Below, one piece after another: positions 1 through 64,000 of a stretch of DNA of 64,000 bases. The notes beneath the pieces are model-generated. The model saw nothing but the letters and a program-made list of their open reading frames with translations, made no database searches and was not told the origin of the DNA. Origin of the DNA: Octopus vulgaris (lineage: Eukaryota). The stretch is from positions 187,364,001 to 187,428,000 of the forward strand of contig OX597814.1 in assembly GCA_951406725.2 (NCBI GenBank), given 5' to 3'. How positions within the stretch are numbered: the stretch's first letter is position 1; every line of letters begins with the position of its first letter. The position numbers and the translations under genes were made by a program.

Positions 1-894
1 TATATAGACATGGGTGGGTGTTTGTGTGTATATGTGTGTGTGTGTCTGTAAGATTATAGAGCAAGCATAAATGAATAGGCATATACAGATAAATAGATAG
101 GAAACAGGCTAACAGAATTTGTGAGGTAAAATATTTTGATGGTAGATAAACTAATATGTCTATCACCAGCCATTATCACTACATTTTATTTTCTTAGCTT
201 AAACTTTAAGCATTCAATACAGCTATTTCAGTTTCTCATAACTCTATTTAATAGCAATGTTGGCTACAAGCCTAATCATAAGCATCTGAAATAATTTTAA
301 AATTCAACAGAAAAATATATTTTCTCATGATAAATCTTTTTTTTTTTTTACCTTTTCAAATAACACATATGCTGTTTTTAGACTATAATAATTAATTAAT
401 AAGAAAGTTTTATTGAATGCTTGAAGATTCAATGGATAAAATAAGTAAACCAACAATAATAACTGATTTCAAATTTTGGCACCAGGCCAGTAATTTGAGG
501 GGAGGGGCAAGTCGGTTTTATTAATGCCAGTGCTCAACTGGTACTTATTTTGTCGATCCCGAAAAGATGAAAAGCAAAGATGACCTTGGCGGAATTTAAA
601 CTCAGAATGTAAAGAGAAAGCAATAATAATAATAATAATTATCATTATTATTATTAGTTAATATAAATACATGACCACAATATAAATATATATAAATATA
701 TATAAATACATGACCACAAAGGAAGTGTATAATCAATCAAGCACACCACAGAAGTTGACTGGTAAATTATTTTAATGATGCTGGAGAGATGAAAGGCGAA
801 GTTAACTTTGGTAGGATTTGAACAAAGAACATCGACTAAATATAACAAGGTATTTTGTTCAAAGCCCAACTGATTCTGCTACTTATGCCCTTTA

Positions 895-1070
895 TCCCTT
901 TGGCATTCAAACTGGCCATATCCAGCCTCTCACACCTACCTTGTAATATCATTCTAAAAATAAATAATTACATCATTGAAATCTCAAAGCTACAAGACAA
1001 TACATGATTAACTCAAAACAATGTGAATAAATAAGCATTACATTTGACAGTATTCTGAATGCTAAAGGGC
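895..1070. mobile_element. piggyBac-like MITE family 1 (internally deleted copy)
   Basis: CCCTTTGGCATT...AATGCTAAAGGG termini in degenerate TTAA context. Homologous to 40360-40560, 52540-53102 and 61682-62330. Confidence 0.6.
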
Positions 1071-2182
1071 TTATGCCTATTTTAGCACAGTTCAGAATGT
1101 AAAGTTACATGACTTTATACTGTAATGCATTTTAAGTACAATTTCTACTGCTTCTGACACTACTATTTGGGGTAAAGATAATTATTTCAAATTTTAGCAC
1201 AAGGCCAGCAATTTTAAGGGGAAAGCTAAGTCAATTATATCAACCCCAGTGCTCCATTGGTACTTATTTTATTGACCCCAAAAGGATGAAAGGCAAAGCC
1301 AAACTCAGTGAAATTTGAATCCACTCGTGGTAAAAAAAGAAAATAATTTCCTAGATGCATAAAAATAAAATCTGTGTAGATTTGGGAATAAATATAGCCA
1401 TTTCAAAAAATCCTGTTTACTATTATGTGGATGCAATTCCAGCCTTCATTAAACATAAAGAAAACCTCCCATGGTGACCCCATTAAACATAATATCATAA
1501 CATAAAAACTCTTCAAAACAATCAATTTAGGCACAGTAGTAAGGTTGTGTGGTAAGGAGTTTACTTCCCAACCACATGGTTCTGGGTTCAGTCCCATGCT
1601 TAGCATCTTCAGTAAGTGTCTAAGTGTTTACCATAGTCACAGGCCTTGTGAGTGTATCTGGTGGACAGAAACTGAAAAAGGACAGTCATGTGTCTGCTGG
1701 TTTGTTTACATCTCCATAACTTAGTGTTTCCATCAGGCTTAGAAAATGTAAATAAGTACTGGGTCGGTTTGTTAGACTAAAATGATTCAAGGTAGTGCCC
1801 TTGCATAGCCAAAACCACATCATAAAAACCAAAATTTTACCATATTGGGAACCCTGCTCACATATATGGGTCAACGTAGCTGCTATAAACACACAGGTGA
1901 CCTAGACAACATCCAAAAGATCATTTAAACTGATTGGCAATGATTCAGTTACCAATACTCTTTAATCACTTTGTTCGGATCCCTCCCCCTGTGCTCTCTA
2001 TCACTACTACATAGCTTCTGCTCTCCCAAATTATCCACTCTGGCTCACTAATCTCTCTATCTTTGTCCTCATCCACACATTTCTGTAGGCACTGACCAAC
2101 AGATGTTAAAAAAAACTGAACCTCAACCGTACCGATCTTACCAGTTTGAGAAAGCTTGCAAAGATCATGAACACTACTCCAC

Positions 2183-2235
<53 letters not shown>

Positions 2236-2292
2236 TTAAACTTAGAATAATAATGTACTGGTTTCTTTACTATCCTTGTCAAATCTACTAAC

Positions 2293-2487
2293 CTAAAAAT
2301 AAGTTTCTATCAGCACTAACATGACCACAACCCATAGTTATCCAAAACATGAAACAGATCCATTTTCATTATTATTGTTAGGTGTATATCATTTGATTTT
2401 GGTTCTAGCAATGCCAACTTTATGTGGAGAATCATGTATTAATATAACCAGTTCATGCAAAGTGATCTTCACCAGTAGAGACACCAA
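2293..2487 (-). other. Candidate exon containing a possible main start (MGCGHVSADRNLFL...)
   Basis: Acceptor TTTTGTTTTTTTTTTACTTGCTACATGCATTCAG| and donor TAG|GTTAGT at 2293/2292. ATG at 2335 is in a strong context (ACTATGG) and open to the donor. Confidence 0.35.
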
Positions 2488-3367
2488 CTGAATGCATGTA
2501 GCAAGTAAAAAAAAAACAAAACAGAGAACTAAGTAGAAACTGTAAAACAAGCAGTAGTAAAAAGAGACAGGCAAGGAAAAGAAGATAACGAGAAAGGGGG
2601 TATAATGGAAAACTGATCTTGATTATGGAAGAACATAACATAGAGATGAATTGAAAAGTTAGAGATCAATAAAAAGGAGCTAGTATGCATGTATGTGTGT
2701 GTGTGTCTATATAACATAAAATTACAAAGCTAAAGAGAGAGTAATGCAAGTCAAAAACAGTCTTGGTGTTCAGTGTGTGTTGTGACCTTGCAAACAATAA
2801 AAAATGCTAGGCATGGATGAATACCTGTAAAGCCTGCCCGGGTCATGTATAAATGTACTGAGAGATTTATAAGATTGTTAATACATTCAGTGGGGCAGTT
2901 TTAAGATCTACAGAAATGCTGATTTCCATTCTCAGTCCAACTTTCTTTTAGTTATCCCGCCATTAAAAAACACTATTACAGTATTCTTTGTACTCATTCT
3001 GTCTGTTTCCCATTGTAGTTGAAATTGCTACAGTCCAACATGAAGAAAGAATCTGCTGGGATCCCAGAAATGGATAAAGAGAACATTGCTGTAGATAGGC
3101 AATGCATCAAGGGAATGCAGGTGCATAGAATAAACAAACTTTCAATTGATGCAGCCTGAGCCTAGGAGCTTTGGATTTATACATGTTTTAACTTTGATTC
3201 AGGCAAATTAATCAATGCACTTTGATAACGGAATGGATAGCATTTTAGGTGTACTGCACAAAAATCATGGACCATGATAGACGCATAAGGGATATGTGAT
3301 GTCTGGCAGTGAAAGCAAATACCTTCAAACAGCAAATATATGGGCAATGTAAACTTAAAGTTTAATA

Positions 3368-3556
3368 TCATCATCATCATCATCATCATTGTTTAACGTC
3401 TGCTTTCCATGCTAGCATGGGTTGGACGGTTCGACTGGGGTCTGGGACGCCAGGAGGCTGCACCAGGCCCAGTCTGATCTGGCAGTGTTTCTACAGCTGG
3501 ATGCCCTTCCTAACGCCAACCACTCCATGAGTGTAGTGGGTGCTTTTTACATGCCA
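3368..3556 (-). mobile_element. SINE family C
   Basis: (CAT)n then GTTTAACGTC..TTTCCATGCTAGCATGGGTTGGACGG...GGATGCCCTTCCTAACGCCAACC. Confidence 0.75.
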
Positions 3557-6394
3557 CTCTTTCTCTCTCTCATACACACTTTGCTTTTACCGTTTTCCCA
3601 TACTGAAGCACATCAGTGATACATTGCAAAATAATTTTTACCATGATGTCATAATAAAAAGCATTTATATTCTGCTATAAATACTCGATAAATATAAACA
3701 AAATAGTGTGTGGTCATTAGAACTGTTTGGAAACAGCAGGAAGGTATTTTGCCACTGGTCAATCTAAACTGCTGGACTTGCTTGTTTCTTACAACATTTG
3801 GCTAATCCTTAGATGAATTTTCCAAACAGTTGCTCATCTAAGTAGTGGCCGTACATGACAACTTCACTTCAGTAACCATGCTTCCAGACATAATTGGTTA
3901 CAATAAATGATAGCTGCTTCTACACACAGAACAAGTGCAAAGAATGTCATGCAAAGTCAACTGAAAGAATATACGTTCCTTTAAAAACAATATTTATAAT
4001 TGCTTATGTGTCTATGTATACATATCTATGTGTGAGAGAGAGAGAGGCGGGGAGAATTTGTTTTTTATTTTTTTATTTTTTGTCAGTCTTACTGTAATGG
4101 GAAGTCCAGTAAAAGTAACAGTTAAGACTTCTAGTTACCACTAATACTACCCCACCTCTAAGCATAGCATAGCATACTTTTAGACATGATATACATACTC
4201 TCCTTAGAGTTTTCTCAAAGTAACTTGTCCTAGATTTACACCCATCCACTCACCTCCAAAACATCCCAAATTCTGGGTATTAGAATTTTATCTGGGTGAT
4301 GGAAGAGGAGGGAAAAAAGGGAAGGGGAAATGGAGATGGTGGTGTGTATGTGAGGTAGGGGAGCTAAACACAAACTTGGTGCCTATAAAGATGATGGTGG
4401 ATGCTTGAGAAAGGAAAGGAAAATGAGGGAAACTGGGGAAAATTAATGAGTCGATAGCTTCTTGGAAAGATATGATACAAAGTTTAAGGAACAAAGAAGC
4501 ATATTTTAGTTCTCAAGGAAATAAGAAGGCACTGACAGATAGAAACAAGGGAGAAGTAATCTGAAGAAGCTACTAGATACACTGATGCAGATTTACCAGA
4601 ATGGACACTGGTGGAAAGGTGTATTGAAAGCATCAAGGAAGAAATATATAAGAAGCTGTGTCTATGAAAGGGAGCTGTTAAATTTTGAGATAGGTAGGAT
4701 ACTAGAACTAAGACTGAGTGAGCCATCATCATCAGTGATATCAGAGAAGGGCTGTGTTTATTTTCCTAAAACCTTAGAATGTAGGTAAACTCCTGCCAAG
4801 CTGCATCTGTGACCTGGTTTCAATTTTCAGTTGGCAGTATTTCACTTCACTGGTTGATATTTCAATTTTAGAGAAAGACTTACAATCACAACTTCACAAT
4901 TCCCTACTCCTAATCTTTAAATAAGGTCATTTATTGATTTCTTAAAAATGTTATTTGTAGGGAAGCAGTTCAGTCATCTGACCCAATTGCAGTATAATAA
5001 GTAATATTTATTCAACTGACCACCAGAGGTGTCAAGTACAAAGCTGATACCAGTGGGATGTGATCTCAGATTTACCTTGTAATTTCATACAGCAGTCTAC
5101 TGTTACGGTCATTCCATTACTTAAATAAACTATATAATTAGACAAGCACAAAATCCAATTTTAAGAACATTAAAAAATGGGACAAGGGATATCAGTTCAG
5201 TGGTTAACAATTAATATTTTATATTTATTGGTAACTAATTAAATAAAATTAAAGTACCACAAAAAAAGCTGCCTGATCACTGGACAAGTCTTGTCAAAAA
5301 TATACTCTTTGGCGCCTAAATTCATAAACTGTCAGTCCTCTTTGATTACATGCTTAATCACTACAACAGAGCAATAGTAGAATGTTGCTCACATCAATTC
5401 ATGATCAACTACAGTTAAGAGTAGCCAAAGAGTATTGTGTGGGTATCCAAATCAAGTATCTGATGGTGTATGTTGGTCTACACAAGAAATTAACAGTGTT
5501 ACAAGACATCAAATACAGAGTACAGAATATCATCTATCTAACACAATGTTTATCACAGTGTCAAAGCTAACAACTGCGTTCATATAAAAGGGCTCACAGA
5601 AAAGTGTTATTCTTGAACTATGGAAAAAATTGAATCCCACTTTGAAAGATCTAGAAATAAAAATCAGAATTTTAGATCTTCATTTTACAAACTTAATTGG
5701 ATCTCTGAGTTATATCATGGAAACATTAGTATAAAATAAAAGTTAAGTTGCACAAGTCAACACTAATTATTTAATTATTAACAATTTCTCTTGAACATGT
5801 CTATAAAAGAGAAAAGGCCATTTATATCTATGTCTATGAGTGCAAAGGTTGTATAGTTAAAGAGCTAGATTACTGAGAACACCTTGACACATGATCAAAT
5901 TTTACTATAACCATGTGTTGTGCTTCTATGCAAGATCCCAAACATCAGTTGGTCTAGTTTACTTGAATGAAAAACAAGCGTTTCAACAACTGAATAGTTT
6001 GTAGTAAGAAAGGTGCCCAGCTGTAAAAACAATTGCGGTAGCAAATAAACCTTTCTACTCATGCAGATCTAAAGATTTTCATCTTTACTATGTCAAATCT
6101 ATGCAATGAAGATGTAATAACTGATTGTATGTGAGCAAATATAACTTACAACACCTCAATTTTATGATGCATTTGCCACCCATATCAAATATCAGTTTCA
6201 TGATCAATTTTCCTATAAAGCTACAAGCTTAACTTTTTCTCAAAGTATGCTAATAGAGCTAAGGCACAAATAACAAGAACAGTTACTTAAATAACTATTT
6301 GACAAATTGTAATATGGTTTCAATGTTTTTAAATCTAGTTTGAAAATTTTTTATTACATAGCAATAAGAAAAATGTCCTATGTCTACAATGGGA

Positions 6395-6456
6395 CATATA
6401 TACCTACACACACACACACATATATATATATACATATATACACACACACAAATATT

Positions 6457-6489
<33 letters not shown>

Positions 6490-6595
6490 ACATACATATA
6501 TATACATATATACACATACACATATATATATATACACACATACATACATTTACATATATATACATCTATATACACATATGTATACACACACACAT
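6395..6595. repeat. Compound (CA/TA)n microsatellite
   Basis: Directly visible. Source of several spurious ORFs. Confidence 0.9.
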
Positions 6596-7254
6596 TCTGA
6601 ATGATACATAATATAATGTTTCTGCTTAGTGCTTATAATGATAGAAGCAAAGATCTCATGTCAAATAGCCAATCCTTACATATAAAGTATTGCAAGTCGA
6701 AAAATGTTAAGGTTTCCAATAAAGTGCTTGAGTACTCTATAGTTGCGTTGTTAGAATGGTCAGTGTAAATTTGGCTACTTCAATGATGTTAGAACAGGTG
6801 CTTTCACACAGGAAAAACTTAAGTGGAACCTGTCTGCAGTTAAGCTAACTAAAGAAAGTCACATAATTTGCTTACAAGAACATGAGAGAATGATCGCAAA
6901 GAACGTCTCGTTATTTCCTACATCAAGGATAAGTGCAAATGAACTCTGCAGACCACTCAAACTGGTCAGGTCAGTGCGGTCAATGTTCAGTTAGAACGTA
7001 CGTAGATCGATATATGTAAAGAAAACAAACATAAGCAGAAAGTTCCAGGTCTAGATGAAATATTTAGAATACTAATTAGTGCATGAGACATTGCATTGAA
7101 ATAACAGATTGTAATTTAACCCTGATTAAACACATCTTTCGTCAAACTAATCCCTCCAAACAATACAATCATGTATGCATCATTATTCAAAATGTTGTTC
7201 AGTTCCCAAACAGTAGAAAGTGCATTAATTTGTTTCGATGATGGTGATATACAA

Positions 7255-7527
7255 ATGAAGGCATATGGTTTAGTGGTTAGAGTATTTGGCTCACGATCGT
7301 GAGGCTGTGAATTCATTTCTAAGAGGTGTGTTCTGTCCTTGAGCAAGACACTTTATTTCATGTAGGGCCAGCTTTGTCATATTATGTGTCATGCTGAATC
7401 TCTGAGAACTATGTTAAGGGTACACATGTGTGGGCATGCTCAGCCACTTGCATGTTTATTTCATGAGTAGGTTATTCTGTTGATTGAATCAACTGGGACC
7501 CTCATTGTAACTGACAGAGCACCAGTA
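7255..7527 (+). mobile_element. tRNA-derived SINE family D (V-domain-like)
   Basis: Head GGCATATGGTTTAGTGGTTAGAG and core TGTCCTTGAGCAAGACACTTTA. Inverted homolog at 7845-8098. Confidence 0.7.
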
Positions 7528-7535
7528 GGGTGCTC

Positions 7536-8595
7536 TGTCATTGAGGGTGAGACACTAAAATACATGACTACAAGCTTAAAGTCTTACCAAACTACAACTA
7601 TTTCTGCTGGATCTTGAAGGACCATATATATATATATATTTTCTTGTGATAGGGAGTACAATTTGAACTTGCTAGTTCAGAAGAACAGAAACCCTTAGAG
7701 TAGCAACAGGGTGAGCAATGTTTTGATGTCTGAATGGTTTTAGAATGTTGTTATGTGAAAGACTGCCAATCAGTTCAATGTTGGGTGTATCTTTTTAATG
7801 CACTGTGGGTTTGTAATTGTACTTTATGAAGTTTATAAGGTTAGTATATATAGGAGCATTCCGTTGGCTATGACGACAAGGGTCCCAGGTGATACAATCA
7901 ACAGAACAGCTTGCTCATGAAATTAATGTGCAAGTGGTTGAACAATCCATAGACATGTGTGCCCCTAACGTAAGTTCTCAGGGAGAATCAGCGTGACACA
8001 GAGTGTGACAAGGCTGGCCCTTTGAAATACAGGTACAACTTACTTTTACCAGCTGAGTGGACTGGAGCAAAGTGAAATAAAGTAACTTGCTCAAGGACAT
8101 AAGGTTAGCAACTGTTCAATGAAGCAATAAAAGGCTATGTTGAAGTTAGACTAACTACAGCAAGACAGGTAATATAAATATAATTGTTCCAGTTCATATA
8201 GCTGTATTTTAATGCTATAATCTCCGTACTAGGCTTAATTCAATACAAAAGTGTTTATTTTAATGGTTAAAGATTTTGTAGAGATGTTAGAACATTGGAT
8301 AGAGCACCTTATGGTATTTATTCTGGCCCTGTGTGTTCTAGAGTTCAAATCCTGCTGAGGGTAACTTTGCCCTTCATCGTTCAGGGTCACTAAATAAAGA
8401 ACCAGTTCAAAGCAGCAAATAGATATCTGCTATGTTATAGGTATCTGTATTTATTACATGTGTTCTGAGTTCAAATTCTACTCCCTATTACAAGAAAATA
8501 TATACATGGTCCTCCAAGATCCACCAGAAATGGTTGTAGTTTGGTAAGACTTTAAGCATGCAGTCATGTATTTTAGTGTCTCACCCTCAATGACA
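7536..8595. repeat. Long inverted duplication: arms 7536-7669 and 8468-8595
   Basis: Manual alignment: 8 substitutions over 128 bp plus a 6-nt (TA)n length difference. Confidence 0.95.
7845..8098 (-). mobile_element. 5'-truncated family D SINE with TSD
   Basis: TSD ATAAGGTTAG at 7835-7844 and 8099-8108. Homologous to 7255-7527. Confidence 0.75.
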
Positions 8596-8601
8596 ACATA
8601 C

Positions 8602-8827
8602 CAGTTGGCAGGAAAGAATGCAGAGGGACCATCTTCTCTTCAGGTTTCATTATTTTACATCACAACTGATGGACAATTTCGTTGATGAGTATAGGTCTCC
8701 ACTGTGTCTTTGATAGCAAAAGTAACAATGGAGCTTCTGCAACTTGATGCAGAATAAGTGTTGCAAGACACTTCTATCAAAAGGCATTGTTTTTGTTGTT
8801 GTCAATCTTCATATTGATGTTTACATC
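8602..8827 (-). other. Candidate internal exon (226 nt, uORF-rich or non-coding)
   Basis: Acceptor TTTGTTTGTGTCACTTACACTTTAG|G and donor CTG|GTATGT. Unique, non-repeat sequence. Confidence 0.5.
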
Positions 8828-11371
8828 CTAAAGTGTAAGTGACACAAACAAATGGTGGGCTTCTGCACAGTTTCCAACTGCAAAATTCTAAAAACAAGAT
8901 ATTAGTCAAGGTGCTATATGGTGTGTGATCAAACTTGGATTCACATGTTATAAAATGAACTTCTAAATCAAATTGCCATATATGCACGCAAGTACTATTT
9001 ATTATTATACATTATTATAATGTTTTTCTTTATTTATGTTTAAACATGTGAAGGTACATGGCTGTGCACTGTGTTCTTGAGCAAAGCACTTCATTTCAGG
9101 TTGCTCCAGTCAACTCAGCTGTAAATGGCTACCCTTGTGAGTGACTGCTGTTCAATTCATGTAATGTTTGCCTAATGTAGCCAGTGGCATCATTTGAATG
9201 TTATAACAATGCAAAGCGCAATGCGATAATCTGGTTGATACTGTTATATCGTGATGTTTGGACACAGATATTTCAACATATAAAATATAATTGCAAACAA
9301 ACAGTCGTCGCTCTTTACATATTCTAAATGATCTCTTGTGAGTGGACAAAGGGTTCCTCACTTCTTGTGCAGAGAAGAATTGTAATCAACAGAATCAACC
9401 TCAAAATCTTACTGGTACTCATTTAAAAAAAAACACGAAAAAGTAATAAACTAAGTTAACTATAATGAAATTATGAGACACTGCGTGCATATATACACAC
9501 ATGCACTATAAAGCATCATATTCTGCTCTTATCATATAGACAAATGATTGCTTGCTTCTAGAATCAAAATAATAACCAGATGGGTATTACAAATTGCTCT
9601 GAATGTAAATATATTATTTAGTTTGATAATTTGATGGGAAATACTATAACTAGCACTTTGTACATAGCATAATGTGCAATAGGGGTATCTCATGAGATTC
9701 AGCATACAACATTAATTAGAAATATATTTCAGAATCTTTTTTGCTTTGTAATTCTTACATATGGCAGGAAATAAAGTATATAATAAATTAAGGAAGTGTC
9801 ATAAATAGGATTAAATATATTAATATCAGTCTCTTAATTAGTAAAATTTGTCTATATGACACCTTGTTTCCATTCTGATATGCTAATGTCAGGCAGGTGT
9901 TAGTAAAAGTATTACAAATTTCCTTCATTATAAACAGAGGCGTGCCTTTTATATTCAACAAAACAGTGTCAGATATGTCTCTGTTCAAACTCAACACAGA
10001 AAACGTTGTTTCCTAACATTCCACTCTCTAAAGCAACAAATGATGTCAAGTGGAGACAGTGAAGAGTTCCTGGAGCAGTTGTTCAACTTGCTAAAATAGA
10101 TTTTGACTGTTTTTGATGCAGGAGCTATATTTTAAGTCATAACCACAAGGAAAAAAACACAAATGAGATGACCCATAACTAAAAAGCTGCATGAAATAAG
10201 GTTTGCTACAATTAACTCAATAAGCTGACCTTTTGGATGAAAACTAATTAGATAGCTTTTGTAAACATTCATCAGATGAACTATTTATTCTTGATAACCA
10301 GAGAGCATATGAATCATTGAATCACAGTGGATTAAGTACAACACAACAAGCTGAGAGTTTGGCATTTTTTGATGTACCTAAAACAGTTGACTCTCACATG
10401 GCCCCATCCAACTTGACTGAAAATAGATATTACAAGAAGTAACAACTTGTCATTCTAATCAGGAGTACCACTGCAGAGTGGACTAGTAGTTTATAAACCT
10501 GAATTTTAAGGTGAATTCCTTCCCTGAGTATAGCAAGGAGGAGTGGATTCCAAAATACTGAATTATTCAAGACATACTCTATAAACATGGGTTGTGCATT
10601 CAAACAGATAAAGAAGCTAACCATGTAATTTACCACATGTAAAAAAACTTTTATTTCAGTTCAAAATGAGCATTTCTTAATGTGCTAGGCCACAATATTT
10701 CCATTTCCAAAGTGGGCATCCTGATACACCTATTTTTCTACCTGATAGATGTTCTCATCGTTTTAAGTCACTTTTCCATGATCAGATGGAGTTTACTGAG
10801 GCATATTTTCAATAGCTGGATGCCCTTCCTGTCACCAACCCTAATTTGTTTCCAAAGTAAGGTAATATTCCCTCCTGGCTGGACAGGATTTTGCAGAATA
10901 TTAGAAGCGAATGACACTGTTTATGATAGTGAAGCTCATCTACAACATGCGATGTCAGGACAAGGAGAGACAAACATCCGCTAGCATATGAGCATATATA
11001 TAACATTCACACACTAGCTTTCAGTTTTCACCAGGGGCTATACTAGAGGACTTTTAGCCAAGGTGCCACACAGTGGGACTGAATGCAAAACCATGTGGCT
11101 GAGAAGCAAACTTTTTCACAACATAGTCATGACTGTGCCATGTTTTGTGTATGAATAACTGAATGTGAAATAAGGTGTTCTATACACAAGCTATTACTTG
11201 TAATCTATAATCAGAACCAGGGTTTGGATCCAATGACAACTGGCAGAAATTCTTTTTGAACCATCTCAGATCAATCAGCTGCCTATTTCCATCAGCTAGG
11301 TGAATTGAGATGAAGTAGAATAGTGTTCTGTCTAGAAACACAACACAATGCGTACTATAGTAAGGTTTTAA

Positions 11372-11608
11372 CCCTTTTGTTACTGTATTTATTTTGAGAA
11401 GCTCTGTGTTTCTTTCAATTATTTTAAATATAACACAGAATTTAATAAAATAACTTAGTTATCATTAAGCTAGTGTTAGATGTTGTTATGTGAAAGACTG
11501 CCAATCAGTTCAATGTTGGGTGACTAAGGTTTGGTGGAAGATTTTAATTCAGAACTTTTGAAAACAAAACATTTGTACTACAGAGCCAGTTTCAGCCGGG
11601 TTGTTAAC
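11372..11608. mobile_element. piggyBac-like MITE family 2 carrying a 43-bp templated insertion
   Basis: Starts TTAA|CCCTTTTGTTAC. A related diverged copy lies at about 37266-37446. Bases 11480-11522 are identical to 7745-7787. Confidence 0.5.
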
Positions 11609-14600
11609 GTGACTGAGAAGCAGGCATATCACTCATCCACCTTGCCTCTTAGCTGGCTTTGACAAAACATGAATACATTGTTGAAGACCTGTGCAGATAT
11701 CTAATACAATAGATTTGACTTAAGTCGTGTCAAACCTCACTGTAAATAGCCCAAATTGGATATTTCCTTGGATGCTGATATCAACTCAATATGAATTCAT
11801 TATAAAGAGCAGGCCTTTTATAATTGATTCTGTGTTTCTTGGGTCTTGTATTCAGTTCATTACCAGCTGTCAAATGAAGTTGTTAAACCACATCTCTTTT
11901 TCTCATTATACTCCATATGACGACTGAATTGTTCTAATAGAGGGTCACCTTATGAAGGAAAGACAGAAAAGAAATACCCCACTCAATCAACCCAATATAA
12001 TATCATCACATAAATCCTGAACTATTTACAAATATTTATAACAAAACAGATATTTCTTGTTATTTTTACAAAATATTCAGTAACTTTAATTTACTGGAAA
12101 ACTTTTCTAACATTATATTCAAGCAGCTGAATTTAGAGACACAGTATTATTTTTGAACCTATAATAAACCCAACTTTACTTATGATTTGCACAAAAACAA
12201 AACTGAAGGTATTATTGAGCAGAATATTACTTTGGCTCAAACATGTAGAGTGTACACAGATAAAGCTTTGGGATTTAAGTGACTTGAAGAATTTGTACAA
12301 GTTTATCAACCCCAAATCATTTTATTATGAATCAAGAGTTACTACTATTCTCATAAAGATGCACAAACTAAGAAAATATATACCTCTTGTATTAGTTATT
12401 AAACAAGGATACTAATCTTATATTTTTATTCAGGCAGAATGGATTAATAAATATATAAAGATGATTGGGAACTGTCATTGTATATGATATATATATCAAT
12501 TGTATTTTTAAAAATTACTTTGAAATAATGAGAAAAAGAAATCTGTTATAAGCTTGTCCCTTCAATACTTCCGGACTTTCTCATTCCTCCCCTCACATTC
12601 AGATAGTGATAATTTGAAATGGCCCTCCCACATATGCCTGATCCACTTAATGACCTGCAATATATGAAAATAAATCAATAAGCTTTAGGTTTCTTACAAC
12701 TTGTTCCTCATATGGAGTACTTTCTCAACAGTACAAGTTCCACAACAAACTTATAAAATAAACTTTAGCTCAAATGTTCACAATGAATTATTCAGATAAC
12801 TGTCATTTTACAATTCTCTAAACTACTACAGAAATTTGATACATACAGATTTCATTCATAAAATATAAAAACAGCACATTTTAGAATATATGAGAAGTAC
12901 TGACCCTAATAAAGGTGTTAAACTCAAAGCTTATCACTGCTATTAGTTTTTGCTTTAATGAGCTTAATTAGCTAGATGCAAGCAATGATAAAATCCGATT
13001 TGTGTGTATGTGTGTGTGTGTAAGAATGTGTAGATCAGGACTTAAAGCTGTTATTGTTGACATTTGGAGAGAAAATTGAAGGCAATATTTTTACCAGGGA
13101 TTTTAAGGGTTAAAACCGATGTGATTCTGACTATGTAGGAGTAACTCTAGGTTCAGAAAATGACAGTTCAGTGAACTATTGCTAAACAGAAGATAACTTT
13201 GTTTGTTTTTAAATCTTGTGTCCAAGAAGTATATTATACAAAATACGTATGAACCAGACATGAAGGGCACATTAAAATATGTTCGGTTAATTTGAGTTCG
13301 GAAAATTGGAAGTTAATGCAACTATATGTTATAGAAAGACCAGAGGTTGGTTGTGGTCAGTCCTGAAAAGCAAAATCTGGTATTGTAGGGGTAAGGAGCA
13401 GAGTGGCTATATCATGAAGATGGGCCAAAGATAAAAGGTTTTCAGTAGGGAGGGTCTATTATTAGTGAAGAGGTATTTTTCTTTATCTTGATGTAAACAA
13501 AAAATACTCAACGAAAGAATAAAACAAACTAATTTGATAATGGCCAAATAGATATAAACTGTATCGGGTTTCATTCAAATCTACAAAACTCTAGCTAATG
13601 GAATTTAACCAAAGTATGTAACCCGAAAGCAAAATAACCACAAAACTACCTACATAACCGCCAGTTTATTTAAGTATTTACTAGAAATAACCAGGAAGTA
13701 AATGGTGTAAACCTTAAGAAAACTTAGTCAAGCCGAAATGCTAAGAGCAAAAGTGGCAAGTGAAGGGAGGTTACTAGGCAAAACTATGTAAGTTATGCTT
13801 GAGTAAAAAGGAAAAACCGGTGTTTTCAATGAACTGGCATGCTCTAAAATTATTGAATATGTTAGACTAAGCTTATCTTTACATGAAGACTTTTTAAAAA
13901 CTTTCTTTTTAGTACTTTCTAGTTTTTATTATTAAGAAAAAGTACCGGGTTTAAACATCAGTTAACTCAAACATACAAATGATTTCCGATTGATAAAACA
14001 CCTAAGTCAATTAATTTTCAAGCATGAATTCAAATTCAGAGCAGTTCCTATTCCCAAGAAAGAACAGGAAATCCCACACTATACATATATTTCTGATACA
14101 TCTATTATTCTCTACCTGCTTTACTTCTGACAAATGAATTTTTTTTCGTGTCCTCTGAACAAGGCAACCAGTACAAATGGACCGCCAAACGAAACCTGCT
14201 GTATTTATTTCTAGGATTCTTCTATTGAAACATCTAACCAATTTCATTATTCTGATTCCAAAGAGACAAACCTTACACAAGCATGTGTAAATGTGTCTGC
14301 ATGAATCACCTCCTACTCAATCCTCTACATATTTTTACAATAAGGATGTAAATGTGACTAATGAAAAAAACTGTAACCAATTGAATCATATTTTTATATA
14401 GAAATCTAAAACAAACAAAATTTAAAAGAATGTTACACAAGTATTATGGGGGGTAAAATTGGATGAGGTATCCAAAAAGATGTTTAGATATTCAGTAAAT
14501 CAGAGTAAATAACGACTAATAATCAAACTTTTTGCATAAGCCCGTTATACACAATGTAATTTGAACAACACAATACGAGTAGAGAGAGAAAAAAAAGACA

Positions 14601-16416
14601 TGTTTGGTGTGTTGTAAAGCTAAACACTGGTCAAATACTCTATTTACTAGCATCTTGTTAACATTCATTTTTAGATTAAGAAGCATGCTTTTCAGAAACC
14701 AGGAACAACCTAAAACTATTGTTAACTTTTTAAAACAAGACAAACATAAGAGCCATTTAATAATGTTATGGCGCATAAAGAAATCTTTGTACAAGTCGTA
14801 GTTAGATATTTTCTTTAAAAAATACAAAATTTACTTGATAATAAAAGAGTGTACAAATAGTGCTAATTTCAGATATATTTGCTTAATCGTATATAGACAA
14901 ATAAACCAAATAAGTTTCCCATTGAAAACGATATTCTATCTCCCACTCTTTTATGTGTGTGTGTATATATATAAACATACATATATACACAAAAACATGC
15001 GCGTATAAATATATATAAATATATACATACTAGATTGAAAATATTTACAAAAAATAGGAACTGCATCTATTTTTAAAAACGACATAGTTTATATTTTCTC
15101 ATTATTAAATAATGAAATAATATTAATATTAAAGAAGAAATGCGTAAACAATGAATGGCTCCAAATATTTTCGTGAAACAATTGATCGGTACCTTGGTAT
15201 ACTGTAACAGCTACTCTAAATATAATTAACCTGAGAATATTGTTTGAATAAATATTTCCAATTTAAAATGAGGGAAAACATCACTAAAAATCTTACAGTA
15301 TTAATTTGAATTATCAGATTTTCAAGAGTGAGTAAACAATGGATTGAAAGACAGAAAGAACAAAAGGACCAACGGAGAAACAAGTTGGAGCAACTAAAGA
15401 AAAAACAGCCGTTATATTCGGAATATTTGTGAATAAAAGTGAAAATACGACGATTGATGAGATAATGGGCAAATTAATAAGTTTTTGCATTCAGTTTATT
15501 CGATGACACGAAGATAGTATGAGAAAAGAATGGATATTGGTTGTAAACAATGAATAAATAAGAATCACACTTCTCCATTCCACAAATTTTAACAATAAAA
15601 AGTTGTCAATGAACAAATTAAAAAATAACAGATGACAAAAGATGTATTCAATGAACGGTATTAAAGTGATGCAGACAATAGAACGAGGTTGATTTTTATT
15701 GCTTGTTAGTTTTGTTGTTGACGCTTGTTTTTTTTTGTTTTTTTGGCAAATGGAATCATCAAATGAAACCTTTATTAAAAATGAAGCAGTCTAAATACTT
15801 TAAAACTAGTACCATGAAAAACAAATGTTCTTGAAAAGTTAAACGGGCTGGCTAATTTCATAGAAATGTGTAACATCTGACATAGGCTAAGCAAATTAGA
15901 CAAGAGGGGGGAAATAATGTGATAAGACAGCTACAGTAGATAAAAATTATCAGCAATGTTCAGGGTTGACAACTAGTTTCTAGGTCAAATAAAAAGAAGT
16001 ACGAAGAAAAATAGTTTTAATAAGGAAAAAACAATCGAAATGCAAGAGAGAAAAATGCACAAACAGTTTATACAATAGCTTCGATGTTGGAGAGAAATAT
16101 TGAGGATGTCTACAAGAAAACAGTAAATAACAATAAATAAATAAGGGGTATTCTAAAAGTGAGCGGAAGACGAATAAGATCCATTAATCTAAATTAGTGA
16201 AGAGCGACGTGTTGGAAATAAGATCGGATGAAATAAATACAAATTACCTAGCAATTAATAGCGTAAATATTAGTTGAGAAACTATCACAGATGCAAATGT
16301 TTAAACACCAGACACAAAATAAAACGAGTGTAATCGTTGAAAACAATAACAAATGAAAGTGGAAAAAATTAGCATCTAAGATTTCTCAATTTATAGAAAT
16401 GTTTATAGAATATGTG

Positions 16417-16448
<32 letters not shown>

Positions 16449-16649
16449 AGTTCTAGTTATCCCATCAAGTTTGTTGAGCTAATTACAATGTTGATTTGAG
16501 AAAATAAAAGAATTTAAATGGAACCAGAAAAAAAATAAAAAGAGAAAGAAAAATACAGAAGGAGTCCAATAAAAGAAAACAAATAAAGAATTGTGGGAAA
16601 AGGAGGCTTGGTGAAAAGTAAATAAAAAAAGGGGAAATGATGAAAAGAA

Positions 16650-17108
16650 AGGCTCCATGACACGCAGGCGCAGAACACGGTTGCGAAGAAGCACATGTTT
16701 TCTGGCCAAGGAGGGGACGGAAGAGTCGTAACATCAGAAATCGATTAAGACTAACAAATATAAAATTCTGTGGATGAATAAATTTCAATGTAGAAGGAAA
16801 TAGGAACAAACTAGCTTTAACCAGAAAGAAATAAAAGCGATAATTTGTATGATTTCAGCGGAAGAATAGTTTAAAAGCAAAAACCTGATAGGCATTTTCC
16901 CAACTTCACACGATCCCGCTTATTCTAATATTTACATGACGAATACATATTATAAATTACATTTATTGCATCTATATGCCTAAAAGTTATAAAGTTTAAC
17001 AACTACAGATGAAAACATTAAATAAGGAAGAAAACTTTTACAGCAGCAGCTGTAGTAACTTCGAATGCGACCTAAGAAATGCATGTATGTGCGTATATAT
17101 ATATAAAT

Positions 17109-17139
<31 letters not shown>

Positions 17140-19660
17140 ATACACACACACATGCCCCTTTGCTGTTAGATCATTTACCGGTATATTCATTGATCAGATC
17201 AGATAACGTGCTAAGAAAGAAACATTAGGAAACCGATTTTAAACAAATGTGTAACTAATAGTGAAAAAAAAAAAGTCCTTACCACGTCGAAATCTTCATG
17301 ATTGAAATTTTGTTGTGAAGATCCCACCGTAAAATGTCTGTTGTTAGCTGAGTATTTTAAAGTTTCTTTTCTTTCCAAAAATCTTAAATATTAATCCGTT
17401 CTGTTGCTTGTTTGGGGAAATAACATGCAAACACTGCTGTGTTGTATTAACCTTTTCAGGAGTGTTAAGATTATAAATACATGTAATAATAGATATACAC
17501 GAGTTTGTTATATGTACATATAATAAATATTGATATGTGTGTTTATGAAAATATGTGAGTTATAATATATATAGGCTGTTTTGTCTATAGAAATATATAT
17601 AAATACTTGATGTTGTTTCAAATAATTTTTTATAAATAAATATCAAAATATGTATATATAAGAGAAAGAGAGAGAGAGAGAGAGGGTGATAAAAAAAATA
17701 TATATGAATATATGTGTGTATATCACAAACAACACATACACACACACAGAGAAATTGTAATATGATTACTACTCCTACTACTACTGTTATTGAAAGTGTT
17801 GCTGCTGTGAGGAGTAGTACTTGCGTATTGTAGTGTGGAGGAAGGGAGGGAGGGAAAAATGAGAAAGCGAAGGGAGGGGAAGGAGAAAAGAAGGAATGAA
17901 CGAACGAACTAAGAGGAGACAGAGGAGGCCTTAGCACCTTCGCAACAATGCTATACAGCTTTGTTAATGGCTGATGTACTTCTTGGGTCGTCGCAAAATG
18001 CCCTATTCAGCACTTCCTACACAATAGTCAGTCGGTGCTGATGAATATTAATCAGGGCTAGGGCTGTGGCCCGAGAATGAGGATATGATAACAAGACAAC
18101 TATAGCAGCGAGACACAGAGAGAGAGAAAGAAAGGAAGGAAGAGAGGCGGCGATATATAGAGAGAGGGGGAGAACGACGGCAACAACGGGAGGAGGAGGA
18201 GGACGACGATGAAAACGTTAGCAGCAGCAGCGGTGGAAGTGCTACATTAGTATGACTGGATAACTAGATTGTTTCTCTCTGGTGGTTAGAAGAATTAAAG
18301 CAAATATTTGAATAGATTGTGATCTAAGTATGTTAAGAGAAAGAAAAGGCAATAACAAAACAAAAACCAAAAAGAAAGAAAGACTACAAATAAAAGAGGA
18401 GAGAAAAATCAGGTAACAACTGCAGGTAAATGAGTAAATAAATATAATGTCCCGAATATATTAAACAATTAATGCAATGTCTGACAGAACAATTAATAAA
18501 AAAAAAAAAACGAAAACAAAACAATAAAAATTATCTGCGGAAATATCTAGTTAGATGTAATTTTCAGTTTCTACAAAGGTCATGGATAAAAATCAAAAAC
18601 AAAACCAAAAAAAATAACTCAAGGAAAAAAAATTAATAAAGTAAACAAAAACGGCGTAAACACGGGGTTAGTGTGTGTGTGTGGCGGGGAGAGGAGGGTG
18701 ATGTTGGAGATGTTTGGAATTTTATTTTGAAAAGAAATAATGCCATTTGGAAAGAGATAAGTGAAATAAATCAATGTTTGAATTAGGGAGTGGGAGAAGC
18801 GAGCAGCAAATAAAATAGGCGGATGGTTGGAAGAATACGAAGGAAAAGATTGCTGCTAGGGTAAACAAGTACTGTTTACAAACTAAGGACTATTTATAAG
18901 GTGAACGATTTTATAGAGCCAACGAGATAAGACAAGCCTAAACTTGTGGACAATTTTAACGTCTTGTCAGATTTTTTAATGGTAGAAAAAGGAAAGCCAT
19001 TTTATACGGTATTTTACGGGCTTTGCGCCATTTAATACATATTGCTCTCTCTCTCTCTCTCTTTTTTTTTTCTTTCGGTTTTAATATTTGAAATAAAAAT
19101 AAACTTTAAAAACCTTACAAGGTAGACGAGACATTTTTATTAGCAGTGTACGAGAAGAGGGAGTGTATGAATAGTTTTTCTGATTTGGTGGGGAGGAAGA
19201 AAAGTATTAGTAGTTTTTATTAGTAAGAAACTAGTCAGCAAGTACTTTATGAATATTAATTTGATTCCCTCGCCCCCGTGTCACTACCACCACCGCCGCC
19301 GCCACCATCTGTCTCGCCTCCTCCATTCTCGGTCGGTAAAGCGCTGTTCAACATCTATCTTCAGTTTTAGCTTCTGTCCTGTCCCAGCAAAGCCCAGTGA
19401 TCTGCATAGTGTAACAGAGACAACGTTCGAAGTGCAAATAAATAATGTGGATCGTTGGTTGGTAACTGTGGCCTGTTGCTCCCCCGAGGGAGAGGGAGGG
19501 AGAAGAAAGAGATCTGGCACCTCTCCACACACACACACACACATACACAAACGTCGAGCAGAGAGAGAGAGAGAGGGAGGGAAGAGAAAGAAAGAAAGAA
19601 ATGTAGCGAGTGAAAGGGAGAAAAGGAGAGAGAGAGCAATTAAAGAAATGTGGAGATAGA
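16650..19660. promoter_or_regulatory. Putative unmethylated promoter region
   Basis: SINE-free, elevated CpG, GA-rich tracts. NRF1-like ACGCAGGCGCA (16662-16672), ETS cores (CGGAAG at 16718; CACTTCC at 18011), and two ATGAATATTAAT sites (18041, 19249). Confidence 0.5.
17283..17990 (-). other. Candidate first (5' leader) exon of a minus-strand transcript
   Basis: Donor GTG|GTAAGG at 17283/17282. Lies in a CpG-retaining, repeat-free block. The putative intron below it is strongly A-rich on + (U-rich on the sense strand). The 5' boundary is a guess. Confidence 0.45.
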
Positions 19661-19680
19661 GATCAATGTTAACAACTCAC

Positions 19681-19830
19681 TACATCGCTTCCTTCACCGA
19701 TATCATCACCAAACAATCAGCTAATAAGTTAATATTACTTATGTAACTGGCTTTCTTTTCTTTTATTACATGGTTTCCTTTTCGCTGGTTTCTGCCTGAG
19801 AAAACAGCAGTTTATTTACATCTATTCCTG
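19681..19830 (-). other. Candidate alternative upstream leader exon
   Basis: Donor GTA|GTGAGT at 19681/19680. Further minus-strand donors at about 19119 (CTT|GTAAGG) and 21599 (GCG|GTAAGA). Confidence 0.3.
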
Positions 19831-20489
19831 TTAGAAAAGTCACCACAAATCAATAGAGAAGACGACTACCATAAGTTTGTGATGAATAAACATGCATTAG
19901 ATTAGCTAATTTTGACAGAATATAACAAAGCTGGGCGACATGATGCGTTCGTGGGGGGAAAATAATTATCACGACAGGCATTTTTGATTTGAAAATTTAA
20001 AATGTTAGCTCTGCAAAGCTTTAGATAAACCTAACAACATAATATTAGTATGTCAAAGTAAACGTATGCATAAATACGAATATTTGTATTTGATTTTGTA
20101 CATAGATATATATATATATATGTGTTCACGCCTATCTGTGTGTGCACACGAGAAAGAGAGAAGAGATAAAAATATTGCTCATTCAGGTGGGCTTTTGTGT
20201 ACGTGTGTGCGCGGCCAGGTATAAAGCTACTCTCGACTCTGAGCTCTTAGAAATAAAACCTATATCTATGTGTAAAGCGGAATGTGCTGTGTGCGTGTGT
20301 GTATATACATACACACACGCACTCACACACACACATACAACAGCCCCGCTTTGCACCACACTGCTGTTTACATACATGTATTAGTGTGTGTATGTGTGTG
20401 TGTGTATATATATATATACACACACACGTACAGAGTCGCGCGCAGACATAAATGTACTTATATCACGTATGTTAGACAAACAAACACGC

Positions 20490-20862
20490 TTCAGTGTCGT
20501 TCATCTATTTTTATGTTGTTTGTCATTGGACTACGGCCATGCTGGGGCACCGCATTGAAGAATTTCGGTCGCACGAATCGACCCCAGTACATATTTTATT
20601 TTTTGTTTTCTAAGCCTAGGACTTACTCTGTCGGTCTCTTACGCCGAACCGCTACGTTACCTAGACGCCACCATCTGCGGTTGCACAAACGGTGACGGCG
20701 GACAAACAAACACACACACATACATACACGCCAGGCTTCTTTCAGTTTCCGTCTAACAAATCCACGGTTTTGGTCAGCCCGAGGCTGTACCACGCAGTGG
20801 GAGTGAACCCGGAACTATGTGGTTGCGAAGCAAATTTCTTAACACACAGCCTGCGCCTGCCT
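20490..20862 (-). mobile_element. SINE family A (CpG-retaining copy)
   Basis: Reverse-complement match to family A, with many CpGs preserved. Confidence 0.75.
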
Positions 20863-21840
20863 ATGTGTGTGTGTGTGTTTAATAAAAAAAATATTTGGAT
20901 CTCGGTCAAAATTTTTGACCAAGAATGTTTAGTCGCTAGATTAACTAAACTAATCAGGCTCGTTCGGTTAGTGTATAAGTGGTTGAGTATCCCACAAACA
21001 TGTGTAGTAACTCTTAATGTAATTCTCAAATGGAATTAGCATGACACGGGCTTCAATACAGTTTCCGTAAGGCCATTTCCACTCGTGACACTTGCCCATG
21101 TTGTGACACCGCAGAATCGAAACTGAGTCCATGGTATTGTGAAATGAACTCAAGCATGCGCCCATACACACACACACACACACACACAGACAGAGTATGT
21201 GTGGTGTGTGTGTGTGTGTATGTATATATATATATATATGCGCGAGTACGCGCGCGCAGACGAATTGTGTGTGCGTGTGTATAACGTGCTAAACGCACGT
21301 AAGCATGTACGATAAAACAGCGCGCGCGCGCTTCGCATATTTAAATATAAAATGACTAATAGATTTGGTATAAAATTTATCAAAACGGATGTTGACTATT
21401 TTAGGCTGGGTGTCTGTCTGATTATCTGACAGCAGCGGCAACAGAAGTAGTTGTAGAGAATGAGAAAAACCTGGTAGTCTTCCTATAATGTTTAGTGGAG
21501 TAATTAGAGACGGCAAACATTAACAAATGCTATATAACATGCATAATATTTTATAAGCGACGGAAGCACAGGCTTCACCGAATTGATTTTCCTCTTACCG
21601 CTTGGCTATTTAGCAATCAACGATCACAATAACTTTAGAAGAACATCAATTAACATTTAAAAGTACAGTTATAAATTAAATTGATCTATATTGTTTAAGG
21701 AGGGAACTGATATTTTTTTTCAGTCACGTCTTGACAATCTGTGTTTTTGAACTGAATAGTGAAATTAATGATCGATTGCATAATCTGCTTTTTGTTTTTT
21801 CTTTTTACATGTCGATGATGACTATAAGATCCCGTATGAA

Positions 21841-21965
21841 CCTTTCGGGGTCGATAAATAAAGTACCAGTTTCGCACTGGAGGTCGATGTAATCGACTTA
21901 ATCCCTTTGTCTGTCCTTGTTTGTCCCCTCTATGTGTAGCCCCTTGTGGGTAGTAAAGAAATATG
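21841..21965 (+). mobile_element. 5'-truncated family B SINE with 16-bp TSD
   Basis: TAAGATCCCGTATGAA at 21825-21840 and 21966-21981. Confidence 0.85.
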
Positions 21966-22860
21966 TAAGATCCCGTATGAAGGTGGATGGGGTTGAAACT
22001 TATTTTATCGACCCTCCCGAAACGTAAAATGCAAAAGTCGACGGGATCTGAACTCAGAACATAAAGCGATATAATAACCTGTCATTTTATTTGGTACCCT
22101 ATTGAATTACAGCTAGAGAAATGATTTTTAAGAAGACCACAAATCTGGGGAAAGAAATGTAGATTTAATTGACTTCTATATTTGATTGGTACTTATTTCT
22201 TCAACTTCAAAAGAATGAAAGAAACAGTCGATCCTCTACGTGATCGGAACTAATAACATAAAGCTCATTTAATCGTTTCTATCAGGAATTTGGCCAGATG
22301 TGGGTAGTTGACTATCGATTCCAGTACCTTGGCAGGGTTTGAAATCTGAACGTAATGACCCGGAACATACCTCAAATAATTTTCTCTGACGCTACCTTTC
22401 TTAATAATGGTTTCAAATTTTGGTACAAGCTAGCAAGTTTGCAGGTAGTGGCTAAGTCGATTATATCGATCATATCGACCCCGACGTTCAACTGATGCTT
22501 ATTTTAATGACCCCGACTGGATGAAAGGTAAAGTCAATCCTAGCGGAATTTGGACTCAGAAGGTTAAAAACGGACGAAATGATGATAAACAATTCGCCTG
22601 ACGTGCTAACTCTTCTACTTTTCTTAATAATAATTATCTTTAATTTAGGTACAAGGCTCGGCAATTTTGAGCGGAGGGGAATAATTGATACCGTCGACCG
22701 CAGTATTTGACTGGTGCTTTTAACAATCTCAGAGGGACGAAAAGAAAAGTTGAGCCCCAACAGGATTCAAACTCAGAACATAAAGAGCTGGAAGAAGTAC
22801 CAAAAGGCATTTTTCCAATGCTCTAAAGATTCTGCCAGTTCACACCCTAATAATTATAAA

Positions 22861-23797
22861 TTCTGGTTTTATTGGCCACAAGGGCTAACATAAATCAAAA
22901 AAATATGTAAGGACAAACACAGGATGAAAAGTACAAAGGGTTTTGCAAAAAAGAAAAGTCACAGCGAAAAATATAACAAATAAAACTCCCAATAGGGAGG
23001 GGGTGCTTTGATAGGTTACTTGTGGAAAAACCCATAAAAGCCAAGGGAGCCTGGTCAAAAAGGCGTAGAGAACCCCTTCTCCTTTAATATTACATTTTTT
23101 TTCTTCCCCCAGGTGTAACCTCAGAATTCGTCCCTTCATACTGGCCATTTTACCGACATTCACCCACCTTTCAATAAATTTGCTACAAGACAGCACTTCC
23201 CTCTAAACTCTTGTCTTCCTTTTCAAGTGGAACTTTAAAAAGTTGATGAGGCCTTGGCCAACAAGGAAAGTGTCTGACTTTAGCCCTTTCAAATGGGTCC
23301 ACCACTAGACACTAGGACAAAGGAATATTGCCTTGCCCTCCTGGTTAAAGGAGGTTGGCAGGGCAATCTTCCCTATGGATTCAGCTGATAGCTGGATCCG
23401 TCCTACATGCGACAATAGCTGCTCAACATAAACCCACAGGTCAGCAATACTTGGGCACTGGACAAGTGCTTGCAGAACGGTTTCGTCGCGCTGAGTGCAC
23501 CTCGGGCAGGCCTCGCTGACGGCACTTCCGTGCTGGTAGAGTTTATCTCGAACAGGCAGAGCCCCTCGGTAGCACCGCCAGGCGAGGGACCTTTGGAAGT
23601 TATCCATGAGCCCAGGCCCAAAAGTTCTTACGAACAGACTGTTTAGCTGATAATTGTTGATGCCTAGAGTTTCCCTGAGAATGTCGTTGCACTTTTCCTC
23701 CACTAACCCTCTATAGAACGCTAGAGTGGAACTACTACCGATTGCATTGCCAGCTTGGTGGAGGGCAGTGAGAGCTTGACGGCACTTGTGGTGCCCA
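22861..23797 (-). mobile_element. 5'-truncated L1/Tx1-clade LINE (ORF2 C-terminus with zf-RVT-like motif plus 3' UTR), frameshifted
   Basis: Minus-strand frame reads ...AFYRGLVEEKC...FGPGLMDNFQRSLAWRCYRGALPVRDKL...EACPRCTQRDETVLQALVQCPSIADLW, the CxxC..E(T)xx(H)xxxxC..W zinc-binding region after the RT of L1/Tx1 elements. It continues after a frameshift (VWWTHLKG...FIERW) and ends TTAGCCCTTGTGGCCAATAAA near 22865. Confidence 0.85.
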
Positions 23798-24387
23798 TAT
23801 AATAATAAGTAAGTAATTCTAATTTAGGCGTAAGGCCAGCAAGTTCAGAGGAGGAGGTTAGTCAATTACATCAACCTCAGTGCTCAACTGGTACTTATTT
23901 TATCAACCCTGAAAGGATGAAAGGTAAAGTTGATCTCATGAGAATTTGAACTCAACGTAAAGATGGATGAAATGCAGCTAAGAATGCTAATAATTCTGCA
24001 AGTTCACCAACTTAGTAGTAGTAGTAGTAGCAGTAGTAGTAGTTGTTGTTGTTTCAAATTTTGGTACAAGGCCAGCAATTTCAGGGGTTGGTTAAGTCAA
24101 TTACATCAACCTCAAAAGGGTGCAAAGGCAAATTTGAACTCAGGAAATAGAAAAGCTGCTAAGCATTTTGCTGGTTTCAAATTTCAGTACAAGACCAGCA
24201 AGTTCAGGCAAGGGGGTAAGTTGATTACATCAACCCCAGTGCTCAACTAGTACTTATTTTATCGACCCCCAAAAAGGATGAAAGCCAAATTCAGCCACAA
24301 CAGAATTCAAACTCAGAACAAAAAAGACAAAATTCTGCAAGCATTCTGACTAGTGTGCTAATGGTTCTGCCAGCTTATAATAATGAT

Positions 24388-24958
24388 GATGCCCTAATGT
24401 AGTACCAGGCAGTGGCTCTCATGGCTACTGATCTTAACTGATTGGAAGTGTTATCATGTACATTGTTTTGTCTTGGTATAAAAGATGGGTTACAGCAAAT
24501 ATTCTGCTCAATACCACAGATTTGCTTGTCAGTTGTTTGACCTTAACCAGTTGAGCATGTCCCTTAGTGGCTGACGATATGTGCATCTCTGATCACGAGC
24601 AGAAGTAGTAGGGAAGCATCATAGGCATGTGTTGAGAGGAATTCTTTGGGGTTTGGATAATTCACCTCTGGAAACATGGGCGTTTTGATCAACATCCTTA
24701 AACAACCCTTATTCAGGGACCTTTTGAGTAGGATGGGTTACTCGATCAGAAGAAAATTCTAACTGGGCCCCACCTGCAAAGTCATGGGCTGTTTATCTTG
24801 ATATGAGATCACCATGTCGTGCACATATGGTTGTGATGCATGTACCTAGTGTACCCTTATCAGACAGGTAGTCATGATGGGTATACTGGGCTTCGTATAT
24901 TTTACCCCAGTGTCACTTTGATGGCATGCGCTGCTCTCTCACTCAATAATAATAATAA
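24388..24958. mobile_element. Probable non-autonomous non-LTR-type repeat embedded in (AAT/GAT)n
   Basis: About 560-bp higher-GC block bounded on both sides by trinucleotide microsatellite, with no ORF. Single copy in this window, so the class is uncertain. Confidence 0.45.
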
Positions 24959-25388
24959 TCCTTTCAAGTTGATTACATTGACTTTAGTACTCAACTGGTA
25001 CTTATCTTATCAACCTCGAAAGGACGAAAGGCAAAGTCAACCTCAGCAGAATTTGAACTCAGAATGTAAGGATGGATGAAATGCCACTAAGTACTTTGCT
25101 TGACATGCTAACAATTCTGCCAGTTTACTGCCTTAACAACAAAACAGTGATGATGATGATGATGATGATCCTTTCTACTATAGGCACAAGGCTCTAAATT
25201 TTGGAGGGGGTGGGGGCTAGTTGATTACATTGACACCAGTGCTCAACTGGTACTTATTCTAACAACCCCAAAAGGATGAAAGTCTGAGCTGAACTCAGAA
25301 TGTGAAAACAGACAAAATGCTCCAGTGTGTTGTTGTTGTTGTTGATGATGATGATGATGATAATAACAATATTAATCTTTTCTACAAT

Positions 25389-25826
25389 AGGCACAGGAGT
25401 GGCTGAGTGGTAAGTAGTTTGCTTACGAACCACATGGTTCCAGGTTCAGTCCCACTGTGTGGCACCTTGGGCAAGTGTCTTCTACTATAGCCTCAGGCCG
25501 ACCAAAACCTTGTGAGTGGATTTGGTAGATGGAAACTGAAAGAAGCCTGTTGTATATATGTTGTATATATATATATATATATATATATAAATATATATAT
25601 ATATGTATGTATATGTTTGTGTATTTGTGTTTGTCCCCCCAACATTGTTTGACAAGCGATGCTGGTGTGTTTATGTCACTGTAACTTAGTGGTTCGGTAA
25701 AAGAGACCAATAGAATAAGTACTAGGCTTACAAAGAATAAGTCCTGGGGCCGATTTGCTCAACTAAAGGTGGTGCTCCAGCATGGCCAAAGTCACATGAC
25801 TGAAACAGGTAAAAGAGTAAAGAGTA
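25389..25826 (+). mobile_element. SINE family A, nested in a Nin-domain SINE tail
   Basis: Near-full-length match to 34316-34710. Confidence 0.85.
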
Positions 25827-26411
25827 AGGCCTGAAATTTGTGAGGAAGGGGTAAGTCAATCACATTAACCCCAGTACTTGACTGGTACTTAATTTATCGA
25901 CCTTGAAAGGATGAAAGGCAAAGTCAGCCTTGATGGAATTTGAATTTGGAACATAAAGACGAGCAAAATACCCCTAAGCAATTTGCCTGGCACAAGGCCA
26001 GCATGATCGGGGGAGGAGGCAAGTTGATTACGTCACTTCAGTACTCAACTGGTACTTATCCTATTGACCCCGATTCTGCCAGCTCACCACCTTAGTAATA
26101 ATAATATTAGTTTTCTACATAAAAACGGACATTTGGTTTTTAGAAGTACAAAGTAATTGTTGTGACATTCATTCTTTAGGCAAATGCCAATGGAGACAGA
26201 AAGGTGGGGATTTTAAGCTGAGTTAGAGAGTGAGGTCACCATGAACTTTGTACTGTTCAATTGAATCACTCCTATACAACACTAGTATTCATTTCAGTAA
26301 AGATACAGGGATTGATAGTAAAAACGGTATGAAAGATAAAGTCAAGCTCAAAAACTGCAAGACAAGTACATATACCAGCACATGGCAATCAACTTATAAG
26401 AGAAAATTATA

Positions 26412-26646
26412 TATTTCTTTACTGCCCACAAGGGGCTAAACATAGAGAGGACAAACAAAGACAGACAAATGGATTAAGTCGATTACATCGACCCTAGTGC
26501 ATAACTGGTACTTTATTTATCGACCCCGAAAGGATGAATGGCAAAGTCGACCTCGGCGGAATTTGAACTCAGAACATGACAGCAGACGAAATACAGCTAC
26601 GCATTTTGCCCAGCGTGTTAACATTTCTGCCAGCTCACCGCCTTCA
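26412..26646 (-). mobile_element. Nin/Deu-domain SINE (family B), full length with TSD
   Basis: Core GAGGTCGACTTTGCC(A/T)TTCATCCTTTCGGGGTCGATAAA..AAGTACC resembles the Nin/Deu SINE domain. tRNA-like head. TSD AAGAGAAAATTATA. Confidence 0.8.
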
Positions 26647-27938
26647 AAGAGAAAATTATAGTCAACTAAATTGCATATTACTTGTATTTTGTCAAAGCCA
26701 AACAGAAGAAATGTAGAATCAACTCAAGGAATTTGAACTTGGGATCAGAGGATGAAACTAAATAATTAGCAATTCATTTAATCCAATGTTCTTGAGGTTT
26801 TAGATGTGATTCAAAACATTGCCATTAACTCCTCCAGGTTCAGAAAAAGAAAAAAATTGAGCTCAACACAGCTTGCTAAAGAAATACTCTTTGGTTATAT
26901 ATTATCTTATTCCATTCACAACAACCAAGAGTGGCATGACTCACACTGTGAAGTATATCTCTCATTGGTTGTTTTTATCAGGGACACAGCAGAGTGCTGT
27001 GCTGCGATATGAACTGTTGACTCTGTGGCCAATAGACCGATACACTAATGACTAATCAATCAACTAGGTCTTTTTCCCCTAATTAAAACTCAATGTTGAA
27101 AGTAGCTATCATTAAAAGTTACATTGACATTGAAGGTCGGGAAGAGTTACAGTCACTGACAAGAGACTTCTTTCAGGGTTATTAGTTATTGATGTGAGCA
27201 GTTATGGATTATGTTTCAGTCATTAATGGTTGGCAGAGAAGTCATCAAGGGTCACAGTCATTGGATACTGAGGTCATTTATGATTACCAACAACAATCAT
27301 ATCAGTGTAGTTGCTCTCAATGTTGATAATGATATGATCAGTGAAGGCTAATATTTATATCTGTTAAGAGTTATTAGGAAAGATGAGTGTTCTATATCTT
27401 TGGATTACAAGTCATTGGTAAAGCCATATAAAGCTGGATTTATAAAACCATTTATGGGACACATATATGCATAATATCACTGATTGTGATGACATATTTC
27501 AGCAAAGCTTCAGTCTGCATATGAGTTAGTATTGCAAAGGCCATGACAGAAGCTGTTGCCCTGTCAATTCACCGTCACTAATTCTATTATCACCGTACCA
27601 AATTGAACTCAGTATCAACAAAGTGCAAAATAATTTTATGTTTAGAAAGTACCACGGCATATAGAATATATTATGCATGCTAAAGCTATCAGAAAGGGAA
27701 TAAATATTATAATTTCCTGTTTTTCTTCTTTTTGCAGCTCATCAAAACAAATGTATATTGTCTGGACAGCAAAAGTGGTAACAGCCAAAGAACGGAAGTG
27801 AGATGAAAGTGAATCAATTCCACTGCATGGCTTTTGGTTTCTACTGGAACAGCTTCCCTTGCTTACGAAATGCATGAATCTCACAACACATTAATTCCGC
27901 CACTTATACTAACAAATATTCTATTGAACAAAGATATA

Positions 27939-28453
27939 CCATAAATCCTTGAGTATAGTCTGCCCTTGAGTATAATATGCAGGGGATTTTTAGGGGGCTG
28001 TACCTCTGAAAAACCTAAACCTTGTGTATACTACGCACCCCTTCTCTAACTTGAGTCAAGGAGGTCTATATAACGTCCTTGGTTTGTAAAAATGTACATG
28101 GCAATGTCTTTTATTATTATTATTGTATATATAACATAATGCAAACGTGGAGCTTTTTTGAGCATTTTGTTTGCAGAAAATAAAGAAATAACCGTAATAA
28201 CGTTTAATAACTGTTGTTTACTGCAAGTTATGGATGATCCTTTTATGACTTCATTGCTTTTAGGCTTAGCTTAAGGTATTTTCATGCCCGCCATCACAAA
28301 ATGCGTCTGAATAAACATAGCCAGACAGCAAATAGAAATTCGGACACTGCTTAGAAAATAATTTTAATTTTTAATCTCGTATATAGTATGCACTAGGGAT
28401 TTTGACCTTTAAATTTTGGGGAAAAAATGCAGATTATACTCGAGGATTTATGG
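27939..28453. mobile_element. Tc1/mariner-superfamily (Tc2/pogo-like) MITE
   Basis: TA|CCATAAATCCTTGAGTATAGTCTGC ... GCAGATTATACTCGAGGATTTATGG|TA: ~25-bp TIRs with a TA target duplication. Subterminal repeats of the GTATA..(A)CGCA motif. Confidence 0.8.
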
Positions 28454-31100
28454 TAAATGTAATGAGCATGAGAGGTATGTTGAATCCCAAATGACCTGAT
28501 TTGGACTTGGGATAATTAGTTGAATCTTAGTATATGACAATGTTTGAGAGGGTAAAATGTAGAACACCTGTAAATCAATTAATTTCAATGTAATTTAATA
28601 ATTACCTAGATTATAACTGAAGAAATACGCACAGACATTCACATATCGATGTTAATCTCAAAACCATAACACTTTGTTGTTGCTATAGTTTCAATATCGT
28701 TTGCTCAGTCATCACAACTCTTTTAAAATGTTACGCTTGGTCCTACCTGTATGTATATGCTCTACTTACATAGCGTGCATAATCTGCAACTTCAGAAATA
28801 ATAACTGCATTGTTATGCAGGCACAAAACTTGCAATTTTCGAGGAATTGGAAATAGACAGAAGTGTTAATTATCCCCAACTAGATGAAGTGAAATAGAAG
28901 CAGATGGCTATTGAAATACAGTGCTGATAATACATTATCTCTCAACCTTCTCCTCCAAGGAAGCACTCCAATGCATACCTCAAAAAGAAATTTGATTGAA
29001 AAAATTTAGATCTATACAGAAATAAAACACCCTGGAGATTTTATACACATGCGTGCACATGTGCATGCACACACACACACACACGTGTAGGGGATGGTCA
29101 CATATAAATGTGAATAATTGTGAGACAATGAGCATGCCTCTGCATGGTTGCTTGGCTGAATAGAAATAACAACAAAACCTCCCTTGAAATCATACCCTAC
29201 TACCTTAAAGAAAGGATGGAATATTGGATAATATACCACTAGATACACTACGTCTGAATAAAAGACTGGATGGTCATGGCTAGAATGCTCTACTTAGTCT
29301 GAAACAATGTGAAGCTGAACAACAGGCAGCTACTAAGAATTTACAGCAATGTAAAAAGATTATTCACTTAATTAGGGGGTGGAGCAGAGATTGCTATTAT
29401 TCTAAGAGTTATCTTTCTTGACATAAAATAACTAGCACTATATACTATATCTGTTGAATAAAAAGAAGAAGAAAAAAAAACATTAGTCTGTAGGTTAAAG
29501 ATTTAATATAACTGCTGAAAGCATCCAGTGTTGTTTAAAATGTCTAATAGATAAGAAGAAGCTAAATCTAGTTTCCATGGATATGGTGTGAATAAAAGTA
29601 TCGTTTTGCCATTATGGAAAGCATATGTGTGTATAAAAGCAAGTTGTATCATGTATGAAGGCTAGAGGTAATGAAATAACAATGATCTAATGGATGTGCA
29701 ATAGACAGAGTTTAAAGATGAGCTAAAATGGTAGAATGAATGTGATGAGGAGAGCACTGAAAATTATGTGGAAAGAATAAAGAATATAATGGTAAAGGTG
29801 ACATCTGAGGAGATGGCTGGTTGAAAAATGAGTAACTTTTAAAGAGAAACCATTTAACAGAATTGTTAAGCACCCATTAAATAGACAAACCAATCCAAAA
29901 ATGTAGATCTAATGGGGAAAATGGATAAGAATAAATAATTTGCTCTCCACACAATTTGTAGGGCGATAAGCTAACTTTAATTTTCGTAAACATCATTCCC
30001 CCTTCTCTGTCATTGTGTGTGTGTGTGTGTATATATACACACACACACACACACAAACATATATATATATATAATATACACACACACATATATATAATAA
30101 ACACACACACACATGAACACGCACACACATTTCAGACATCGGCTCTCTGAATGTAAAACTTAAGCCAAGAGCATTATACATCCAAAATTTAATATTAAAT
30201 TGAAAGTCAGGTAGTGGCTATTATGATATTAATGGAAATATTTACCCCTCAAAGACAGATATTATTTATGTGTAAGATTCACTTAGTGTTCAATAAATTT
30301 GTTCATAATAGAAACTCAAAACTCAGTTTTGTAATGAATTAACATATAATGTAAACATAGGCGTAGGAGTGGCTGTGTGGTAAGTAGCTTGCTTACTAAC
30401 CACATGGTTCTGGGTTCAGTCTCATACATATAATAAGTGTGTGTTTGTGTATGTGGTGTGTGTGCATGCACGCGCATGTGTAAAGTGAACTGGTGAGGGT
30501 TGTTGGAGCAGTGGGCTGAATGTCTCTTGATCTGCACCCAGTTCAAATCCAGCCAAGGTCAACTTTGCCTTTCATCCTCTTGAGGTCAATAAAAAAAGTA
30601 TCAAGTAAGGCCAGTAGATTGGCAAAACTATTACAAGAACAGGCAAGATGCCTGTTCCGGCCATTTGTGTTCTAAATAGGTAACTCTACAATGGCAGTGT
30701 TACTAAGGGATATCAGCTCAAGACAGCTGTCTTTATCTTGGTTAAACATCCAAGTTGTGGAGAAGGGAGACTTGTATGCATGGACAACTGCTGGCCTTCC
30801 TCCCAAAAATCTTGCCCTGACCTGTGCATACATGGACAAACAAGATTGGTCATGCATCTGCATGTGTGTGTGTACACATACACACACACACGGTTGGAAA
30901 ACAAGCTTCTTAATCATACAGCCATGCCAACCTGTATGTATATATACATGTAACATAGCTGTGTAGTTAAGAAGCTTATTTCCTAACCACTTGGTTCCAG
31001 GTTCAGTCCACTGTGTGGCCCCTTGGGCAAGTGTCTTCTACTATAGCCTAAGGCCAATAGAAGCCATGTGAGATGATTTGGTAGACAGAAGCTCAAAGAA

Positions 31101-31333
31101 GGCAGCGAGCTGGCAGAAACATTAGCATGCCGGGCAAAATGCTTAGCGGTATTTCGTCTGCTGTTACATTCTGAGTTCAAATTCCACCGAGGTCAACTTT
31201 GTTTTTCATCCTTTCGGAGTCAATAACTTAAGTACCAGTTACCCACTGGGATCAATGTAATCGACTTAATCCCTTTGTCTGTCCTTGTTTGTCCCCCTCT
31301 ATGTTTAACCCCTTGAGGGCAATAAATAAATAA
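31101..31333 (+). mobile_element. Family B SINE nested in a family A-headed SINE
   Basis: Full-length copy with TSD AGAAGCTCAAAGAA. Confidence 0.8.
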
Positions 31334-31353
31334 GAAGCTCAAAGAAGCCCTTT

Positions 31354-31422
<69 letters not shown>
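31354..31422. repeat. (TG)n(GA)n microsatellite
   Basis: Directly visible. Confidence 0.9.
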
Positions 31423-31427
<5 letters not shown>

Positions 31428-32644
31428 TTGGTGTCTCCTTGTCTTGATATCGCATGATTGATTATGTGAGTGTCACTGTTTTATGAGTAGTGTCCTTCGT
31501 TTCCACACTTCCATGAAAACATGAGTTGGCAGTAGGAAGGGCATGCAGTCATAGAAAATCTGCCTTGACAAATTCCATCCAACCTATGCAAGCATGGAAA
31601 AGTGGATGTTAAAATGGTGATGATGGTGAAGTGTGCATGGGTGTGTGCATGCACAACAGCCATCACTCACATGTACCATGCTTTTGCTAATTGTTTTGGG
31701 TGACAATGTAGTCAGGAGCAGATATAAACACCCTCTTCACTCCACCACATGTGACCAAGTCAAACATCAAAAAGTGGCAGCTGAAGGAAGACGGGGATGC
31801 AACAAGCAGTCATCTGATACTTGTTTTACAGCTGAATGAACTGAAGCAACATGAAACAAAAGTGTTAGTCCAGGGATCAAACCCACAACCTTGTTTGTGA
31901 TCATGATCCCAACACTCCAAATATTAAGTCATGCAACCTCTCTCTCTCTCTCTCTCATACACACACACACACACACTCTTTTATTAGTTTCAGTCACTGG
32001 GCTGTGATCATGCTAGGGCAAAGCATTCAGAGTTTTTGGCCAATCATGTTGATTCTAGTACTTTTTTTTATACAAAGTGGCTAAGATAATTTTCTAAACT
32101 TAACCCTTCCTTCTTTGCTTTTATATTATTATACTGCCAGTGTGTGTCAAATATATGAGCACACACTGTTGCTAACACTGCCGTTCACCACCGTCAATGA
32201 TATTGTCTGCTATTTCCATGCAAGCAGAGGGTTGAATAAGATTTATTAAGGCAATATTCTATGGTTGGATACCCTACCTGTTGCCAACTCTTACCTGTCT
32301 TTATTTATTATATTTTTTTTAGTAAAGTGTTTATATCCCACTGGTCATTAATACACTAAAATTAAAGAAATCACAAGGCAATAGGCCATATTGTTTATGG
32401 GAGACACAAATATAATAACAACACTATCACCTAAGTAGTGTCCAAGTGAAGACACTCAGAAATAAAATCTCATGCACATAAATACGTGTGTGCACACATG
32501 CACAAACATATACATATTTACATACATACACACATGTACATACTTACACACACACACACTGCATGTATGTATGCATTTATTTATTTTATTCAATTATGTG
32601 TGCACACACATGCATGCATACATAAATATATAGATATGCATACC

Positions 32645-32866
32645 TATTTCTTTATTACCCATAAGGGGCTAAACACAGAGGGGACAAACAAGGACAGACA
32701 TAGGTATTAAGTTGATTACGTCGACCCCAGTGCGTAACTGGTACTTAATTTATCTAACCCGTAAGGATGAAAGGCAAAGTCGACCTCGGCGGAATTTGAA
32801 CTCACAACGTTAACGGCAGACGAAATACCGCTAAGCATTTCGCCTGGCGTGCTAACGTTTCTGCAT
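32645..32866 (-). mobile_element. Family B SINE with TSD
   Basis: TSD ATATAGATATGCATACC. CpG-rich, so probably young. Confidence 0.8.
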
Positions 32867-33339
32867 ATATAGATATGCATACCAGCCATCACTCACATGT
32901 AGCATCTGTTTATTAATTGCTTTAGGTGCCCATCTTGCTCTCTTCGACCTTGCACTTGAGACCCAGCAATCATCTGGTACTTGTTTTTCAGTGTGTGTGT
33001 GTGTGTTTGTTTATCTAGCTATCTAATATGCATTAGACAGAAAGACAGATGTGTGTGTGTATATATGTGCATGCATGTGCAGGGGAGAAAGAGAGGCCAT
33101 GTAAATATAATTGCATGTGTGGGGGGTAATGCACACACACACACGCGCAAGTAAACACACCATACACATGTAGACAGATAGCTAGATATGTATATATGTA
33201 TATATCTATTTACTCTCTTCCCTTCAATCTCTGTCTCCCACTATTTATGCACACGTGCAAATATGTATACACACACTCACACACATACATGTGTGTGTAT
33301 ATATATATATATCATCGTTTAACGCCTGTTTTCCGTGCT

Positions 33340-33373
<34 letters not shown>

Positions 33374-33849
33374 CACACACGTATGTATAAATACACACAC
33401 ACATGCGCACACACATACACATATATCTAGATGTTCATGCACATAGGGATGCATGCACACACACAAATTTGAGTTTGTGTGTCCACATTTTATTGAGAAA
33501 CTACCATATATATTAATATTTGCCATCTCACAGGGGAGTTTTACATGATATTTATTTTGATATATAAAGCAGTAAAGTAACGTGTTTGATTTCAATTTTT
33601 TAAATTTTTGTATTCCAATCAGAAAATCCAAAAATTTTCTATTCCACTTATCTCCCTTCTTCTACTCTCTTCCACTTGAATGAATTCATTGTTGATTTTT
33701 CATTACTGATCAAAAAAATATTTTTTACTTAAACGCAAACCGAATTTCAAAAGAAAATTTTTGGTAGCTGCTGATCTGTTGGGTGTTAAATAAGATTTCA
33801 GAAATGTATGTTCAAGGTTATATACATCTTTTACCTTATCAGATTTTAT

Positions 33850-34225
33850 CTTTCATTTGTTTGAGTTATTGCGCAGTAGCCATGCTGGAGCATCACCTTA
33901 ATGAGTTTTAGTCAAACAAATCAACCCCAGCACTTTTCTTTTTTAATCCTGGTACTTATTCTATTAGTCTCTTTTGCTGAACTGCAAAGTTACAGGGATG
34001 TAAATGAACCAACAACAGTTGTCAAGTGGTAGTGGGGGAACAAAGACACAGACACGCTCGCTCGCACGCGTGATAGGCTTCTTTCAGTTTCTGTCAATCA
34101 AATCCACTCACAAGTCTTTGATTGGCCTGGGGCTCTAGCAGAAGACACTTGCGTAAGGTGCCACGCAGAGGGATTAATCCTGGAACCATGTTGCTGGGGA
34201 GCAAACTTCTTAACAAACAGCCAAG
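33850..34225 (-). mobile_element. SINE family A
   Basis: Reverse-complement match. Head-to-head with 34316-34710. Confidence 0.75.
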
Positions 34226-34315
34226 ATTGTGCCTACAGAAATATAGTGATGAAGGATTAATATAATATCGGACTCAAATTACCTAGCTGGGTGTATTTAT
34301 AAAGATTTAACCATT

Positions 34316-34710
34316 GGCGCAGGAGTGGCTGTGTGGTAAGTAGCTTGCTTATGAACCACATGGTTCCAAGTTCAGTCCCACTGCGTGGCACCTTGGGCAA
34401 GTGTCTTCTACTATAGCCTTGGGTCGACCAAAGCCTTGTGAGTGGATTTGGTAGACGGAAACTGAAAGAAGCCCGTCGTATATATGTATATGTATATGTG
34501 TTTGTGTGTCTGTGTTTGTCCCCGACCATCACTTGACAACTGATGCTGATCTGTTTACATCCTCATAACTTAGCGGTTCGGCAAGAGAGACTGATAGAAT
34601 AAGTACTAGGCTTGCAAAGAATAAGTCCTGGGGTCGATTTGCTCGACTAAAGGTGGTGCTCCAGCATGGCCGCAGTCAAATGACTGAAACAATTAAAAGA
34701 GTAAAGAGTA
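34316..34710 (+). mobile_element. tRNA-derived SINE family A, full length
   Basis: Head GGCGCAGGAGTGGCTGTGTGGTAAG (A-box-like), GGTTCCAAGTTCAGTCCCA (B-box region), central (TA/TG)n, tail ...TGACTGAAAC..(AAAGAGT)n. More than 10 copies in the window. Confidence 0.85.
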
Positions 34711-35484
34711 TCAATCTAATACATCTATTGCTACCTCTGACAAAGTATCTTCTTCTCTAGCCCCCCCCCCCCCGTGTGTGTGCATGCATGTGCACATGTG
34801 GGAGCAAGTAAGAGCATGCATGCAAGCAAATGCATATGTGCTATGCTTGTCTCCCACTACTGCTTGGCAAACATTGTGAGTTTGTTTATGTCCCTGTAAC
34901 TTAGCAATTTAGCAAAAGAGACTGATAGAATAAGTTACAAACTTAAAAAGATAAGTATTGGGGTTGATTTGTTTGACTAAGCCCTTCAACATGGTTGGTG
35001 CCCCTAGCATGACCGCAGCCCAAGTAAAAGATAACATACTGAACTACATAAACAGTTCATCGTAGTAATATTATTGGGTGAACTTAAGGTGGCGAGCTGG
35101 CAGAATCATTGATATCTTCATCATCATCATCGTTTAACGTCCACTTTCCATGCTAGCATGGGTTGGACGGTTCAACTGGGGTCTGGGAAGCCAGAAGGCT
35201 GCACCAGGCCCAGTCTGATCTGGCAGTGCTAGGCTAAATGCTTAGCAGCATTTCGTCCATCTTCATGTACAGAGTTCAAATTCCACCAAGGTCAATTTTG
35301 CCTTTCATCCTTCTGGGTTCATAAAATAAGTACCAGTTGAGAAATGAGGTCGATGCAATCAACTTAACTCCTCTCTCTCAATTGCTGGTCCAGTGGCAAA
35401 ATTTGAAATCAGTACCATCGGGTGACTTCTAAAATATTTAACAGTGGACTTCATCTTAGATATGCCTCCATATATATAATATAT

Positions 35485-35798
35485 ATATCACTGTGATCAC
35501 CATGACCGACCAGGCTATCAGATGTTGCTACACATCGCTGGTCACAATGCGCTTCGCATTGTTTTAGCCTTCGAATGACACCACCCCGCTGGGTAAGTGA
35601 GCAGGCCAATAGAAGAAAGAGTGAGAGAAAGTTGTGGCAAAAGAGTACAGCAGGGATCACCACCACCCTCTGCCGGAGCCTCGTGGAGCTTTAAGTGTTT
35701 TCGCCCAATAAACACTCACAATGCCCGGTTTGGGAATCGAAACCATGATCCTACAACTGCGAGTCCGCTGCCCTAACCACTTGGCCATTGCGCCTCCA

Positions 35799-35800
<2 letters not shown>
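35485..35800 (-). mobile_element. tRNA-derived SINE family E
   Basis: Minus-strand head GGAGGCGCAATGGCCAAGTGGTTAGGGCAGCGGACTC...GGTTTCGATTCCC has A and B boxes and is followed by a non-tRNA body. Confidence 0.7.
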
Positions 35801-35844
<44 letters not shown>

Positions 35845-36930
35845 ACATATAAACACACACACACACACACACACACAAGCTAAAGTTTGATATTCAATAT
35901 TCACTAAATTCAATAAACAATAAGGACATGAACTATTTATTAAATCATTGTCTGGAAAATGTTAAACATACAGTTAATGGTTGTGAAATGCATGAATAAC
36001 ATCTGAGCAAGAGCATTAAACAAACAAGATCAGTGATCTTGTACTCTTTAGTGAGAGATGCTGGCTTTCTATAGGATAAGTTCTGATTAGATTTTGGAAA
36101 TGAAAAAAGGAATTACTTGTAGAAAGAACCTTTTATGAGGCAACAATAAACTATTTGATTCAGCATTTCTTTGCTCGGTGTAACCCAGCAGTTTGAATGC
36201 TCTAAATATGAAAGTGTAGGGCAAGAAAGGGAAGGTTTCCTAATTTAGTAAATGGCATCAGTAAATTCAAGATGAAATTAAAACTCTTCATCTTTCAACT
36301 AGAAAATTAGGATTAGAACAAGTTTCTGCACTTTAAAAAGTAAAGTGAAAATATCAGGGATGATGGCAATTTTACAAATTATGTTGTAAAAATTATGTGA
36401 TTTAGCTATATATATGACTGCATTTATAAGCCCATTTTAACTTAATGAACAAATGATGGAAAAGCTTAGTAATATGCAGATGGAACTTATTGACTTTTCT
36501 CCAAAGCATAAAAGCTTGGCAAGATCAAAACAGACTCATTAAGTAATGTTTAGATTGTTTGTTTTTTGGGTTTTTTTTTTTAAATATTAAATCATTATAT
36601 AATGTAAAAATACTAACTATAATTTATACAAGAATTGAGTGTGAGCACAGATCTTGTATGACACATTTGAACTCATGCATGAAAAGTTTATTGCATGGTA
36701 GCCAATCTTGCTCTCCATGGTCTTTGACTTATTAGAAGTAGCAGTCAAATCGCTCTCAAATCTCAACTTACTGTCTTGGAAAAAGGACACATTGGAGAAT
36801 ATACTCCTAGATTTACAAAAAGATGTGATGATCACAGCTGGAATGCATTTGGACATCTTTCTGTTTGGCCAGAGTGGAAATAGGAGCTAAACAACAATAT
36901 GGAATGCTACCTTAACTCCTGTAAGGATTT

Positions 36931-37120
36931 TCGTGCTGGTGGCACGTAAAAGCAGCCACTACACTCTCGAAGTGGTTGGTGTTAGGAAGGGCATCCAGCT
37001 ATAGAAAATCTGCCAAATCAAGATTGGAGACTGATGCAACCATCTGGTTCGCCAGCCCTCAGTCAAAATCGTCCAACCCATGCTAGCGTGGAAAGCGGAC
37101 GTTAAACGATGATGATGATG
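36931..37120 (+). mobile_element. SINE family C
   Basis: Same core and (GAT)n tail. Confidence 0.75.
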
Positions 37121-38656
37121 AATTAAGAGTCTACCTTGTATTTCTAGAAAATGTATACAGTTTAGCTGGTATAGTTGATACTTTCAGACAGTATAAAATT
37201 ATCTCATTTACATGCACTCTGTCTATTTTGAACATAAATAGATTATATTATGTGAGCAGATCTACTTAACACTTTTGCTACCATATCTTTGTTGAAAATC
37301 ACTGCTTTTGTACCAATTAATTTTGAAAATAGTGAAGAATTTAGTAAATTAATATCATCTTAAGTTAATGTTTGGAGTATAATTTAACATAAAATTTTGA
37401 TGGAAGGTTTGAATTTAAATCACTTTAAAACAGGCACCAAGGTTAATCTATCCATGTCTTGAAAATACATGCTTAAAAGATGTTGTTGATGGAGTGTCTC
37501 TAAAGTGTGAGAGGTGACACAGTTTATATATGAATGGCCTAACATTTAAACATGTATACATTTTTGTTCTTGTTTTGTGAATGGCTAAGTGATGCTTGTT
37601 GTCTAGACCTATAGTATTTCACTACCTAGGAATAAATGCATCTATAATGGAGTTGTTCATTTTTATGAATAGCAGGAACAATTAGAATAAATGGCATTCA
37701 TTGTAAGCATTTTTACAAGCCTCTAATTGTAGTATCATTGTTACTTGTCATTAGAGTCAGATAACAGCGGTATTTTAATAGGAAGCTTAGCAACAATTAA
37801 CAACTGTCATTAGCAACAAATACCTCAAGCAGTTTAACAAGGATTTACCAAGAAGCAATGCTGTTAACTGTCTTCAGTGACAGATGTTGCCAACATTTTA
37901 ATAGCAATCATTTAGTGGGAAAAGAAAAAAAAGGAAGGAAAAAAAACTGTTAGCTGCCATCAGCTAGAGATTTTTTTGTTTACAGTTTATGGATTAACAT
38001 CACCAATACATTTGATAATAATTAATAACAACATTTGAATCAGAACCAAGGTGAGAATACAGCAGTGTGGATTGACGTAATATTTAGGAAAGCTTTATAT
38101 TCTGCCAACTTTGTAATGAAGTTTGTGTATTCTGTCATAACATAAAGTCTAGTGAGAGTATTTAAAATTAAATTTCTTCCACAAAGTTTCTGGTGTTAAT
38201 TTAAATTTTCTTTTAGATTTTGTTTGTTTCCATAATAAACAATTAGCTTGAAATTGTAGGTTTCAATTTGATTCAGCCCATAATTAAGAGTCATTAATCC
38301 TTCATCAAGATAAAACTGTTGAACCAATATAGAAGCATCCATGACCTGCTAGAATTAGCAGCCAAATCTCTTTCAAAGTTCATAATTGATCTCTAGGTTG
38401 TGCCTAGCCATTCAGCTGATTACTAATATGATCAGAGCTAACGTGAAGTTTCTCAGTCACAACAAATTGTTTTACATTCAATGTAATAAAACATGTCCAA
38501 CATTATTACTCCTGCCTTAATGAATATACAATAAATTGTGTTATATCACACAATAAATTGTTTTGAAAGTAGTTTAGTTTAACAGTTTATCATTTATATA
38601 AGTTACAATGATTGCAGCTGCTACCATCGATGCGACTGTAGTACATAAAATAGCTA

Positions 38657-39078
38657 GGATCTTTTCGGTTTGAACGGCAGTTTTTTCTAGTGGTGTCATA
38701 TGAAATTGTCACCCATAATTACGACCCTAGTATCGATCTATTGCATTTCAATCTGTTTTAGGGTTAGGGTTAGGGGTGGGGGGAAGGGTATCTTTTTTTC
38801 TTCACAAATGTAAATAAACCCAATCTGTTTCTTAAATGAGCGACATATTCATATGGCACAGAATGTTTTTTTTTACCTCAATAGACGTCAGTGATTGGTT
38901 GAAATTGCAGAAATTGAAGAAAAAAAAACAACAAATATCTTACAAACAATAGAATTTTCTCAATAAAGCCAAGAGAAAAAGATGTTTTATAAACACATTA
39001 TACCAGTATAGGAAGTTTAACATTTTTTTAGTTACCTAGAAATTATGTTAAAAACTGCTGTTCAAACCGAAAAGATCC
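38657..39078 (+). mobile_element. Non-autonomous TIR DNA transposon (MITE), Merlin-like, with internal TTAGGG repeats
   Basis: TIRs GGATCTTTTCGGTTTGAACGGCAGTTTTT ... AAAAACTGCTGTTCAAACCGAAAAGATCC. 8-bp TSD AATAGCTA/AACAGCTA (1 mismatch). Second copy at 61852-62277. Superfamily inferred only from GG termini and the 8-bp TSD. Confidence 0.85.
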
Positions 39079-39880
39079 AACAGCTAGAAAGCTGTTGAAA
39101 AACAAAAGTGTTATTTCAGGCTGATCAAACTACCTGTTGCACCTATTTTCTCACTCTTCTAGCTCATGTACTAAACAATATGTCCAGTTGTTTTCCTCAT
39201 AAAATTGCACCAGTCTACAACCACTTACCACCTTAGCTATTTTGTTTTTTTAAACAAACTACTAACTCTTCATTTTGGAATGAAAAAGAGAACGAGAGAG
39301 AGGGAGAGAGGTGGGGGTCGCCATGAAGTTGTTGAGACAAAACTATATTTGGTAAATGAAGAAATAGAGTGGAAAGACCAGGTTGCTAGTCAGTAGTTTG
39401 CTTACCAAACCAACTAGGCTATGAATGTTGAATAGACAGTTTTTGACATTTGATGACTAAAGTAAATGTCATTACAAACAGTTTAGTTAGAATTAAGACA
39501 AGAAAATAAAATAAAAAGATAAGAAATTTGTATTTCTCAACTATGATCAACTGATAAAACTGCAGGACCAAATGTTGTTGAAGTAAATATATGTCTCTAG
39601 CAAATGGTACAAGACCACAAAACTGGAAAGAAGGTACAGTCAATTAAATTGGCCTGACTTGTACTTTATTTTATCAAATCGGTTCCTAATGTAACTCTAA
39701 TTTTATATCTTGCAAAGTGATTCTATTTCTAAAGGAGTGTATTGCTTTTTCATTGGTTTAAAATGGTATCTAAAGAAACGCTATAGTAATAGGAAAAAGT
39801 ACTGCAAAATATCTTATAATAGTTATGGCCATCTCTTAAGTAATAAAAGTTGCAAAGTACAAATAAAATTTAGTTGCCAA

Positions 39881-40850
39881 ATCATCATCATCATCATCAT
39901 CGTTTAACATCCGCTTTCCATGCTAGCATGGGTTGGACAGTTCAACTGGGGTCTGGGAAGCCAGAAGGCTACACCAGGCCCAGTCTGATCTGGATGCCCT
40001 TCCTAACACCAACCACTCCGTGAGTGTAGTGGGTGCTTTTTACGTGCCACCAGCACAGGTGCCAGACGAGGCTGGCAACGGCCATGATCGGATGGTGCTT
40101 TTTACGTGCCACTGGCACGGAGACCAGTCAGGGCAGCGCTGGCTATGGCCACGTTCGGATGGTTCTCTTATGTGCCACAGCTACAAATTCCATTGATGTT
40201 GATCGATATCAATATCAAATGATATTGGAAAAGCGGTAACCAAGTTTAGTGTTTAAGGAGAAAAACTGTATGAACTCAGTAACACATATATAGAGCAACA
40301 AATGTATTGTGTTACCATTTATTCCAATAAACCATCACTTCACCAACAACTAACAATAGCATTCATATTACTCTGTCAAATGTAATGCTTATTTATTGAC
40401 ATTGTCATGAACTAATTGTGCATTATCTTGCACCTTTGAGATTTCAATGATGTGATTGTTTATTTTTAGAATGACATTGTAAGGTAGGTATGAAAGGCTG
40501 GATCTGTCCAGTTTTAACATAAAACCAGTAGAATATTTGGGCTGGATATGACCAGCTAAAAAGCTAATCATCATCATTGTTTAACGTCCGCTTTCCATGC
40601 TGGCATGGGTTGGACGGTTTGACTCAAGGCTGGCAAACCAGATGGCTGCACCAGGCTCCAATCTTGATCTGTCAGAGTTTCTACAGCTGGATGCCCTTCC
40701 TAATGCCAACCACTCCGAGAGTGTAGTGGGTGCTTTTTACATGCCACCTGCATGGAGGCCAGTCAGGCGGTACTGGCAATGACCTCGCTCGAATCTTTTT
40801 ACACATGCCACCGGCACAGGTGCCAGTAACGCAATGCTGATAACGATATA
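39881..40850 (-). mobile_element. Two family C SINE copies (39881-40190 and 40568-40850) with an internal tandem subrepeat
   Basis: Repeated GGTGCTTTT(T)ACGTGCCAC units. The same subrepeat occurs on + at about 57755-58060. Confidence 0.75.
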
Positions 40851-43132
40851 CATATATATATACTCTTTTTATTTTTTATGGTTAAATATTAAGGATTACA
40901 AGACTATTATAATTATGCAGTGAAGATAGTAATGCTACTGTAGTAAAAGTTCATAGAGATTGGTAAAGGTTTAAAGAATTGAATTAGTTGCCCCTTCCCT
41001 CTCTCCATCCATTCGGAATGCAGTGTTACAAATATGTGGGGCAGGGCTGTAAGAAGCAAAGTATAGAAGATATTTATTGCCTGAGTATATGTAAGTCATA
41101 TGTTATTTATTAGATATGTCATAATTTAGATTCGATTTAATTAATTGCAAAGGAAACAATAGTTTGCAAGGAATTACATCCACTAGATACACTTTAGACT
41201 CTACACAAAACACTTTGATCGTTCTTTCAGCGTTAGAACTACATACATCACTCCAGTATTTCCATTGATCATTGATGTCTATATGTCCCCTCCATCAAGC
41301 AAGCAGCAATAATTCATATTAAACATTAACCACACTAACTTCACCTAAAATAAGATGGTTCCTCAGTTTAAGAGAGGCTAAAATGGTAATGGGAACTGTC
41401 ATTCTGCTTCAGATTAACAAACAGCAAAAAGAAAGATTATTGACAATAATGCCTTACAAAATGAAATTAAAAGACAATTAGTGACTAAAGATGTGTGCAA
41501 GGAGTGGGATCAAGAAGGTGGGGAGGGGGGGCGAGGGTAATAATTTAAGAGAATCATAACTTCAATATAATACCAGCTACCATTCTTATAGTTAAATGAT
41601 TGCTATAAATAACCTTGATTATACTTTCTGAAGTGACTCTTACAGAAGTGAAATTGCATCTAAGCCATAAAAGGGAGCAGAAAGGAAGTTAATCAAAGAT
41701 GAGAAGACTGTCCTTGGTCTTCATACACACAGACATTACTCATCATACAATATCACAGGCAAATTTCAACTGTTTCAATAAAATGCTTTGAATGCTTTTT
41801 CCTTTTCAAACCATCTCATGAATCACTTCTGAGTCGTTAGTGTTAATAAATATGAAAATAAAAGATATTCAACTAATAAAATGATTTGCAACAAATTAAC
41901 AAATAAATAAATAAATAAAACATTCAGGAGGGGGGAAAAAATTTAATTAAAAATAATAAAAAAAATAGCATTTTAACTATATTTTAAAGAACTAGTAATT
42001 AGATTAGAATGTTGAAAATTGAGTCAGTAACTGGGATTTGAAGCTCATTGGCTAACAAATAGACAACTTGCAATTAAAATAATAAATTAGACAAAAAAGA
42101 TTATTTTTTTGAGATACTAAATGAGCTGCCTGTTGAAATTAGTTTTCTTTGGAGAATTCACACTTTGTACTCAATTTCCTAACTTTTGCTAATCATTATT
42201 ACTAACTTCTAAAGCATAATATAAGATTATTATATCAAGCCAATTTGATATAAAGCTTAATAATAAAAGCATATAATAACACTGACTAATATGTAAATTA
42301 GTTTACAATCAATAGGATTGCCCAAGTAATCTCAGATGTCTTTTAAATATTACATCTCAAGACAAAAAGAAATTTTTTTTTAAAATGCAGTGATGATTAT
42401 TAAAAGAAAACCATTTGACAATTGTATTTAAATAATCCTGCCTTTGAAATATTAATAAAATAAATTCATTCAACCAACTTGTAAAAACACTCACACATAC
42501 ACATATAAAAAGAAAGCACAAACAAAATCTGGACACTACAAGCCACATCACAGACTATCTTTGAGGGTAGTTGTTCTAAATAAGAATTAATAAAAAGCAG
42601 AGAGAATTCTTTGATTGTCCTCTCATGGGACAACCTCTCCAGTGATATGTGTGTGGGGTGGAGGAACGATAAAATGCATCTAAGACATATATAATACCAA
42701 AGTTGGCCGCTTCTTTCTGTTGTTATGATGACTTATCCCAAAAGCCAACTAAGAGCTTCAATGTTGTCACTTGACCTGCTAGGAATAGCAGCCAAATCAC
42801 ACCCACTACATTAGAATATAAAGGAAACATTGAATAATGTAGTTCTGGATGGCCTTAAAAACAGAGAAAAGAGAAAGAGAGAATCATAAGGCCAAGTGGT
42901 TTGCTTCAGAATCACCTAGGTCTGGGTTTGAGCCGATTGCAGATGACCATGGGAAAGTGTCTTCTCCTACTGTAATGGTCATTCCAGGGTGTGAAATTGG
43001 GTAAGTCAAAAACTTTGTAAAGGCCCATCAGAAGGACCATGCTTGAAATTTGAAGACTTAGCTTTGAGATAAAGCATCATTCTGAGACTAACAGAATACT
43101 ACTTTATGACTGAAAAGTATATATGTATCTCT

Positions 43133-43922
43133 TCTCTTTTACTTGTTTCAGTCATTAGACCGTGGCCATGCTGGGGACCCACCTTTAAGGGGTTTAGTCA
43201 AACAAATTGAGCCTAGGACTTACTTTTGGAAGCCTAGTACTTATTCTATTAGTTTCTTTGGCCGAACCACTAAGTTATGGGAACGTAAACACACTAACAC
43301 TGTTGTCAAGTGGTGGAGGGGAACTAACACAGACACCCACACATCTCTCTATATAAACGGCAAAATGTCTGTGTGTGTATCCTTTATACAAATCCACAAT
43401 TTTTCAGTTAGAGGGCTCACACTTTCTATGGTCATTCAAAACTGTCCGAGGGTGGTCATGCACATCTTTACATTTCCCCAGTCACCCCTGCAAAGTCATT
43501 AAAAAAATCAATAGAAGTGACTTTTTTGTGAATTTTCTATCCAAAACCCAATCAAAATGCCTGAAACTTGATACGCCAATTGAATGCCAGCTAGCTGTAT
43601 GTGATTGGTTGGAGATTTGGACAGTACTCGCATGTATGTACACACGCACGCAGCTGTATATACATGCACTAGCACTATGACCTGGCAACGCCGGGTCATA
43701 GTGCTAGCATATATATATATACACACACACACATATATATACACTCACACATACACACACAATAGGCTTCTTTCAGTTTCCATCTACCAAATCCAGTAAC
43801 AAGGATTTGATCGGCCCAAGATTATAATAGAAGACACTTGCTCAAGGTGTCACACAGTGGGAATGAACCCAGAACCCTGTGGTCAAGAAGCAAGCTTCTT
43901 ACCGCACAGCCACGCCTGCACC
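43133..43922 (-). mobile_element. SINE family A interrupted by a Helitron-like element
   Basis: Tail at 43133-43343 and head at about 43760-43922. Confidence 0.75.
43344..43707 (+). mobile_element. Non-autonomous Helitron-like element inserted in a SINE microsatellite
   Basis: Starts A|TCTCTCTATATAAA. Ends in CTAG preceded by the GC-rich hairpin CCTGGC-AAC-GCCGGG. No TSD. Interrupts the SINE at 43133-43922. Confidence 0.7.
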
Positions 43923-44666
43923 TTCTATAATATATATCTGCATATATATCATCACCATCATCATTTAATGTCGTTTTCCATGCTGGTATGGGCTGGATGG
44001 TTTGGCAGAAGCTGGCATGGCTGGAAGCTGTACTAGGCTCTGTTGTCTGTTTTAGCGCGTGTGCATGTGTGTATATACATATACAAATATATATCTATGT
44101 GTATCTATATCTATGTGTAATGTGTGTTTTTTTGACTACCATATGCTCTTCCTGTTCACCAGCCCTTCCTCATTTCTTACATGTAGGGATGGGGTACACC
44201 TATTACACACACACAGTGTGCACATGCATGCATACACTTGCATATCCACACAGAATGAGTGTCTATGTTCATATACATACACACTTGTGTATATTTTCAA
44301 TGTAATGGTTTAATATTTAGCTTACTTACAAGTAAAGATTCATTTAATGCAACTAAACAAATAGATAAGATCTGAGAATGAGGAAGGAGGGTATCAGGAG
44401 AGAAGGAGAGGGGGAAGGGGAGAGAAATGGAAAGAGAAGAGCGAAAGAGAGAGAAAGAAAGAGAGAAGAGAAGAGAAGAAAGAGAAAAATAAATTCCGTA
44501 AATATATTGACTAAATTATCTATTGTATCACCTTTTTCAAATATTGTTTTCTTCCTCAGTGCTTTTAAAGAAATCTTACAATTTTCTTGATTTAGTTCTC
44601 AGACTAAATTTGAAAATAAAGAGAAGCCTTTAATTTTGCATATATACATATATAAAATTATATGTA

Positions 44667-44824
<158 letters not shown>

Positions 44825-45057
44825 GACAGAGATAGATATAGATATCTATATATCATTACCAGACTTTTAATATTTCAATTCTAAAAATATAAATGCAATA
44901 CTGTTATAATGATTCCTTTCCAAGGTTCATTGTTGATATACATTATATACTGAAGTAGTCAATTTTGTATATTTAAATGCTCAGATTAGAAAAAATTTAA
45001 GAAGATACATAGACACACACACACACACACGCATATATATATCAATACATACATATA

Positions 45058-45109
<52 letters not shown>

Positions 45110-45620
45110 CATATGCACACACATTTATTGATAAATACAGAAAATAAGGATGACAAAAGAATAAATTTTATTTTTAAGTATTAATCAAGTAGAAATAAAG
45201 AGCGGACATAATTTTTTTTTTCCAAGATAGATTTCAAAAATATATAATTTTGATTTATATTTGCATTTAAGTACTATATAAATACTATAAACACACACAC
45301 ACACACTAGACTTGCATTAAGTATATATAAGGTGTCTTTGAATGAGCTTCAAATCTATCTACCTGAAGAAGAAGAAGAAGAAGAAAAAGGTGGTGGTGGT
45401 GGCGGTTTTGAACCTCTTCACATAAAATTAGCCATATAAATTTATTAATACTTTAATTGTAGTAGACTGTGAAAATAATTTCTGGAGAACATACCAAAAG
45501 CAGAGAAAAAAAATTAAGTTCAAAATTTTTATAAAAGGGAGCAAAAGGATACCCTATTTTAAAATAAGTACCACTCAATTCCTTATAATTACAGGTCTTG
45601 TATCAAAATGAGGAAAAAAA

Positions 45621-46068
45621 TTATCTTTCAAGGTGGCAAAGTGGCAGAATTGTTAAAATGTTGGACAAAATATATGTAGCAGCATTTCTTCTGAGTTCAA
45701 ATCCTACTGGGGTCAAAATCTGCCTTTTATCCATAAAATAATGTACCAATCGAATACTGGGATCAATGTAATTTGACTAACATCTACTCCTAAAATTACT
45801 GGCCTTGTACTAAAATTTGAAACAATTATTATTATTATATGAGTTCAAATTCCGCCGAGGTCGACTTTGCCTTTCATCCTTTCAGAGTCGATAAATTAAG
45901 TACCAGTTACGCACTGGGGTCGATGTCTGTCCTTGTTTAGCCCCTTGTGGGTAGTAAAGAAATAATAATTATCTTTCAAGGTGCAAAGTGGCAGAATTGT
46001 TAAAATGTTGGACAAAATAAATGTAGCAGCATTTCTTCTGAGTTCAAATCCTGCTGGGGTCAAATCTG
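45621..46068 (+). repeat. ~100-bp local direct duplication (45621-45722 and 45969-46068)
   Basis: Both copies share the same diverged SINE-head variant, TTATCTTTCAAGGTG(G)CAAAGTGGCAGAATTGTTAAAATGTTGGACAAAATA..., with few differences. Confidence 0.85.
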
Positions 46069-46262
46069 TAATAATTATTATTATTATCATCATCATTATT
46101 ATAAGGGGGATGCACTGGCAGAATCATTGGTGTGTGTTAGAATAAATGCCATGTCTTGTGGTTATTTCTTTTGACACTTTGCATTCCAGGTTAAAAAGCT
46201 GCTGAGATCAACTTTGACTTTCATTTCTAGAGGCGTGACGGGGGAGGGGGAGATAAGGTACC

Positions 46263-46489
46263 TATTTCTTTACTACCCACAAGGGGGCTAAACACAGAGA
46301 GGACAAACAAGAACAGATAAAATTAAGTCGATTATATCGACCCCAGTGCGTAACTGGTACTTATTTAATCGACCCCGAAAGGATGAAAGGCAAAGTCGAC
46401 CTCGGCGGAATTTGAACTCAGAACGTAGCGACAGACGAAATACCGGTAGGCATTGCGCCCGGCGTGCTAACGTTTCTGCCAGCTAGCCT
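46263..46489 (-). mobile_element. Family B SINE inserted in an older family B copy
   Basis: TSD GGAGATAAGGTACC. Confidence 0.8.
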
Positions 46490-47084
46490 GGAGATAAGGT
46501 ACCAGTTAAGTATTGAGGTTGATTCAATCATCTAACCCTCTTCCACTGAAGTTACAGGCCTTGTGCCCAAATGAAAAATACTATTATTATTATTAGGCAG
46601 ACGGTAGAATAAGACTGTACCCTGCACACACAAAAAAAAACTAGCAGGAGTTATGTTGTATAGTTATGTCCCTTTATGTTCTGCGTTCAAGTCTCACTTG
46701 AGTGAACTTTACCCCTCATTCTTCTAGGGTCCATAAAAGAAGTACCGTTCAAGTACTAGGGTCAATAGAATTTACTATACTTGCCTGTAAAAAAAAGTAA
46801 CAAAAAAAAAAAAACTGGCTTTGTGTACATGTATACAAGGCTTACGCGCGCGCGCGAAACCGTCCCCCCCACCTCCACCCCGTTTATATATATAAATATA
46901 TTGCAAACATATATATATATGTACGCTTAGTGCTTCTGTGCATATCTATACTCACATGTATAAACACACACACACACACACACACACACAGGCGCAGAGA
47001 TAATAGCATACATTTTTCGCATATGTTTATTTGATTAAGTGTTTGTGTGTCCACGTGTAAGTTTGCGTGTGTAAGAGAGAGCAG

Positions 47085-47120
<36 letters not shown>

Positions 47121-50100
47121 GCACACAAATACACACACGCACGCACGCACACACATACATACACATACACCGTGTGTTTGATCTTATCTGGCTGTGTGTA
47201 TGTATTACATACACAAGATGTGTTTGATCTTCTCTCATTTTCTCTCTCTCTCTCTCGTTCTGTGTGAATGTATGTTCTCTCTCTCTTTCTCTCCCGCACT
47301 CAAACACATAAATACAGGAACACATTAAATGTATAGAGAGAGAGGTAGAAGAAAGAGAAGCCAAAAAGGCAAGGCACAGAAGAAAATGAGTGTGAGAAAG
47401 ATAGATAGACAGAGAAAGAGAAAGAGAGAGAGAGAGAGGTGTTTATCATTTCATGTGTAGTTGGGTTCATCTGAAATGTTTGTGTAATTGCCTTTACAAA
47501 TAGCTTCCCTTCTCTTTCAGATTGCTACAGTGACTCACTAGACAAGAGGGAAGAGAGAACTACAGTCTGTTTAGAAAAAGAGAAAGAAGTAATACTACTG
47601 TTTAGAGAGAAAGAAGTGTTGATGATGGTGGAGAAAATTTTTATTTATTTATTTATTTATTCTTTTCTTTCTTTCTTTTTTTTTTCTTTTATTACATTTT
47701 TATTATTCTTGTTGATTTGTTTGTTACTTTCTTTTTCATTTATTCTTCCTTTTCTATAGTAATCAGTATGATAGCTGACAGCTACTAGCCAATGGGTTGA
47801 CATCAGAATGGTGAACAAAGCTATTTAGAGAATCACTGAGTGAATGTCAAAACATTCTTGATAATGGTTAAATGTTTAGTGAGTCTTTCTCTTGTCTGCA
47901 GCTAGCAATTCTTCATTCAGATTCCAATTTTGTTCTCTCTTCCTCTTCTCTCAGCCAGGGAAAAGCAACCAGGCTTGAGCTGTTACTACTTGCAATTCAT
48001 GATTTATGAGAAATTCTCTCCTTTTGATTATTTAAGTTATTTTTCTCCTTTTCTTTAAATATCAAGAAGTCAACATTTCACATTGAATTTTAATTCATTT
48101 GATTTGTTTTTAAAGCAGGTATACTGCTAAAGCATTGTTTTCCTATCAAGTTTTGGTGTCTTCTATTTAGTAATAATAAATTATTTTATTAAACAATGTA
48201 AATATTTCTTTGTCATACAAAACAGTATCGTTCCTTTCTTCTGCTTTGGACAATTTTGATTTTATTATAGGATAACATTTTTGTATAGGAAATGAGGCAT
48301 TACATATTTATAGATGCTTTCTCCCAAATTTAAAATTTAATAGATTTTGAAAAATTATAAATCAGATGAATTTAAAATTCAAAAGTTCATAGTGATCAAA
48401 CATAATTGAACATGAATTCTGAAGGAATTTTTAATGTAAAGAGAATCAAGAAATTTAAACTGCAATACAAATATGTATTTAAAATATTTGAGTTTGAAAT
48501 CAGAATCTTCCAAGAGCATTAATAATATGTAAAGTGCTTTGATAGAAATGATTTTAAAGCAAAGCTAATTACATCCTCTTTTCATAAAAAATAGTGATAC
48601 ATGTGAGATGCCAAACTATGACAGTTTACATGGCTTTAGATATTGGGTGTTAGGAATCAGAAAATAATCTAAGGTTTGATTTTTGTCAAAGACACCTCTA
48701 ACATATTGAATTCCGACAGCCGTCTGCTTTATCCTAATTATGATTTCAAACATCATAGTCATTAGTTTTTAAGTTCACTTTTCCGTGAATTATACAACTC
48801 TGTAGTTTATCGTTTCTTCTCTTGTCCTGGTTATTGTCCAACTAATAATCCATGCTCATCTTGGACACTTTTGTTTTTGCCTACCACGAATTATCCAATT
48901 GCATATCTTCAGGCCACATCAAACTATCCAAATCGGGTCTTTTTTTTTTTTCTTTTTTTAAATGTCTGATATCCAGTTCACCTCTGACTTTGGTTTATGT
49001 CAATCCATTTCAACCTACGCTTTTGACCCACTTTTCTCATCAGCTTATGGTAGTACCCCCCCTCTACACACACACATATACAAAACACACTTTTTAACAG
49101 TATATACCGCCCATTTTTAATACATACATCTAATAAGCAATGTATGCATGCATGTGTGTGTGTGTGTGTGTGTTTGCTTGTTTATTTATATATTTATTTA
49201 GTGGATCCTTCTTTATCTCATGCCAAAAAATATATTTTAAACTTTATTGCCCAAGTAACTAACTCCTGAATAACATCAAACCTCCAACACGAGCAACACA
49301 TAACTTGCTTTTCAATGTTAAGGGTTCCTGAACTATTTCCAACCTCTTCACAGTTACCAGTTATTCTCCAGAAATCTTATCTATCATCTCCAGTTAACAA
49401 TCATTACAATCCAAGGTCTAATATACTATGTTGTGAAGTCAACCAAGTTATTCTAGTGTCTTTAGTACATTTAAAATAAATGTTGATTCATATCTGATTA
49501 ATGTGTGTGCTGCCATTAGCTCTAAAGCCTGTAGCAGTACACTGATCATCAAAGACCTTCCTTATTCTAAAAATATATAAAAATTATTCAATATGATTAT
49601 TTCCAATATGATAAGACATAGTCTATAGATGTTAACTATTAGCTCAGATGAATTTCATGTCCCTATCTGAGGGTATTGCTAAAACTTACAGCAGCAATCT
49701 CTCAAAGACATTAATAGAAAAACAAAACAAAAATACTTATTCTACAAAAAAAAAAAAAAAGGCAGTGTGTCAAGTGTATTGAAGCATGGGGGATAAAAAT
49801 GTTAAATATTTTTCTCAATTTAACTTCACTTCTTTCTTACTGATAATATACATTCTGCCTTTTTGCACATAAATATACTTCAGATGTCAGAAGGAACAAA
49901 AGTTCTGTCTTTTAAAAGCCAATTTTCTCTAGTTTCAATCTCTACATTGTGATCTTGACAAATGAAAATTTTCCTTTTTCTTTTTTTCACCATTTCCATC
50001 ATAGATAGATAAATCACTATTTTTCAGAAGAGCATCGGTTGTACTACTAGCTTAAACTATCAGATCTTTTGTACTGTGGATGAAAGCTATTTTAAGGCAG

Positions 50101-50964
50101 CTAACTAGATATATAGCTTCCCTTCATGTGCATATATTGATTGCACAGTACAGAAGTTTTATGCATTTCCCTTTTTGCTTTCTTCTTTTTTTTCTTCTTT
50201 TCCAGAGAGTGAGTCAAAGCAATCTTCACTATAGCTTAGCAAAGATTATAACAGCTAATATGTTTGTTGTTTTCATATTTCCCAGTAGGTTTGCTTAGGT
50301 TCAAGCTTTACTTTTATACATCTTGACCTATTTGAAGACAAGATTACCTGCATGCAACAAAGAAGAAACATTCAAGGATGTTCATATAACCTTGAATTGA
50401 ATCTATTTATGTTGTATTATCATTATGATTAGTGGATAATAGCACCAAGTTAAATGCCTTACAGTATTTAGTTTTGTTTCTCTACATGCCTTCAGCATTC
50501 ACTTTCATCTTTCTTAGATATTACAAGTACTGGGTCAAGCCAATGAAATATATCCCTTCCTTTCAAATCTGTGGCCCTAATAAAGTGAGGAATTACTGTG
50601 CCAATGCTCCTTCCACTGCTGCCACTGTCACTGCCATCACCTCCACCACCCACAGTATCATCAATATCTTCTTCAACATTATTATTATCATTATTGTATC
50701 AACTACACGTCTTATATAACAAAATAATGAACTTCCCTCTCTCTCTCTCTCTCAAATTTTAAAGGATTGTTTACAATGTTGTCAAAAGTTTCAAAACAAA
50801 ATATCTTTTATAGATTTAGCCATGAAAGAATCTTAGACTGTTAAGTGAAATAATTACTTGTGACACTAAATATGTAAGTATTTCCTTAAGAATAGATTTA
50901 GGGAAATGGTGGGTTGCAGAGCTTATTTTCTTCTTCTTTAACCTTATGCAAGATATGTTATTAT

Positions 50965-51440
50965 CCTTGCACACGTTCAGTCCCCTACTGGACGAAGGCC
51001 TCAATATGTTCTCTCCACCAACCATGGTCTAATGCTTTCCTAATCCATATTTGGATACTGAAGAATTTAACAAAATCTTCATTCCATTTTTTACATGGTC
51101 TTCTCCCCTTTTTTTTCTGGACATGGTGTCCACTCAGTCAATTTACTATTCCATCTATTGTCCTTTCTTCTAAACACATCCCACAAAAGACCGTTTCAGA
51201 GATTTTATTTCCCCAGATAATATCCATTAAACTTGACACTTATCCTGTTGTTTCTTCACTTATCCATTCTGTTAGTCTTCAGCATTCTCCTTTCCATGGC
51301 TCTTTGTGGTTGATCTCAATTTATTTGCAATGCCCTTGTTTGTATAATCCATGTTTCTGATGAGTGTGTACAAGTAGGCAGCACACATTGGTTCAAAACC
51401 TTTCTTTTCAGAGACATGGGCAAATTATTGTTCATGATGT
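50965..51440 (-). mobile_element. Degenerate RTE-clade LINE 3' end
   Basis: Minus strand shows GRP-like (GAAGACCATG) and GAGGCCTTCGTCCAG (EAFVQ) signatures. Confidence 0.45.
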
Positions 51441-52539
51441 GATTCAATTTACCAAATTGAAAACAATTTACAAATGTACAAATATTAGAAAGAATAAAAG
51501 AATTCTCTGAAAACCTATATCATTCAAGAAGTTTCTCAAACAGTAAATTCAAAGGAAAGGGTCCCAGATATTTTGGAGGCAGAAAGAAGTTAGAGCTTAT
51601 TTTATTTAGTTTGAATTCTGGCCATTATGAGGTACTGGTGCTGAAATTTGTACGGTGTTGATATAAATTACTATAATCAATAGGAAACTTTATGTAGCAT
51701 GAGAAAACAAGGTAAAACAGTTGTTTCTAGACAGTAAGAATACATACAAAGAGGAACAGATATGAGAGATATACCCAAAAGAGAACAAAAGATAAAGTAG
51801 ATTCATGTACAGTAATTAAGAGAGGGATTTAAAAATAAAAAAAAGATAAATAAACAAGATCATGAGTGACTAGTACATAAGAAATACAAGACTATCCCAA
51901 GTGGATAATGTATTTAATTCAAATTCATAGATTGTTTCTGTACAAGGTTTTCAATCAAAGTCACAATATTTATTTAAGTACAACACATACTGTTTTGAAA
52001 CACTAGCACAACCAATAGCAGCCACAGTAGAAGCTGTAGTAAACGAACAGGTTAACAAATGCGCATGACAAGAAAGAAAAATATCAAGTTAAACAGAGTC
52101 GGAGGGGATTTTGACTTTAAAACTTTCAGGATAGAATAAAGAGAGTTTGAAAAGCATAGTGAGATTAGGGTCTAATTTCCAAGGAACAACATTTGGTGAT
52201 AAAAAGGCATAATGTTATCAGGCTTTGTGGTACTGTGGAAGGGAGCATTTGAAGAATAAGGCAGCTGAAGAAATTGAGCAAGCATATTATCAAAGGCATT
52301 CCAACCATAACAATTGCATCTTTTTAAACTGAACAGCAACAGGTTGATAGAGAGAAGAGACACTCGAGCAAAGGGGTTCCAAAACACCTCAAATAGTTTT
52401 GGTGAGGAATTTAGAGGAGAACCAGTGAAAATGTCAAGCAGATCAGATAAGTTTAAATGGTAATATCATAAATATGGAAATATTAAGAGGAATAGAGGAT
52501 ACTATAGTAGTGGTAATGATACAGTGTTCCCATATTTAA

Positions 52540-53102
52540 CCCTTTGGCAATTAAACCAGCCATGTCCAGTTCAAATATTCTACCTGTTTTATGTTCAAAC
52601 CAGCCAGGTCTAGCTTCTCACATCTACCCTACAATGTCATTCTATAAATGATCACATCATTGAAATCTTGAAACTACAAGATAATGGATTCAAAACAATG
52701 TGAATAAATATAGGCGCAAAAGTGGCTGTGTGGTAAGTAGCCTGCTTACCAACCACATGGTTCCGGGTTCATTCCCACTGTGTGGCACCTTGGGCACTAC
52801 TATAGCCTTGGGCCGACCAAAGCCTTGTAAGTGATATATATGCATATGTATGTGTGTGTATATGTTTGCGTGTCTTTGTTTATTCCCCAACATTGCTTGA
52901 CAACCGATGGTGGTGTGTTTACGTCCCCATAACTTAGCAGTTTGGCAAAAGAGATCAATAGAATAAGTACTAGGCTTCCAAAGAATAAGTCCTGGGGTCA
53001 ATTTGCTTGACTAAAGGCGGTGCTCCAGCATGGCTGCAGTCAAATGAGTGAAACAAGTAAAAGAGTAAAAGTAAATAAGCATTACATTTGACAAAGTAAT
53101 CT
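52540..53102. mobile_element. piggyBac-like MITE family 1, interrupted by a tRNA-derived SINE (52712-53072)
   Basis: Starts TTAA|CCCTTTGGCAAT. The body resumes TAAATAAGCATTACATTTGAC after the SINE. Confidence 0.6.
52712..53072 (+). mobile_element. SINE family A
   Basis: Head GGCGCAAAAGTGGCTGTGTGGTAAG, tail GTAAAAGAGTAAAAG. Confidence 0.8.
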
Positions 53103-54785
53103 GGGGAAGAACTTCTCTAAATTATCAGTATTTTTCCTGAATGCTGTTTAAAGTATGTGTATTATTTACATATCTTCTCAGAGTTAATGCTCACACTTCA
53201 AATCTTTCATTTGAAATTAATAAGGACTTTTTTAGATTGGCACAAGATCACAAATTTGTAGGAGAAGTGAATAGTCAGTTGTACCTGAGTACATGACTGG
53301 TACTTATTTTATAGACTCAAGAGAGGTGAGAGGCAGAGTCGATCTCAAAAGGATTTGAACATAGAGATGGATCCAAACACTCTAAATTACTTGGTCAGAT
53401 AGTCTGCCAGTTCTCCAAATATAATGCTTTAATTTAAGATTAATAATAATGCTGATTAATTAAGTCAATAAACACTGGGTCCATAAGTTCAGTTTCAGAC
53501 CTTCATACAAATAAATGCTGCTTGTATTTTCAAAGAGGAACAATTATTATATAATTTGCTTCAGTTAATGATGTCCAAAAACTGGGTGCTAGTTCAACTT
53601 CATTATAGAATGGCTGGAACACATAAGATATCCCTTTTTTTTTCCATATAAACAATTATGAACAATAATATCTTTGGATACAACAGAGTAGTTAAATAGG
53701 TTAATCAGCAATTAATTTGAAACACATGCTTCAAAAATATTGCCTGATTAAATTTGTAGACATAAAATTTGAGGAAAAAAAAATATATCAGCTGACATTA
53801 CTGTAGAATTATGTCAAATGTTTGCATAAACTATTTTGGAATGCTTTTCAGAAATTTGAAAGATTGAAAAATATAGTTGATTATATTAAGATTATGACAG
53901 TTATATATCAATTTATGTCGTGGTCAGACATGAACAATGTTTGTTACCTAGAGTGATCCATATATAATTGGTAATTGTTCTGCCAATTGACAGATTTCAA
54001 TTACTAAATGTGCTGCTAGTGGTAGTAATGATTAAGGGTAACAAAATCAAACAGGTGTAGAAGAAGTAGGATCTGAGTTGGAGGAAAAAGAAAAAAGAGA
54101 TCAGGGGTACTAGGAATATTAAGGGATGCATTGGGATGGAGAAAGAAAGAACACATTGAATATCATTAAGGAAGATGAATATTTTCTATTCTGCACTGAT
54201 GGGATTCGTCTTAGGAGAAATAAACATAGAAGTACAATTACCTAGAGTGTGAAAGGTTTGATATGTTGTTAAGGTTTTATATAAGAACTGAAGCAATGAA
54301 AGAGTTGATGTTGCGTAAATGTTATTCTATTTTATCCTTCTGAAAATTGATTGAAGTTGAAGTATTTGACTGTTCAATGCCATCCATGACAGACAAGTCT
54401 GTGAGCTAGTTATGGTTGAACTGGGAAGTGGTCTATGCTCTTGAGAATGGTTTGAGTGTCATATATTCTCCTTCCTTTTTGTAATAAGTTTGTGGCTCTG
54501 TGACTCAAGAAATCGTTATGATTAATATAGAAAAATTATAAAGAAATATTAAGTTTCTCTAAGTATTCTAAACAAAATTTCTGGCCAAATAAACAGGATT
54601 TTTACAGAATGCAGCAGATGTAAAAATAATGAATTCTCGTTTTTATATACTGGCACAAGGACACATATTTTAGGTTAGTGCGGTTATATAAATGAATTCC
54701 AGAACTTGATTAGTACTTATACCAACAAATTTGAGAATTTGCAGTAGAATTTCAATTCCAATTATAAAGTTATTTAAGTAAATAT

Positions 54786-55175
54786 TGATTTCAAATTTTA
54801 GCACAAAATGGTAGTTTTGAGGGAGGAGCTAAGTCGATTGCATCAACCCCAGTGCTTAAATGGTACTGATTTTTATCAACCCTGAAATAATAAAGGGCAA
54901 AGTCAATCTTGGCAGCATTTGAACTCAGAATGTAAAGTCAGAAGAAATCCTGCTAGGCATTTTACGCACAAGGCACAAGGCCAGCAACTTCAGGGGCAAG
55001 CATAAGTCAATTACAGCCGTTCCAGTGCTAAACTGGTACTTATTTTAATGACTCCAAAACGATGAAAGGCAAAGTCAACCTTGACGGAATTTGATCTCAG
55101 AATGTAAAAGACCGAATAAACTGCTGCTAAGCATTTTGCCCAGCATGGTAATGCTTCTGCCAGCTCAGTGCCTTA
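54786..55175 (-). mobile_element. Two tandem family B SINE copies
   Basis: Same core motifs. Other single degenerate copies at about 462-612, 1185-1320 and 60258-60460. Confidence 0.7.
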
Positions 55176-57114
55176 TGCAAATAAATATTACAAAGCATAA
55201 TGTAAAGCATTCTAATGACTGCCAGTCTACTTGCCCTTAGATATAATAAATTTTAACCTTTTTCTATTGCTACACACTGTTTTAATGTGCCCAAATCAAA
55301 TAACACCTTTCAATAAAACAGTACTTATTATAGTTAAATGTGTGAATTTTGATCTTCATAAATACAACTGCAGCAATTACTATTGTCCAACCGATGTCAG
55401 CAGTCCAACCCATGCCGACATGGAAAACAGACGTTAAATGATGATGGTGACGATGAAAATGATTATAATTACCAAATATGTTACGATAGATAGTAAAAAA
55501 GAAAATGGTTATTTTTATTAGTATCAACATCTTTGTCATCTCAATTATAATGATTTTAGTCGGGCTTTATTATGTGGGAGGTATTTAGTCATATGGATAT
55601 ATATATTTTTTTAATAGTTACTCATTCAAACAGTACCTTATTACATATCACTTGCATTTACTGGCAAATAATGATTGTCTTTCACTAATGGCAAACAATT
55701 TAGAAGAAACTTTTCATAAATATATAAAAACTATATATCTATGTATGTCACAATATCTGAGCAACAATTTGTGGTTACACTGATTTACTTCAACAGAGAG
55801 AGAGGGAAGAGAAACAGAGAGAGAGAGAGAACTTGTCTAGAACATAACATTGTTTTGACCTGTTTTTGGTCTACTTTTTATACGACACTCTTTGCTTCAA
55901 TATGGAAGCCTTTTTCTGAAGTAATTAATATCAACAGACTGTAAACATATTTAAAGACAGCTTGAAATAGTGGGAATAAATCTTCAGCCAATTAATATTT
56001 AGCATTTAACAATGCTATATTCATTATATATTCATTACGTAAATGATTAACTGACTAAACGACTTGAGCACATCAGTATGAATGTGTTTACAAACATACA
56101 CACACATATATATATGTACACATATACACAAATGCATACTCAGACAGACAAACACATATACACACACACACTTAACATTCATACACATGTGCAATTCTTT
56201 TTGAATGAAATAAGAGAGAGAGAGAGCTGATGGTGGTGGTGGTGGAGGGGAAATAAATGGAAGGGAACATACATATTTTCACTTAGGAGGGAAAGATGCA
56301 ACACTTGACCTAATGGATTGATACAATATAGGTCAGCTAAGTATAACTCAGACTGAGTTCACTACAGAATCAGATTAGTTTCTCTTGCTAAAGATTAACA
56401 CTATATTAATTTCTGAACTATGGATTAACATACATAAGAGAATTATGCATTGTTACATTATGAGAAGTTTTTTGTTGTTGTTGTTGTTGTTGTTTTTTAA
56501 TAGTAAACAATATAGGAAAAGAATTATGTATATGAAAGTTTTTTTGTTTTTTTTTAAATTTTTATCTAGTTTCAGCTCACAAGCTGTGGCCATGCTGCAG
56601 CACCGCCATTTGTTAGATTTTTTTTTTTCTACATTTACATTTTTTTTTATCATAGGTTTTAAGCAAAGGTTTGATAGTTCAACAAATTTCAAGGTTTACT
56701 TTGAATTACTAGAGTAAGTTCACCTAACATTATATATCTGTACATTTGACATGATTAATTAATCACAAGCATAGCATAAATTAACTGGATTATTAACTTC
56801 TTTCATATAGTTCACATAGACACAACATTTTAATTGGCATACACAATTGTTTTCAGACCTCACATTTACATCAGTCACACACACATCCCCATGTTACAGT
56901 CACCTCAGGTTACATGATTTAGCGCTTATGGGAGTTGTAAAAGTATGACCCACTTATTTTGGGGATACAGTGTGTAATTTCATTCTTATGGAAATAAGGA
57001 TAAATTTAGAGAATCTAAAAACGACATGTTCATCTTGGCATTTTGACTAAGACCAAAGTGGTTAACAATTTCAAAAGCTAGGATCATGATGCCTTCATAA
57101 ACATACATACGCAT

Positions 57115-57480
57115 AGACAGGTGTAGTATGTGGTAAGAAGTTTTCTTCTCAACCACATGTTTAGGGTCCCACTGCATGGCCCCTTGGGCAAGTGTCTTCT
57201 ATAGCCTCAGGCCAACCAAAACCTTGTGAGTGGACTTGGTTCACAGAAACTGAAAGAAGCCTATTGTGTGTGTGTGTGTGTGTGTGTGACCACCACTTGA
57301 CAACCGGTGCTGGTTTGTTTATGGCCCCGTAACCTAGTAGTATGGCAAAACACACCTATAGAATAAGTAATCAGGCTTTACAATAATAAGTACTGGAGTC
57401 GATTCATTCGACTAAAGTTCTTTTAGATGGTGCCCCAGTATGACCACAATCTAATAACTGAAAGAAGTCAAAGGTAAAAG
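57115..57480 (+). mobile_element. SINE family A (diverged)
   Basis: Matches the family A head, microsatellite and tail. Confidence 0.7.
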
Positions 57481-57677
57481 ATATATATGTAATGTGTGAT
57501 GGTGTGTGTGTGTGGGAAGTGGGTGTTTTTTTTGTGAATGTGTCATTATTTACACTGACCTCAGTACTTGACTTGTACTTTATTTATCAGCCTTGAAAAG
57601 ATGAAAGGCAAAGTTGACCTTAACAGGATTGGAACTTGGGACATGAGATATTTTTCCTAACGCTCTTAGTTTGCCAA

Positions 57678-57733
<56 letters not shown>

Positions 57734-58450
57734 CAAATCAAAATTGGTGATGTGGCTGATGACAGTTCCGCCTGATTGGCACTCATGCCAGTGGAACATT
57801 AAAAGCACATCCGAACGTGATCATTTCCAGGGCCACGGATTGGCTCCCAAGCCGATGGCACATAAAAAGCACCATCCGAGTGCCACATTAAAAGCACCGA
57901 GTACACACAGTAAAGTGATTGGTGTTAGTAAGGGTATCCAGTGGTAGGAACCAAGCCAAATCAGACTGGTACCTGATGGCAGTTCTCCAGCTTACCAACT
58001 CTGCTCAAATCGTCCAACCCATGCCAGCATGGAAAACATACATTAAAGGATGACAATGATGGTGGTGGTGGTGGCTTATATATACAAATATATATGTGTG
58101 TGCATGTGCACAGGCACACACCATTGGAACAGGACTGTACTCTCACAATAATTTATAATAAGCAGCTGGTTCAATGGTTTCACTAATTCATATAAAAAAA
58201 AGATTGATTTCATGCCCTATTAAACAGATTCTGAGTTAGTCTTTGTTAGTCTGTTGTTTACGCCAACAACACTGTTGTAGGGATTGGAGAAATTCACAAT
58301 ACGGTGCACAATGTCCCACTTCCTTCAATTCTATTAGACCTGTCTGTTTGGTTGCAGTGTGTTTGTCCACCCATCAATGCTTGCTAATAACTGCTGTTGG
58401 TATGTTTGTGTTCATGTAACTTAGTGGTTCAACAAAAGAGACCAATAGAA

Positions 58451-58867
58451 TACTCTTTTACTTGTTTCAGTCATGTGACTTTGGCCATGCTGGAGCACCA
58501 CCTTTAGTCGAGCAAATCGACCCCAGGACTTATTCTTTGTAAGCCTAGTACTTAAGCTATTGGTCTTTTTTTGCCGAACCACTAAGTTACGGGGACGTAA
58601 ACACACCAGCATCGGTTCTCAAGCGATGTTGGGGGGACAAACACAGACACACAAACATATACATACACACACACACACATATATATATATATACACACAC
58701 ACACGAAGGGCTTCTTTCAGTTTCCGTCTCCCAAATCCACTCACAAGGCTTTGGTCGGCCTGAGGCTATAGTAGAAAACACATGCCCAAGGTTCCACGCA
58801 GTGGGACTGAACCCTGGAACCATGTGGTTGGTAAGCAAGCTACCTACCACACAGCCACTCCTGCGCC
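58451..58867 (-). mobile_element. Young SINE family A copy inserted antisense into an older family A copy (about 58365-58990)
   Basis: The host SINE breaks at ...GACCAATAGAA and resumes ATAAGTACCAGGC. Confidence 0.8.
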
Positions 58868-59466
58868 TATAAGTACCAGGCATAAAAAATTTAAGTACTA
58901 GGGTTGACTTATTCAACTAAACCCCTGCAGGCAGAAGAACCTCCAACATGGCTGCAGTCTAATGACTCAAACAAGTAAAAGATAAAAGATATATATATAT
59001 TTATATGAGAGAGAAAGAGAGAGCAAGAAAAATAAAGGAGGGGTTACTTCTTCTCACTGCTTATCATAGAAAATATGTCCCTAAACATCTCAATTTTTGT
59101 CTCTTGTTTTTAATAACTATTTTACTTTTATGACAGACACCATAGATTATATACGGTTTGGTAACATTTTGGATAAAAGGTGAATAACCAACCATGCTAC
59201 CACCAGCCACTTCAGTATGAAGAGTAGCCAGTACTCAGCTTTACAAAGCTTAAATGAGGTAAGTGCTACTGTCAAGATATCTACTACTCACAAGTAATTT
59301 TCACACAGTGCTTGATAAGCAAAACAATGTCTGAAAAATTATGAAACTGGGTGGTAATTGACAACAAGTAGCCACTAGTTGTATTATATAAGTTTGTCAC
59401 CTATAAATGTGCTACTTCATAAAAGTGCACCAGACTGCAAGACAATGCCAGCCTATATATAAATAT

Positions 59467-59497
<31 letters not shown>

Positions 59498-59619
59498 CAT
59501 ATACATACATGCATGCTCACATTCTCATACACACACATATAAATAATATCACTGACTTAAGCATAACTGTATATAACAACCTAAACTCAAGTGCACACAT
59601 TAGTAAAGTAATAAAGCTG

Positions 59620-60220
59620 CTATAACCCACTGAATATACTCATGGATCATTAGAACTTTCCAATTAAGAGATCCTGATGATAGCATCCTTCTATTCTCTG
59701 TTTGCTAGGCCTCATCCTGAATACTGCTGCCTTTGGTCTCCCAATACAAAACAAACTATAATGGAAATTGGAACACTCTAAGGGTTAGTCACAAGAACAA
59801 AAAAACTCACATCACAAGCCTTGATTAGTGAGATTAATCAAAAAGGGATCAAACCCTATTCTTTTCAACACTGCAATGAGCATTACATGATTTGTATGAT
59901 GTAGAAAATATTCCATCAACATTGCCTAAATGATGCCTGTATCAAGTTTACAAGTTACTGAAGGCTAGGGTCCCATGCCACATGCTCCCCCTACAAAAAT
60001 TGAGCTCACATGACTTAACAACATTGCAGTATAATTTGTTTACTTCGCCTGGTCCTGATTTTATTCAGCATTACACCAAAAATGAACTCAAAAAAAGAAA
60101 GCCACTCCCTAACATTCAAGTGCTATCTGGACAAATTCCTCCAAGAAATACACTGATACCTGAATATATTTTGAGAAAGATCTCTCTACTCAAGTGGTTA
60201 TAGTGTCCTAAAACATCACT
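59620..60220 (+). mobile_element. Highly degenerate CR1-clade LINE ORF2 C-terminal fragment
   Basis: 59701-59742 translates FARPHPEYCCLWSP, matching the RPHLEYCxxxWSP motif after the CR1 RT domain. Many stops and frameshifts. Confidence 0.6.
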
Positions 60221-60519
60221 TAAAAGTCTACTCCAGGTGGTACTATTAAGTTAATAATGATTTCAAATTTTGGTACAAGGCCAGCAATTTCTGGGGGAGG
60301 GGATAAGTCGATTACATTGATCCCCAGTGTTCAACAGGTACTTATTTTATTGACTCTTAAAGGATGAAAGGCAAAGTTGACCTTGGTAGTATTTGAACTC
60401 AGAACACAAAGCAATTTTTTTCTTGACACAGTAATAATTCCACCAGTTTGCTTCCTTGTATTAAGCTAATAATGACCAAAAGCTAAATTTGTATGTGTGT
60501 GTAAAGGGGAATCATTTAG

Positions 60520-60730
60520 ATAGAATCCGGTTGTACATATTCAAAGAATCAGTGAAAACAAGTGGATGCAAACTGGATTTGGAGAAACCCCAAGAGAAAC
60601 AAAGGATGATAATGAACAAAGTGAGGGAAAGAAAAGGATAGATTCGATAAAAATTGGAGACTGGAAAACCCAGAACCTAAAGTTATGTACAAATGATAAA
60701 AAGGCCTTTATCCAGCAGTGGAAAACAACG
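60520..60730 (+). mobile_element. Degenerate RTE-clade LINE 3' end
   Basis: HIQRISENKW... and a terminal KAFIQQW resembling the EAF/YVQQW end of RTE ORFs. Confidence 0.5.
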
Positions 60731-60926
60731 GACGCTTTGATTGAGGCATGCATTTACGCACATATGCACACTCACATACATGCAGTTTCAATACATTAAC
60801 ACATTGTCTTTTCTAGCCCCAACTTAACTTCTCATTTTAGGAAGTTTATCAAAATCTACATTCAGACATTGTGTTTTATATTTATCCAGAAAAAGAAATT
60901 TGGACCGGACAGAATATAATTTATAG

Positions 60927-61250
60927 ATGCAGGCATGGCTGTGTGTTAAGAAATACCTTGGGCAAGTGTCTTCTACTATGACCTTGGCCAACCAAAAGCT
61001 TGCGAGTAGATTTGGTAGGTGGAAACTGAAAGAAGCCCATTGTGTGTGTGTGCACATATGTCTTTGTATCTGTGTTTGTCCCCACCACTGCTTGACATCT
61101 GGTGGTGTGTTTACATCCCCATAACTTAGTGGTTCAACAATAAATACCAGGCTTAAAAAAAAAAGTACTGGAGTCAATTCATTTGATTAAAATTCTTCGA
61201 GGCAGTGCCCCAGCATGGCCACAGTCTAATTGACTGAAACAAGTAAAAGG
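60927..61250 (+). mobile_element. SINE family A (diverged)
   Basis: Matches family A. Confidence 0.7.
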
Positions 61251-61681
61251 TAAACAATGAAAGATAAAAGATTATAAAATGTTCTGTTAACATAATTGGA
61301 AAATATTGCCATTATTTGATATTTTTACTTTAAAAAAAAAAGTGTTAAAAATTTAGTGTTTTTCAAAAGCTAGCATGAGTGTCTGGTTTCAGAAATATAT
61401 CTATCATATTAAAAAGATTGCTTTTCATATATATGAACGCTAAAGATAAATATGTTTGTGTAAATAAAGATTACATTAACTCTGACATACACACACACAC
61501 ACACTTTATTTCTAGATATATATACAAACATGATTTGATTTTAAGGTTTCAAATTGCATAGGTGCATGTATATGTGTGAGTAACTGTGTATGTGTGTGTG
61601 CACGCACATACAGAATGATACCAAATAATCAAGGCGTCTCTATTAATCATCAATCATAGACTCTCGAGTCATTCCACTTAA

Positions 61682-62330
61682 CCCTTTAGAATTTAAACCG
61701 GTCGTATCCGGCCCAAATATTCTGCCTGTTCTATGTTTAAGCAAGCCAAATCAAGCCTCTCACACTTACCCTGCAAAGTCATTATAAAAATAAACAATTG
61801 TGTGATCAAAATCTTTAAGTGACAATACAATGTATATTTTAAAACAATGAGGGATCTTTTCGGTTTGAACGGCAGTTTTTAACATAATTTCTAGGTAACT
61901 AAAAAAATTTTAAACTTCGTATACTGGTAGAATGTGTTTATAAAACATTTTTTTCTCTTGGCTTTATTGATAAAATTTTATAGTTTGTAAGATATTTGTT
62001 GTTGTTTTTCTTCAATTTCTGCAATTTCAACCAATCACTGACGTCTATTGAGGTAAAAACATTCTGTGCCGTATGAATATGTCCCTTGTTTAAGAAACAG
62101 ATTGCGTTTATTTACATTTGTGAAGAAAAAAAGATACCATTCCCCCCAGCCCTAACTCTAACTAACCCTAACCCTAAAACAGATAGAAATGCAATAGATC
62201 GATACTAGGGTCATAATTATGGGTGACAATTTCATATGACACCGCTAGAAAAAACTGCCGTTCAAACGAAAAGATCCACAATGTGAATAAATAAGCATTA
62301 CATTTGACAGAGTAATCTGAATGTAAAAGG
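61682..62330. mobile_element. piggyBac-like MITE family 1, interrupted by the TTAGGG MITE
   Basis: TTAA|CCCTTTAGAATT ... AATGTAAAAGGA|TTAA. The body matches 895-1070 on both sides of the nested insertion. Confidence 0.65.
61852..62277 (-). mobile_element. Second, inverted copy of the TTAGGG-containing MITE, nested in a piggyBac-like MITE
   Basis: Same TIRs. Internal sequence is the reverse complement of 38657-39078, with CCCTAA repeats at about 62150-62176. 8-bp TSD ACAATGAG/ACAATGTG. Confidence 0.85.
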
Positions 62331-62908
62331 ATTAAAATTAAAGCTTTAGTTTTTTGGAGAAAAAAAAAAATAATAATAATAACTTCTACATTTATACCCA
62401 AAGAAAAATGGGATAAACCATTAGTGTTGACCTACTTAAAATATTTATCAGCTGATTAAACTTTTGCTTTTGTCAATAAAGACATATATGGTAGGTCATA
62501 CTGATATATTTGCTTAATTGGGTACATGTCAATTATTTATCTTCTTTCTTTTTTCCTTTCTCTTCTAATATATTCCACTTTTGTGTCAGAGAAAACTATA
62601 AGTTCATAGTATACGCAATACCATTCACAGGTTTTAAAAAATGGATTTCGCAAACTTACTGCTTAATTGAGAGATAACAAATTTTATTCAACCGATCAAA
62701 CATGTAAAATAAATTTCCTCTCCTGTTACATATGCAGTACAAACAGAACAGTAATTCACAATTAAGAGGACAGCATTTTGTTTTGTTTTTGTTTTTTAAA
62801 TATTCTTTCTGAAAAGCCATGATCTGGCTTTTGTAAATTTGGTATAGCAAACCACAAAGAAGATTATTTGACAATTTTTACAACTTAGATTCATTTCCAA
62901 ACACATGC

Positions 62909-63100
62909 AGGTGGCACGTAAAAAGCACCCACTACACTCGTGGGGTGGTTGGCGTTAGGAAGGGCATCCAGCTGTAGAAACTCTGCCAGATCAGACTGGA
63001 GCCTGGTGCAGCCCCTGGCTTCCCAGACCCTGGTCGAACCGTCCAACCCATGCTAGCGCAGAAAACGGACGTTAAACGATGATGATGATGATGATGATGA
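62909..63100 (+). mobile_element. SINE family C (Meta-domain-like core, (GAT)n tail)
   Basis: GGTTGGCGTTAGGAAGGGCATCCAGCTGTAGAAA ... CCAACCCATGCTAGC..AAAACGGACGTTAAAC(GAT)n. The domain name is from recall, not alignment. Confidence 0.75.
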
Positions 63101-64000
63101 TAGAAACTAAATTACCAAGGAAAGTATTTCGGGAGAAAAAAGCCACATCATCATCATATTTTTACAACCATGCTGATATGGGTTACACTGGTCTCACAGC
63201 ATCTTATCATTTGTTGCATTTCTTCCTCACCTGGCATAAACAGATGAAACCAACTATTTATGTTGTTTCTTATATGCTGTGTGTGTTTTTGTGCATGGGT
63301 ACACACACACACATATGCATATATAAATATACACACATTTCTTTGTTTATTCATTTAACACCTGTTTTCTCAAGCTATCATAAGCTGGATGAAGACTTAT
63401 CATTGAGACACTGTTTTACAACTGGATGCCCTTCCTAACCCTTACTGCTTTTCAAATAAAGAATGTTTTTTTCGCTTTTTTTTTTTAAAATTCCACTTCC
63501 CTTCAAAAGCACAGAGTTATGAGGTAATTTCTTAACAGAAAACATCAATATAAAGTCCTTGCCTGAGTAGTTTCATGTAAAGATAGTATACAAGCATTCA
63601 TTTAGACACAAACAAGTGCACATGCACATGTGCACACAGACACACACACAACCTTCTACACAGTTTCTGCCTATCAATTCTACTCAATTTTACAAGGCAT
63701 TAAATGGCCTAAGTCTCCATTAGAAAACCACTGCCCTGAGTGCTATACAGTGTGACAAGAAGTCAGAACCAGCAGGGAGCCATGCCTGTACATTTGTACC
63801 CAAGTATCTGTATCTATCTATGTATCTATCATCAACAGTGCTGCCTTAACGTCCACTTTTTCTGTGGTTGCATGAGCAAGACAGAATTTGTTGAGGTAGA
63901 TTTCCTATAGCTACATTATGCCCTTCCTGTTGCCAACCTGCACCTGCTTCCTAACAAGGTCATAACTTCCCTATGATCTGGAATATTTTCATAAGAGATT

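What the first reader, a model, noticed from the sequence alone, without database searches (positions are those of the whole stretch)
7536..8601. ~130-bp inverted duplication starting exactly at +7 of a candidate 5' splice site: intronic dsRNA and possible ADAR substrate
Seen: 8468-8595 is the reverse complement of 7536-7669 (8 substitutions in 128 bp plus a TA-length indel). Most of it is unique sequence rather than a dispersed repeat. One arm abuts the minus-strand donor GTATGT (8601-8596), leaving only the U1-binding hexamer outside the helix. In the minus-strand pre-mRNA the 8 differences become 3 G:U wobbles, 2 A:C mismatches and 3 other mismatches. Known: A:C mismatches in long duplexes are preferred ADAR sites, and coleoid cephalopods have exceptionally extensive A-to-I editing. 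Inference: the helix could be edited or could modulate use of this donor. A neutral repair by-product is an equally live explanation.
Basis: partly seen in the sequence, partly recalled or inferred. Interest (0 to 1): 0.72.

Follow-up and report, generated by a model that had tools for sequence, protein, structure and literature searches.

The report
DNA-repair scar in a giant intron
A 130-base stretch inside a huge intron of the ZMIZ1 gene has a flipped copy 0.8 kb away that a related species lacks; the copy was likely made during DNA-break repair, such pairs are common in this genome, and no working splice site was found beside it, so it is probably an ordinary scar that would at most be edited incidentally.

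Summary
The inverted pair is real: 7536-7669 / 8468-8595, 8 substitutions plus a 6-nt TA indel, 2 hits genome-wide. It lies in a ~130-kb intron of a minus-strand ZMIZ1/tonalli gene, so it is transcribed as pre-mRNA whenever the full-length gene is. A contig from a ~4-5% diverged relative joins 7532 to 7666 through 11 other letters while keeping the right arm: the left arm is a lineage-specific insertion. Its junctions show an 8-nt fold-back tract and 4-5-nt microhomologies, matching repair-mediated duplications (Pace 2009, PMC2671141). The '+7' edge is that microhomology. 8602 is not a donor of any conserved coding exon, no joint is listed there, and 100 equally consensus-like GT sites lie in this intron. 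The arms diverged at a neutral-compatible rate with no compensatory change among the rows shown; the G:U/A:C pattern is just five transitions. Eight such two-copy inverted pairs occur in 1.06 Mb. The helix is predicted to form; editing could not be tested. Verdict: likely neutral repair scar; new member of a known kind.

The parts
7536..7669 (+). Left arm: derived inverted copy (acceptor) of 8468-8595, with an expanded TA run
   Evidence: absent from organism B contig X6 record 25, which joins 7532 to 7666
8468..8595 (+). Right arm: ancestral template (donor), unique sequence
   Evidence: present in contigs of organisms A, D, E and (8502 onward) B, running on into its flanks (table 8)
7512..7540 (+). 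12-bp fold-back hairpin, 5-nt loop: 4-bp primer 7520-7523/7529-7532 (present in B) extended by 8 nt 7533-7540; its last 5 nt are the microhomology to 8595-8591
   Evidence: sequence, DNA fold -14.1 kcal/mol, B matches only up to 7532; snap-back origin inferred
7666..7669 (+). 4-nt microhomology at the rejoining junction, shared by the ancestral flank and the template end 8471-8468
   Evidence: B alignment resumes at 7666; edges +/- a few nt
8596..8604 (-). Donor-like motif (7 of 9 match to consensus); no exon or joint found
7256..7526 (.). Old dispersed-repeat (SINE-like) copy whose 3' end flanks the insertion site; inverted to a second copy at 7879-8032
   Evidence: SINE label recalled, not from a call
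7879..8110 (.). Dispersed-repeat copies in the loop between the arms (another at 8313-8410)
   Evidence: very high contig depth
1..64000 (-). Whole window lies in a ~130-kb intron of a ZMIZ1/tonalli ortholog
   Evidence: flanking exons are contiguous in mollusc homologs P0007, P0034

Best explanation
The left arm is an inverted copy of the unique segment 8468-8595 that a related species lacks, likely written in during germline double-strand-break repair and likely drifting neutrally in a ~130-kb ZMIZ1 intron. Inferred steps: a break near 7532; the 3' end folded back on a 4-bp hairpin and added 8 nt; its last 5 nt annealed to 8595-8591 about 1 kb away and copied ~125 nt; the strand rejoined the far end through a 4-nt microhomology, losing ~11 nt. 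The pre-mRNA is predicted to fold the arms into a long helix that ADAR could edit incidentally (untested); the donor-like motif beside it is likely a chance cryptic site.
For: Shown: empty site in organism B (X6 record 25: 7445-7532 + 11 letters + 7666-7915; X5 record 17 also stops aligning at 7666 with 106 letters left over); right arm retained with flanks in A, B, D, E; gap edges coincide with the duplicated tract within 3-4 nt, which a random deletion in B would rarely do; fold-back hairpin and microhomologies; no polyA or target-site duplication seen. Polarised by outgroup rows: 3 of 8 differences hit the right arm (8489, 8505, 8514), 4 the left (7573, 7599, 7607, 7659), 1 ambiguous (8561/7570); no position where both arms share a derived change. 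8 differences versus 5.4-6.7 expected from the 4.2-5.2% species divergence (P(>=8) 0.18-0.35). 8 inverted and 8 direct two-copy pairs (>=50 nt, >=85%, gap 20-5000) in 1,064,000 bases, this one included; 3 of 3 other inverted pairs tested are two-copy genome-wide. No ZMIZ1 homolog residues fall between the two flanking exons. 100 GT sites with >=7/9 consensus match in 130,451 nt.
Against: The empty site rests on low-depth contigs (3.4 and 5.1) from one study, from runs only guessed to be RNA, and the 11 letters were not printed. 25 difference rows were hidden, so the polarisation may be incomplete; 128 bases give little power against weak selection. An arm end falling exactly at +7 of a >=7/9 site has a chance of about 0.3% (6% within 10 nt), though the pattern was picked after the fact. 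This pair is the only unique-sequence one and has the shortest loop among 9 inverted pairs (>=100 nt, >=80%, gap <=5 kb) in the intron, so it is among the intron's best predicted helices. 8596-8657 shows no listed substitution in B.
Confidence: 0.85

Rival explanations
1. The repair copy has been co-opted: the new helix controls a cryptic (poison or 5'-UTR) exon ending at 8602, directly or through ADAR editing.
For: Donor-like motif 7/9 next to the arm; helix predicted at 0.93; a stop-containing exon would be degraded and hard to see; motif shows no listed change in B, D, E.
Against: No joint at 8602 among 15 of 50 and 15 of 39 joints shown; X6 record 31 runs unspliced across 8602; the 3 acceptor candidates within 500 nt give exons with 3-4 stops in every frame; E has a 9-nt deletion at 8621 and B differs at 14 of 339 bases there, like the flanks; arms decay on both sides.
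Confidence: 0.05
2. The duplication is older and both arms were ancestral; organism B lost the left arm by deletion of an unstable inverted repeat.
For: 8 differences is at the upper side of the A-B divergence; B carries the left-arm letter at 8561; no left-arm data for D or E.
Against: B's gap matches both ends of the duplicated tract within 3-4 nt and removes the fold-back filler; B keeps 11 letters found in neither flank alignment, as expected of a pre-insertion allele. Either way the left arm is the copy.
Confidence: 0.06
3. Assembly artefact of the reference.
For: None beyond the general risk with inverted repeats.
Against: Arms differ at 8 sites; an independent run of the same organism label (X11) has a contig 7442-7565 with 0 differences across the left junction and another, 8073-8591, on the right arm. 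X11 may be the assembly's own sample.
Confidence: 0.01

Closest known systems
Repair-mediated duplications (RDs), Pace et al. 2009, PMC2671141 (read: abstract, introduction, first results sections, passages)
   Same: Insertion >=50 bp with one other copy within 5 kb (their proximal class: mean 162 bp, distance peak ~1.2 kb); empty orthologous site; microhomology 2-9 nt + deletion 1-15 nt + filler, their commonest junction class (10 of 39); no polyA.
   Different: They surveyed vertebrates and found RDs inside interrupted transposons; this one is in an invertebrate genome and sits at the end of a repeat copy, not inside it.
Snap-back SD-MMEJ / Pol theta templated insertions (PMC5728401, PMC7165422; passages read)
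   Same: 3-4-nt inverted primer repeat <10 nt apart priming short synthesis that creates a new microhomology: fits the 4-bp primer, 5-nt loop and 8-nt filler.
   Different: Pol theta insertions are mostly 3-30 bp from templates within ~30 bp; the main tract here is ~125 nt from ~1 kb away, closer to SDSA or MMBIR-type synthesis. The enzyme cannot be named.
Intronic inverted-repeat dsRNA edited by ADAR (coleoid ubiquitous editing, PMC9068888 passages; inverted Alu pairs, recalled)
   Same: [quoted passage not shown]
   Different: Arms are unique sequence, not a transposon family; editing here not measured.

Membership tests
Repair-mediated duplication (Pace 2009) | Insertion >=50 bp with exactly one other copy | tested here: met
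   134/128 nt, 2 hits genome-wide, coverage 1 in 1.06 Mb
Repair-mediated duplication (Pace 2009) | Donor within 5 kb and more than 50 bp away | tested here: met
   799 nt between arms
Repair-mediated duplication (Pace 2009) | Empty orthologous site in an outgroup | tested here: met
   X6 record 25, X5 record 17 consistent; one study, low depth
Repair-mediated duplication (Pace 2009) | Microhomology, deletion or filler at junctions; no polyA tail | tested here: met
   5-nt and 4-nt microhomology, 3-nt filler within an 8-nt fold-back, ~11 nt replaced
Repair-mediated duplication (Pace 2009) | Acceptor interrupts an annotated transposon (their detection device) | tested here: not met
   Insertion is ~6 nt past the end of a repeat copy; 7670-7730 has no repeat hit. 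A search filter, not a mechanistic feature
Pol theta TINS | Insertion 3-30 bp templated within ~30 bp | tested here: not met
   Met by the 8-nt filler only; main tract ~125 nt from ~1 kb
ADAR substrate duplex | Both arms in one transcript | tested here: met
   Both in the same ZMIZ1 intron by homology; inferred, not from stranded reads
ADAR substrate duplex | Long stable duplex | tested here: met
   Predicted only: -199.5 kcal/mol, mean pairing 0.93
ADAR substrate duplex | A-to-G clusters in RNA versus matched DNA | not testable with these tools
   Only assembled contigs, none on record as RNA
Splice-regulating RNA structure | A used splice site next to the helix | tested here: inconclusive
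   No conserved exon, no listed joint, one contig reads through; tables cut, contigs drop rare forms
Splice-regulating RNA structure | Conservation and compensatory substitutions | tested here: not met
   Left arm absent in B; 0 of 8 differences compensated; no shared derived change among rows shown

The most novel reading that the evidence does not exclude
Repair-made inverted doublets of unique sequence, about 7 per Mb or roughly 20,000 in this genome, are an unannotated, fast-turnover source of lineage-specific intronic dsRNA for the very active coleoid ADARs, and this one created a species-specific edited helix that tunes a cryptic exon of the chromatin co-regulator ZMIZ1.
Probability: 0.06. 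Interest if true: 0.6.

Novelty: new member of a known kind. Interest (0 to 1): 0.16.

Why it matters
As a single locus it matters little: a well-resolved example of a repair-mediated duplication with empty site and a two-step junction, in an invertebrate. The by-product of the check is of more use: two-copy local inverted duplications run at about 7 per Mb here, are invisible to repeat annotation, and are a testable class of candidate editing substrates in an animal group known for heavy editing.

Tried and rejected
Dispersed repeat or MITE ends: rejected, arms are two-copy. Coding exon at 8602: Pfam scan of 105 of 141 minus-strand frames in 1-20,000 plus 2 plus-strand frames gave nothing above a curated cut-off (3 weak hits, E 0.02-0.04); tblastn of 17 ZMIZ homologs gave no exon inside the window. 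Recursive splice site: the motif is preceded by CTG, not AG. Expression and editing: no RNA holder listed on record; I laid 5 of 10 'RNA?' holders and 3 of 3 large runs; contig depth in 8559-8835 was 0-1.8 and 7675-7815 was uncovered in X11-X13: holes prove nothing, so left-arm status in D and E is unknown. Splicing or reverse-transcriptase artefact for B's empty site: unlikely, the skipped stretch lacks intron ends and 11 other letters are present. Excess change in the left arm (6 of 8, my first count in note and the Poisson lines): dropped after 8489 and 8561 were re-read. Competing repeat pair 7351-7502/7879-8032: outcompeted in the fold model. Earlier scan findings: none near. Literature: no listing with 'repair-mediated duplication' or 'templated insertion' among the 15 of 5,303 shown for cephalopod/mollusc terms, no 'ZMIZ1' among 10 of 1,054 shown; these searches are too loose to show absence from print. 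PMC9105294 passages gave nothing on A:C mismatches; that preference is recalled. Species name: cluster look-up returned no names.

Full report
Observation. The alignment and BLAST confirm that 8468-8595 is the reverse complement of 7536-7669, with 8 substitutions and a 6-nt TA indel. A genome search found 2 matches in 2.8 Gb, and the arms have coverage 1 in 1.06 Mb of self-comparison. The flanks are a mosaic of dispersed-repeat fragments (7256-7526, 7850-8110, 8313-8410).

Gene context. Frames in 464 kb around the window led to an exon whose best named relatives are ZMIZ1-like proteins. Pfam Zmiz1_N matches lie to the right of the window on the minus strand. tblastn with 17 homologs placed coding exons at +188 kb, +152 kb and +89,817..89,713, then the next at -40,739; these two are contiguous in mollusc homologs and carry GT and AG ends. 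The whole window is therefore inside a ~130-kb intron.

Is the donor used? No run is on record as RNA, and only contigs could be laid. No joint at 8602 is among the 15 of 50 or 15 of 39 joints shown, and one contig of organism B runs unspliced across it (X6 record 31). This is weak, since contigs drop rare forms. The three acceptor candidates within 500 nt give exons with stops in all frames. The intron holds 100 GT sites with an equal or better consensus match, one per 1.3 kb (consensus recalled). An exact +7 coincidence is rare by that count (0.3% for four arm ends, 6% within 10 nt), but the pattern was chosen after the fact and the edge has another explanation.

Origin. In organism B (4.2-5.2% diverged) one 340-nt contig aligns to 7445-7532 and 7666-7915 with 11 other letters between (X6 record 25); a second sample of the same study also stops aligning at 7666 (X5 record 17). 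The right arm is present with its flanks in A, D, E and B. So the left arm is the inserted copy and the right arm the template. The sequence B shares ends in a 4-bp hairpin (7520-7523 with 7529-7532, 5-nt loop). In the window this hairpin is extended by 8 nt (7533-7540) to a perfect 12-bp stem, and the last 5 of these are the first 5 of the arm. At the other end 7666-7669 is shared by the ancestral flank and the template. Inferred mechanism: break, snap-back synthesis of 8 nt, template switch by 5-nt microhomology to 8595, ~125 nt of synthesis, rejoining by 4-nt microhomology with loss of ~11 nt. The +7 edge is where that microhomology lies. Limits: low depth, one study, the 11 letters not printed, edges good to a few bases.

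Selection. Outgroup rows put 3 of the 8 differences on the right arm (8489, 8505, 8514), 4 on the left and leave 1 ambiguous; none is compensated and no derived change is shared by both arms among the rows shown (25 rows hidden). X11 and X12 carry a further change at 8509 that turns a G:C into G:U. Eight differences compare with 5.4-6.7 expected from species divergence: not slower than neutral, with low power. The right arm differs from E at 6 of 128 shown sites against 33 of ~650 overall.

How common. In 1,064,000 bases from four chromosomes there are 8 inverted and 8 direct two-copy pairs (>=50 nt, >=85%, gap 20-5000), this one included; 3 of the 7 other inverted pairs were tested and all 3 are two-copy genome-wide, one of them in another intron of the same gene. 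A rough extrapolation is 20,000 per genome; some longer ones may be low-copy transposon ends. A second templated copy, of 7737-7787, sits inside a repeat at 11473-11522.

RNA structure. The arms are predicted to pair (mean 0.93; duplex -199.5 kcal/mol) and to displace the neighbouring repeat pair. The fold-back hairpin frays the end next to the motif, so the firm helix starts near +11/+12. Among 74 inverted pairs >=100 nt in the intron, 9 have gaps <=5 kb and this one has the shortest loop. In squid, ubiquitous editing falls mostly in 3' UTRs and introns overlapping repeats (PMC9068888, passages).

Comparison. The element meets the mechanistic criteria of repair-mediated duplications of Pace et al. 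2009 (PMC2671141; first two of eight text parts and passages read), including their commonest junction class. The 8-nt filler resembles snap-back SD-MMEJ (PMC5728401, passages); the long tract exceeds typical Pol theta insertions (PMC7165422, passages). No supplements were read; editing-site tables in cephalopod supplements could bear on whether this intron is edited.

Verdict. Real feature, likely neutral repair scar (0.85); splice-regulating role about 0.05; new member of a known kind; interest 0.16.

Noticed in passing
window 11473-11522 and 7737-7787: A second two-copy templated duplication (direct, 96%, 3.7 kb apart): about 41 nt copied from just right of the left arm replace 11 nt of a high-copy repeat, with microhomology at both ends; near-identical, so likely younger.
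   Followed up: partly
window 17280-17400 and 17600-19700: Purine-skewed, repeat-poor stretch with a strong minus-strand donor-like motif near 17281; could be an internal promoter and 5' exons. Homologs P0011 and P0076 start at the Met of the exon after this intron, so a short ZMIZ1 isoform lacking Zmiz1_N is plausible.
   Followed up: no
L008:1209-1359 and 1533-1683 (G000:C1:187305209-187305683): Another two-copy inverted pair (151 nt, 93%, 174-nt loop) in a downstream intron of the same gene; a better hairpin than the one reported.
   Followed up: partly
window 38657-39078 and 61852-62277: 432-nt inverted pair, 92% identical, 22.8 kb apart, two-copy within the window.
   Followed up: no
window 7351-7502 and 7879-8032: Inverted pair of old repeat copies (79%, 156 nt) that crosses the arm helix; in organism B, which lacks the left arm, it would have no such competitor.
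   Followed up: partly
window 23308-23823 minus: 172-aa open frame that looks like the end of a LINE-type reverse-transcriptase gene (recalled resemblance).
   Followed up: no
G000:C12:30023926-30026596 and C2:50037758-50039717: Long two-copy inverted pairs (794 nt at 98%, 453 nt at 91%) about 1.1 kb apart; recent inverted duplications or low-copy transposon ends.
   Followed up: no
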